This document shows, one piece after another, positions 1 to 64,000 of a stretch of DNA of 64,000 nt (the first letter of the stretch is position 1; each line of letters begins with the position of its first letter). The translations under genes were made by a program, and so were the position numbers. Below the pieces are notes generated by a model. That model searched no databases. It saw nothing but the letters and a program-made list of their open reading frames with translations, and was not told the origin of the DNA. The stretch comes from Octopus sinensis (lineage: Eukaryota), in NCBI RefSeq assembly GCF_006345805.1, contig NC_043002.1, positions 70,618,001-70,682,000 of the forward strand, written 5' to 3'.

Positions 1-1879
1 ACACAGTTTGTCTTTATTTGCGATCAAAATGTTTCTGTTAAATGTTCGCGCAGAGTGTTCAGTTACTTCAGGCAGCCAAGAAACATATTTCCAATCATTG
101 ACTCACTCAACCAGCTACCACCAGTCTATGAACGAAACATCATGAGACCACACGTGATACAGGAAAGTATTTCAAATTTTTCGAGTTTCAAAAGTTCAAC
201 AGATATATTTTTCCGTATGAAAAGGTCTAACAAGAAATTTCTACAAACTAAATCGTCATTTAGGGGCATGATAAGAAGAATACATATAATAGAAGTCACA
301 CAAGAAAGATGTTATTGAATTCACCACATTCGAAAAATATGTCGTACACTACATCCTATAAATGTAGTTAGAGCGGTATAATCAAGCAGTTCGATTATGT
401 AAAATTGGAGGATTTTTGTTTTACTGTCTTCCAAAGTCGAATTAATATATATTTCGCATATGAAAGTTTGCTTGGGCTGGGAAATAAAAATGCGAAAATC
501 TTTAGGTAGCATTTGTGTCGAAACACATTTTAGTTCTCACTATGTACAATGATACATCGTGTTACCTATAACGTTCTAGTAAATATACATGCAGGAATAT
601 ATAATGTTGGCAATTCATCCTTTTTTATTTTTAGACCATTTGTTCAACATGAATATTTGTATGCAAGAATTTTACGGTGATGCTTCAATGTTCATAATAT
701 AAGAAATGAATATATATTGCTTTATCTCTAAAATAATAAATGATAATGATGGTAGTTATGACGATTTTCAAAATACCTATGTGGTATCTGAGGAAAAAGT
801 AAAAACACGTTGAGTTGATGATCATAACAATGAGAATATATTTAAATAACTACATACATTAAAAACAAAACAAAACAAAACGAAAACGAAAATGTCTGTG
901 TGCTGCCATATATTACCAATTAAAACGTCATTTGGCAAATATATTTTCTGAAATATCTGTCATTATTGTTGTTATTCCCATCTTTAATTTCACTAACATC
1001 TAGAGTATACAAGCTAAGTTTTCGTATAAACATATTTGTGTTACAGTCTGGTAACCAAAACTAATCAATAAAAATCTAACGTTAAACTGGAAGTCTAAAC
1101 TCGTACTTTAACCAACATTGCTCTCCGAAATATTTGCTCTGAGAACCAAACAATGTCTTCACTTCTATTGTTGGTATTAGTAATACACATTACCACCGTA
1201 TAAAGCATCCCCCATCTCCCTTAAAAATCCATTATAAATATGCATTATGCTATATCTCTATATTTGATTTCGTAAGATCTAAATATTTCTTATATTTTAT
1301 ATTTTCATGTCTTCCCCTTTCTCGAATGCCTTACACGTTCAACATTTGTAACCATTCCCAGATATAGCTAAAACTTTCTGTTATTGATTGTACAAATCTA
1401 TACTTATTGCTTAAGAGTAGAAGGCAGTTTCTCATTTCTTCTTTTCTTATTTCAACATACGTTCCACTCCTCCTGAGATCTTATTTTATTTCAGTTGGTA
1501 TTATTTACATACCAAATTTTGTTTTTATATCTGACAATCCCAGGTGCAAGAGAACAAAAAAAAAACAAAACAAAACAAAACAAAAAAAAAATCACAAGAA
1601 TGCTTTGATACACTCTCACTATTACTTTACTGAATCATTGATGGGGTTTCGTAAGAAAATGATTGTTCTCAACCATCAACAGATATTTTTCTTAATGTTT
1701 TCTTTTGTGAACTGCATTGCTAATGTACGCTAGCAATGATGTAGGTTTCAGTGCAATTCCTTTCTGCTTTACCGATATGCATATATTAATGTTGTCTAAG
1801 CTCACCTCTGAATACATACATAGAAATACATAAGTACGTACATGCACGTAATTATATATATATATATATATACATATAT

Positions 1880-1937
<58 letters not shown>

Positions 1938-3973
1938 ACACACACACGCGCGCACACACACGTTTCTATGTCTGACCCTAAGAGAAAAAAACACTTTATA
2001 ATAAAAGCAGGTTATATAAGTTGCAGCAACTAGATATGTGTTCGCTATATCTTTTCTTCTGTGTTGATTAATGTTTCTAGTGGATGCACATGTATACAAT
2101 ATTCCCCATGGATCACTGACAAAAGATTATCACAGACAAAACCTCTAAGAGAGAAATTATTGGGTTTATACATAAATATATTGTAAACAGCAGAAATGTT
2201 GGGAATTCAAATATTGTCTTTCTGCTTGTAAATTTGTTAAGAAGTTCTCTTAGAAAACACTAACAAAAAATATAATGTAGCCTTAGAATATTTTTCCTGT
2301 AAAGCACTTGTAATGTGCTCATTGAAAATGGATAAATTCAAACATGTAGCGATCTTATAATCATATTATTGTAAATCCGAATTTATTCATCTTCATTGAG
2401 CACTTTACAAAACATTTCAACTGGGAACTATTTTCATATTTGGGATATATTTGTATAATCGGTATAAGACGTCCAGTGCTATTTTACGTTTACATATTCG
2501 TTTTGTTGTTAATATCAGAGAGTTGAGTAACACACACCTGCATTTGTGCTCCAGCTTGGTACAGAGCCCGCTATTGTGACTAAGTTTATAAAATCCTGCA
2601 ATTACGAGCATGTCTATATGTAAAATTAAATGATAGAACTGTTGTGTTATAGTTTATCAACAATATGACCAAGGTCAAATATCTCAGGGCAATATTCTTT
2701 ATATTGCATAAATATACGGTTAGGGACTTGTATATTTAATATAGTGAGAAGAAAAATACTGGTGATCTGACTTTATTCATGTACGTCATGAAACAAATTT
2801 CTCTTTAATCGTGTCTAAAATCTAAAATGCCAACAAGCACAGGTATAAGTCCACAAACATCAACCAACCAATTCCCTGAGGTATACTCAGTTATATTGTT
2901 GATATCCTTTATCTGCGTCATTATAGTCATTCTATTTAAGAATACACCGATTACTGTCAGTTTTCCCAATCGAGTAGAATAGAGTTCCCTGAGAATGTGT
3001 GATAAGACCGAATCATACTCTATATATTCATCAGTTGTTTCTTACAAAAAAAAATGGATGTCATATGCAATTTAGATATTGTTGTGAAACTGCAGGGTAG
3101 ATATTTTTTTAGTTCGCTCCAACACATTTGTATTCAAATTTTGTTTTAATCACTGAATAGAGATGTTGTCTACGAGCAACTTTTTAACTCTCAATAATTC
3201 GAGAGTCAAATATGCAATATACCAATTTATATCTCACTATATTATAAATGTAAAACTCTTCCGTATGTCCTATGATTTGATCGCAAGTCAAAGTAAAACC
3301 TTCTGGCTTCACAGAACGCTTTTACAATCTTTATCTGAAAAGTTGTAAGATGAGTGTCTCCTGCTTTTTACTACAAATTTGAGGATTCATTCGTTCATTG
3401 TTACAAACGTGTAACAAATACTATTGAAAATATCTATTTTGCTACTTTAAAAGTGGGGACATTGAAAAGTGATTTAAATATAGATACTGAATTTACGCGA
3501 GGGACAGACCTGGACTTTTTCATTTTTCTACTTGCTTAGTGACTGAAAACACAACAACTCTGCCAAAATGTCATTCATATATAGCAAGTAATTACTAGTA
3601 GAAGTGAAGTCAAGCGTTTGCCACTCACCGTTATCTGTCTTGCCAATAATTAATGTCAACAAAATAGGAAATTGAAGGCTTTCTGTCTGCTTTGTCTATT
3701 ATCACATCTTCCAAATACTTAGACTTCAGCAGCCATGAATATATTCGTATGAATGAAGCCAACGAAGAAACTATTCACCACTCAATCTGTAAGCAATAAC
3801 AGCCAAATTTTCCTGAAATCATATTCCGTTTTACAATGAGACTGAACACAAGATGTCTCTCTTTCTGCCTTGTTATATATATGTATGTATATATATATGT
3901 ATGTATATTGATAGAAATGGCAAGACAACAAAAGAATGAAAGAGACCTCGATATTATGTAAATAGAGGAATTT

Positions 3974-5440
3974 ATCTGTAACTATGATATATGACAATTA
4001 TTCGGTAGCCATGATAAAACTCCGAGTTTCGAATGTCGGGGCGGAAACCCACGACGGCATCTCTTCAGTGTGTTAAATATCAGGTTCATCTCAACTACTA
4101 ACTTTAAAATTATAATCGCATGCAACACACAAAAACCACAATATGAAACCAGCTGTTCATGCAGGAAAAAAAAATTGTGCTCGCTAAATGGAGCTTGCAT
4201 GTCCGAGACCATCATTTATGAAGCCAACGTGGACTCTATATCCACTAAGGATATGGTTTCGACGAAGAAATACGTGGACATTACAGAGGGTAATTACAAG
4301 GTCAGGTTCAATAATTGCACCTTGAGCTTCTGGCACTGGGATAAAAGGAAAACGACCCAATTTTCAAGTCATATATGGTCCTTAAAAGATAAAGGTGTCA
4401 GTTACAAGATCCATTGGAAGGTCTTAGCCAAGTGTAAGCCCTACACCAACACTAGTGGAAACTGCAGTCTTTGTGATATGGAAAGATGGCTCATCTGGAA
4501 AAGCGGCTTAGACCCCGCTACAGGTCTGAATTCAACAACTGAACTTTTCGGAAGATGCCCATATGTAGCTGAATATTTGTTACGTTTATGGTTCCCCCGA
4601 GATTACATACAGGACTTGCTTTCTATATTGTGTCCATATACAAGCTTTTTATCTCTCTATACTTTTTACTTATATTTCTTATATATATTTTTTATATATT
4701 GTTTTACACATTTATAGCAATATTGGTTTATAGTTTTATTGCTCATATATTTTTTTACACATAATTTTTCTGTATTCTACATTCCACCCTGCACTTTTCA
4801 TGTGTATATATAGACGTGCATATGGAAATTTTGTGTGCGCGTGTGGATGTGTGGATGTGTGCGGGTATGTGTGTATATAGACGTGAGTGTGTGTGCGTGT
4901 ATGTGCGTATATAGACGTGTTTTACTAGTATTGCTTATTTTTTTACACTTCTTTTTACACATTTTTCTGTATTTTGCCTTTAGCCCTGTTTCCTTGTGTA
5001 TATGCGTATATAGACGTGTGTAGGAACCTTTTTGTGCGAGCGTGTATGCGGCTATGTATATATTTTTTGGCGAATGTGTAGGTGAGCATGCGTGTGTATC
5101 AAGTGAGGGTGGATGAGTATATACACATAGGCGCATGTACGTGGGTGTGCGGGTGCGCATTTGTATGTATGGACATGCGCACTTACGCGAATACTATGAA
5201 CATTTTTACTCCCTTACATTTACTCCCACCCCATTACTTAGCGATCATCCTAATAACTCTTTTGTCTTAATAACGGTCAATGACACAGTAATTTCCCTTT
5301 CATTTAACGGTCATTTTCATAGCATCTTTTTCGATGGCCCGATGACAGCAGAGATGGCGGCGTGGGTTTCCGCCCCGACATCAGAAACTTGGAGTTTTAA
5401 CATGGCTACCAAATAATTGTCACATATTATATTTACAGAT
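3974..5440 (+). mobile_element. Penelope-like element fragment with GIY-YIG endonuclease and ~90 bp inverted pseudo-LTRs
   Basis: ORF 4070-4717 has CSCR..CSLNGAC..IIYEA..Y..ITEG..K.RFNN..SF..FSSHIWSLK..I.WKVL..C.LC..E..LN..E..RC (Neptune-type Penelope C-terminus). 3974-4063 is the reverse complement of about 5350-5440. Confidence 0.85.
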
Positions 5441-5471
<31 letters not shown>

Positions 5472-5532
5472 ATATTTTATAATATATGTATATATTATAT
5501 TTATATTATATATATATATATATATTTGTATA

Positions 5533-5593
<61 letters not shown>

Positions 5594-5598
<5 letters not shown>

Positions 5599-6284
5599 TT
5601 AAAATTACTAAGTCTCTCTAAAAGAGAACACGGCAGCGTTCCCGGAAAATAATAGTTATCGCCATACTAATATGGCATTCTTATAAAAATAAGAATAAAG
5701 CTGACCGCTTATTAGCTCCATGAGGCCATCGCCTTAAGTTAGCTATTTGATACACAACTGTATCCATATAACCTTCGAACAAGGGAGGTCAGTCGCTCCA
5801 CACTACTTGACCGACAGCTACAGACGCGTTCGGGGTATTGCCCCTTTTCAATGCAGCGTAGTCAGACCAGTAGGTGTCGCTTCCGACAATCTCTGTTCGA
5901 AGGTTTTATTTACCTAGTTTCGGTGGAATACATCCACTTGTTTTCAATAATAGAAATATTAAAATTACTAAGTCTCTCTAAAAGAGAACACGGCAGCGTT
6001 CCCGGAAAATAATAGTTATCGCCATACTAATATAGCATTCTTATTAAAATAAGAATAAAGCTGACCGCTTATTAGCTCCATGAGGCCATCGCCTTAAGTT
6101 AGTTATTTGATACACAAACTGTATCCATATAACCTTCGAACAAGGGAGGTCAGTCGCTCCACACTACTTGACCGACAGCTACAGACGCGTTTCGGAGTAT
6201 TGCCCCTTTTCAATGCAGCGTAGTCAGACCAGTAGGTGTCGCTTCCGACAATCTCTGTTCGAAGGTTTTATTTACCTAGTTTCG
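5594..6284 (-). mobile_element. Tandem 360 bp HHR-containing element (about 1.9 copies), retrozyme/pLTR-like
   Basis: 5594-5953 is repeated from 5954 with near identity. Each unit carries a hammerhead motif on the minus strand. Flanked by (TA)n. Confidence 0.8.
6178..6219 (-). ncRNA. Minimal type I hammerhead ribozyme, U3-A8 core variant
   Basis: Minus strand GCUGCA-UUGAAAA-GGGG caaua CUCC-GAAA-CGCG-UC-UGUAGC. Stems I and II pair, stem III is a short palindrome, GUC site. The sister copy at 5817-5857 lacks one A of GAAA. Confidence 0.75.
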
Positions 6285-6364
6285 TGTATAATATTTTCTA
6301 ATTTATATATACATATATCACATTTTGTGAAATTTGTTTTAGTTATTCTAAATTGAATTTTTAT

Positions 6365-6651
6365 AATATATATTATATATATATATCATATATATATATA
6401 TATATAGATATATATATATATATATAATATATATATATATATATTCTAATTTGCATATACTTATATTACATTTTATGAAATTTGATTTAGTATTTCTAAA
6501 TTGAATTTTCCCTGTATGTTTGGAATAATATTCCCTAACATTATTATATTATTATTATTATATTATTATTATTATTACTATATATATATATAATATATAT
6601 ATATATATTATATATATATATAATATATATAATATATATATTATATATACA

Positions 6652-6692
<41 letters not shown>

Positions 6693-6704
6693 ATATATAT
6701 ATAC

Positions 6705-6773
<69 letters not shown>

Positions 6774-7054
6774 CATATATGTATATATACATATATGTAT
6801 ATATATACATATAATATACATATATATATATCTATATATATATATACATATATATATAATATATATATATATATACATAATACATATATATATTACATAT
6901 ATATATATACTATATATATATATACATATATATATATACATATATATATATACATATATATATATACATATATATATACATATATATATATAATATATAT
7001 ATATACATATATATATATACATATATATATATACATATATATATACATATACAT

Positions 7055-7088
<34 letters not shown>

Positions 7089-7155
7089 ATATATACATAT
7101 ATATATACTATATATATAATATATATATATACATAATACATATATATATATATAC

Positions 7156-7190
<35 letters not shown>

Positions 7191-7202
7191 CATATATAAT
7201 AC

Positions 7203-7294
<92 letters not shown>

Positions 7295-7615
7295 CATTAT
7301 ATATATACATATATATATATATATGGCCTAGTGTTAGGGCAGCGGACTTGCGGTCGGAGGATCGCGGTTTCGATTCCCAGACCGGGCGTTGTGTGTGTTT
7401 ATTGAGCGAAAACACCTAAAAAGCTCCACGAGGCTCCGGCAGGAGGTGGTGATCCCTGCTGTACTCAAAAGGCGGTGCTCCAGCATGGCCGCAGTCAAAT
7501 GACTGAAACAAGTACAAAAAAAAAAAAAAAAAATATACATATATATATATATATACATATATACATATATATATACATATATATATATAACATATATATA
7601 TATATATATATATAC

Positions 7616-7649
<34 letters not shown>

Positions 7650-7655
7650 CATATA

Positions 7656-7697
<42 letters not shown>

Positions 7698-7702
7698 ATA
7701 AC

Positions 7703-7737
<35 letters not shown>

Positions 7738-7788
7738 TATATATATATATATATACATATATAATATATATATTATATACATATATAA

Positions 7789-7826
<38 letters not shown>

Positions 7827-7924
7827 CTATATATATTATATATATATACATATATAATATATATATTATACATATATATATATATATATATATACACTAT
7901 ATATATATATATACATATATATTA

Positions 7925-7956
<32 letters not shown>

Positions 7957-8007
7957 CATATCATATATATTATATATATATATATATACATATAATATAT
8001 ACATATA

Positions 8008-8040
<33 letters not shown>

Positions 8041-8074
8041 ATATATATAGACATATATATATATATATATATAC

Positions 8075-8132
<58 letters not shown>

Positions 8133-8259
8133 TATACATATATATACATATATATATACATATATATATACCATATATATATATATACATAATATATACA
8201 TATATATATATATATACATATATATATACATATATATATATATATACATATATATATAC

Positions 8260-8294
<35 letters not shown>

Positions 8295-8316
8295 ATATTA
8301 CCATATATATATATAC
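6365..8316. repeat. Long degenerate (TA)n/(TACA) microsatellite field interrupted by a SINE
   Basis: Directly visible dinucleotide repeats; source of many YI/IY ORFs. Confidence 0.95.
7323..7465 (+). mobile_element. tRNA-derived SINE (5' part)
   Basis: A-box TGGCCTAGTG and B-box GGTTTCGATTCCC in a tRNA-like head. Related copies at about 43590, 53100 and 62050-62195 (minus). Confidence 0.8.
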
Positions 8317-8773
8317 AGGGTGCGTTGAAAAGTAAATCATCTTTAATTTTCCCGCAAAAACTAAAGCTGCATGGGTAAAACAGGTGCATGAACATTTTCG
8401 CTTTAGGTTCCGTGTGTTACACGTGTAGTGCGTCCTCATCGGATTTTCATTTTTATCGAACACATCGAGAACAGGCGATATTACATCAAGTTTCAGCAAA
8501 AGCTTGGTGGCAATCAAGCTCAAACCGTCCAGAACATTTAGTAAGCATTTCCTGATATTGTCATGGGCAACACTTAGTTCAAGGAGTGGAAAACATGGCC
8601 ACGTCACAGTGGAGCGTGAGAAACGTGCAGGTAGGCCACCCACAAGCCGAAATGAGGAGCCGATAGAGGAGGTTTGGTGAATAATCATAGAGGACCGTCA
8701 TGGAACAATCCAGAAAATTGTTCACGAAGTTGAAATAAACACAGGATCAGTGCATTCCATTTTAACGGAGGAT
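8315..8773 (+). mobile_element. Mariner DNA transposon 5' fragment (TIR plus degenerate transposase HTH region)
   Basis: TA-CAGGGTGCGTTGAAAAGT end. Translation [47 protein letters not shown] matches the second mariner HTH. Confidence 0.75.
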
Positions 8774-10227
8774 CCACCTATGTCTCTAGTTGTGTCTTAG
8801 ATTTACGTTTTCGGGTGTTCTAAAACGTATACAACCGGATAATATAGTTACAGTATTATAATTGACGATGATATACATTAGTAGTATCATAAAACTTCAA
8901 AACATGTAATAAGTATCATACTTAAGCCTATTAAGTTGATATAAAGAGTCAATAATTATAAATTAATTGAACGAAGTGCATCGTTCTTTTTTGAAACCAT
9001 TTTAATCTTAAGATTAATGCAAAGTTGAGGAATTAAGTTTACTTTGTTTAATCTAAATTGATCATTGCGTCTGAAGGTCTTCATTTGCCCCAGGTCCGCT
9101 AGCGCTCCAGTCGTTACTTTTTAATCCTTTTGTTTATGAAAGACCATATTAGATTTTCTTCAAAACATGTCGCAATAAATTATTGGATGAGGGATATTAA
9201 ATTGCTGGTTTTTTTTTAGCAAATTCGTTGATTATTTAAATGTTCTATCGTTCAGACTAACGTATGTAAAATGATTTTGTCATAACTACACTGCAACATC
9301 GTTAACGTAATACGAACCATCAACACTTTAGCTAGTTAGCTGGATCTCCATAAACACGATGAAGTATATAGAATTTCGGAGATTATTATTATAGTAAAGT
9401 CTAAATATATATGTTCATGCTTCATTTGAAATGGCAACAACAAAACAATTCACCGAGGTAAGTATTCAAGCAGAAGGCATTTCCCATCAGACAAGTTTCA
9501 ACATACATCAATATCGTTAATATTGTCATGATTACATGTTCCAAAGTATCATTCTGGTGAAATGGCGAAAAGCAGGTGCCTTTGCACGGTTGATAAAACA
9601 CCACTACTAATTCGATCCGAACTAAAGTATATAAGTTGTGCAAGAAATAAATCAATGCAAAAACTCTTAGAAAGGATCTACATTCATTGACGTGAATGTT
9701 AACACTGTATAAAACTTGGCGAAGATAAATATAATGACATGAGTAACCAAGTTGAAAATGAATGTTTATCCCTGTTTGAATTCCAATTTCTTTTACAGAT
9801 GTTAACCGAATAAATCAGTGGTAGTTCTGGTAAAATTGTCGTTCTATTCATCTCCTTTAACTATTCCTAAATATTGCGACTATGCTTCAGTTCTTAGTTA
9901 GTGGATTAGATCGAAAGCATTTAACTGTAACTGGTGGTCTGTTGAGCATACACGGACATTGCATTTTCCATAGATTAACGTAAGATAAGCCACGTGTTAA
10001 CAATTGTCAACGTTAGCTCACAGATATTTGAGTAAATTCAAATATTAATGAAAAGCAGAATCAGAAATCACTATAATATGGAATAGACACATATATACGC
10101 AGACGGATGTGTGTGAACATATCGGCTCCTGAGGCTGTTTTATAACATTTTTCCTACTGGAAAATCTAAAAATTACGCATTTTCATGTATTGAGTTGTGT
10201 TTCCTGTTTCTTTTATGAAGCAATTCC

Positions 10228-10347
10228 TTCCCAAACACATGGTTCTGGGTTCAATCACACAACACGGCATTTAGGGCAAGTTTCTGTTACTATAGCCTCG
10301 GGCTGGTTAAAGCCTTCTGAGTGGATTTAGTTGACGGAAACTGAAAG
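10228..10347 (+). mobile_element. tRNA-derived CORE-like SINE fragment
   Basis: Shares ggttc(c/t)gggttca...gggcaagt...ctatagcctcggg...gtggattt with fuller copies at 12935-13290, 28886-29280 and 33228-33570. Confidence 0.65.
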
Positions 10348-10768
10348 TATATATACACACACAAACACACACACACACACACACCACACACACACACACA
10401 CTCACACTCACACACACATACACTCATAAACACACACAGAGAGCTTCTCCTCGACTTACGAATATCCGCACTCATACAATGACAAAAAAATAAGGAAATA
10501 AATATAGCTAAAAAATCGATTTTCGGACGTTAGCAACTGCGCGTATGTTAACAATGGCAGCATCTGACAACGCAGGCCTCCCTCCCTCCCTCAGACCCAG
10601 GTATCCCCCGTTTGCCATTGTCTCTCACTGAGTCGCTTTCAAGCTTCAGTTGCGTTTGAATGAAAACTGTTGAAAAGTACAAATCCGACATACGACCAGA
10701 TCGACTTACGAGGGCGTGGAACAGATATGGTGATATTGGATGCTCAGGAAAGGAAAGAAAGCAGGAGG

Positions 10769-10803
10769 ATTTAACGTTTCGAGCGGAACTCTTCGTCAGA
10801 AAC
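10769..10803 (-). ncRNA. Minimal hammerhead motif in a short dispersed element
   Basis: Minus strand GUUU-CUGACGA-A-GAG uuccg CUC-GAAA-CG-UU-AAAU. Same family at 27644-27677 (minus) and, degenerate, at about 12697-12725 (plus). Confidence 0.6.
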
Positions 10804-10929
10804 ATAGAAAAAGGAAAGGTCCAACGAAGGAAAGACTAAGAAAGAAAATCGCCAAAGATGCACACCGGTCACATATATATAAATATATCTAAATATATAT
10901 ATATGAATATATATATAACATGTATATAA

Positions 10930-11050
<121 letters not shown>

Positions 11051-11080
11051 GCGAGAAAGAAGCAACAAGAATGGATAGGT

Positions 11081-11171
11081 TTTTAGTACAATCGTTTTCA
11101 TACAAGGACAGGCTTTATTAAAAGTTGTAAAAATTACAGCATATAAATGTGTCCGTACTCATCAGCTAAAA
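11081..11171 (-). ncRNA. Type I hammerhead ribozyme with extended stem II
   Basis: Minus strand UUUUAG-CUGAUGA-GUAC GGACA...UGUCC uu GUAU-GAAA(A)-CGAUUG-UA-CUAAAA. Lies in element 11050-11690 between (TA)n tracts. Confidence 0.65.
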
Positions 11172-11691
11172 TACATGTGAGTTCTCTAGACATCCTCGTG
11201 GTTAAGGCTATACTCATGAAGTAATGAAGATAATTAAGTAACATAAACATATACAGATATCCAAAGTTCATTAAAGTTCTTTAAAGATGATGTACAGTCT
11301 TATCACAGAATTTTAAAAAAGTTCTAATAGCAACCCAGAGAAGGTGACCTAATCCATAGTGCACATATGAATTTCCAGAGATATGATGAGGGATTACATA
11401 CTCACAGAAGACAAATTTATCCATTGTTAATCACAACGAGGTGGGTCTCAATTCCTGCTTATTAGCATTACAGAGAGGGTGAATTAATCCTTTGTATAGA
11501 TGCACAATTTCCAATGGTGTAGATGTAAATTTCCAGAGAAATGAAGAGGAATTTCATATTCACAGGCGATAAATTTATCAATGGTTGAACACAATGAGGT
11601 AGGTATCAATTCTTGTTATATGATTAGGTATTTGCCACATTAATCATATTACTGCTATTTACAAGAGGCTGTAGCTATTTAACTTTTAACT

Positions 11692-11723
<32 letters not shown>

Positions 11724-12227
11724 GTATGTATATGTATTTATATGGATATATAAACATATATGTACACACATATGCATATACATCATCTAATATCAACAGG
11801 ATTTAAATTTACGTTATCATTGGTTTGATGCCGCTGAAGAAGTTGTGATTAGGCAATCTTGTGTAGCGTATCCCGTGTTTTCAATCAATCATTCAACCTC
11901 AAAATACTGCATGCATATAAGCGTATTCATCCTAATCTCAACGCGTATTTACATACTGTGCATATTAAATGCTATCTATCTCTGAGTCCATGGTATCATT
12001 GAAGGTTTTCTTGTTGATTCCAGAAATAGTGGAGCAGTACATTATGTATGTATGTATGTATGTATGTATGCATGTATGCATGTATGTATGTATGTATGTA
12101 TGTATGTATGTATGTATGTATGTATGTACGCATATATATATATATATATATATATGACTAACACCATGAGCTACCTCAGTGACTTCTATGCTTGTGTTTT
12201 TCGGTCATAAATACCGAATAAGACACA

Positions 12228-12302
<75 letters not shown>

Positions 12303-12334
12303 AGGGAGAGAGAGATGAAGAAACATTTCGTTCA

Positions 12335-12605
12335 CGCATGCCCAGAGGGTTGGAGCTTCAATGTTTCTCTCTGAGTCACAAATCCAGGCAAGGTTGTTTA
12401 TTGGTAGACCAATAGTTATCCATGCCTACAAGTCTCACCTCTTCAAGCCACCGATGTTATCTAAGAGAAAGGCAAAAGGTGATACTGCTTGGCACCAGTG
12501 ACATCGCAGCTCATTTCTACAGCTGAGTGAACTGGAGCGACGTGAATTAAGAGTATTGCTCAAGACCATAACACTCATCTCGGTTCGGGAATCGAATTTA
12601 CTACC
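12335..12605 (-). mobile_element. SINE (family with tccagttcactcagct)
   Basis: Similar to 35985-36220 (minus) and 63205-63540 (plus, with tRNA-like head). Confidence 0.65.
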
Positions 12606-12886
12606 TCGTATATATATATATATTTAAAAATGTAACCACATGTAAATCGTTGGCGATTTTTTTCTTCGTCTTCCTTTACACTTGAACTTTCCTCCCTCTG
12701 ACGAAGAGCTTTGCTCGAAAGGTAAAATGACCTTTCTTTCCTTCTCTGATCTGCTAATACTCTGCATGTACCGCGTCCTTGCGTTGTTGTTCTTTATTGT
12801 GCTTGTCGATCGTTTTTTGGGGGAGGAATTACTAATATATATATGTATGTATGTATTTAGTATGTATATGTATGTATGTATGTAAT

Positions 12887-12925
<39 letters not shown>

Positions 12926-13454
12926 ATATATAGGTTTAGGCTGTGTGGTAAAAAAACTTGCTTCCCAATCACAAGGTTCCGGATATAGTCCCACTGCGCG
13001 GCACCTCGGGCTGACTAAAACGTTGCGAGTGGATTTGGTTGAGGGAAAGTGAAAGAAGCTCGTAGTATATATGTATATGTGTGTATATTTGTGTATTTTA
13101 TGTCTGTGTTTGTCCCCCAGGAACATCGCTTGACAACCGATGCTGGTGTGTTTACCTCCCCGATAGAGTAAGTACTAGGCTTACAAAGAATAAGTTGTGG
13201 GGTGGATTTGTTTGACGAAAACACTTTTAGGTGGTGCTCCAGCGTGGTCGCAGTCAAATGACTGAAACAAGTAAAAGAGTAAAAGAGTAAAAGAGTATCC
13301 CTTCTATGGACAATTTTATCAAATTTTTGACACTTTAGCGACAACATGTCGTTTCCATCTTATTTATAAGATCTGATGTCACTAAAGAGGAAATAGATTA
13401 TTTCCTTAGATTTTAGTGGTATGTGAAAACATGCAGATTGTCTTGTTTGTTGCT

Positions 13455-13500
13455 AACACAACGTTTCAGCTGATACACCCTCCAGCCTTCATCAGGTGTC
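13455..13500 (-). ncRNA. Type I hammerhead ribozyme
   Basis: Minus strand GACAC-CUGAUGA-A-GGCUGG...UCAGCU-GAAA-CG-UU-GUGUU. Stem I is 5 bp and stem II 6 bp (including G-U pairs). Confidence 0.75.
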
Positions 13501-13547
13501 TTGAGGAAATTTCGAACCTGGGTTCTCATTCCTAAGGTATTTTTCAA

Positions 13548-13636
<89 letters not shown>

Positions 13637-13645
13637 GATTATTAA

Positions 13646-13685
<40 letters not shown>

Positions 13686-13719
13686 GTTATTATTGTCATC
13701 ATTATTATTATTATTATTA

Positions 13720-14322
13720 TTGAGTGAGAGAGCAGTTCATGTCATCAAAGTGACACTGGGGTAAAATGTACGAAGCCCAGTATACCTATCATGACTACAC
13801 GTCTGATATGGGTACACCAGGCACATGCATCCCAACCATATGTGCGCGACATGGTGATCTCATATCAAGATAAACAGCACATGACCTTGCAGGTGGGGCC
13901 CAGTTAGAATTTTCTTCAGGTTGAGTAGCCCATCCCGCTCAAAAGGTCCCCGAATAAGGGTTGTTTAAGTATGTTGAAAGAACCACCCATGTTTCCAGAT
14001 GTGAATTATTCAAACCTCAAAGAATCCCTCTCAACACATGGCTATGATGCTCCACCACTATTTCTGCTCGTGATCAGAGAGCACATATCGTCAGCCACTA
14101 AGGGACATGCTCAACTGGTTAAGGTCAAATAACTGACAAGCAAATCTGTGGTAGTGAGCAGAATATTTGCTGTAGCCCATCTTTTATACCAAGACAAAGC
14201 AATGTACATGATAACACTTCCAATCAGTTAAGATCAGAAGCCATGAGAGCCACTGCCTGGTACTGCATCAGGGCATTTACCTGGTACTGCATCAGGGCAT
14301 CTGCCTGGTACTGCATCAGGGC

Positions 14323-14325
<3 letters not shown>
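13720..14325. mobile_element. Non-coding ~600 bp element inserted in (TTA)n
   Basis: Flanked on both sides by (TTA)n. Related copies at 51724-51942 (internally deleted, also in TTA), about 38540-38920 (inverted) and 37087-37148 (terminal fragment). Confidence 0.7.
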
Positions 14326-14375
<50 letters not shown>

Positions 14376-14397
14376 GTGTTGTTGTTGTTGTTGTTGC

Positions 14398-14440
<43 letters not shown>

Positions 14441-14457
14441 GTTATTATTGTTATTAT

Positions 14458-14540
14458 TCAGGTCACTGCTTGGAATCGAATTCGGAATCTTGGGGTAAGT
14501 AGCCCGCGCTCTTAACCACTACGCCATATTCCCGTGGGCA
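14458..14540 (-). mobile_element. tRNA-like SINE head
   Basis: Minus strand TGGCGTAGTGGTTAAGAGCGCGGG...GAATTCGATTCC (A and B boxes), followed by (TAA)n. Confidence 0.65.
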
Positions 14541-14811
14541 TATGTAAATAATGTAAATAATTCGAAGGAAATGTTAGCCATTTTTCATGGTTTCTAGGGA
14601 AAAGCAAGTAGTAAACAACAGTTGCTCGTCAAAGACAAAAATCATGTTGCACATTGTTATTTTGTAGCATATGTTCGCTATACAAAAGTCACGAAGTACC
14701 ATGAGATCGATTGTTGATTATCAAAAACTATTGCTTCTAATATATTGATCGGTGGTTGAGTACGTGGTTAGTGGGTTGTTATCAAATGTCGCTTGTTGAT
14801 TTTATTGGCTA

Positions 14812-15035
14812 CTAGCAGTATCGCCCGGCGTTGCAGTTTGTTTAGACCCTTTAGAATTGGAATTTTTGAAAAGTAAAAATTTGGCAGTATATAGCTTGTT
14901 ATTCTGTTTAAGCGAAATACCCCGAAAAATGCGACACAGCAGTCAAAACATCGTAAAAATAGGGATTTTCATAGAAAAAAGGCACCTTTTTATTGTAAAT
15001 TATTTTTAATGATCCAATTTGAATTTTTTCTTCTA
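14812..15035 (-). mobile_element. Non-autonomous Helitron 3' fragment
   Basis: Minus strand ends gcaacgccgggcgatactgCTAG; internal sequence matches about 42380-42640. Confidence 0.65.
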
Positions 15036-15604
15036 CGGAAGGAAGAGATAGCCTTATATACTTACATATATATATGATGATATATATTATATAGTAATAC
15101 GAAAAAACCCTCCAGGCTACATCCCGAAAATTCATTTCTTTGCCGAATTTCTATAATGTTTACGGCGATTCGTTTTTATATCTTGATTTTTTATTTTTCA
15201 TGCTTGCATGCGTGGTGAACACAGTTCACGTCAAACAGCTGACTGAGTAAAGTTCACTATTCAATGCATGGGATAAGGCCTAAACTAACACATTATCGAT
15301 GTTTGCACTTGCGAGATAAATTTCGGAACAGAAATAGCGCAGTTCAATTTTCATTTGCCTAAACTTTAAGTGACCCATTTTTGGCGGTTCTTCGATTTGT
15401 TGACTAGGAGGAGATGTGCCAGGAAGTTAAACACACAGATACACACACAGACACACAAGTTGAGTTTTATATATATAGATGTGCTTTGTGAGTATATGCC
15501 TCGTGTCTGTCTTAATTTTGCATGATAGAGGGGAGCGCAGGAGTCCTTATGTTCTTTTATTGTTTGATAAGAATCGAATTTTTTATCAAACAATTCACAA
15601 TAAT

Positions 15605-15800
15605 GTTGGGTTGTCCAGAAAGTTCGTGCCGATTTTTAAAGGAAAGAAAAAGATCAATAAATACTTGCCATTACATTTTTAATCGACCAAATACGAACCA
15701 TTTTGTTGCACAATGCGTCTTCATCTTTCCTTTAACTTGAAAATACCTTCTTCCAGAATTGAGGTGGTTTCATGACAAAGAATTCATCAAGGTATCATAC
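15605..15800 (-). mobile_element. Mariner 3' end fragment
   Basis: TIR-like TTGGGTTGTCCAGAAAGTT. Minus translation YLDEFFVMKPPQFW...RIVQQNGSYLVD* resembles the mariner C-terminus. Confidence 0.6.
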
Positions 15801-17418
15801 ACTAGAAGATTGCGTATCTTCTAGTATTATTAATATTCTTTACTACTCTAGGTACAAGGCCCCAAATTTTTGGGGGAGGGGTCCAGTCGATTAGATCGAC
15901 CCAATTTCGCAACTGGTACTTAATTTATCGACCTCGAAAGGATGCAAGGCAATGTCTACCTCGGTGGAATTTGAACTCACCAAGTTTTATTGATATTATT
16001 AAAGCGATGGCGGAGTGGATGAATTACTGAGGTGTTTGATTAAATGCTTTGTCTTTTTTGTGTCTTGAAGTCAATGAAAAAAGGACAAGTTCGTGACTGA
16101 TGCAAAGCGGCTTTATGCACGCAAACCATACCTGTAGAGTTTCTTTGTGATGAAGTAAAAATGCAATAAATGAAAAAAGGACCTGAACACGAGAGAGGTA
16201 TAGTTTGTGTCGGTAGCAAACTACAACGTTTGCAGGTATTACACGCAATAAACCTCAAGCACACAGACAAATCTACAACACTGCTACGACATCATCCATT
16301 CAACGCCTTCCTCATAAACCACAATCGTTCTTACCCTTAAAACTCCAGGTATATTTTGAACACAATCACAGCTTCCTCCGGCGTAAACACATTAGTAAAC
16401 ATGTATATACAAAACCTACATCAAACTTGTCTCAATCACAGTGCTGGAGTGAACGCCATTAAGAGTGGAACACATTCAGAGTGGAACAGCCACAGAGACG
16501 ACGTTCCAAACACGTAATAGAAAACAAGGAAACATGACTTACGTTTGGTAAGAGATGAGGGTAACAACTGTATTTCAGAAGATTACGGACTGTCCACTGT
16601 TCTCAACAAAACCAACTACTTTCAGAATTATCACTGAATGTCCAAAAATGTTTCACTTATCCACTGATGCCGACAGTGTCTAATGACACCGCTAGTTTCT
16701 GACGCTGTCAGGAGTGTCCCCTTCGTCCGAGTGTAAAAACGATTCTCATCTCAAGTTGAATGACACTTGAATTATAACAAGCTATTATTATCTACAGTCA
16801 AACTTCACTAAACAAACACTGAATATATCTTATTTTTAATCATCGAGTGTTTTGAAATAGTGTACGTGTTTTCGTTGTTGTTATTGATAGACTTTAGGAG
16901 TGTTTTTTGTAGTTTGGTTGGATTAAAGGGTGTTATGGTTACGGTAATGATATTAGAAGTGGTAGTGGTGGTGGTAGTGGTAGTTGTGGTTGTTGTTGTT
17001 GTTGTTGTTGTGGTGGTGGTGGTGGCGGTGGTGGTGGTAGTGGTGGTGGTAGTGGTAGTGGTGGTTATAGTGGTGGTGATGGAGTAGTGGAGTGACTTTT
17101 GTGGGAGTGGTTACAGTGAGATATTGATGAGATTGTGAAATTAATGATGGTGATGTAGTAGCGATGGTGCATATCGCAGATGGACAGTCAGTCCTTTACG
17201 ACTGGATACAAATTTATAGAAGACTCAAAGTGGTTTGTTAGAATGATTTGAAACGAAGCGCAGACGTTACAGATGTGTGCTTTCACTGAACACAATTGGG
17301 CCTGGCTTGGAAAAGACACTTATTTGTCCCTTTAAGAGATAAACTGGTGTCAAGTTTTGCTAAAACCTTCATCACAGACCACTTTTCGATTTCTGTTCGC
17401 AAGCAGAATGATATAAAT

Positions 17419-17459
<41 letters not shown>

Positions 17460-17461
<2 letters not shown>

Positions 17462-18204
17462 GGTTATCCGTAATAATGAAGGGTGAAATTAATTAATTTG
17501 GAATAATTATCAATTACACCAAGTAGTCTTCGGCATGTAAAAGCCTCATTCGAGGAAAATTTAAGTAATACTAAGCAATAAGGGTTTAGCAACGAATTGC
17601 CTTACCACATACCGAATTTAGAAATAGCAGTCAAAGGGTTATAGCTATTTCTTCTACTAAAAAGGGAGATCTCAGTAAAAACAGCAATTGGAAGGCTGAC
17701 ACAAACAGGTAAGAGAGAATGAATTAACTGCAATCTATCAAACATTTTTAAAGTTATCTACGGACGTACGTTTCGAAATCAAGTTTTTAGGAAAGCATAA
17801 GAATTAAATATTAAATATTAAATAATTCTATCTTACCGAAACTTCTTTTCTCTTCAGCGTAGAATACTATAATCATAAATGATTATATATTGAATTTTGA
17901 GATACTAGGAGGCACCAACTCAACTTAGTATCAGAGCGAGCTAGAATCCGCAACTAGTATCACCGAATTCAAATTTGTGAATGAAACGATTGTGTCAACA
18001 GCCCCTTCCCACCCGCGTGTAGCCAAAACAAGATGCTGTGGTCATCTACTGAGATAAAATATGGTTATCCGTAATAATGAAGGGTGAAATTAATTAATTT
18101 GGAATAATTATCAATTACACCAAGTAGTCTTCGGCATGTAAAAGCCTCATTCGAGGAAAATTTAAGTAATACTAAGCAATAAGGGTTTAGCAACGAATTG
18201 CCTT
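17460..18204 (-). mobile_element. 601 bp monomer with 144 bp identical terminal direct repeats, carrying an HHR
   Basis: 17460-17603 equals 18061-18204. Minus-strand HHR at 17757-17863 (CUGAAGA...long stem II...GAAACGUA). Adjacent to (TA)n. Confidence 0.75.
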
Positions 18205-18368
18205 TCTCTGTCTCTCTTGTTATACATATATATATATATATATATATATGTATAACAAGAGAGACAGAGAAAGGCAGAAACAAGGAAAATGCCACTTATA
18301 TTTGAACACTATACAAATATTCTTTTAAAAAAACTTTTCTTTTAATTTTTATAAACTTAATTTAATAG

Positions 18369-18411
18369 TTACAGTTGAAAAGGTCTCAAATTACCGAAAC
18401 CGGTACTGAAA
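18369..18411 (+). ncRNA. Minimal type I hammerhead, U3-A8 core variant
   Basis: UUACAG-UUGAAAA-GGU cucaaauu ACC-GAAA-CCGG-UA-CUGAAA; GUA site, palindromic stem III. Confidence 0.65.
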
Positions 18412-18460
18412 TGTTCTTTATAAAATAATTTTAGCATTTTCTATCTTGACTTGTTTTTTC

Positions 18461-18535
<75 letters not shown>

Positions 18536-18542
18536 CATATTA

Positions 18543-18600
<58 letters not shown>

Positions 18601-18651
18601 CATATATACATACATATATATATATATACATACATATATATATATACATAC

Positions 18652-18726
<75 letters not shown>

Positions 18727-18779
18727 CATACATATATATATATACATACATATATATATATATACATACATATATATAT

Positions 18780-18868
<89 letters not shown>

Positions 18869-18885
18869 CATATATATATATATAT

Positions 18886-18926
<41 letters not shown>

Positions 18927-18927
18927 T

Positions 18928-18966
<39 letters not shown>

Positions 18967-18968
18967 CA

Positions 18969-19000
<32 letters not shown>

Positions 19001-19030
19001 CATATATATATATAATATATATATACATAC

Positions 19031-19061
<31 letters not shown>

Positions 19062-19089
19062 CATACATATATATATATATATACATACA

Positions 19090-19153
<64 letters not shown>

Positions 19154-19200
19154 CATACATATATATATATATATACATACATGTATATATATATACATAC

Positions 19201-19242
<42 letters not shown>

Positions 19243-19413
19243 ATACATATATATATATATACATACATGTATATATATACATACATATATATATATATAT
19301 ATACATACATATATATATATATATACATACATATATATATATATATACATACATATACATATATATAAATACATATATATATACATATATATATATACAT
19401 ACATATATATATA
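18461..19413. repeat. ~950 bp (TA)n/(TACA)n microsatellite
   Basis: Directly visible. Confidence 0.95.
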
Positions 19414-22400
19414 TAACTTAGAATAACTTAGAAAGGTTTTGGCCAGTATTGGCTCAGGACATGTCTAACTTAATAGCACCACCTGGCGAAGTCTTTCAAT
19501 TCAGGATTTGGGCACCGAGGCCCATTCGAGCAGAGAGTTATTGTTTGCAGAGACATATCCGGGTGTGGGTGGTTTGTCCGGTACTGTTTGAAGGAATTTG
19601 TCCAAAGACTTCTTGAATTTTGTGTGGTCAGTTTCTGTTTTGACGTGTCCTGGTGTAATGTTGAAGAGAGCGGGTCCAATTGAGGTGAAATAATTGTGCC
19701 GTATTGTCGTTATGTGATGCGATTTAGATTTTTGTTGTGGACGGATGGCACGTGGTCCAAGCCTTGGATGTGATTTTGAAGGTGATGCCAACATCATTTG
19801 GACAGTGCTGATGGAATATTTTCCACATCATACAGATCATGTAGCGTTCACGGCGTCGTTGGAGGGAATACAGTTTCAGTTTCTCTAGTCTACCCCAGTA
19901 GTCAAGGTCTGACATGCCATCTATCTTTTTCGTGATTGACCTTTGGGGAGCTTCAATTCTCATAATATTTTGTTTTGTATAGGGAGACCACAGTGGACAG
20001 CAGTATTCAAGGTGGGGTCGGGCAAAAGTTGAGAAGAGAATGGTGTGGGAATCTCTCGACTGGAAGGTTCTGAGAATCCAGGAACACATTCTGCGGGCCA
20101 TGTCAACTTTGCTGCTTATATGTGTAGCCCAGCTTATGTTGTTTTCCACTTTTACTCCCAAGTCTCTGATGTTGTTAGACGCCATGAGAATTTCTCCAGA
20201 AGGAAGGGAGTATGGGAGTTTCAGAGCGTCCTCCCTTCCAAAGTGGATCAGTTCGAATTTGTCTTCGTTTAGCAACATGTTGTTCTTTTCCGCCCATTGG
20301 ACAACAGCCAGTAGGTCTGACGGAAGGCTTATTCGGTCATCCACGCCATTGATGACCTTCTGGATCTTGGAATCATCAGCGAAGGTTCTGATGTTACTGT
20401 GTTTGATGGTGTCAGTAATATGATTAATGTAGATGATGAAGAGAAGTGGGCCCAACACAGTGCCTTGTGGGACACCACTGCTGACTTTGGCTGGGCTGGA
20501 TTTGACTCCTTCGACTACAACATGTTGGGTTCTGTTAGACAGGAAGCACTTGATCCACTGCAGAAGCTTTCCAGTGACACCAATATTGGACAGCTTTCTC
20601 AAAAGGATCTTATGATCAACCCTTTCAAAGGCCTTGCTGAAATCAAGGTAGATGACATCAGTGTTGGAACCCTCTCCCAAGGCTCTCAAAATGTCATCAA
20701 AATGATGCAGTAGCTGCGTCAGGCAATCTCTTCCATTACGGAATCCATGCTAGTTAGAGTTCAGCATATTATGACTCTCAAGGAAGTGAGTCATACGCGA
20801 TCTCAGCACTCTCTCAAATACCTTAATGATATGAGAGGTGAGTGAGACTGGGCGGTAATTCACGGCAAGCGATTTGTTTCCTTTTTTGAAAACTGGGACA
20901 ACATACTGGGATAGAAGGTCTTCTGGTATATATCCAGCATCCAGTGAGTTCCGCCACAGATTGGCTAGACGGGGTGCAAGTTGGTGTTGACACATCTTCA
21001 AGACACAAGCAGGGAACCTATCGGGACCTACTGCTGAATTATGCTTCATTTCCTTTATTGCTGCTAAGACATCAGGAGCGCCAAATGTTATGTCCGATAA
21101 AGTGTATTGGGGAGTAACATCACAGATACAGCCCAGATCAGTCATATCAGGATTGCTGAAAACAGAGCAATATTGTTTCTGCAATATCTCTCCCATGGTT
21201 TTGGCATTGTTTTAAAGAGTACCATTTTCATCAATCAGAGGGCCAACAGTAGAACCAGTGACTCTGTGTTTTTTTGCAAATGAAAAGAACACTTTGGGAT
21301 TGAGTTTGATCTTCTCAATGGCTCAGGCCTCTTCAGCTCTTCTCTGACTATTGATGATAGACATGATGTTGTTTTGGAGTTTATGTTTTTTAATCTCTAG
21401 CGACGAGATGGCAGTCAGGCTGGTGTGTTGCTCTTTACAGTATTTCAGCTTGTTGATTTTTTTGTTAATTCTTTTAATTTTTCTAATGAGAGATTTTCTA
21501 TTTCTAGGGATTCGACACTTAGATTTGTTTGCAGATCTTAATGGGGTGTGTTTTGCACATATGTTCGTAATGGTGTCTACAAATGACTGCCAGGACTTTT
21601 TGACGTTTTTGATGTTAGTGGGTGTGTATGTGTGCGTGAAGGACCAATCGACTTGTGCAAGATCATTATTGATCGCGTCCCAGTTTGCATTGTGGAAATC
21701 CATAGTGTCAAATGGATGAACAGGAGGGATGACATTTGTTTTGCATTTTGGCCGGTGAAATCTCAGATCACAGAGAACCATGTCATGATCAGAGAGTAGA
21801 GTTTTCTCCACTGCAATATTGTGGATAGTATCAGTGTGATTGCTGAAAATTAAGTCTAAGACGTTTTTGTGACATCTCGTTGGTTCGAGCACCAGTTGGG
21901 ACAGGAAGAAATCATCCATGAAGTCAAGAAGTGATTCCACTGCCTCCCTGTCAGGGGTTGAGAGAGAAGAACCTGGCGGCAGACTGTTTGTAGACCAGTC
22001 AACCCCGGGAAGGTTGAAGTCTCCCATCATTAAAATGTTGTCAGGTTGACACTGCTGAATGAAACACTTTATGTTGTTGAGGCATTCCTTGAAGCATGGC
22101 AGGGGCGTTTGGGGTGGTCTGTAGATCCCAACTACTGTTAAGTTGTTGGTTTGACTGAATACAGCGAGTGCTTCGCAGTATCAATTTGAAAATATGTTCA
22201 TAGCTTCTGTTGAGAATGAATCATGAACATAAATGGCAGTCCCACCCTTTCTTCTGCCAGCACGATCAGCACGAATGGCTTTGAAATTTTTAACTTTCAC
22301 CTCGGCTTCCAAGTGGAGGTTACTAAGATGGGTTTCAGTGAGGACGAAGAAAGGGATGTGGTTTGGGTGGGCATCGACCCGGTCCTCCAGGAATTTTATC

Positions 22401-23101
22401 TTCCATTTTTGAGTATTGGTGGAAGGGCTGATGCATTGGGCATTAAGCAAAAATGTTGAGGCGAGAGTGGATGGTTTTAATTGTATTGGTGTTTTGTTTA
22501 TTTGATTGCTTTTTAATGGCATGTGCAGTGGGGGTGATAGTGGTGGATGGTGGTGGGTGATAGCTCGGATGTTTCTTTCCAGTTCTTTTGCTTGATTCAT
22601 TATAGCTAAAAAAAAGAGGAAGAAGTTTCCTGTCTAGGGAATTGTAGGTGACTGTGGTTGCTATTTTTATATGAGTGGTTATTTCTATATGAGTTGTAGG
22701 TTTTTGGGTTTATATTTTTATTTTTATTATCATTTGTCCGACGAGTCCCCGGGAGATGGGTAAAAGGACAATCCCTGTGCAAACTCAATCTGTCTCGCTG
22801 GGAATAGCGGCAGATTTGGGGAGTCCTTGTTTGAGATATTGGTGGTTGTGGTGGTGTTGAAATAGAGTATGTATTATGGTTGTGGCTTTTGTAGTTTGTA
22901 GGGATAGTGCTTTTTGTCCCAAGTAAATTTGCAGTCTCTATCAGTGCACAATCTATGGCGGAGAGAATAACGGCAAATGATGGGGTTTCGAGTGGGTGTG
23001 TAGGTACGTATGTGAGTTGTGAGAGGTGTGGATGATAGTTTGTTGAGGTTTTGGCGACCTTTGTGACCGGTGGAAATAGTAGGAGGTAGATTCCTTGAGG
23101 T

Positions 23102-23154
<53 letters not shown>

Positions 23155-24285
23155 GTAGAAGAGATGTTGACAGTGATGATGATTGATTCCATGAGATAGC
23201 GGTAGACAAAGATGTTTTTGGTTTGATAATGTTTGTAGTAATAGTAGTAGTAGGCAGAAGAGATGATGTTGACAGTGATGATGATTGAGCTACTGGGGCA
23301 GTGAAAGGAAGGGATGGTGCTTCCTGCTGTGAGACCCTGGGGACTGGGGTGTCAATCGTTTCGTTTAACAAATTGTCGATTGTAGATGAATCAAGGAGTG
23401 GTTCATTCTGTTGTTGTTGCCGCTGTTGTTGTTGTTGCTGCCGCTGAGGTTGTTGTTGTTGTTGTTGCTGTTGTTTTTGTTGCCGTTGAGGTTGTTGCTG
23501 TTGATGCTGCGGAAGTTGTTGTTGTTGTTGTTGCGCCGGCGATGTGTTCGAAGAGAAAACAGATCTCAATTTATCGAAGTGTTTATCGATTAATTTAAAA
23601 GCAACTTCGATTTGCTTTAATTTATTTTGAATCTGCTGTTCTGATCGAGTTAGCAAAATATGAACTGTCCGTTCAGCAATTTCGTTCAGACACGAAGCAC
23701 CTATGTTTTCCGTTTGGGTAAGGCAATGCCATGTATTTATAAGAACGTCGATTTCATTATCAGACCAATTTTTTTTTAACTATTGATGGCTAGCCATTCC
23801 GGTGGATAAATTTCACTAAGTTTTATTTTATTCGTTTGTTTTGTTGATTTTTTTATTTATTTATTCTTTGTATGTAGAATAGAATAGATTGTACAGAATA
23901 TTTGCTGTAATACTGAGAAATATGTGATTGTATTTGAATTATGAGCTTGCAGTAATTTTATCTTTCTTTTCTTCTCTTTTTTTTCCCCTTTTTCTAATTT
24001 TTATTGTGTGGGTGATCTTTTAGTTATCAGAAGGTGTTGACGGGGTGTATATATAAATAAATACTCTCTCATAAGAGTGTGTGGTTTTGCTTAATTTGGT
24101 CGTGTGAAATTTATGAAAATAATTTGTAGTTAAAGAAAAGTCTACTCACGAGTCGGGAAACGCGTGGTTTCGAATGTATAGGAATATAAGTGACGGTCAA
24201 TTTCGTTTGTAGTTGTGAAGCTTGCTGCTGACCAGCGCGGAGAGGAGTAAAACACGTCTTTATACTTCAACAATCAACGACATAT
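19414..24285 (-). mobile_element. Near full-length, inactivated CR1/L2-group non-LTR retrotransposon (ORF1; APE endonuclease; RT)
   Basis: APE motifs (LTETHL, GGTAIYV, MGDFNLP, LDLIFSN, SDH) and RT motifs (NYRPVSLTS, GVPQGTVLGPLLF, FADDSK, RPHLEYCCPLW, LYSLQRRRER) split by stops and frameshifts. Short tandem 3' tail (TCTAAGTTAT)2. Both flanks are TA-type microsatellite. Confidence 0.9.
22606..23797 (-). pseudogene. LINE ORF1 (disrupted): Myb/SANT-like N-terminus, poly-Q, poly-T, two CCCH-like fingers
   Basis: In frame from ATG at 23797: MASHQ*LKKNWSDNEIDVLINTW...RSEQQIQNKLKQI. C-terminal ICRYSLRHRLCTDRDCKFT and ICRYSQRDRLSLHRDCPFTH. Confidence 0.6.
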
Positions 24286-24352
<67 letters not shown>

Positions 24353-24650
24353 ATTTTAATTGATTTGCTTTTCGTAGGAAGGAAGTTTTCTTCGAAGTAT
24401 ACGTCTCGCTTTTATCCTTCGAAACGTTTAGTAGATGAAACCTTAGCGACTGAAGAAGGGGATTTTTCGTTGTGCTTATTGTCCTGTATCTCTTTTTTTG
24501 CTTGTCTTGTTCCTTGGTTTGTGTCTATGTTTTTCGTCTCTCTATGTGTTCGACGTCTTTTTGGTGTCCTGTACACATATATGCGTGTATATGTACATGT
24601 AGAGGTAGGTACGTACATATATGTTTATATATATGCATATGTTCTATTTT

Positions 24651-24699
<49 letters not shown>

Positions 24700-24806
24700 A
24701 ATATATAATATATATATATATACATACATATATATATACACATATATATATATATATATACATATATATATTTATATATATATATTCATATGTATAAATA
24801 TATATA

Positions 24807-24838
<32 letters not shown>

Positions 24839-24898
24839 CATACATACATATATATATATATACATATATATACATATATATATATATACATACATATA

Positions 24899-24938
<40 letters not shown>

Positions 24939-24997
24939 CATACATATATATATATACATATATATCTACATACATATATATATATACATATATATAT

Positions 24998-25055
<58 letters not shown>

Positions 25056-25056
<1 letters not shown>

Positions 25057-25945
25057 GGATCTTTTCAATTCTGAAGCCAGTTTTTTCAAATTTTTCCTAC
25101 TGAACCAAACAATTTGAAACTTCGTATACTGGTAGAATGTGTCAAAAGTAAACTTAATTGTAAACCAGAATGAAAACGGAATTGTAACTTCTAAGTTTAA
25201 CGTTGTTTAATAATTAGAATTTTAACCAATGATATTCCGTCATTCGGCTTTATTTTATTTACTCCGTCTCGACCACCAATTTGGTGACGTATTAAACATC
25301 TTAAATGTAAACAAGCCGCATGTCTCCGTGAAATCTCCTTCTAATTATTTAACGTACTCATGTTTCCAGGATCCTATAGTCAGCCACCTTCTAATAACAA
25401 TATTTAAAACTAGTTAATAAGCCACATGTATTAAATTGAAAATGTTTCCATTCTGTTAGTACTTGCTTTCGTTTGCTATTAAGAAGTGGCATCTCAGTGA
25501 CGAGGCTTCTAACAAGATTTCGTTTCTAAGCTAATGCGTTTCATTTCACTTATTGTATTTATTTGTGCAAAAGGCAAGAAATTTAATATTAAAAAAGCAA
25601 AGAGCTGGCAGAAACGTTAGCACGCCGGGCGAAATGCGTAGCCGTATTTCGTCTGCCGTTACGTTCTGTGTTTGTTTACAGTTTTCCGAACGTTAGTACG
25701 TCACAAAAGCGCTTTCTACGTCACACTAATAGAATGCAGTCAAGTTTTACACATGAAAACAAACAATCTGATTGGTTAAAATTCGCAGTTTTAATCTACG
25801 ATTAAAGTCATAAAATAGATTTTTCTCAAATAAACTAGTTCCAACCTGTGTCTTGTTTTGCTAGACTCTATCAGCATACGAAGTTTCAGAATATTTAGTT
25901 AAGTAGAAAGATCTGTGGTCCTGGCTTCAGAATTGAAAAGATCCC
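25056..25945. mobile_element. Non-autonomous TIR element (MITE) with 25 bp TIRs and 6 bp TSD
   Basis: (A/G)GGATCTTTTCAATTCTGAAGCCAG ... CTGGCTTCAGAATTGAAAAGATCCC, with ACATAT on both sides. Confidence 0.8.
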
Positions 25946-25964
25946 ACATATATATATATATACA

Positions 25965-26064
<100 letters not shown>

Positions 26065-26275
26065 CATATATATATACATACATATATATATGTATATACA
26101 TATATATATATACATACATATATATATACACATATATATATATATATATGTATGTATGTATATGTATATACATATATATATATACATACATATATATATA
26201 CACATATATATATATATGTATGTATGTATATATATATACATATATATAAACATACGTATATATATATACACATAC

Positions 26276-26310
<35 letters not shown>

Positions 26311-26410
26311 CATACATATATATACACATACATATATATATATATACATACATATATATATATATACATACATATATATTCACACATATATATATATATA
26401 CATACATATA

Positions 26411-26982
26411 TATAAGTACATTAAAAGGCTTCCAATAAAGGAGCAAGTGCTTGATACACAAAGAGAGGATAAATTCATGAAATGGAAAGAAAATTAAAAG
26501 CGTTTACCATCTCAGCCAATCTTGTACTGCAGTTTCGTCTTTTTTTTTGCAAATGGATAGAATTCATCTGCCAAGGCCAGACTCGTCAGCAAGAAGCCTT
26601 TATAATCCAAGCTATACATATCGCTAGAAGTACGTGCAAAACTAACGATTTGTATATCTAACTTTTCAGTCCAATGCGCAGATGCAAACCATACCCGGCG
26701 AAAAGAGAGCATGCCGTTAAAATTTACGAGCAAATTTATCGAGCAATATTTAAAACATTGTAAAAAGGGTAATAAAAATAAAAATTATTATTACCAGCGA
26801 CCTAGCACAATAGACAAGTTAGTCATTAGACTATACGTTATTCATATATAAGTATATTAAAAGGCTTCCAATAAAGAAGCAAGTGCTAGATACACAAAGA
26901 GGGGATAAATTCATGAAATGGAAAGAAAATTAAAAACGTTTACCATCTCAGCCAATCTTGTACTGCAGTATCGTCTTTTTTT
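26411..26982 (-). mobile_element. 436 bp monomer with ~135 bp terminal direct repeats, carrying an HHR
   Basis: 26411-26545 is nearly identical to 26847-26982; both flanks are (TA)n. Confidence 0.8.
26520..26594 (-). ncRNA. Type I hammerhead ribozyme, canonical core, extended stem II
   Basis: Minus strand UCUUG-CUGACGA-GUC...GCAGAUG loop CAUUUGC...GAC-GAAA-CUGCAG-UA-CAAGA. Confidence 0.8.
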
Positions 26983-27250
26983 AATATATATATGCATATA
27001 TATATATATATATATATATATACATGCATCTATGTGTGTATGTTTGTGTGTCTGAGTTTGCCCACCCACCATTGTATGACAAGCGATGCTGGGGTGTTTA
27101 CGTCCCCTAAATCTAGCGGCTCGACCAAAGACGGTGCTCCAGTATGACCGCTGTCAAATGACTGAAGCAAGTAGCAAAATGAAAGAAATATAACTAATTC
27201 ATACGATACTTAAGAGTTCCAGATTATCTTTGCGATTTCGGCTGGTTTAA

Positions 27251-27344
<94 letters not shown>

Positions 27345-27351
27345 ATATCTA

Positions 27352-27406
<55 letters not shown>
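27251..27406. repeat. (TCTA)n followed by (TA)n
   Basis: Directly visible. Confidence 0.95.
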
Positions 27407-27411
<5 letters not shown>

Positions 27412-27412
<1 letters not shown>

Positions 27413-27458
27413 AAACTGTCCGACGAACGGGAACGTGAAACTCCGAGTAACAGCTTTT
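27412..27458 (+). ncRNA. Hammerhead motif with U4C substitution (probably decayed)
   Basis: CUGU-CCGACGA-ACG ggaa CGU-GAAA-CUC c GAG-UA-ACAG. Confidence 0.5.
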
Positions 27459-28397
27459 GTTATATTTCTGCTGCTTTTAAATAAAGCATATTACTCTACC
27501 TCTGGTATTTGAGTACACTTTTTTCCACCTTGTTTCACATTTATGTGTTAAACAAGAAAACACAAAGAGAAAACACAACAACGCGAGGACGTGGAACAAA
27601 TATAGTATTATTGGACGCTCATGAAGGAAGGGAAGAAGGAGGGGTTTACGTTTCCAGCGGAGCTCTTCGTCAGAAACATAGGAAAAGGAAAGATCCAGAG
27701 AAGAGAAGACGAAGGGAAAAAAATCGCCAACGGTACACACACGCGGTCACATTTTTGTATATATATGAGATATATATGTCAGATAATAGTTTCACTTTAA
27801 TAGTTTCAGTATTAATAGAAAGATATTATTTCACTTTTGACACGTAATACTGAGATATATATAAGAGATAAGACATTGTTCTGGACTCGCAGTAGGCAAG
27901 AGGTTGAAAATTGTTTTAGGCCATGACACTGCATGGACCGTAAGCAAGACATGTGTAAAATTTAAATGAAATCGGTGGGGTAGTTCTCGAGTTTTAGGGA
28001 TCCACACAAACAGATATTCTCAGTTTTATATATTATTCAACTAACCTAAATTCTGATTATACGTAATCACAGCTGAGCGCATTTACTCCGATATTTTTCT
28101 CGGTCGGGCGATCTACTGGCGCAAATCAGTCAATGTGTCGGTTGAATTATATATAAAGCTATTAGGTCAGGGTTGCCTCTCTCAGTTACATCTGATCGAC
28201 AAAAGGCAACAAGCTCGAAACATCGATGTTTGAGATTCCCAAGAGAGGGCGACACTGAACGAACGGGGTTTTTTCACACCTTTTACCATGAGAGAGAATT
28301 TTTCTCTACGGTAATTTCAGTTTATTTAACTAAAAACATATTTCAGTTAATCTCAATTGTGATTATACGTAAACACTGCTTAGCTCATTTACTCCGA

Positions 28398-28477
<80 letters not shown>

Positions 28478-28885
28478 TACTTGGAGAAGAGAAAACAACG
28501 CGTGCGTTCGGTCATATAATAACAATATAATAAATGAAACATGCATATATACATACATATATGTACATACTTACATATATATGTATGTATACATGCATAT
28601 ATGAGTACAGGACACCACAAATAAACGTAGAACACAACGAGAAACGAAAACATAAAATCAAACAAGGAAACGGACTTTTCTTAACAACGAAAAAACAGAG
28701 TACAGGACAAACAATACAAGGAAAATTCCCCTTCATCAGCTGCCCCTGGTTCGACTCTATCTAACTATTTCATCAAAGAAAAAAACAAAAAAAGATTGGG
28801 AAAAGAAACCAAATGACGCTGAAAGATGGTGTCACTGTATGGCTACAGCCTATGGCTTAAAACCAGTGAAGAAAAATTATATATA

Positions 28886-29280
28886 GGCGCAGGAGTGGCT
28901 GTGTGGTAAGTAGTTTGCTCACCAACCACATGGTTCCGGGTTCAGTCCCACTGCATGGCACCTTGGGCAAGTGTCTTCTACTATAGCCTCGGGCCAACCA
29001 AAGCCTTGTGAGTGGATTTGGTAGACGGAAACTGAATGTACCCTCTCATATATATGTATATCTGTGTGTGTGCTTGTGTGTCTGTGTGTGTCCCCCCAAC
29101 ATCGCTTGACAACCGATGCTGGTGTGTTTACGTCCCCGTAACTTAGCGGTTCGGCAAAAAGAGACCGATAGAATAAATACTAGGCTTACAAAGAATAAGT
29201 CCTGGGGTCGATTTGCTCGACTGAAGGCGGTGCTCCAGCATGGCCACACTCAAATGACTGAAACAAGTAAAAGAGTATAT
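28886..29280 (+). mobile_element. tRNA-derived CORE-like SINE (fullest copy of this family here)
   Basis: GGCGCAGGAGTGGCTGTGTGGTAAG head, ACCTTGGGCAAGT core-like segment, tail ...ACTGAAACAAGTAAAAGAG. Confidence 0.75.
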
Positions 29281-30379
29281 CCGCCAATATTCGCACGAAT
29301 ATAAATATACACAAAATGTACATAATATAAAAAACAGAAAATTTAAGAAATTGACGATCGTTTTATTGACATTTCAGTTTAAAAAAGCTTTTCACATTTC
29401 AGTTTAAAATCTTTTATCTAGCATCAAAATCAGTGTTTGTAAAAGAAAACTATAATTGCCAAAGTGAAAATTAAAAAAAAAAATTCTTAACCAGCTTCAA
29501 AATGGTCTACGAAAAAGTGAGAATATAAAATGTGGATAAGAAATTTTTCAAAACCAATCTGGACTGTTGTCTCAGACGACTAAGAGAAAAAAAATACTAT
29601 TACTCGAAATATTGTACAAGTTCTTTTAATTTACCTTTACGTAAAAGATTAAAACCGTAAAATGCAGCATTTTACACAAGGTATAGAGAAGCACATATAC
29701 ACATTGTATGTGTATTCATGTACTATAACCGATAACTTAAGTGTTGGTTTGAATATCCAAACCAACACAAGACCAAACTAAGTGATAAAGTGAATCAGTC
29801 ACGATTTATCGCTTCGGTTTCAACACCCATGCATTTCCGCAACACTATGTGTATCTAGGTTGCATTTGTGTCAGTGGTTGTACGTTCAAAAACTAAAACG
29901 GTTTACGGACAAACAAAATGCCGATTTGCGATATAGACATATCGTATTTACATCGAGTGCAACGTCAAGCAAACGGCGAGGATTAGAGATTTCCGGTTCA
30001 ATAACGACTGTGGATTCAGTAATTGCAGTTAACGGTTTTTGTGATGGTAGCACATTCTTCTATACCAGCATGCCACGTTGGTCCGTACACAGGTCGCAGT
30101 GTGCTCGCCATCATCGAATTTTGAGAACGTTACACTATCCCCAACAAGGATTTTAATTTTTCACGAACATTCGAAAATTAAGCGATGACACTGCTTTTGA
30201 AAACGATCTACCACCGTCTTAAGGTCACTGAAGGCAGAACGAATCCACAAAAGCTCCATTTTCTAAAGATAGTAGATGTGTACTCAATACAGAATGTCTA
30301 ATGTAGAGATGTTGGCGGCAACCTAAAATTAAAAAGAAAAAGTTTAAATGATTTGTTTTCGTCTGATCTTTCGAGTATG

Positions 30380-31000
30380 GATAAATTGAAAACAGGAGGA
30401 TGCGCTTGTTTGTGTTATTGTAAGAGAAGGGAATTATCCTTAAAAGAAAAAAAGTTACGTACAAAAAGCCAGATGAAGACACTTTGCAGGAAATTTTACA
30501 GGCAGTGCCCCTAAAAAAGGATGCAATGAGGGTGTGTCTGTCAGGCCGTACTGTTTTTCCTTTATTTGTGGGCCACGGATTTAACATTTCGGGCTTGCGT
30601 TGAAGACCTGGGGTGGGGAGTCATTGCACAGTTTGTGAATGAAAGTGGCTATGTTCGTGAAATATATACGGAGGATCTGTTTTGCAACCCAGTTCAAATA
30701 GGCGGTCCTAGGAAGACGGTTTCGTCCCTCAGTCTTTTCAAGGTGCAAATACAACGGAGGAAGAATGCTCGCTATTTGAGCAGTGGTTTTTCGGCGGAGT
30801 GTGTCGCGATATCAGACAAGTATTTCCTTATGAGATGCCATATCAGAGTCGCGGCACAGTTTTCTTTGTGAGTTGTAGAATGCCTACTTTCACATACTTT
30901 AAATTGGTTATAATTTTCGACAGAACAGTGAACCACATTGCTGAATTTATTAACTCGAAAGAGGATACCCACACTCAAATAGAAAACACACGGGCCTGAG
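30380..31000 (+). pseudogene. Merlin/IS1595-family DDE transposase relic
   Basis: Across frameshifts: QIGGPRKTV..SLF, QWFFGGVCRDIRQVF and TVNHIAEFINSKEDTHTQIENT, in the characteristic Merlin motif order. Confidence 0.7.
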
Positions 31001-31526
31001 TAAATACGAGGGAAGAAACGACGACGCTGTCAGACCAACCGTTTTATAGTCAACTCGTATGTTTGCGAGTTTATGTGCCGCAGGAGATACGAAAATCGTA
31101 ATTTAAGAAACTCTTGAAGTTTATCAAATTTAGGTCTTCGAATTTTCTCTACATGAACTGAACTATAATATTATAGAGTACAGATTATGTAATAACAAAA
31201 AATTTAGCTTGTTTAATAAGAAATAATGCGATAGAAAAAGTATGTGGGAGCTGGCACTGACTGGGTAAAAATTATCAAATTTTAAACCTCTGTAACACGT
31301 TTCTAAAATTATTCTGAAACAATTAAAATCAAAGCAACGTGAAAAGTTACAAATTCAAACTGCGATACTAACGAAAAGGACCCGCAGAATCTGTTATTGT
31401 AATAAGAAGCCATTAGGTTGGTGAAGAGAAATGGCACATACATGTCCAGCTAACACATCGTGACTATTCAAATCGAAATTATATTTACATCAGCAACAAT
31501 GAAAACGTCAACTGCAATACAGAGTT

Positions 31527-31947
31527 GGGATCTTTTCGGTTTGAACGGTAGTTTTTTTTTTTTCTGGCGGTGTCATATGAAATTGTCACCCATAATTATG
31601 ACCCTAGTATTGATCTATTGCATTTCCATCTCTTTTAGGGTTAGGGGTGGGGGAAGGGTATCTTTTTTTTTTTTCACAAATGTAAATAAACCCAATCTGT
31701 TTCTTAAACGAGGTACATATTCATACGGCACAGAATGATTTTTACCTCAATAGACGTATTTGATTGGTTGAAATTGCGGAAATTGGAGAAAAAACAACAA
31801 CAAATATCTTACAAACTATAGAATTTTCTCAATAAAGCCAAGAGAAAAAGATGTTTTATAAACACATTCTACCAGTATACGAAGTTTAAAATTTTTTAGT
31901 TAACTAGAAATTATGTTAAAAACTGCCGTTCAAACCGAAAAGGTCCC
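31527..31947. mobile_element. MITE with GGGATCTTTTCGGTTTGAACGG TIRs
   Basis: Right end CCGTTCAAACCGAAAAGGTCCC; flanks AGAGTT / AGAGGT (imperfect 6 bp TSD). Confidence 0.75.
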
Positions 31948-32114
31948 AGAGGTGTATATATAATAATATAATAAATTTTAAAATATATTAACAGTTTTGC
32001 TAAGGTACCCTGACAAGGAGTTCGCATCAGTCTTTTACAGTGGTTAAAAACAAATTACAGAAATTATGTAATGCAGTACAACACAAAATTATAGACAGTT
32101 AAGGTAAATACATA

Positions 32115-32626
32115 CCGTAAATCCTCGAGTATAGTCCGCCCTTGAATATAATACGCAGGGAACTTTTAGGGGGCTGTACCTCTGAAAAACCTAAACCTTG
32201 TGTATAATACGCACCCCTTCTCTAATTTGAGTCAAGTGGTCTATATAACGTCCTTGGTTTGTAAAAATGTATACGGTAACGTCCTTTATTATTATTGTAT
32301 ATATATAACATAATGCAAACGTGTAGGTTTTTTGTGCATTAGTTTGCAGAAAATAAAGAAATAACAGTAATAACGTTTAATAAATGTTGCTTACTGCAAG
32401 TTATAGATGATTCTTTTATGACTTCATTGCTTTCAGGCTTAGCTTAAGGTATTTTCCCGCCCGACATCACAAAATTCCTCTGAATAAACATTGCCGAACA
32501 GCAAATAGAGACTCGGACATTGCTTAGAAAATATTTTTCATTTCTAACCTCGTATATAGTACGCACTAGGGATTTTGACCTTTTAATTTTGGGGAAAAAA
32601 TGCAGATTATACTCGAGGATTTACGG
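32115..32626. mobile_element. Tc1/mariner-pogo type MITE with TA TSD
   Basis: TA|CCGTAAATCCTCGAGTATA ... TATACTCGAGGATTTACGG|TA. Confidence 0.85.
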
Positions 32627-33598
32627 TATTTAATATTTTGTTTCAATCTTTAGGCTGCGGCCATTACACACACACGGAAAAAAATCCACGAAGAACGAAC
32701 GCTACCAACATCATTTTATCTTGTATTATTAACGATGAAGAGAATCTGGACTTCGCTTACAAAGGGACTGATTATTATATAAGTAAGTATTCAAGGTGAC
32801 GAGGTGCCAGAATTGTTATCACACCAGGAAAATGTTTAGTGGTATTTCGTTCATCTTTACGTTCTGAAATCAAATTCCGCCCAGGTCAACACAATGAGTA
32901 CCAGTAGAATATTCAGGCTCGATGTAATCAACTTGGTGCCTTCTCCGAAACTGACCTTCTGCCAAAGTTTGAAATCAATGGCTGTGTGGTAAGGCAACGA
33001 GCTGGCTGAAACGGTAGCACGCCGGGCGATATGCTTAGCGGTATTTCGCTTGCAGCTAATGTTCTGAGTTCAAATTCCGCCGAGGTTGACTTTGCCTTTC
33101 ATCCTGTCGGGGTCGATAATTTAAGTACCAGTTACACACTGGTTCAATGTAATCGACTTAATCCGTTTGTCTGTCCTGGTTTGTCTATTCTATGTTTAGC
33201 CCCTTGTGGGCAATAAACAAATAAGCTAGCTTCCCAACCACATGCTTCCGGGTTCAGTCTCACTGCGTGGTACTTTGGGCAAGTGTCTCCAACTATAGAT
33301 GTAGGCCGACTAAAAGGCCTTGTGAGCGGGTTTAGCAGGCGGAAACAAAGAAGCCGGTGACATAATGTATATAAGAGAGAGAGAGAGGTGTGTCTTTGTG
33401 TTTGTCCCATCACCGTCTGACAACCGATGTTGGTGTGTTTATGTCCTTGTAAAATAACGGTTCGACAAAAAGAGACCGATAGAATAAGTCGTAGGCTTAA
33501 AAATGATATTATCTGGGGGTCGACTCGTTCGACTAAAGACCTCTCCAAGGTGGTGCTCCAACATGGCCGCTGGCAAATAAACAACTCAAAGAAATATC

Positions 33599-33635
<37 letters not shown>

Positions 33636-33699
33636 GTAACAAAAAAAAACACTATCAAAAACATTTGAGTTTACGACAAAAACAATCAGAAATTGAGCC

Positions 33700-34326
33700 C
33701 CAAGTGGGCTTAATTTGTCGACTCCGAAAAGATGAAGGGTAAAGTCGACCGCAGCAAAATTTGAACTCAGAACGTAACGGCAGACGAAATACCTATTTCT
33801 TTACTACCCACAAGGGGCTAAACACAGAGAGGACAAACAAGGACAGACAAACGGATTAAGTCGATTATATCGACCCCAGTGCGTAACTGGTATTTATTTA
33901 ATCGACTCCGAAAGGATGAAGGGCAAATCGACCTCGGCAGAATTTGAACTCAGAACGTAGCAACAGACGAAATACCTATTTCTTTACTACCCACAAGGGG
34001 CTAAACATAGAGGGGGCAAACAAGGACAGACAAACGGATTAAGTTGATTAGATCGACACCAGTGCGTAACTGGTACTTATTTAATCGACTCCGAAAAGAT
34101 GAAAGGCTAAGTCGACCTCGGCAGAATTTGAACTCAGAACGTAGCGGCAGACGAAATACCTATTTCTTTACTACCCACAAGGGGCTAAACACAGAGAGGA
34201 CAAACAAGGACAGACAAACGGATTAAGTCGATTATATCGACCCCCGTGCGTAACTGGTACTTATTTAATCGACTCCGAAAAGATGAAGCGCTAAGTCGAC
34301 CTCGGCAGAATATGAACTCAGAACGT
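33700..34326 (-). repeat. Tandem array (about 3.5 x 180 bp) of a SINE body
   Basis: Repeating unit gttctgagttcaaattccgccgaggtcgactttgcctttcatcctttcggggtcg...tttagccccttgtggg on the minus strand. Confidence 0.85.
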
Positions 34327-34604
34327 ACCGTTCAAACCGAAAAGGTTCTAAATATCTTCTATTTTGTTTCATGTATTTTCTCCATGGATTTTCTTCATAC
34401 GCTTTCAAACGTATCGATCTTTACAGGTTTTCACACGTTTTGTTTTATATCTATGTAAATATGTATATTCCTACGCCATTGCTTTGTGTGCTGAATGTCC
34501 TGGCATTTTAATATTTATTTATGTTCAACGGTGTGTATATATGGGGATGATATAAAGTTGCTTGCTCAATACTGATGTATGTTTTTTCAGCCATTGTATA
34601 TGTA

Positions 34605-34775
<171 letters not shown>

Positions 34776-35485
34776 GTATATATATATACATATATATATA
34801 TTCATATATATATATATATGTGTGTGTGTGTGTATGTGTATGTATATATGTGTGTGTGTATATATGTGTATGTATATATATGTGTGTTTATGTGTGTATG
34901 TATATGTATGTATATATATGTGTGTGTGTGTGTATGGAGCAAATAATTCACCGTAAAAATAATTCATGGAAAAGTAATTTGATAAGATAATATTGGTTTT
35001 ACGACTACCTAGTGTAGCAATTTAGAATAGATCATAACAGAATCAATAATATAGGCTCCCCAAAAAGCATTAAATAGTTGAAGGATAACAATTAATCAAA
35101 GGACATACTAAGTATGGCTACCTGCTAGAAATAATAGTCAAAACTCTTAATTTAAATCGCCAAGGCAAAACGGGTGATATAATCTCCCAACATACATTCA
35201 AGTATATATACTCGAAATGTTGGGTGATTGTCTAAGCCTGTTTTGCCATCGGTTGACTTCTGTAGTTATCATCAGTATATTTTGGCGATTAAAATAAGTT
35301 TTGACTGTTATTTCCAGCAGTTCGACATACTTGGTATATCCTTTGATTAATTTTAATCCTTCAGCTATATGTATATGTGTGTGTATGCATATACGTGTGT
35401 GTGTATGTATATATATATATATGTGTATGTATTTGTATATATATATATGTATGTATGTATATGTGTATATGTATATATTTATATG

Positions 35486-35521
<36 letters not shown>

Positions 35522-35852
35522 GTGTGTGTATAGTTATAGATGTGTATATGGATATGTATATATAAATGTATATGTATATATATATACGTGTATATATATG
35601 TGCATATATGTGTGTATATATATGTATATATATATGTGTGTATATATATATATATATGGATATATATATATATAATATATATATATATGTATATATATAT
35701 ATGTATATATATATGTATATATATATATATATATGTATATATATTAATCAATATAAGGGTAGCAAAAAATTCAAGAAAACTTTTCTGCAACCACCGGTCA
35801 AGTGAGAAAGTAGAAATAGTCACACACTATATAATATAGGCTCTATATATAA

Positions 35853-35930
<78 letters not shown>

Positions 35931-36224
35931 GTATATATGCATACATATATATATATAGGTATATATATATATATGTCTGATTCTGAGACCCCTTCGGTCA
36001 CGATGCAAACCATGGGATTACTTTTAAAATGTTACCTTCCCAGGCACAAGTCCGGGCAAGGTTGTTTATGGAAGACCAGCAGTCGCCCATGCATACAAGC
36101 CTCCCCTCTCCACGCTACTAGTGTTATCCAAGGGAAAGGCAAATGGGCCGATACAGCTTGGCACCTGAGTGAACTGGAGCAACGTGAAATAATGTGTCTT
36201 GCTCAAGAACGCAACACAACAAAC

Positions 36225-36310
<86 letters not shown>

Positions 36311-36311
<1 letters not shown>

Positions 36312-37030
36312 GTGCAGTCTTTTAGCGCCTACAGAGTATCTCAACAGACACGATAGAGCTGCACAATATATTCACTGGGTAATCTGCAGAAACCTGGATT
36401 TGCCCCATGAAAAAAACTGGTGGGAACACAAACCACCCCCAGTGCTTGAAAATGACCACATCTCACTCCTCTGGAACTTCACCATTCAAACTGACAGAAA
36501 GATAGATGCAAATAGGCCAGACATCATATTCAAAGACTTCAAACAAAGAACATGCCTCCTCATTGATATGACTGTCCCAATCGATATAAACGTATCTGTC
36601 AAGACCTACCAAAAACTGGGCAAATATAAAGATCTTGAAATAGAAATCAGCAAAATGTGGAACCTGAAGACTAAAACAATACCTGTTGTCGTAGGTGCCC
36701 TGGGAATGATAGCAAAAGGGGCTGATAGCTACCTAACTCAGATACCAGGAAACCCAAAAATGGCAGAAATTCAAAAGATAGTGCTTATGGGAACTGCTCA
36801 TATCCTACGCAAAATACTTTCTATGTATTCTCAAGGTTTAAAACAAACATAATTTTCGTTTTTTTAAAAAAAAAAAATTATTTTTTTAGACATTCATTAG
36901 TACAACCCCCCCCCCAATATATGGCACACTAGGCATAACAACAACATGAACTTCCAACCTGTTGTCTCTTGAGGTCTCTGGGTGAGACTTGGAGCCAACT
37001 TGTACAAATATAAAGCAAAAGTCAAACATA

Positions 37031-37032
<2 letters not shown>
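36311..37032 (+). mobile_element. 5'-truncated Dong/R4-clade LINE (RLE domain plus 3' UTR) in (TAA)n
   Basis: ORF 36400-36852 RPDIIFKD..LIDMTVP..KYKDL..PVVVGALG..GTAHILRK. Highly similar to the 3' end of 46047-50000. (TAA)n on both sides. Confidence 0.9.
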
Positions 37033-37086
<54 letters not shown>

Positions 37087-37239
37087 GCCCTGATGCAGGA
37101 CCATGCAGTGGCTCTCGTGGCTTCTGATCTTAACTGATTGGAAGTGTTTAGAATACGACCGCACGAGAGGGAGTTGCGGTGACATATTTCTCCTCTTGTT
37201 CAGCAGCGTCCGGCCGCATCCCCACATCACATAACGTAA

Positions 37240-37632
37240 TCTTTATATATAAAAGTAAGGTTGTGTGTCTGTCTCCTACGATTTAGATTCCAAACTACTC
37301 CCACATTTTGCGGTGCAGTTTAACCCAAACCGGGTATCTTATAATCGTGATTCATATCGAGCCCTTCTGGGTATTAGCGCGCGTCTACGATGGGTCTACG
37401 ATTTTAAAAAAATTACCATAATTTTTTCCCATTTTAATGCACTTTTTCGCTATTATATAAGGGGAAGTAACTCTCTAAAAATGTCTACGATGAGTCAACG
37501 ATTTAAAAAAATTACCATAATTTTTTTCCATTTTTAATGCATTTTTTTGCTATTTTTTGGCTATAACTCTCTAAAAATGCTTATATAGTTATTTCCCTTA
37601 CAAATCCAAGCAACGCCGGGCGATACTGCTAG
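37240..37632 (+). mobile_element. Non-autonomous Helitron
   Basis: A|TCTTTATATATAAAAG 5' end, 3' gcaacgccgggcgatactgCTAG|T, inserted between A and T, internal tandem duplication. Confidence 0.75.
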
Positions 37633-40454
37633 TGTTATATAATCCATAATACATGTTTAATATACAGTGCCAAAGTAAATGTATAAAGGAACGCCAAAAA
37701 CCGTTCTACTTTTATAAAGAGAAGATAGATTTATTTCACAGTGTACAAAATGATTTGTTTGTTGTGTCATGAATGCATGCTTTTGATATTTGTGTCTGTG
37801 TGTTCGTGTGTTCGACAAAAGTACAGAAATAAGGTTTATGCAAATACAACAGAGCATGAGAGAAGTCTCAACATTTTGAGTTTAAATGAAGTTACCTTAG
37901 AGTTATCTCACCAGTTCATGTAGTACACGATAATGAGTTCTATACAAGATTTGAGTTAGTTAAGTTACTTGTGCATATTTTTCTCTTGATATAGATATTC
38001 TTTCAGATATATATACTGCAACTGTCTTTCCGTGGTGAGATTTTCTCACTAACAGCATGAGTTGAATCTGTATTTATCTTCTGTACAAGTTGAATCTTCG
38101 TAGATAGAGACGATGTTGGTGATGACGTTATGTCTGTCGCTTAGTTTACACTAGCGTATTCATATTAGGTTTGGCTTGGCTGTCGTCTGCCTTTCGAACT
38201 GGAACATGGTTGAGTAAGCTCTGTGTTGTGTGGTCTCCGACCAAGACCTTAGAAGGTCTTAAGCCAAACGACGTGAATCGTGATGTGATCAGCCTATTTA
38301 AAGAGTTAAGATGGCTCAAATGAAAATTCCTATCCGAAAGCCGTGATTGATCAGTTTACACACTGGCGCGAAGTAAGTAAAGAGACAGACCACGCTTAGA
38401 TGCTAACCAATCAAGATAGTGGACACAACACAGTTAAACTAGCCAAAGATGTTTGTAATCTCAAACGAGATCATTCTTAATACTTTTCTCAAACACTGAA
38501 GATAGCAATGAAGTAAACAATATTGCTACAGAAGTGTTATCATGTACGTTGTTTTGTCTCGGTATGGGCTACAGCAAATATTCTGCTCAATACCACAGAT
38601 TTGTTTGTCTGTTGTTTGACCATAACCAGTTGAGCATGTCCCTTAGTGGCCGACGATATGTGCATCTCTGATCAGGAGCAGAAGTAGTTGGGGAGCATCA
38701 TAGCCATGTGTTGAGAGGGATTCTTTTGGGGTTTGAATAATTCACCTCTGGAAACATGGTTGGTTCGTTCAGCATCCTTAAACAACCCTTATTAAGGGAG
38801 CTTTTGAGCGGGATAGGTTACTCGACCAGAAGAACATTCTAACTGGAGCCCCACTTGCAAGGTCATATGCTGTTTATCTTGATATGAGATCACCATGTCG
38901 CGCACATGTGATGCATGTGCCAATCTCTCAGATAGCGCACATTACGAATATATCGGAATTTAATGTGAAAAGAATAGAGGTCGCGCACATGTATATACTA
39001 ACATACATCCAAATTTTTACTCAAATTCCAAGTTCCATTTTGTGGATATATTTGTTACGTGTGTCAGTATATATGTGTGACTTTTGCGAATTTTTCTTTT
39101 TCATATTATATTCCGATATCGTAATGTACAAAGTCTGAGAGGTATTTGTAGAAAATTTCATGTGAAATAAAGCCATTTTTCTTGAAGTTTTCAGGAAAAA
39201 TTGTAGAGTACACAACTGTGTGGGTCTGCCGTTTTATGCACCTTTGAGTTCTTAAACACCCTCTGTAACATGCTGGTTGGTACCATAACATAGTTACAAG
39301 GAGTCCGGTATTGTTCCTTTAACCGTATGAACTCTTAGCCAGACAATTTCAGGACAGAAAACCTGGAGGTTCCAACCAGAAACGATACTTCACTCTCGAT
39401 ATATTCACACAGAATATTTCATTTTAAACTATTGTGTAACTGTAGGGGATATGTAAATAAGGATGGGTAAATAAAAATCGTATATGAAGTATTCCTTTCT
39501 ACTATTGGAAGATGGCTTGAAATTTGCTGCAATTAAAATGCTTGAAAATATTTTCTTGATATTTTTATTATAAAATAGGCGGAAGTCTGTCTGTCGACGA
39601 CCTATTTCTTTACTACCCACAAGGGGCTAAACACAGAGGGGGCAAACAAGGACAGGCATAGGTATTAAGTCGATTAAATCGACCCCAGTGCGTAACTGGT
39701 ACTTAATTTATCGACCCCGAAAGGATGAAAGGCAAAGTCGACCTCGGCGTACCGGCAGACGAAATACCTATTTCTTTACTACCCACAAGGAGCTAAACAC
39801 AGAGAGTACAAACAAGGACAGACAAACGGATTAAGTCGATTATATCCGCAGCGACAAAATCATTCACTAATATCTCCCTACACCGCCACAACAACTGCTA
39901 CTCCAACAATCACCGCCATAACCAGCACCAGTTTTACCTCCCTACGACATCACCATCACGAGCAACACGCTGATACCACAATCACTCCACCACAACGTAA
40001 CCCTCACCACCGCCTCTAAATCCATCATTGCAACATTAACGCCATTAGTATCATCATTGCCGTATCACTGTCGTAACCATAACACCCTTAAATCCAAACT
40101 ACAAACAAGACTATCGCTGAATTCATCGATAACCTTAATGACAACTCCACACTATTTCAAAAAACCCGTTAATTCAGATACGAATATCTTTTGTTTGGTC
40201 AATGAAGCATGACTGCAAACAAAAGCTTGTCATTAAATGAGCGATATTGACTGAAGGGGACAGTCCAGATAGCGACAGAAATTAACAGTCATTAGACACT
40301 GTCGGCTGCAGTGAATTATTCAGACATTTTTGGACATTCAGTGATAATTCTGAAAGTAGCTGATACTGTGGAGAACAGTGGAAAATCCTTAACCTTCTCA
40401 AATACAGTTGTTACCCGCATCTCTACTAAACGTAAGTCGTGTTTCCTTATATTC

Positions 40455-42240
40455 TACTGCTCTCGGGTCCCAAATAATAGGAGTGGGGTTGGAATAAGCT
40501 GGCGGGTTGGACATTTGCTTAAATTCATATAGCGGGTAGGTTGGAATAAACGGGTGGGGGAGTTGGAAAATCGTTAATTGTATAGTGGTAACTAATTTTA
40601 AAATTTTCTAGGTTGTCTCATATGAATTTTTAAAACCAGTTATTTACTCTCGGGTCCTAAATAATTGGGGCGTAGGGAGGAGGTTGGAATAAGCGGGTGG
40701 GTTAGACATTTGTTTAAAATATAATATAAGAAAGTGGGTGGGAATGAACGAAGGTTGGTGGGAGTCATTAACTGGATGGTGTATGTACGAAAATTAGGAG
40801 AAATGCATCTTAAAGCACTTAAAACGACACAACGAGGGAAAGAAATTAACAAGAGCCAAGTGAAATTAGCACGTACGTGTACTTCGAACGTTCACTTTAG
40901 TTAAGATATACATTTGGATAATAAACATAAGATATTTATTAATTATGATGATTATGGGATTTAATGCTGTGGACTAACCAGATAAAGAAAGTAAAATACA
41001 ACACAAAAATAAGTATAAAATAGTAAACTCATGATTTTTCGTCACTGTCCTTCTGAAGGTTTCTCCGTTTCGGTACTCGCTTCTTTACGGATCGCCGAGC
41101 TTCACTGACAGTTGACATGAGTTTCCTTTGATACGGCAACAAAAGTGTAGAGGTTTCGTTTTCATCCAACACCTGTCTTTTTTCAAGGAACAGGGCATCT
41201 TTACTAACATGATCATCACTGTTGATTCCTACAAGAGAGACAGAGCTTCCTGTCATGTTTGGCCGGCCGTGCTTTGGCTCATGCGAAACTTCCATAGGGA
41301 TTTCTCCAGATGGGTCACTCACTTCCAAAAGATTCCCAGATGGCTCTCTTTCATCTTCCGAATCACTTTCAGCAGCTTTTTCCTCAATGCCGTCACAATC
41401 AAATATCCTGAGCCTTCAATATTGTTTTGCACGCTTGACCCCTTTCGGTGGAATTAAGTCCTTAATGACTCTCTGAATAGTATTTGGACAGGGTTTTGAG
41501 ATCATCTCAAGACGAAACCCTCGCATCAACGGACCGACGAGGGGCATGATTCAGTCTGATACCTTATAACCTTCAGAGCCATCGAAAGCTTTTGTGGCCC
41601 ACGTTGACTTGAAAGCAGCTTTAACATCAATCTTATAATCTGCATATGCTCGATGTAGCATCTACATCATCTCAGATCGATGGGGCGTGGGTATTTTATT
41701 CGGAGTTTGAACTAACTTTTCTAGTATCTTTGCTTTCTCTATTTCGCGATATTTTGCTCTCAGTTGTTGGTGCAAATACGTGTTGTTAACCTGAACAAAT
41801 CCAGTGATACTACCGCTGATGATGACTAGCACACACCTCCTTTTCCAGAGGGCGTTTCTCACCTCCGGCATCAAATGCACCATGCAATCATTGAGCACAT
41901 AAATGGCAAAGTTTGCGTGTGAAAACATATTGAATCGGTTTGAAAGGTTTTCAATAGCACAGAGCAGCTATTCTAATTTATAAGAACCTTTAGGAGACCA
42001 TTGATATTTCATTGTAGGCAGGGCATTCAGTAGTGGTGGTCTTTTCCAGTTCCTTTAAATACAGACTCTGAGATAAGCTTTATTTCGGTATCATTGCTAA
42101 CCTGGCTGAACATTGTGATACATTCCCTCGACAAATGGTGGTTTTCTTTGACGGACGTTTATCTTGATTTCTGACTGATAAGGTAGCTTGTCCACTACTT
42201 ACATTCCGGTGCAAGGGCATTTGATTTCATTTGATAATAG
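40455..42240 (-). mobile_element. Decayed pogo/Tigger-like DNA transposon
   Basis: ORF 41662-41928 VLVIISGSITGFVQVNNTYLHQQLRAKYRE resembles the pogo DDE motif IPGG.T...Q..D. TIR-like TACTCTCGGGTCC(C/T)AAATAAT occurs twice (about 40456 and 40645). Confidence 0.55.
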
Positions 42241-42251
42241 GAGGATTAAGT

Positions 42252-42640
42252 TCTCTCTATATAAAGCTGAAGTTGTCTGTGTATGGCAGCTTTGGTAGCC
42301 TTCAACTAACGCTATCTCCTTCGAGACTCTGCGGCGCAAGTTGACCAAAATTGAAAGAATGATAGAAGGCTTGCTCTTCTTTCCGTGGAAGAAAAAAATT
42401 CAGATCGGACCATGTTAATATCAAACATTATTTACATCAAAAAGGTGCTTTTTTTCTATGAAAATCCCTATTTTTTACGAGTTTTTGACTGCTGTATCGC
42501 CATTTTTCGGTGTATTTCAACCAGAAAAAATGTTCACGTAAAGAGAATAACAAGCTACATAATGCAAGAATTTTAAGTTTCAAAAATTCTAATTCTAAAG
42601 AGTCAAAACAGACCTGAGCAACGCCGGGCGATACTGCTAG
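42252..42640 (+). mobile_element. Non-autonomous Helitron
   Basis: 5' TCTCTCTATATAAAG and the same 3' terminus gcaacgccgggcgatactgCTAG|T as 37240-37632. Confidence 0.7.
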
Positions 42641-42879
42641 TCCACTCATAAAATTTCTCAGCCTTTAATAAGAAATGAGCCTCTAATTATCACGCATGCA
42701 ACGATCTTCTAACATCCACAAACCATTCAAACAAGACGTCTCTCTCACGCTTTCCCCTCGATGTTTAGCCCCTTGTGGGCAATAAAAAAATAAGAAACGT
42801 TAGCACGCCGGTCTGGGAATCGAAACCGCGATGCTCTGACCGCGAGTACGCTGCCCTAACCATTGGGCCATTGTTCTCA

Positions 42880-43560
42880 GTTTGCGTGGAATTTGTGTTG
42901 GTGATTGGTAGAGAATTCGTAGAGAAGTTCTTTTCAAGTTGGATTTGTCAGAGGCCTACCTCCAATTACTGGTAGACGAAGCATGTGTTAACTCCGCCAT
43001 ACCATCCAAGGTCAAATGGGCTAGCCTACTAAATCGTCTGGGGGCGTCGACACAACAACTATGGAGGCGTCGAGCTGGCAATGACGTTAGCACGCCGGGC
43101 GAAATGCGTAGCCGTATTTCGTCTGCCGTTACGTTCTGAGTTCAAATTCCGCCGAGGTCGACTTTGCCTTTCATCCTTTCGGGGTCGATAAATTAAGTAC
43201 CGGTTACGCACTGGGGTCGATGTAATCGACTAAATACCTATGTCTGTCCTTGTTTGTCCCCTATATATTTAGTCCCTTGTGGGTAATAAAGAAATATATG
43301 GAGGATAGGAACGAGATTATCTGTTACGTGATAGACATTTCGATCATTTATGGAAAAAATATCGATGATAATCAATCAAGGGAGCAGGATCTGGGCTATG
43401 AAAATGAGAACAGGTGGATATCAAAACCTATGACTATCTGCAGGGCGTCTAAGACTTGTAGGAGGGAAAGAGAATGGTGTGTTCACACTGGGAAACTGTT
43501 CTCAGTACGTGCAATAGAGTGTTTTCCGCTAAAGATTCCCAAAATGCCAAGTGGTGGTGC
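42880..43560 (+). pseudogene. Ty3/Gypsy reverse transcriptase relic interrupted by a SINE
   Basis: KFF (frameshift) KLDLSEAYLQLLVDE resembles the Gypsy RT motif FSKLDL..AYLQ; the downstream remainder is degenerate. Confidence 0.4.
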
Positions 43561-43589
43561 GTAAACCGGGCAACGGAGACCGTGTGGAA

Positions 43590-44065
43590 GTGCAATGGCC
43601 TAGTAGTTAGGGCAGCGGACTCGCGGTCATAAGAACGCGGTTTCGATTCCCAGACCGGGCATCGTGAGTGCTTATTGAGTAAAAACACCTAAGCTCCACA
43701 AGGCTCCGGCTGGGGTAGGGGGTGAACCCCGCTGTACTCTTTCCCCACAACTTTCTCTCAATCTTTCTTCCTACTTCTGCCACAAAGCAGAAGGACCATG
43801 GTGTAACCCACTATGGTGTGGTAAACTTTCAAACCCTAGTCTTGATTGCGAATCCTCTGTACCCCAGGATGGTTCAGCTCTCCACCCATTAAAAGCCACC
43901 GTTTACGGAATGAGGATAACGACGTAGCTTTCGCGTCCGTGCAACCGCCAGTCTATCGCGAGTGGTGGGTGGATCTTCAAGTTGCCACACGCATTCTAGT
44001 AGTTTAGGGTAGGCTCGAATTAGAGATTATTCTTTGTGGCTAATGGCGTGAGTCTTGATTGGAGG
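43590..44065 (+). mobile_element. Composite tRNA-headed SINE (~480 bp) with (GAA/GAG)n tail
   Basis: tRNA-like head, long body and purine triplet tail; inverted copy at 61720-62195. Confidence 0.8.
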
Positions 44066-44317
44066 AAGAGGAGGAGGAGGAGGAAGAAGTAGAAGAAGAG
44101 GAAGAAGAAGAAGAAAAAGACGGAGACCTCTAACACTACTTGTTTACTGACCCTCATTTCCTCTCAACCTTCTTCTCTCTCTCTCCCTCTCTCTCTCTCT
44201 TCTTCCTCATTGCATCTATCTACCCCACCCTCTCTACCATCAGCTATTGCTATCTTCCCTTATTGCTCACCCAATATCTCTCTTTCTTTCTCTATTTCAG
44301 TAGATCCAAGGTCAAGA

Positions 44318-44657
44318 ATGTTCCAGTTTACTCTTACCAGCCCAGCTGTGACTATGGCGTTGCTTTTAACCCTTGTAAATATCGCGATCGTTACCCCCCA
44401 AGAGATGTCAGTCCGCTTCAATTATCTGAGGCCTGGTTATACCTTTGTAGAGCTTAGCTCGTGGAGTTCATTACGACGCTCTTACTCGGCTAAAAGTGTA
44501 ACAGAATGTGCATTGATGGCTTTAAACAGAATGGTCACTTCTGATGTTCTATTCTTTTCTTATAACAAGACAAATCAGTTGTGTAGTACTTACGCATCAG
44601 GTACTGGGGTTATACCGTCCGGTCAATATGGCAGCCACGAACTGTGCTTATATAAAG
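44318..44657 (+). CDS. Host gene coding exon 1: signal peptide plus PAN/Apple-like domain (exon begins 44301)
   Basis: Polypyrimidine tract plus tttcag acceptor (AG 44299-44300), ATG at 44318, hydrophobic leader MALLLTLVNIAIV, PAN-like motif SVTECA...FFSYNKTNQLC, donor AAAG|gtaagt (phase 1). Confidence 0.85.
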
Positions 44658-45104
44658 GTAAGTAACCCACTGTTATTAGAATCGTTAGCACGCAGGACAA
44701 AATACTTAGCAGTGTTTCGCTACGTTCTGAGTTCAAATTTCGCCGAAGTGGACTTTGCATTTCATCCTTTCGGAGTCGACCAATTAAGTACCAGTTAAGT
44801 GCAGGAGTCGATGTAATGGACTAGTCCTCTCCCCTAAATATCAGGCCTCCTGTCTATAGTAGAAAGTATTATTATCATTATTATTGCTATTGGCCTAATG
44901 GTAAGGGTGTTGTACTCGCGATCACGAGATCGTATGTTCACTTCCGACACCAGGTGGTGTGTTGTGTTCTTGAGCAAAACACTTCATCTCGAGTAGCTCT
45001 ACCTTCACTTCGATACCTGACGCGTGGCATACAGTACACCTGTTCACAGTACACCTGTTCAGTCAATGTCGATTTGATGGAGAGAGTCAGCTAATACGCG
45101 ACAG

Positions 45105-45870
45105 AAACGAGCTGGCAGAGTGGTTAGCACACCGGGCGAAATGCTTAGCGGTATTTCGTCTGCCGTTACGTTCTGAGTTCAAATTCCGCCGAGGTTGATT
45201 TTGCCTTTCATCCTTTCGGGGTCGATTAATTAAGTACCTGTTACGCACAGGGGTCGATATAATCGACTTAATCTGTTTTTCTGTTCTTGTTTGTCCTCTC
45301 TGTGTTTAGCCCCTTGTGGGTAGCAAAGAAATAGGTATTTCGTCTGCCGTTACGTTCTGAGTTCAAATTCCGCCGAGATTGACTTTGCTTTCATCCTTTC
45401 GGGGTCGATTAAATAAGTAACAGTTACACACTGGGGTCGATATAATCGACTTAATCCGTTTGTCTGTTCTTGTTTGTCCTCTCTGTGTGGGTAGCAAAGA
45501 AATAGGTATTTCGTCTGCCGCTACGTTCTGAGTTCAAATTCCGCCGAGGTCGACTTTGCCTTTCCTCCTTTCGGGAGTCGATAAATAAAGTACCAGTTAC
45601 GCACTAGGGTCGATGTCATCGACTTAATCCATTTGGAAAGGCGGCGGGCTGGCAGAAACGTTAGCACGCCTGGCGAAATGCTTAGCGGTATTTCGTCTGC
45701 CGTTACGTTCTGAGTTCAAATTCCGCCGAGGTCGACTTCGCCTTTCATCCTTTCGGGGTCGATTAAATAAGTACCAGTTACGCACTGGGGTCGATATAAT
45801 CGACTTAAGCTGTTTGTCTGTCCTTGTTTGTCCTCTCTGTGTTTAGCCGCTCGTGGGTAGTAAAGAAATA
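45105..45870 (+). repeat. Tandem array of SINE units (tRNA-like head plus gcctttcatcctttcggggtcgat domain)
   Basis: About 4 repeats of the ~180 bp unit. Single copies at about 33000, 43085, 44680, 51990-52860 and 62470. Confidence 0.85.
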
Positions 45871-45981
45871 ACAAACAAAACTATTAGAAACAAATCATTT
45901 ATGCAGGTTATTCGGTAAAAGCTGAACGCTCATACATCGTCTTCGATGGTAGAGTACGTTATTATTATTCTAATCATCATC

Positions 45982-46046
<65 letters not shown>

Positions 46047-46047
<1 letters not shown>

Positions 46048-49000
46048 CGTTTGACTTTTGCTTTATATTTGTATATTATGTCTGTACAAGTTGGCTCCAA
46101 TCTCACCCAGAGACCTCAAGAGACAACAGGTTGGAAGTTCACGTTGTTGTTATGCCTAGTGTGCCATATATTTGGTTGTTTTTTGTGTTGTATTAGTGGA
46201 TGTCTAAAAAAAATGTTTGTTTTAAACCTTGAGATTACATAGAAAGTATTTTGCGTAGGATATGAGCAGTTCCCATGAGCACTATCTTTTGAATTTCTGC
46301 CATTTTTGGGTTTCCTGGTATCTGAGTTAGGTAGCAATCAGCCCCTTTTGCTATCATTTCCAGGGCACCTACGACAACAGGTATTGTTTTAGTCTTTAGG
46401 TTCCACATTTTGCTGATTTCTATTTCAAGATCTTTATATTTGCTCAGTCTTTATATCGATTGGGACAGTCATATCAATGAGGAGGCATGGTCTTTGTTTG
46501 AAGTCTTTCAATATGATGTCTGGCCTATTTGCATCTATCTTTCTGTCAGTTTGAATGGTGAAGTTCCAGAGGAGTGAGATGTGGTCATTTTCAAGCACTG
46601 GGGGTGGTTTGTGTTCCCACCAGTATTTTTCATGGGGCAAATCCAGGTTTTTGCAGATTACCCAGTGAATATATTGTGCAGCTCTATCATACCTGTTGAG
46701 AAACTCTGTAGGCGCTAGAAGACTGCACTTGGAGACCACATGATCAATGGTTTCATTTTGTTGCTGACATACACGACATGTTGGGCTACTGCCGATCTTT
46801 AATATGTTGGCCTGGTAGTTTCTTGTTGGTAGGCATTGATCTTGAGCTGCTATGATAAACCCCTCTGTTTCAGATTTTAAGCCAGAGGCCATTAGCCATT
46901 GATGGGTCAGGGCTTTGTCAGCATCTGCATTATTCGCTCTCTTTGGGTATTTGCCATAGAGAGGTTTTTCTTGCCATTTATCATTCAGAATATCTAAGGC
47001 CGCAGATTTAGCACGGGTTTTCATGCGCTTAGCTTTTTCTGTGCCTGTTTCTTGTATGTCTATTTCTAATTCCGAAATTTGTTGTATTCGGAATTCATTT
47101 AGATATTCCTTTGCCCGTTTTGTTACTGAGCACGATGCTTTCTTGTTTTCATGTTTTGAGACAAGTTTTAACATCCAGTCCTCAGAGATCTTCAGGTAGG
47201 TGTCTAGGCCAATTGTAGCAATCTTCATTGTTATTGCCAGTTGTAAAAGTCCACGGCCTCCCTCTTTTCTTGGCAGATAAAGTCGTTCTGTATTTGCCTT
47301 AGGGTGGTGCATTCTATGCAGTGTCAACAGTTTTCATATTTTTCTGTTAAGATTACATATTTCAGTAATTGACCAGTTAACGATATTTAAACTGTAAGTC
47401 ACGACTGGCATGGCTAATGCATTGATCGCTTCGATCCTCTTTCTCGCATTCAGCTCTGTCTTCAGTATTGCTTTTACTTTGCGATAACATTCCCTCCTGA
47501 TCCTTTCCTTCATCTCTGAATGCCTTATTCCGTTTCCTTCAATTACCCCTAGATACTTGTAGTTCTTCGCTGGGTCTAATTCTTTTATGACATTCTGCTG
47601 GTCAAGGTTGACGTTAGATGTTTCTGTCATTTTTCCTTTGATAAAGGTAGCTTTTGCACATTTATCGAGGCCAAATTGCATTCTGATGTCATCACTGAAT
47701 TGATTGACAATCGCTAGTAAGTCCTTAAGTTGTTGGTCATTTTTTGCAAAGAGCTTTAAATCATCCACGTAAATGAGATGATTTATATCTTTATCAAACA
47801 TTTTATATCCGTACTGCGCGTCACTCAGCAGTTTTGAGAGAGGTATTAAGGCTAAACAGAAGAGGAGTGGTGATAGTGATTCACCCTGGAAAATGCCACA
47901 TGAAATTTTTACATCACCAGCATTTAGAAATTCATTGTCACTATTCAAAGTTAGTGTGGTTCTCCATGATCTCATACTTACAGACAAAAGGTTTCGCAGA
48001 GTAGGTGCTATCTTATACATTTCTAGGCATTTCTTAATCCAGCTATGTGGTAGGCTATCAAAAGCCTTTTTATAGTCTATCCAGGCTATTGATAAGTTTT
48101 GTGTCGTTTGTGACAATCTTCTATGATCATCTTATTGATGAGTAGTTGATCTTTACAACCGTAGGATCCACGTTTACATCCTTTCTGGCCGTCAAAAAAC
48201 TATAAGTATATTCCGTCAGGACAGATGTTAGTGTTTTGTACATAGTTGTTAAGCAGGTTATGGGTCTATAGTTTTTGGTTCATTTGTTTCTTCACTTTTT
48301 GGAAGCAGGAATGTTAACCCATTAACTAGCCAAGGAGGGTGTTGCAAAACATCATTGTAAAGTTCTGTTAGCAGTTCATGGCTCTCTGGGAAGGCATTCA
48401 ACCAGAAGTTAGGGATTTTATCCTTTCCTGGAGACTTCCATTTGCTTGATCTCCTGAGAGCAGATCTTATATCTTCTACCTTGACACCCCCCCACTTTTG
48501 CTCTTCTAAGGAGTCCAGTTCTTTAGATATTCTATCAATCCAGGGGGCCTTTTCGCTGTGTGTTTTTTCTTCTGCCCAAATTTTATTCCAAAATCCCTGA
48601 ACTTCTTCTTTTGATGGTACAGACTTTACAGTAACTGGTGTTTTTCCTATCTTCCTGTAAAAAGTTTTGGGGTTATTTTTGAACATGTTGTTGTCCCTGA
48701 AGAATCTAACACGCTTTTCATACCTCGCTATGCGGGCAGCTTTAGCAGATACCTTTTGCTTGATGGTTTCTATGGTGGCATCAATATCAAGTATAGTTTT
48801 CATATTATATTTTTTCATTAGTTTTTGGGTTTTTGTAGGTTTGGCAGTCATATGAACCTTAAGATTTTTCAAATATTCACTGTCAGATCTAAATAGTTTA
48901 ATTTGTTGTTGCAAACGCTCTTGCCAAGAAGGCTTTTTGTGGAAATGTTGTCGTTTTCTAATCTTTTCACCACATAGGATCGTTGAGATTTTCGTGGATG

Positions 49001-50000
49001 CATAGTATAGGTGGTTGAGATCTGTGATATCAACATCATTAGCTGAAATTATATCCTTAAGTGCAAGCCGGATTTTACCAATTATTTTCATGTTTTGTTT
49101 AGAGTTGTGGATTTTAGGGAGTGTATCACGTTCATCCATACTGGTTTCTTTAATTTTCAGCCATTCAGTCATGATTTGACTTTGTATCTCATGTAGTTCT
49201 GTCGGGTCAATATTTGTGTGGCTTTCTTCATCTATTTGATGTTCATCTGTCTTAGTGTTTATGTTTGGTACTGGGAGTATTTCACTTTGCCTATCACTTA
49301 TACTAACTCTTTCAATCCTAACTTCGTTTTTATCAGCTCTGGGCTGGTCTATAATTATTTCCTCTGTATTATCTTCTTTAGCTGCAGCTTCGTTTATTCT
49401 ATCCGTTACTGCTTGTCTAATTTGGTCAATCTCTACTTCAGTCAGTAATTTTTTTTTATAATGTTTCTTCTGACGTTGGCAAGTTTGTTACTGTCTATGT
49501 AGGGTCTTGCTTCAGGGTGTTTCTGTCTCCAGTTTATGTAGGTTTGTATAGTGTTCGATTTATCTGTGGGGCAATATATGGCATGGTAGAAGGCCGCAAG
49601 AACTTCTTTATTATCTTCCCTAGTCCATTTTTCCTTCTTTTTCTTTTGAGTGTTTGGTGACGAGCATGGATGGCCATCTGTTGGAATATTCCAGTTGTGG
49701 GGTACGTCCAGCTCCTGTGTGTCGGGAAGATTTGATCCAGTAGCTGATTTTTCACTCAGACTTTGGTTCAATTTTCGGGTGCGTGGTCTTTTGCAATCCG
49801 CTCGACGACCATCGCAGTTTGTAGTTTGTTTTGTTGACATTGAAGCATGACGAGCTTCGACTCTTACATTAAGAGACGGATCTGTCAGTTTAGGAATCTC
49901 TGCACGTAAACATTGTTCGTAGCGCAGCTTATTAAGGCTAGCAGATCTGTATTCGTCTGTATTATTTTGTTGATAGATTTATCTCCGAGCATAGTTTTCC
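46047..50000 (-). mobile_element. Near full-length Dong/R4-clade non-LTR retrotransposon (RT plus CCHC plus restriction-like endonuclease), frameshifted
   Basis: KSPGKDKIPNFW, WIDYKKAFDSLPH, GIFQGESLSPLLF, HLIYVDDLKLFA, CRVC..ETIDHVVSKC, RPDIILKD..LIDMTVP. The 3' end runs into (TAA)n; another (TTA)n tract lies at 50159-50227. The 5' boundary is approximate. Confidence 0.9.
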
Positions 50001-50157
50001 CTTTTTTTAAGAAAAAAAAACTTATGAAAGGTTCACTCTGCCTGTATTAGTTCGAAAAAATGAGAATAAAATACGAAAAAAAAATTATCATCACCAATAT
50101 AATTACCGTCATCATCATCATCAATGATATTGTTTTATGTGTAGTCACAGCAGTAGC

Positions 50158-50227
<70 letters not shown>

Positions 50228-50416
50228 CACCCTCGCCACAGTAAAGAGGTCATGTTCTATAGGTCTATAAATAGATCCAGCAGATTGTGGAATGGTCAGC
50301 CAGAGACAAAGGACATTTCGGGTCAGGAAAGGTCAAACCTGTTTACTAGTACCAGCGTTATCTTGAAAAGCAATTCAGCTTGTTATATTTGTAATTAATG
50401 GTAGGAGGAGAAAAAA

Positions 50417-50497
<81 letters not shown>

Positions 50498-51444
50498 CAT
50501 ACACATATGTATATGTATATGTATATTCACACACGCATATTTTCTGATATTCACGTCGATGATCTTTTAAATTTCTGAATTCATTTTTGTTGTTGCAATA
50601 AAAGTTTACGTGTTTACGTGTTTGGGTAATATATATAAGTTTTTAAGTTTCTTGAGATGTCCATTTGGAAAATACAATAAGATTTTTGCAATGGGAAGAA
50701 TGTTTACATTTTCGAATGCTCAGAAAAGAAAACAAGTTGTGGTTAGTGAAGTTCTAAGATTTACTAGATATGCACAGAGAGAAATGATAGTGTTCTTAGA
50801 ATAGAAAGGAGGATGATGGTATTTACATTTTCGGATACTCATGGGGAGAGGAAAGGATACGTTGTCGCACATTAGTTGTAGATATTAAAGATTTCCTTTT
50901 TTTGTATTTTAAGCTGACCGTGTGTGTGTTCGATAGTTGTAGGTATGTAAGTTTCCTAACTTATTTTATTCTGCGGGAGATTTAAAATATTTATAGGGAG
51001 TTGTAAATATTCCAGTAGGAGGAAGAGCGGGTTCACCTTGTTGGGATTTTGAATTTCTGAATTTCTTTTTCTTTTGAAATTTTTCTTTTCTTTTTAAAAG
51101 TTATGCTGTGGTTTACAGTTTTTGTAGTTGTGCAGTATATATATATTAGCAGGTGCTTACTTCCATAGTTTTTTTATCGTGCATTTAATTGTGTTGTTAC
51201 AATAAAATGCAGAGAAGGGACGACAAAATGTTCACACAAAATTGGAGATATTTATGATTCAAAATTTTTTGTTTGGTGTTCCTTTTGTATGTCCAAAGCT
51301 GTAGATATGTAAGTTCCTTAACTTATTTTGAGGGAAATTCAAATTACTCACAGAAAACAGTAGATCTTCCAGTTTTTTTACAGATGTTTTTTCAGTTGTC
51401 ACGCAGCGAAAAAACACGTCCAGCTTCTATTACGTCCAGCCGCC

Positions 51445-51724
<280 letters not shown>

Positions 51725-51938
51725 TGAGTGAGAGAGCACTGCATGCCATCAAAGTGACACTGGGGTAAAATATACGAAGCCCAGTATACCCATCATGACT
51801 ACCCGTCTGATAAGGGTACACTAGGAACATGTATCACAACCATATGTGCGTGACATGGTGATCTCATATCAAGATAAATAGCACATGACCTTGCAGATCA
51901 GAAGCCACGAAAGCCACTGCCTGGTACAGCATCAGGGC

Positions 51939-51978
<40 letters not shown>

Positions 51979-52907
51979 TTTCAGATGGTAAGCTGGCAGA
52001 ATCGTTAGCGATCCGGGAAAAATGCTTAGCGGCATTTTTCCCGTCCATGTTCTGAGTTCAAACGCCACCGATATCGACTTTGCTTTTCATCCTTTTCAGG
52101 TCGATAAATTAAGTACCAGCTGAGTTCTGAAGTCGATGTAATCGACTAGTCCCCTACCTGCAAATTTCAGCCCTTGTGCCTTTAGTAGAAAGGATTATTA
52201 TTATTATCATTATTACTATTAAGGCGGCGTGGTGGCAGAGTCGTTAGCATGCTGAACAAAATGCTTAGAAGCTTTCCCTCCGTCTTTATGTTGTGAGTTC
52301 AAACACCGACGAAGCTGACTTTGACTTTTATCCTTTCTGGTTCAATGAAATAAACACCAGCTGATAACTGGGTTCGATTTAATCGAATTACCCCTTCCTG
52401 GAAATCGCTGGTCTTGGGCCGAAATTATTCAGGTGGTGAGCTGGCAGAATCGATAGGATGTCTGATAATTCCTTGAGTTAGTTGTCTCTGTTCTTTACGA
52501 CCTAAGTTCAAATCCCATCGTTGTTCACTTTGCCTTTCATCCCTCTGGGTACGATAAAGTAAGGTACAAGTGAAGTATTGGGGTCTATTGTAACGGCTAA
52601 ACTCTTTTCCTCAAAACTCTTGACCTTGTGCCGAATTATAATTATATTTTTAATAATTATATTATCATCATTAATATTTCCTATATCTCATAAGGCACAG
52701 AATTCGCAAAATGCTTGGCGGCATTTCGTCTGTCTCTTTACGTTTTGAGTTCAAATTCCGCCGAAGTCGACATTTCCTTTCGTCCTTTCGGGGTCGGTAA
52801 AATAAGTACCAGTTGAATATTGGGGTCGATGTAATCGACTTAAACCCTTCCCACGAAATTACTGGCCAAAATTTCAAAATTTGAAACTAATATCTTTTAT
52901 ATTTCAG

Positions 52908-53056
52908 CTGATACAACGTTGATGGTTTATAGAGTAAGCATCCCTACGGAAGCGTCCATTTATAATAGCTTTTACAAAATACCACCATACGCTGCAGGCA
53001 GAAGTATCTACCGGAATATGATCCTTGACTCATGGATAAATCTTCCGATCGTTAAG
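52908..53056 (+). CDS. Host gene coding exon 2 (ADTTLMVYRVSIP...YRNMILDSWINLPIVK)
   Basis: Acceptor ttttatatttcag, donor AAG|gtatgt. Joins exon 1 in phase 1 (G+CT = Ala), is open throughout and ends in phase 0. Confidence 0.85.
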
Positions 53057-53751
53057 GTATGTACACACATACACACAAGCGCATACACAGACTGTGGAGG
53101 CACATGGCCTAGTGGTTAGAGCAGCGGACTCACAGTCGAGGGATCGTGGGTTCGAATCTCAGACCTGGCGAGGTGTGTGTTTATGAGCGAAACATCTAAG
53201 CTCCACGCAGCTCCGACAGAAGGTAATGGCGAAATTTCTGCTGATGCTTTCGCCACAACTTTCTCTCACTCTTTCCTCCTACATCTTGCAGCACACCTGC
53301 GACGGACCGGCGTCCCGTCCAGGTGGGGAACCTATACGCCAAGAAACCGGGAAACCGGCCCTTATGAGCCAGTCGTGGCTCGAGAAGGAACAAACAACAA
53401 CATACAGAGACACACTCACACACACTCTTTTACTCTTTTACTGGTTTCAGTCATTTGACTGTGGCCATGCTGGAGCACCGCCTTTTTTTAGTCGAGAAAA
53501 TCGACCCCAGGACTTATTCTTTGTAAGCCTAGTACTTATTCTATCGGTCTCTGTTTGCCAAATCGCTAAGTTACGGGGACGTAAACACACCAGCATCGGT
53601 TGTCAAGCGATGTTGGGGAGACAAGCACAGACATACAAACATATGCACACACACACATACATAGATAGATAGATAGATAGATAGATACATATATATATAT
53701 ATATATATATTGCAAAGGAAGGCCTACTTTTCATCGACAACCGGTGATTGT

Positions 53752-53796
53752 CACACGCTGATGACGGGTCAATACCCAGAAACCCGGGTCCGTGTG
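53752..53796 (+). ncRNA. Minimal type I hammerhead ribozyme at the tip of a long hairpin
   Basis: CACACG-CUGAUGA-C-GGGU caau ACCC-A-GAAA-CCCGGG-UC-CGUGUG: perfect 6 bp stem I, palindromic stem III, GUC site. Confidence 0.85.
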
Positions 53797-53986
53797 TATC
53801 ACGTCAGGTTGAAGACGGGAAGGATGACTTCTCTTTGCAAATACTGATAATAGGACACAGAAAGTGTGTCAATAGCCAACTGGAGGAGGTGTCCTACTGG
53901 GGCTACAAGCTACAGTAGCATCCACCCTTAGGGGTTAGCCACATTTAAGTGGCAAATATACTTCATGTATATGCATATGTATATAC

Positions 53987-54065
<79 letters not shown>

Positions 54066-54124
54066 ATTATATATGTATATACATATGTATGTATATATAT
54101 ATATATATACAAAATATATACTAA

Positions 54125-54270
54125 TTGCACTACTAGGCACTGCACACATCCTACGCAGAACACTTACAATACAGTAACCTTCAGAGCATCACAACAAATC
54201 ACAGCACATACTCAAGGCACACAGAGCTGCACTCGGTAGTGAAGTGAAAGCAAGTTATAAAAATAATACT
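54125..54270 (+). mobile_element. Short 3' end of a second Dong/R4 subfamily followed by (TAA)n
   Basis: Translation [16 protein letters not shown] matches the GTAHILRK terminus of the other Dong copies; (TAA/TGA)n follows. Confidence 0.65.
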
Positions 54271-54274
54271 ACTG

Positions 54275-54351
<77 letters not shown>

Positions 54352-54365
54352 TAATAATAATAATG

Positions 54366-54429
<64 letters not shown>

Positions 54430-55029
54430 TAACCAAGTTATTATCCCTACAGCTATGGTGTCTAACTGCCAGGCTGATAGCTTGGAGATAACTGATAGTA
54501 GTTCCCTAAACAACGACTTTAGCACTGATAACAACAATAGCTATACTAATTACTATAACAATATTCAGGACAGCGATAGCAATGATAAGAACGCTAGTAA
54601 TAGCACTCATTATAAGGATGAAGATAATATTAGACCTAATAACAATACTTATATATCGAATCACAGTGTAACAGATGAACTGATAAACCCAGACCCAACA
54701 AGGTTTAATGGCATAACATATAATACTGCCACGTCAAATGAAGATAATACTACTACTAATAATGGAATAACTCAGTCCACATCAAACAATAATTGCGAAA
54801 ATTAATCACAATACCAATATAACTAGCAATAATGGGGATGTGGATAATAGGTCTAACATCAGTACTAGCGGTGGAAGAATTATAGGTAGGAAAAACTTGA
54901 ATAGCACTAATAAAGATAATAACAATAATAATAGCGATAATGTAGGCATAGTCTCGATCTACCATAGTAGTAGCCATGATAACAACCATATCGAAATTAT
55001 CCATCCACGGGCAAATAACGGACGGCTTG

Positions 55030-55460
55030 AAAATTGTAATACGGCTGTAATTGTGTGACTGCAGCAGCGTGTGCCTTACGTGGAAATTTCCTGGCAAAAA
55101 AAACCCCAGTTTACTCCTGTGAAATAATTACTGAATTAAATACTCTTATTTACATTGGGTGCTCATCCGCCTGGAAATCTAGGTTCTATAACCACCGGTC
55201 GTCCTTTAGACTCAAAAAATAAGGCTAACAGTACATCTTTATCAAGTAGGATTTGGGAACTTAAGGACAAAAATATAAAATTTAACCTTAGATGGTCCAT
55301 AGTTGGATCGGCAGCGACTTATAAAAATAATAGAACTGGTTGCCAACTATGCTCCTTAGAACTACCAAAAATCATTAGATTCCCGGATAAAGACAAACTA
55401 GTTAATAAAAGATCTTAATTCAAACCAACTTGCATGCATGAATTAACTAAAACTTTTAAA
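55030..55460 (+). pseudogene. Penelope-like GIY-YIG endonuclease relic
   Basis: Frameshifted ...VYSCEI...YIG...RFYNHRSSFR..NSTSLSSRIWELKDKN..RWSIV..CQLCSLE..LVNKRS..CMH. Confidence 0.75.
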
Positions 55461-56229
55461 TATTATAATCCTTAAATCTCCATTTTAATCCCTTCATGAT
55501 CATCTCACATTGGAATTTCCATAATCTACTCCATCCTGCCACTACTCAGGCATTGGATTAATTACTCCTAGTCTTACCCCCAACTACTTGCTAAGTTTAC
55601 CCTCACCTTAATAAATTCTAACCACAGATAGTATACACATACCATTCAATTTAGAAAATTTATACTTACTTTTACTTATTTATATAGAACATAGATAAAT
55701 AATCAAACCATTGTCTCTAGAATTTACTATATCACTACCAACAAATACTAATAACATCATTAATATCTTTAGTAATATTAAACTAGTAATAAAGGGTAAA
55801 TAACTACCAAGAATCTTTTAACTTAATACATTCTCTAACAATCAAAATAAGAGTATAATTTACATAAGTGGATAATCTTGAAATCTCTCCAACCAATATA
55901 TATTTTACAATCAATTTTATATTATAATATTATAACAATATCATGATCACTAGTATTATTGCGATTGTTATAATTGTTTCTTTGTACTTTTTCTTACTTT
56001 ATTTTATTTTCTAATTTTTTATCCTTTATCTTTTATCTTTGCATTTAAATTACATTGAATTATTAAATATTTATTAAATATTAAATATTAAATTATTAAA
56101 TTAAAACTATTATATCCCCCAAACCAAGATATACATTTAGAAGATGTAATGTGTGTGTGTATATACATGAATCGATGGACGTGAATGTATGAATATTTAT
56201 ACATGGTGATAGATATATGTATGCATGTG

Positions 56230-56316
<87 letters not shown>

Positions 56317-58184
56317 GTATGCATGTATGTATGTATATGTGTATATATATGTATATATATATATGCGTTTGTAGGTATATATATATATATATGTATATAT
56401 AGGGGTATATCTATATATCTATATGTGTATGTATGTGTATCTGTATTTATATATATATGTGTGTATGAGAGGAGTACATATGTATGGATATATAAGTATG
56501 TGTATATGTATATGTATATATATGTGTGTGTGTATATGTATATGTATGTGCGTATGTATGTATATACGTATGTGTGTATATGTGCACGTGTGTGTATATG
56601 TGTGTATTAAGATATACGTGTGTGGGTATAGATATCTATATCTGTAATATCCTTGGTAGTATATGTATATATTTACTTGGGTTTAACTGTAGATACGCAT
56701 GGGGATATGTGTGTAATTCCATATTGATGCAGAGGTCAGTTGAGGAAAAAGTGCTATGACCCAGGTTTGTGGTTTGGTGCCAGATGGACTGGCGAAAGAA
56801 GTTATTTGGCTTTGTCCTGTAATCTGTAGGGAAAATTAATGAGTCAGGAAGTGACATTTTGGTCCCTACGGTCCAGGAAAGTTTAGGAAAGAAATGAAAA
56901 TGCTACCCTATATAAATGCGGCTGGCATTGGGGTTAGCGGTCAGTTTGGCGTGAGAGTTGATGCAGAGTCGGTTGCGATGGCGAGAAAGACAGACAGAAG
57001 GGATTGAGGACTTGTCAAGCGAGAGGCAACGATAAGGATGACAAGCGTGGTCTGGAGAAAGACAGACAGTGAATGTGAGAGATGACAAGCGAGAGATATT
57101 TTGAACTCGGTCTGATATAGTGGGAGTTTTTGTGATGATTCAAGGAGTGTTGCAGACGAGAAAACGTACGGTAATGTTGTTTATGTTTTCGTTGTTGAAT
57201 TTTGGATGTTGATGTGAAATGTAAAAGAAAAGAAAAAAGAACTTGTGAGTTGTGTAAAAACAGAAAGACTGAAAAAAAGGAAAAAGAACATTGTGTCAGA
57301 AAAAAAGAACTGTGGAAAAGAAAGAAAAAGAAGGGAAAAGAACATTGTGATATAAACTGTAATCTATTGAAAAAAGGATTATTGAAGAGAAGAGAAAGAA
57401 TTTAATGTGAACTGTTTTCGAACTCTATATTGTGTTGAACATTTGTTTGAATTGTTTTCGGACGTTGTGTTATGTTTAAATGCATGGATTATTGTTTTTC
57501 TTTTTAACCCTGTACAATTTGTTGAATGTTTTTCTTTGAATGTATCTGATATGTATCACGTTTTATTTGATGTTGTAACAATTATAAAAAATGTTGTTAA
57601 ATGTAAGCAACTGCCTTCCGCTGTCTCTCTCTTTCTGTTGTTGTTGTTGTCTCTGGTTTCTGGCTTGCGTTCGCTTTCCACACCCGTTTTCTGTGGTGGA
57701 TTTCCGTTTGACTGAGCGTTGTCGTCGTCATCGGTTGACTTAGGGTCTCGAGTTTGAGTTGAGCGACGGCAGGTTCGTAACAATATATTTAAGACTGTGT
57801 ATCTCATGCTGTGCTGTATGAGACATGCTTATATATATGCGCACAAATAAGTGTATAAACACATACACACATATACTATAAACTTAAAGCTAGTAACTTG
57901 TAGTGGCGGATTGGTGTAAACTGACCACTCACTACAACAATATCAAATTTCATCCCCACCCCCCGAAAATAAGAAGTGATTTATGACCCTTACCACCACA
58001 TCAAAACCTAAATCTTATTCTCAACTCTTTTAGCGCCTTATCTATTTATCTCAATTCTTCTGTTTAACGATTATTTTATATCTTTTTATATTTCTTTATA
58101 TTTTTCTATTTATTTTTTACATTTTTATATTTTTTGTTACTCTGTTTTGACTAACTTTTTATACTTATATGTGGTTCTAATCTT

Positions 58185-59211
58185 TACGGAGATGTACTTC
58201 CATAGCAAGTGATTTGATCTGAGATCGTGTGCTGAAACGATAACAATTGCAGCATGGAAGGTGTTTGTAAGCCATTTAAGAAATACACAAAAGCCGTTCG
58301 ATTCACTTCAACATTTAAGTTTAGTTTGTCAAAATATTTTCGTCGCTTTAAGACCGCGACCTGTTCACTGACAAAAATCCGTGCTGCATCTCTTATCAGT
58401 GAACAGGTCGCGGTCTTAAAGCGACGAAAATATTTTGACAAATTAAACTTAAATGTTGAAGTGAATCGAACGGCTTTTGTGTGTTTCTTAAATGGCTTAC
58501 AAACACCTTCCACGCTGGTTCTAACCTTATTATCCTTATATTTGAATTTTTTACTATTTCTTTACTATTTTTATTACCCTTATCTTTTACTTACTTGTTT
58601 CTCACTTTAACGTTTTCTCTCTCTATTTTCTCCTCTTCCTTCTTTTTCTCCCTTTTCTTTCTCTATTTCCTCTCTATTTTTCTCTCTATTCTTTCTATCT
58701 TTTTTCTCTCCATATTCTCTCTATTTTATTTTATTTTCTTCCTTTTTCTTTTTCTTTCTCTTTATTTCTATTTCCTTACAAGAAGAATGAACCCATTCAA
58801 ATCTATTTAACATTCACTTTATGTTGACTGGTGATACAGTATGAACAGATTTTCGAAATCCAATGATCCCCTACACACATATACAGTTACGAAATTTTAC
58901 AAATACCCCTTCTCAGGGAGATATGATATACCTATTGTAATGGGTAATACGACATGTACTTTTCATATTTTTTATAGTGTGATGTAAATCTTTGGAATAA
59001 CAATGCATGAGGCTTAAGATAGCTTTAAACTATCTTTTATATCTATTATACACTTATGTAAGAACAGGTCGTTTATAAAGCTTGAAACACGTGTACCGCG
59101 ACATCCTTTGTGTTCTGTTTTTGATTTTATTTGATTATTCTCACTCACCTCTGCCACTATTCTGGCGCATACAGGTGCTTACACTTGTCAACTATTCACC
59201 CTAAATTTGCA

Positions 59212-59280
<69 letters not shown>

Positions 59281-59613
59281 CATACATACATACATACATG
59301 CATACACAGGCGTATGCACGTACATGCATACGTACATACATACACACATGTATGCATACATACACACATACATACGTACATATATATGACGAACTAACTG
59401 TTACTTTCTCAGATGCAGCACGGATTTTTGTCAGTGAACAGGTCGCGGATTTAGCGACGAAAATATTTTGACAAATTAAACTTAAATGTTGAAGTGAATC
59501 GAACGGCTTTTGTGTGTTTCTTAAATGGCTTATAAACACCTTCCACGCTGTAATTGTTTTCGTTTCAGCACACGATCTCAGATCAAATTACTTGCTATGC
59601 GAGTACGTCTCCG

Positions 59614-59616
<3 letters not shown>
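58185..59616. mobile_element. Non-coding element with ~205 bp terminal inverted repeats, an internal fold-back copy and three G3-C8 hammerheads
   Basis: 58185-58390 is the reverse complement of about 59412-59616; 58250-58371 pairs with 58396-58517. Confidence 0.8.
59427..59475 (+). ncRNA. Minimal type I hammerhead, G3-C8 core variant
   Basis: UUUGUCA-GUGAACA-G-GUCGC ggauuua GCGAC-GAAA-AUAUU-U-UGACAAA: 7 bp stem I, 5 bp stem II. Same motif at 58325-58375 (minus) and about 58393-58442 (plus). Confidence 0.65.
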
Positions 59617-59667
<51 letters not shown>

Positions 59668-59674
<7 letters not shown>

Positions 59675-60283
59675 ATTTCGGAATGGTCATTTTGCCAGTT
59701 TAGCCAATAAAAACACACGCACTATATATTTGGTGTTACTTTGCTTCAGTGTTATTTATCTTTTACATTAAACTTAATCTTATTTCAGCCAGAGTTCTTT
59801 CGTCACGCTCCTATGACCGCATCAGTGGTCCTTTGCTTTCTTCTTTCTTATTTGTGTCTCTCCTTACTAACCGTCAGCCATTTTGATAATGATAATAATA
59901 ATAATAATAAGTGGGTCTAAACACATGAACAAAATAAGAATAAACAAAAACAAATTACACGAACGTATATAAACAGAAGACACAAATATTACAGGCATGC
60001 CCCCACTGACTAAACGTAGACGCACATAGAGATATACGCATGCGCAAATGAAGACACATACAATAGAAACACAAAATAGCTGTAAGGAGAGACACACAAA
60101 TAAGAAAAAAAACAAAGCAAAGGACCACTGATGCAGTCACAGGAGTGTGACGAACGAACTCTGACCGGAATAAGATTAAGATTGATGTAAAAAATAAATA
60201 AAGCTGAAGCAAATTAACACCAATATATAGTGCATGTGTTTTTATTGGCTAAACTGGCAAAATGACCATTCTGAAATACAACA
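59668..60283. mobile_element. Non-coding element with ~170 bp inverted repeats, each carrying an HHR-like motif
   Basis: 59668-59839 is the reverse complement of about 60114-60283. Motif CCA-CUGAUGC-(G/A)GUCA...UGAC-GAA(A/C)GAACUC-UG. Confidence 0.7.
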
Positions 60284-60338
60284 ATATCTGTTTCAACACA
60301 CGATTTCACATGAAAAATCTTGCACAACAAATATATAT

Positions 60339-60457
<119 letters not shown>

Positions 60458-60516
60458 GCTCACACATACATGTGCTTATACATATAATTATGGATCTCAA
60501 TTTCATAATTTCTTAG

Positions 60517-60680
60517 GCGCAAATCATAGGTTACAAAAGCGGAACGGTCGTTGTGGATTTGAGATTTGATGTACGTAATTCAACCCTTCGTAACTGGTTT
60601 CAGTATGAGAGACTGCTAAACAAGCCATGGACTGATCTCAACGCAACCAGCTTTAATATGTTTTCAGCTCTAGGAAATGA
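60517..60680 (+). CDS. Host gene coding exon 3 (AQIIGYKSG...NWFQYERLLNKPWTDL...FNMFSALGN)
   Basis: Acceptor atttcttag, donor GA|gtaagc; phase 0 start, phase 2 end, no stops. Not in the ORF track; translated by hand. The NWF..RLL..PWTDL motif resembles a recurrent uncharacterised invertebrate domain. Confidence 0.85.
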
Positions 60681-61719
60681 GTAAGCTATTTTTCATTTTA
60701 TGATGTCTCGTTGTGTTCCCTTACACCCTGGAATCATCTTGCTTTTATCCATCTATAGGCAATAAATTGTATCCCGAGTAATTAATTTCCGGAGACCTGC
60801 TCAAAGATCCCTGTTATCATTATAATCAAAGATCCCTCTTATTATTATAATCAATTATTGCTTTCATTATTTTATCTCAGTCATAATCTCTCTCTTTTAA
60901 ACAAACATTATGGTAGTCCAACAACAGAGGGAGAAGCAATTTGTAAAGTTTCCCCTTCCTCTCAAAGAAACATAGAGATTACAATTCAGCAGCCCATCTC
61001 TAAGCCTTGCTGTGTATGTATGTATGAGAGGGGGGAAAGAGAACATTGCAAATAATGAATGAAATAAACATGAAATGAAAAAATCGTATAAATAAAAGGG
61101 CCTCCGATTTTGTTGTCTCATAACATCCAGAAAAATGAATACTTTTTAACAAAATTTTCTACAAATACCACTTAGATGTTGTGGCTTCAGAGTATATCGG
61201 AATTTATGGGAAAGAATTTTTCCGAGGAATTGGAGAGAGGAGTTTTGGAAAATTCACACGATCTGACATTTCCCCACTCATAACTTTCAGGAAATTGGAT
61301 GTCTTTTGATGAAAATTTATACAAATCCTTTTTCAACAGAATAGATTACGATTTTAAGGTAATTTGTGGGCAACATTTTTGTTAAAAACCACATCATCAT
61401 CATCATCGTCATCTTCGTCACCACCCTCATCATCGTCGTCATCATCATCATCATCATCAACATTGTTGGGAGTAGTTTGACAGAAGAATTCGACATGCAG
61501 GATTTCCACCATCTCTTAACCTAGTTTTAAATATGATACGATCAACGTCGCCCGTTATCGGATACGGGCTGATAGAATAAGGTGTCATTGAAACAGCTTA
61601 ATCGATATCTATCGATTTACCTTTACATTTTAATATTGGTGACCTTGTGCCTAAAATTACAAAATCGCTATTGTTGTTGTATTTGCTGTTGTCTTCTTCT
61701 TCTTCTTCTTCTTCTTCTT

Positions 61720-62195
61720 CCAATCAGGACTCACGCCATTTGCCACAAAGAATAATCTCTAATTCGAGCCTACCCTAAGCTACTAAGAATGTGTGTGGGC
61801 AACTTGAAGATCCACCCACCACAAACGATAGACTGGCGGTTGCACTGGCGCGAAAGCTACGTTGTTATCCTCATTCCGTAAACGGTGGCTTTTAACGGGT
61901 GGAGAGCTGAACCATCCTGGGGAACAGAGGATTCGCAATCAAGACTAGGGTCTGAAAGTTTACTACACCATAGCGGGTCACACCATGGTCCTCTGCTTTG
62001 TGACAGAAGTAGGAAGAAAGATTGAGAGAAAGTTGTGGTGAAAGAGTACAGCGGGGTTCACCACCCACCCCCGCCGGAGCCTCGTGGAGCTTAAGTGTTT
62101 TTGCTCAATAAACACTCATAATGCCAGGTCTGGGAATCGAAACCGCGTTCTTGCGACCGCGAGTCAGCTGCCCTAACGACTGGGCCATTGCACGT
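61720..62195 (-). mobile_element. Composite tRNA-headed SINE, inverted copy of 43590-44065
   Basis: Colinear reverse complement, including the triplet tail. Confidence 0.8.
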
Positions 62196-62295
62196 CCACT
62201 GCTGTTGTTGTTGTCTATCCACCGTTGTTATCGTCTGCACAGTCTCTAACCAGTGTCTCTGATATCAAATTCCGTACATTTTCTTTCTTAAACAG

Positions 62296-62459
62296 AGTCG
62301 ATCGTTCCTTCTCCATTGGATATTTTGGAGATAATTGTGATGAGGATCGTGGATGGTTCACTGTTATTGATCGTCCATTTAACTGTTCGTATGCCAATTT
62401 CTCACATTATCCTGCAATTCTTTATGCCAATTCAAAGACACAAACCTACTGGAACCAAG
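62296..62459 (+). CDS. Host gene coding exon 4 (EVDRSFSIGYFGDNCDEDRGWFTV...YPAILYANSKTQTYWNQ); gene continues past the window
   Basis: Acceptor ttttctttcttaaacag; GA+A = Glu restores the frame of ORF 62225-62473; donor CAAG|gtaagt. C..D.GW..V...C...P.ILY motif continues the exon 3 domain. Confidence 0.85.
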
Positions 62460-62742
62460 GTAAGTCTCTGTGAGTTCAAATTCCGCCGAGGTCGACTTTG
62501 CCTTTCATCCTTTCGGGGTCGATAAATTAAGTACCAGTTACGCACTGGGGTAGATGTAATCGACTTAATACCTATGTCTGTCCTTGTTTGTCGCCTCTAT
62601 GTTTAGCCCCTTGAGGGTAATAAAGAAATAGGTAAGTCCTTTGCCATCGTACATTTATATTTACTGTGTATTTGCATTCATTTCGATAGTAGTAATGGTG
62701 GCAGCAGCAGCCATAGCAGCAGCCGTAGTAGTAGTAATTGTT

Positions 62743-62799
<57 letters not shown>

Positions 62800-63057
62800 A
62801 AAACGCGTGGCTTAGTGGTTAGGGCATTCAGCTCACGATTGTAAAGTCGTGAGTTCGATTCCCGGCGACGCGTTTTGTCCTTGAGCAAGACACTTCATTT
62901 CACGTTGCTCCAGTCCACTCAGCTGGCAAAAATGACTTGTACCTGTATTTCAAAGGGCCGACCTTGTCACGCTGAATCTCCCTGTTCGTGTAGTGCTCAG
63001 TCACTTGCACGTTAATTTCACGAGCAGGCTGTTCCGTTGATCGGATCAAAAAGAACC

Positions 63058-63137
<80 letters not shown>

Positions 63138-64000
63138 GGTGGTGGTGGTGGTGTAGGTGGTGGTAGTAGAAGTAGTATTAGTAGTAGTATTAGTAGTAGT
63201 AGTGAAGGCGCATGTCTCAGTGGTTAGAGCGTCGAGCTTACGATCGCTAGGTTGTGAGTTTGGATCCCGGACCGGGTTGCGTGTTGTGTTTCTTGAGCAA
63301 GACACTTTATTTCACATTGCTCCAGTTCACTCAGCTATAGAAATGAGTTGCAACGTCACAGGTGCCAAGCTGCATCGGCCTCTTTGCCTTTCCCTTGGAT
63401 AACACTGGTGGCGTGTGGAGGGGGAGGCCGGTTTGCATGGGCGACTGCTGGTCTTCCATAAACAACCTTGTTCGGACTTGTGCCTGGGAGGGCAACTTTC
63501 TAGGTGCAATCCAATGGTCAGTCATGACCGAAGGGGGTCTGAACTCAAGTACTAGTAGAAGCAGCAGCAGCAGCAGTAGTAATAGTAGTAGTAGTAGGAG
63601 GAGGAGGAGGAGGAATGCTGTTGTTATGGGGTTATTTTGTTAGTATCGGTTGTAGACCCACCGCCATAGTAGAAGTCGCAATACAGCGAGAACGAAACCA
63701 GAACCCAACAAATGCAAACTGTGCGTCTTTATTCCACCAGCGCGTGAAAGCGCGTGGCTTAGTGGTTAGGGTACTCGGTTCACGATCGTAAGTTCATGAG
63801 TTCTATTCCGGGCGGTGGATTGCATCTTTGAGCAAGACATTTTATTTCACGTTACCCCAGTCCATTCAGCTGACAAAAATGAGTTGTTCCTTTATTTCAA
63901 AGGGCCAGTCTTGTCATATTCTGTGTTACGCCAAATCTCCCTGAGAACTAAGTTAAGGGTACACGTGTCTGTGGAGTACTCAGCCACTTGTGTGCTAATT
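62800..64000 (+). mobile_element. Cluster of tRNA-headed SINEs (about 62800-63060, 63205-63540, 63745-64000) separated by (GTA)n/(GTC)n repeats
   Basis: GCGTGGCTTAGTGGTTAGGG...GAGTTCGATTCC heads and TTGAGCAAGACAC core-like segments. Confidence 0.7.

Follow-up and report, generated by a model that had tools for sequence, protein, structure and literature searches.

Metazoan non-LTR retrozymes were described from coral, mussel and axolotl as tandem non-coding units of 150-450 bp with less than 45% GC, one type I hammerhead per unit and a self-paired monomer, and circles were reported for them (Cervera & de la Pena 2020, PMC7229834); mussel units in that account measured 350-390 bp. A monomer circle or circular template was proposed in the available parts of this paper and of the work on hammerheads in Penelope-like elements (PLEs; Cervera & de la Pena 2014, PMC4209133), which also gave a U3-A8 covariation with ~1,300 hits in Schistosoma Cercyon PLEs. 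U3-A8 was elsewhere presented as a natural covariation that is active in vitro (PMC3088659, in the part available). Endonuclease-positive PLEs of the Neptune/Nematis type were reported to occupy (TA)n targets as partial tandems with an inverted 5' copy and a tail at one end (Craig et al. 2021, PMC8557442). A preprint on frogs regarded animal retrozymes as non-autonomous PLE derivatives, with proposed use of PLE enzymes and co-occurrence with active PLEs (Li, Clavereau & Pollet 2026, 10.64898/2026.07.22.740005). Both the PLE origin and the circular intermediates were thus already proposed in the literature, going by the accessible text of PMC7229834 and this preprint. LINEs of the Tx1 clade were described as targeting other transposons and snRNA genes (PMC4494074).

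The repeat studied here is genuine and young, and belongs to a family of metazoan non-LTR retrozymes whose core is of the U3-A8 type. It lies in a window of 64,000 nucleotides of Octopus sinensis DNA (contig NC_043002.1, positions 70,618,001 to 70,682,000) and shares with the coral, mussel and axolotl elements the tandem non-coding units of that size range and GC content, the single type I hammerhead per unit and the self-paired monomer. By contrast, as far as the available part of PMC7229834 describes those elements, the octopus family stands apart: nearly every copy has U3-A8, stem I is greatly extended, the PLE footprint with its inverted arms and tail is clear, and a site-specific LINE is resident. 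Circles were reported there and are a prediction for the octopus family. Like endonuclease-positive PLEs, it targets (TA)n, forms partial tandems and bears an inverted 5' arm and a tail at one end, but the octopus unit contained no ORF, had a tail of ~62 nt versus 30-40 nt and formed many pure repeats (compared with the accessible part of PMC8557442). Stems I and II were of canonical size, unlike the minimal hammerheads described for PLEs in the text available of PMC4209133. The frog retrozymes were linked to PLEs by co-distribution and pLTR homology, going by the available part of the preprint (10.64898/2026.07.22.740005), whereas the octopus family offers an integration footprint in an invertebrate, with no pLTR homology found in the PLE regions searched.

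At the window locus, the near-identical head-to-tail repeat of ~360 bp was recovered as the earlier note had reported it (~1.9 units, 98% alike, with 4 substitutions and 2 single-base indels over ~330 nt), and so were one type I hammerhead per non-coding unit (361-363 nt, 40% GC) and a palindromic stem III (ACGCGU) (Table 1). The array had been placed between (TA)n tracts; this was correct for the left end, which abuts (TA)n at 5459-5599, but not for the right end, where ~77 nt of AT-rich unique DNA precede the next (TA)n at 6362. The 3' end of the insertion fell 7 nt before the point where tails of the family usually end. A hammerhead had been claimed for every unit on the minus strand; the right one was complete, reading GCUGCA-UUGAAAA-GGGG/CUCC-GAAA-CGCG-UC-UGUAGC, but the left one had GAA for GAAA, as the note's own 'GAA(A)' implied. 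In the assembly, single-base deletions were about as common as sporadic substitutions (255 vs 271). Folding of the ribozyme within its long stem gave a z of -6.5 (0/200 shuffles as good), and that of the cut-to-cut monomer a z of -5.3 (0/100). Stem III was not recovered by MFE folding, as expected because it has only 2 bp in the monomer. The spacing of the two sites (361 nt) agreed with the ~360-nt monomer that had been foreseen from cleavage at both. However, release from this locus is unlikely: the left core, as assembled, lacks one A, and the sole promoter-like site is placed between the two cores, with the intact one upstream of it and the defective one downstream. The locus therefore probably yields no monomer alone, and this copy is probably a dead end. 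Two consecutive complete ribozymes, the sign of an 'active' element in Li et al., were present at other loci and absent at the window locus as assembled.

Table 1. Features of the retrozyme-type insertion, numbered from the first base of the window
Feature	Position	Strand	Basis
1.9-unit insertion of 361-363 nt retrozyme-type repeat, 5'-truncated, single-armed	5594..6284	-	sequence alignment
Complete type I hammerhead with U3-A8 core, stem I, stem II of 4 bp (one of them G-U), stem III of the palindrome ACGCGU, and GUC	6178..6219	-	motif and stem covariation
Predicted cut of right hammerhead	between 6184 and 6183	-	motif
Second hammerhead, one A of GAAA missing as assembled (mutation or assembly error)	5817..5857	-	motif
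Predicted cut of left hammerhead	between 5823 and 5822	-	motif
Monomer from cut to cut (361 nt, 40% GC), with strong self-pairing and no conserved ORF	5823..6183	-	folding, ORF check
Extended stem I around ribozyme; second copy 5770-5905	6131..6267	-	folding, covariation
Weak snRNA-type proximal-sequence-element-like site, sole one in array; predicted start near 5884	5925..5944	-	matrix score
17-nt site duplicated on insertion of site-specific LINE, empty here; second copy 6230-6246	5868..5884	-	sequence comparison
Penelope-style 3' tail between the family's two fixed 3' end points; short end at 5649	5594..5648	-	end mapping
(TA)n microsatellite, target at 3' end	5459..5593	.	sequence

The retrozyme was inserted into the (TA)n at the end of an older, decayed PLE fragment (3874-5575), which belonged to a 717-aa (Nematis-like) family. 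This fragment retained a GIY-YIG-type coding remnant (~4073-4704, plus strand), an inverted end (3874-4069) and a 3' end with a worn hammerhead-like motif (5280-5575; 75-83% to the young family). Elsewhere in the window, tandem arrays of ~183-bp units, presumably a SINE-type repeat from their looks, occurred at 33718-34327 and 45111-45870.

A 34-nt core pattern, left free at positions 3, 7 and 8, had exact matches in at least 1304 cores across the 2.7-Gb genome and 0 in the reversed control, showing that the motif is not due to chance. U3 and A8, for which a lack of joint conservation in other copies had been named as one refutation, were kept together in 1296 of these 1304 cores. The primary paper on 3-8 exchanges is Przybilski & Hammann 2007, cited through PMC3088659. 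When the genome was searched with the repeat as DNA, 2100 candidates were returned, and the 40 that were scored were mostly 96-99% identical. Older subfamilies of 80-88% identity kept U3-A8 and held the other core positions constant, with A, C or U at position 7; the strict core pattern was matched by 105 of 133 cores. All elements of the type I core were present (3-8 pair, U4 G5 A6 A9, G12 A13 A14, A15.1-U16.1, H17 and three stems), together with a bulge in stem I and a loop II of 5-6 nt. The proposed structure, laid on 16 chosen subfamily sequences, had 95.9% of cells paired versus 30-45% in slid controls, and both sides had changed in 7 pairs, which include stem I as well as the first pair of stem II. 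Shuffles were as good in 0/500 cases for cells paired and 7/500 for pairs; such shuffles can be outdone by mere relatedness among the sequences, and greater weight thus falls on the slid control and on where the changes lie. The 3-8 pair was invariant within this alignment. The covarying stems and the drift of position 7 indicate that the core is conserved and not decayed, which upholds that part of the earlier note's compensatory reading of U3-A8. A fresh double change did not stand: U3-A8 was inherited. The pair is also already described in the literature.

A C3-G8 sister family gave 0 matches with the single looser pattern tried genome-wide, and Rfam returned no hammerhead match to the window motif at gathering or E<=10 thresholds. 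The longest stop-free sense frame ran to 35-57 codons across 6 arrays; an antisense frame of 111 codons was rejected as a gene since it occurred in 1/6 arrays. A second, older U3-A8 repeat family of ~270 nt (L062, L063 and L064) was also encountered, unrelated outside the core and with the basal pair of stem II mismatched.

Copies of the family carry the insertion footprint of PLEs, with (TA)n targets, head-to-head arms and a tail on one arm. Arms were mapped in 64 non-redundant loci taken from the best matches and the core-match list, with older subfamilies and duplicates left out. Two arms stood head-to-head in 45 of 61 LINE-free loci, and 16/61 were single-armed as the window copy is. A tailed end was paired with an untailed end in 42 of the 45 two-armed loci, the tail reaching ~62 nt past the short fixed point. 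Of the 104 fixed 3' ends, 99 were followed by (TA)n and 2 by (TAA)n, and the remaining 3 had neither repeat next to them. Arms were longer than one unit in 67 of 111 cases (median arm 406 nt), and arrays of up to ~10 pure units existed. The same footprint was borne by the subfamilies of 80-88% identity, and young autonomous PLE families of this genome likewise had tailed and untailed ends in (TA)n.

Three PLE protein queries, with 114-150 of more than 15,000 candidates scored in each, led to four or five young families. Of 14 regions retrieved, one came from another family and one gave no ORF; the others belonged to two young families, in which every locus (6/6 and 6/6) bore a U3-A8 hammerhead in its 3' UTR, with a palindromic stem III. 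These families were labelled Neptune-type by their linker motif; Pfam recognized the RT domain in both and GIY-YIG in one, and the UUGAAAA string of the retrozyme core also occurred in one. Among 6 PLE 3' regions (at shuffle level) and 87 PLE loci, no PLE had homology to the unit beyond the core; an AT-rich match of the unit to one PLE scored 32 versus a shuffle maximum of 31 and was judged chance. The two Neptune-type families showed no homology with the unit beyond the core in these searches and are therefore candidate partners only. No ORF with RT plus GIY-YIG lay inside the unit, and none was linked to it in line at the loci examined. PLE fragments beside four retrozyme loci (L009, L032, L046 and L066) and in the window were considered as linked partners and read as independent insertions into shared microsatellite targets.

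The two young autonomous Neptune-type families, of 781 and 784 aa (L200-L211), had hammerheads with the predicted cut after UA/UU and an optional tail of ~34 nt. In a very young 717-aa PLE family (L122-L129), whose protein had no Pfam match, insertions stood head-to-head with a tail of ~70 nt, and the 3' UTR held an atypical hammerhead-like motif. GC-rich Neptune-type families (L118, L119, L121 and L212) held minimal hammerhead-like motifs with position 4 or 6 altered.

The unit was itself a target. A 5.35-kb LINE inside it encoded a zinc-knuckle ORF1 and a 1140-aa endonuclease-RT ORF2 (Pfam), the latter with endonuclease, RT and zinc finger. Among the best 30 3'-end matches, from 40 scored of 473 candidates, the same 17-nt unit site came next to the LINE 3' end in 29, which exceeds the 20% of copies in one target that marks a target-specific LINE; in 2 of these 29 the site was followed by another LINE. 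When LINE loci were read at length, 22 of 23 sat in the unit and 21 of these 22 were full length with an identical 5' junction, and 33 exact 5' junctions were counted genome-wide. Host sequences on both sides came from five subfamilies, which were intermixed on the LINE tree; this poorly resolved tree required 9 host changes versus a minimum of 4, and 2/200 shuffles were as low, indicating some clustering. Repeated site-specific LINE insertion is the best reading, and some co-amplification is possible. A 5' flank common to three loci was first taken for a 5' transduction, which was rejected because the flank is the LINE within the unit. From its domain order, the LINE is probably of the Tx1 clade; the homologues retrieved for it bore no informative names. 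Endonuclease-RT, zinc-knuckle ORF1, a single site in a multicopy element and tandem stacking are shared with Tx1-clade LINEs (Tx1 in Tx1D, Keno in U2, Tx1-Mar), but the target is a ribozyme repeat, unlike those given in the available part of PMC4494074, and the clade likeness is one of domain order. No retrozyme or ribozyme repeat was found as a LINE target in the literature searched.

LINE copies within the repeat unit were nearly always full length (L214:3148-8502, G000:C1 ~12.34 Mb, and L248-L267). Tandems of LINE, target duplication and LINE occurred, as did an array with a period of ~5.7 kb (G000:C3:72.50-72.53 Mb). The sole copy outside the repeat (L263) was 5'-truncated, and its duplicated target resembled the first bases of U1 snRNA, which may be chance.

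A promoter matrix was built from the U1 and U2 upstream elements of the same genome (38/40 loci, offsets -56 to -61). The best matrix site in the unit predicted a start at about position 301, where the duplicated LINE target begins, so that the LINE insertion position lies ~57 nt behind a weak snRNA-promoter-like site. This score was the best of all unit positions, yet 33/300 shuffles were as high. In the second, unrelated U3-A8 repeat family, the best site had the same core spacing in 1/2 copies (87 nt vs 88-90).

Taken as a whole, we put at about 65% the reading that the window holds a young copy of a non-coding hammerhead tandem element with a PLE footprint, likely transcribed into an RNA that cuts itself, closes to a circle and is then written into (TA)n by an RT/endonuclease of Penelope type acting in trans. 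Transcription would start from the internal snRNA-type site ~60 nt before the cut, as the weak matrix score suggests. The U3-A8 hammerhead is predicted to cleave at GUC, probably with the aid of stem III, whose palindrome lets two copies pair as a dimer, and ligation would give a circle of ~362 nt, by analogy with the coral, mussel and axolotl retrozymes as far as PMC7229834 describes them. In the loci, copies start within (TA)n from one constant internal CTATTAT point and continue past the cut for 0.2-10 units, and a second inverted arm forms with or without the ~62-nt tail; priming and copying by a PLE enzyme would account for both. The endonuclease-RT LINE, in full length, enters the unit at a single constant position and probably borrows the promoter of the unit. 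A three-tier chain may also be considered, although we would sooner bet against it. In it, a Neptune-type PLE enzyme sharing the ribozyme core would roll a U3-A8 hammerhead circle, driven by its own snRNA-type promoter, into (TA)n. The LINE would sit exactly at the transcription start of the circle gene; its RNA would then have the 17-nt target at the 5' end and stop where the downstream hammerhead cuts, giving almost only full-length insertions.

The element could also be PLE-driven with uncut or slowly cut linear multimers as templates, the hammerhead being weak or used for trimming only and circles a by-product or absent, which we consider unlikely though far from negligible. Templates were analyzed in 82 loci (the 64 mapped loci plus the upstream parts of 18 LINE-bearing loci), where the predicted scissile bond was crossed intact 174 times, a count inflated by the selection of loci that contain a complete unit or core. 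These crossings suit multimers, as do the 2 bp of stem III in the monomer, the poor in vitro cleavage reported for PLE hammerheads (PMC4209133, in the part available) and the 8 of 9 tested frog retrozymes without cleavage in vitro, according to the accessible text of preprint 10.64898/2026.07.22.740005. Arm 5' ends, however, did not pile up as multimers would have it: none of the 146 formed a pile-up at the predicted transcription start, and 2/146 possibly lay at the cut (mean 0.96 per position). An apparent 5'-end cluster at the cut, tried as a genomic trace of cleavage, was gone once microhomology was allowed. With one composite locus set aside, a subfamily substitution was fixed in every pass through its locus in 163 of 172 cases. 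The missing pile-up at the cut and the uniform passes fit a monomer circle but also uncut multimers, since a rarely cutting ribozyme with multimeric templates would leave the cut just as free of run-off ends. Most loci had 1-2 units per arm, too short for seeding longer arrays repeatedly, and core and stems were kept across subfamilies ~20% apart; both speak against multimers. Long arrays showed 2- and 4-unit periodicity and local expansion, indicating that part of the tandem length arose after insertion and that tandem length alone is no evidence for rolling-circle copying. Contigs of four presumed-RNA runs covered the whole unit and joined end to start, but tandem DNA would do so too, and neither strand, ends nor circularity can be read from them. 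Two-/four-unit higher-order periodicity and local unit amplification were seen in three arrays (L164, L072 and L176) and may reflect multimeric circles or later duplication.

That the unit is the mere pseudo-LTR of an unfound autonomous PLE, and the arrays its short 5'-truncated partial tandems, is improbable. Unit and autonomous Neptune-type families do have the integration footprint and the U3-A8 core in common, and pLTR homology was given for 24 of 57 frog families in the available part of preprint 10.64898/2026.07.22.740005; yet none of the loci examined joins the unit to a same-orientation PLE ORF with shared flanks, the sole recurring 5' flank is the LINE, pure arrays reach ~10 units, and the PLE UTRs tested from the three protein queries (114-150 of >15,000 candidates scored in each) lacked homology. 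Mobilisation of the repeat by its resident LINE, or spread of LINE plus repeat as one composite, is very improbable. The inverted arms of the repeat and its constant end points in (TA)n contrast with the 17-nt target duplication of the LINE, and ~33 full junctions stand versus more than 1300 cores; the uniform full-length LINE copies and the partial correlation of host subfamily with LINE lineage would suit it, but the 9 host changes on the tree and the LINE-duplication-LINE tandems do not. A satellite-like repeat amplified by DNA recombination, with the ribozyme a dead relic, would explain the higher-order periodicity of long arrays, but dispersed short insertions with fixed 3' and variable 5' ends, together with compensatory stem changes, largely refute it and leave it a very slim chance.

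For animal retrozymes, PLEs have so far been proposed as the source of the spreading enzyme, and a young family with a clear PLE footprint bears on this question. The octopus family adds footprint evidence for PLE-type insertion, a core common to active Neptune-type elements and a site-specific LINE whose ribozyme-repeat target is of a type not found in print. More than 1,000 conserved U3-A8 cores were missed by Rfam and C3-G8 descriptors, suggesting that retrozyme surveys undercount such elements. The clear footprint and the intact candidate PLE ORFs of 784, 781, 717 and 1008 aa in the same genome make a direct trans-mobilisation test possible, and the unit, being short and defined, would serve as a template on which the formation of tails and inverted arms by PLEs can be studied.
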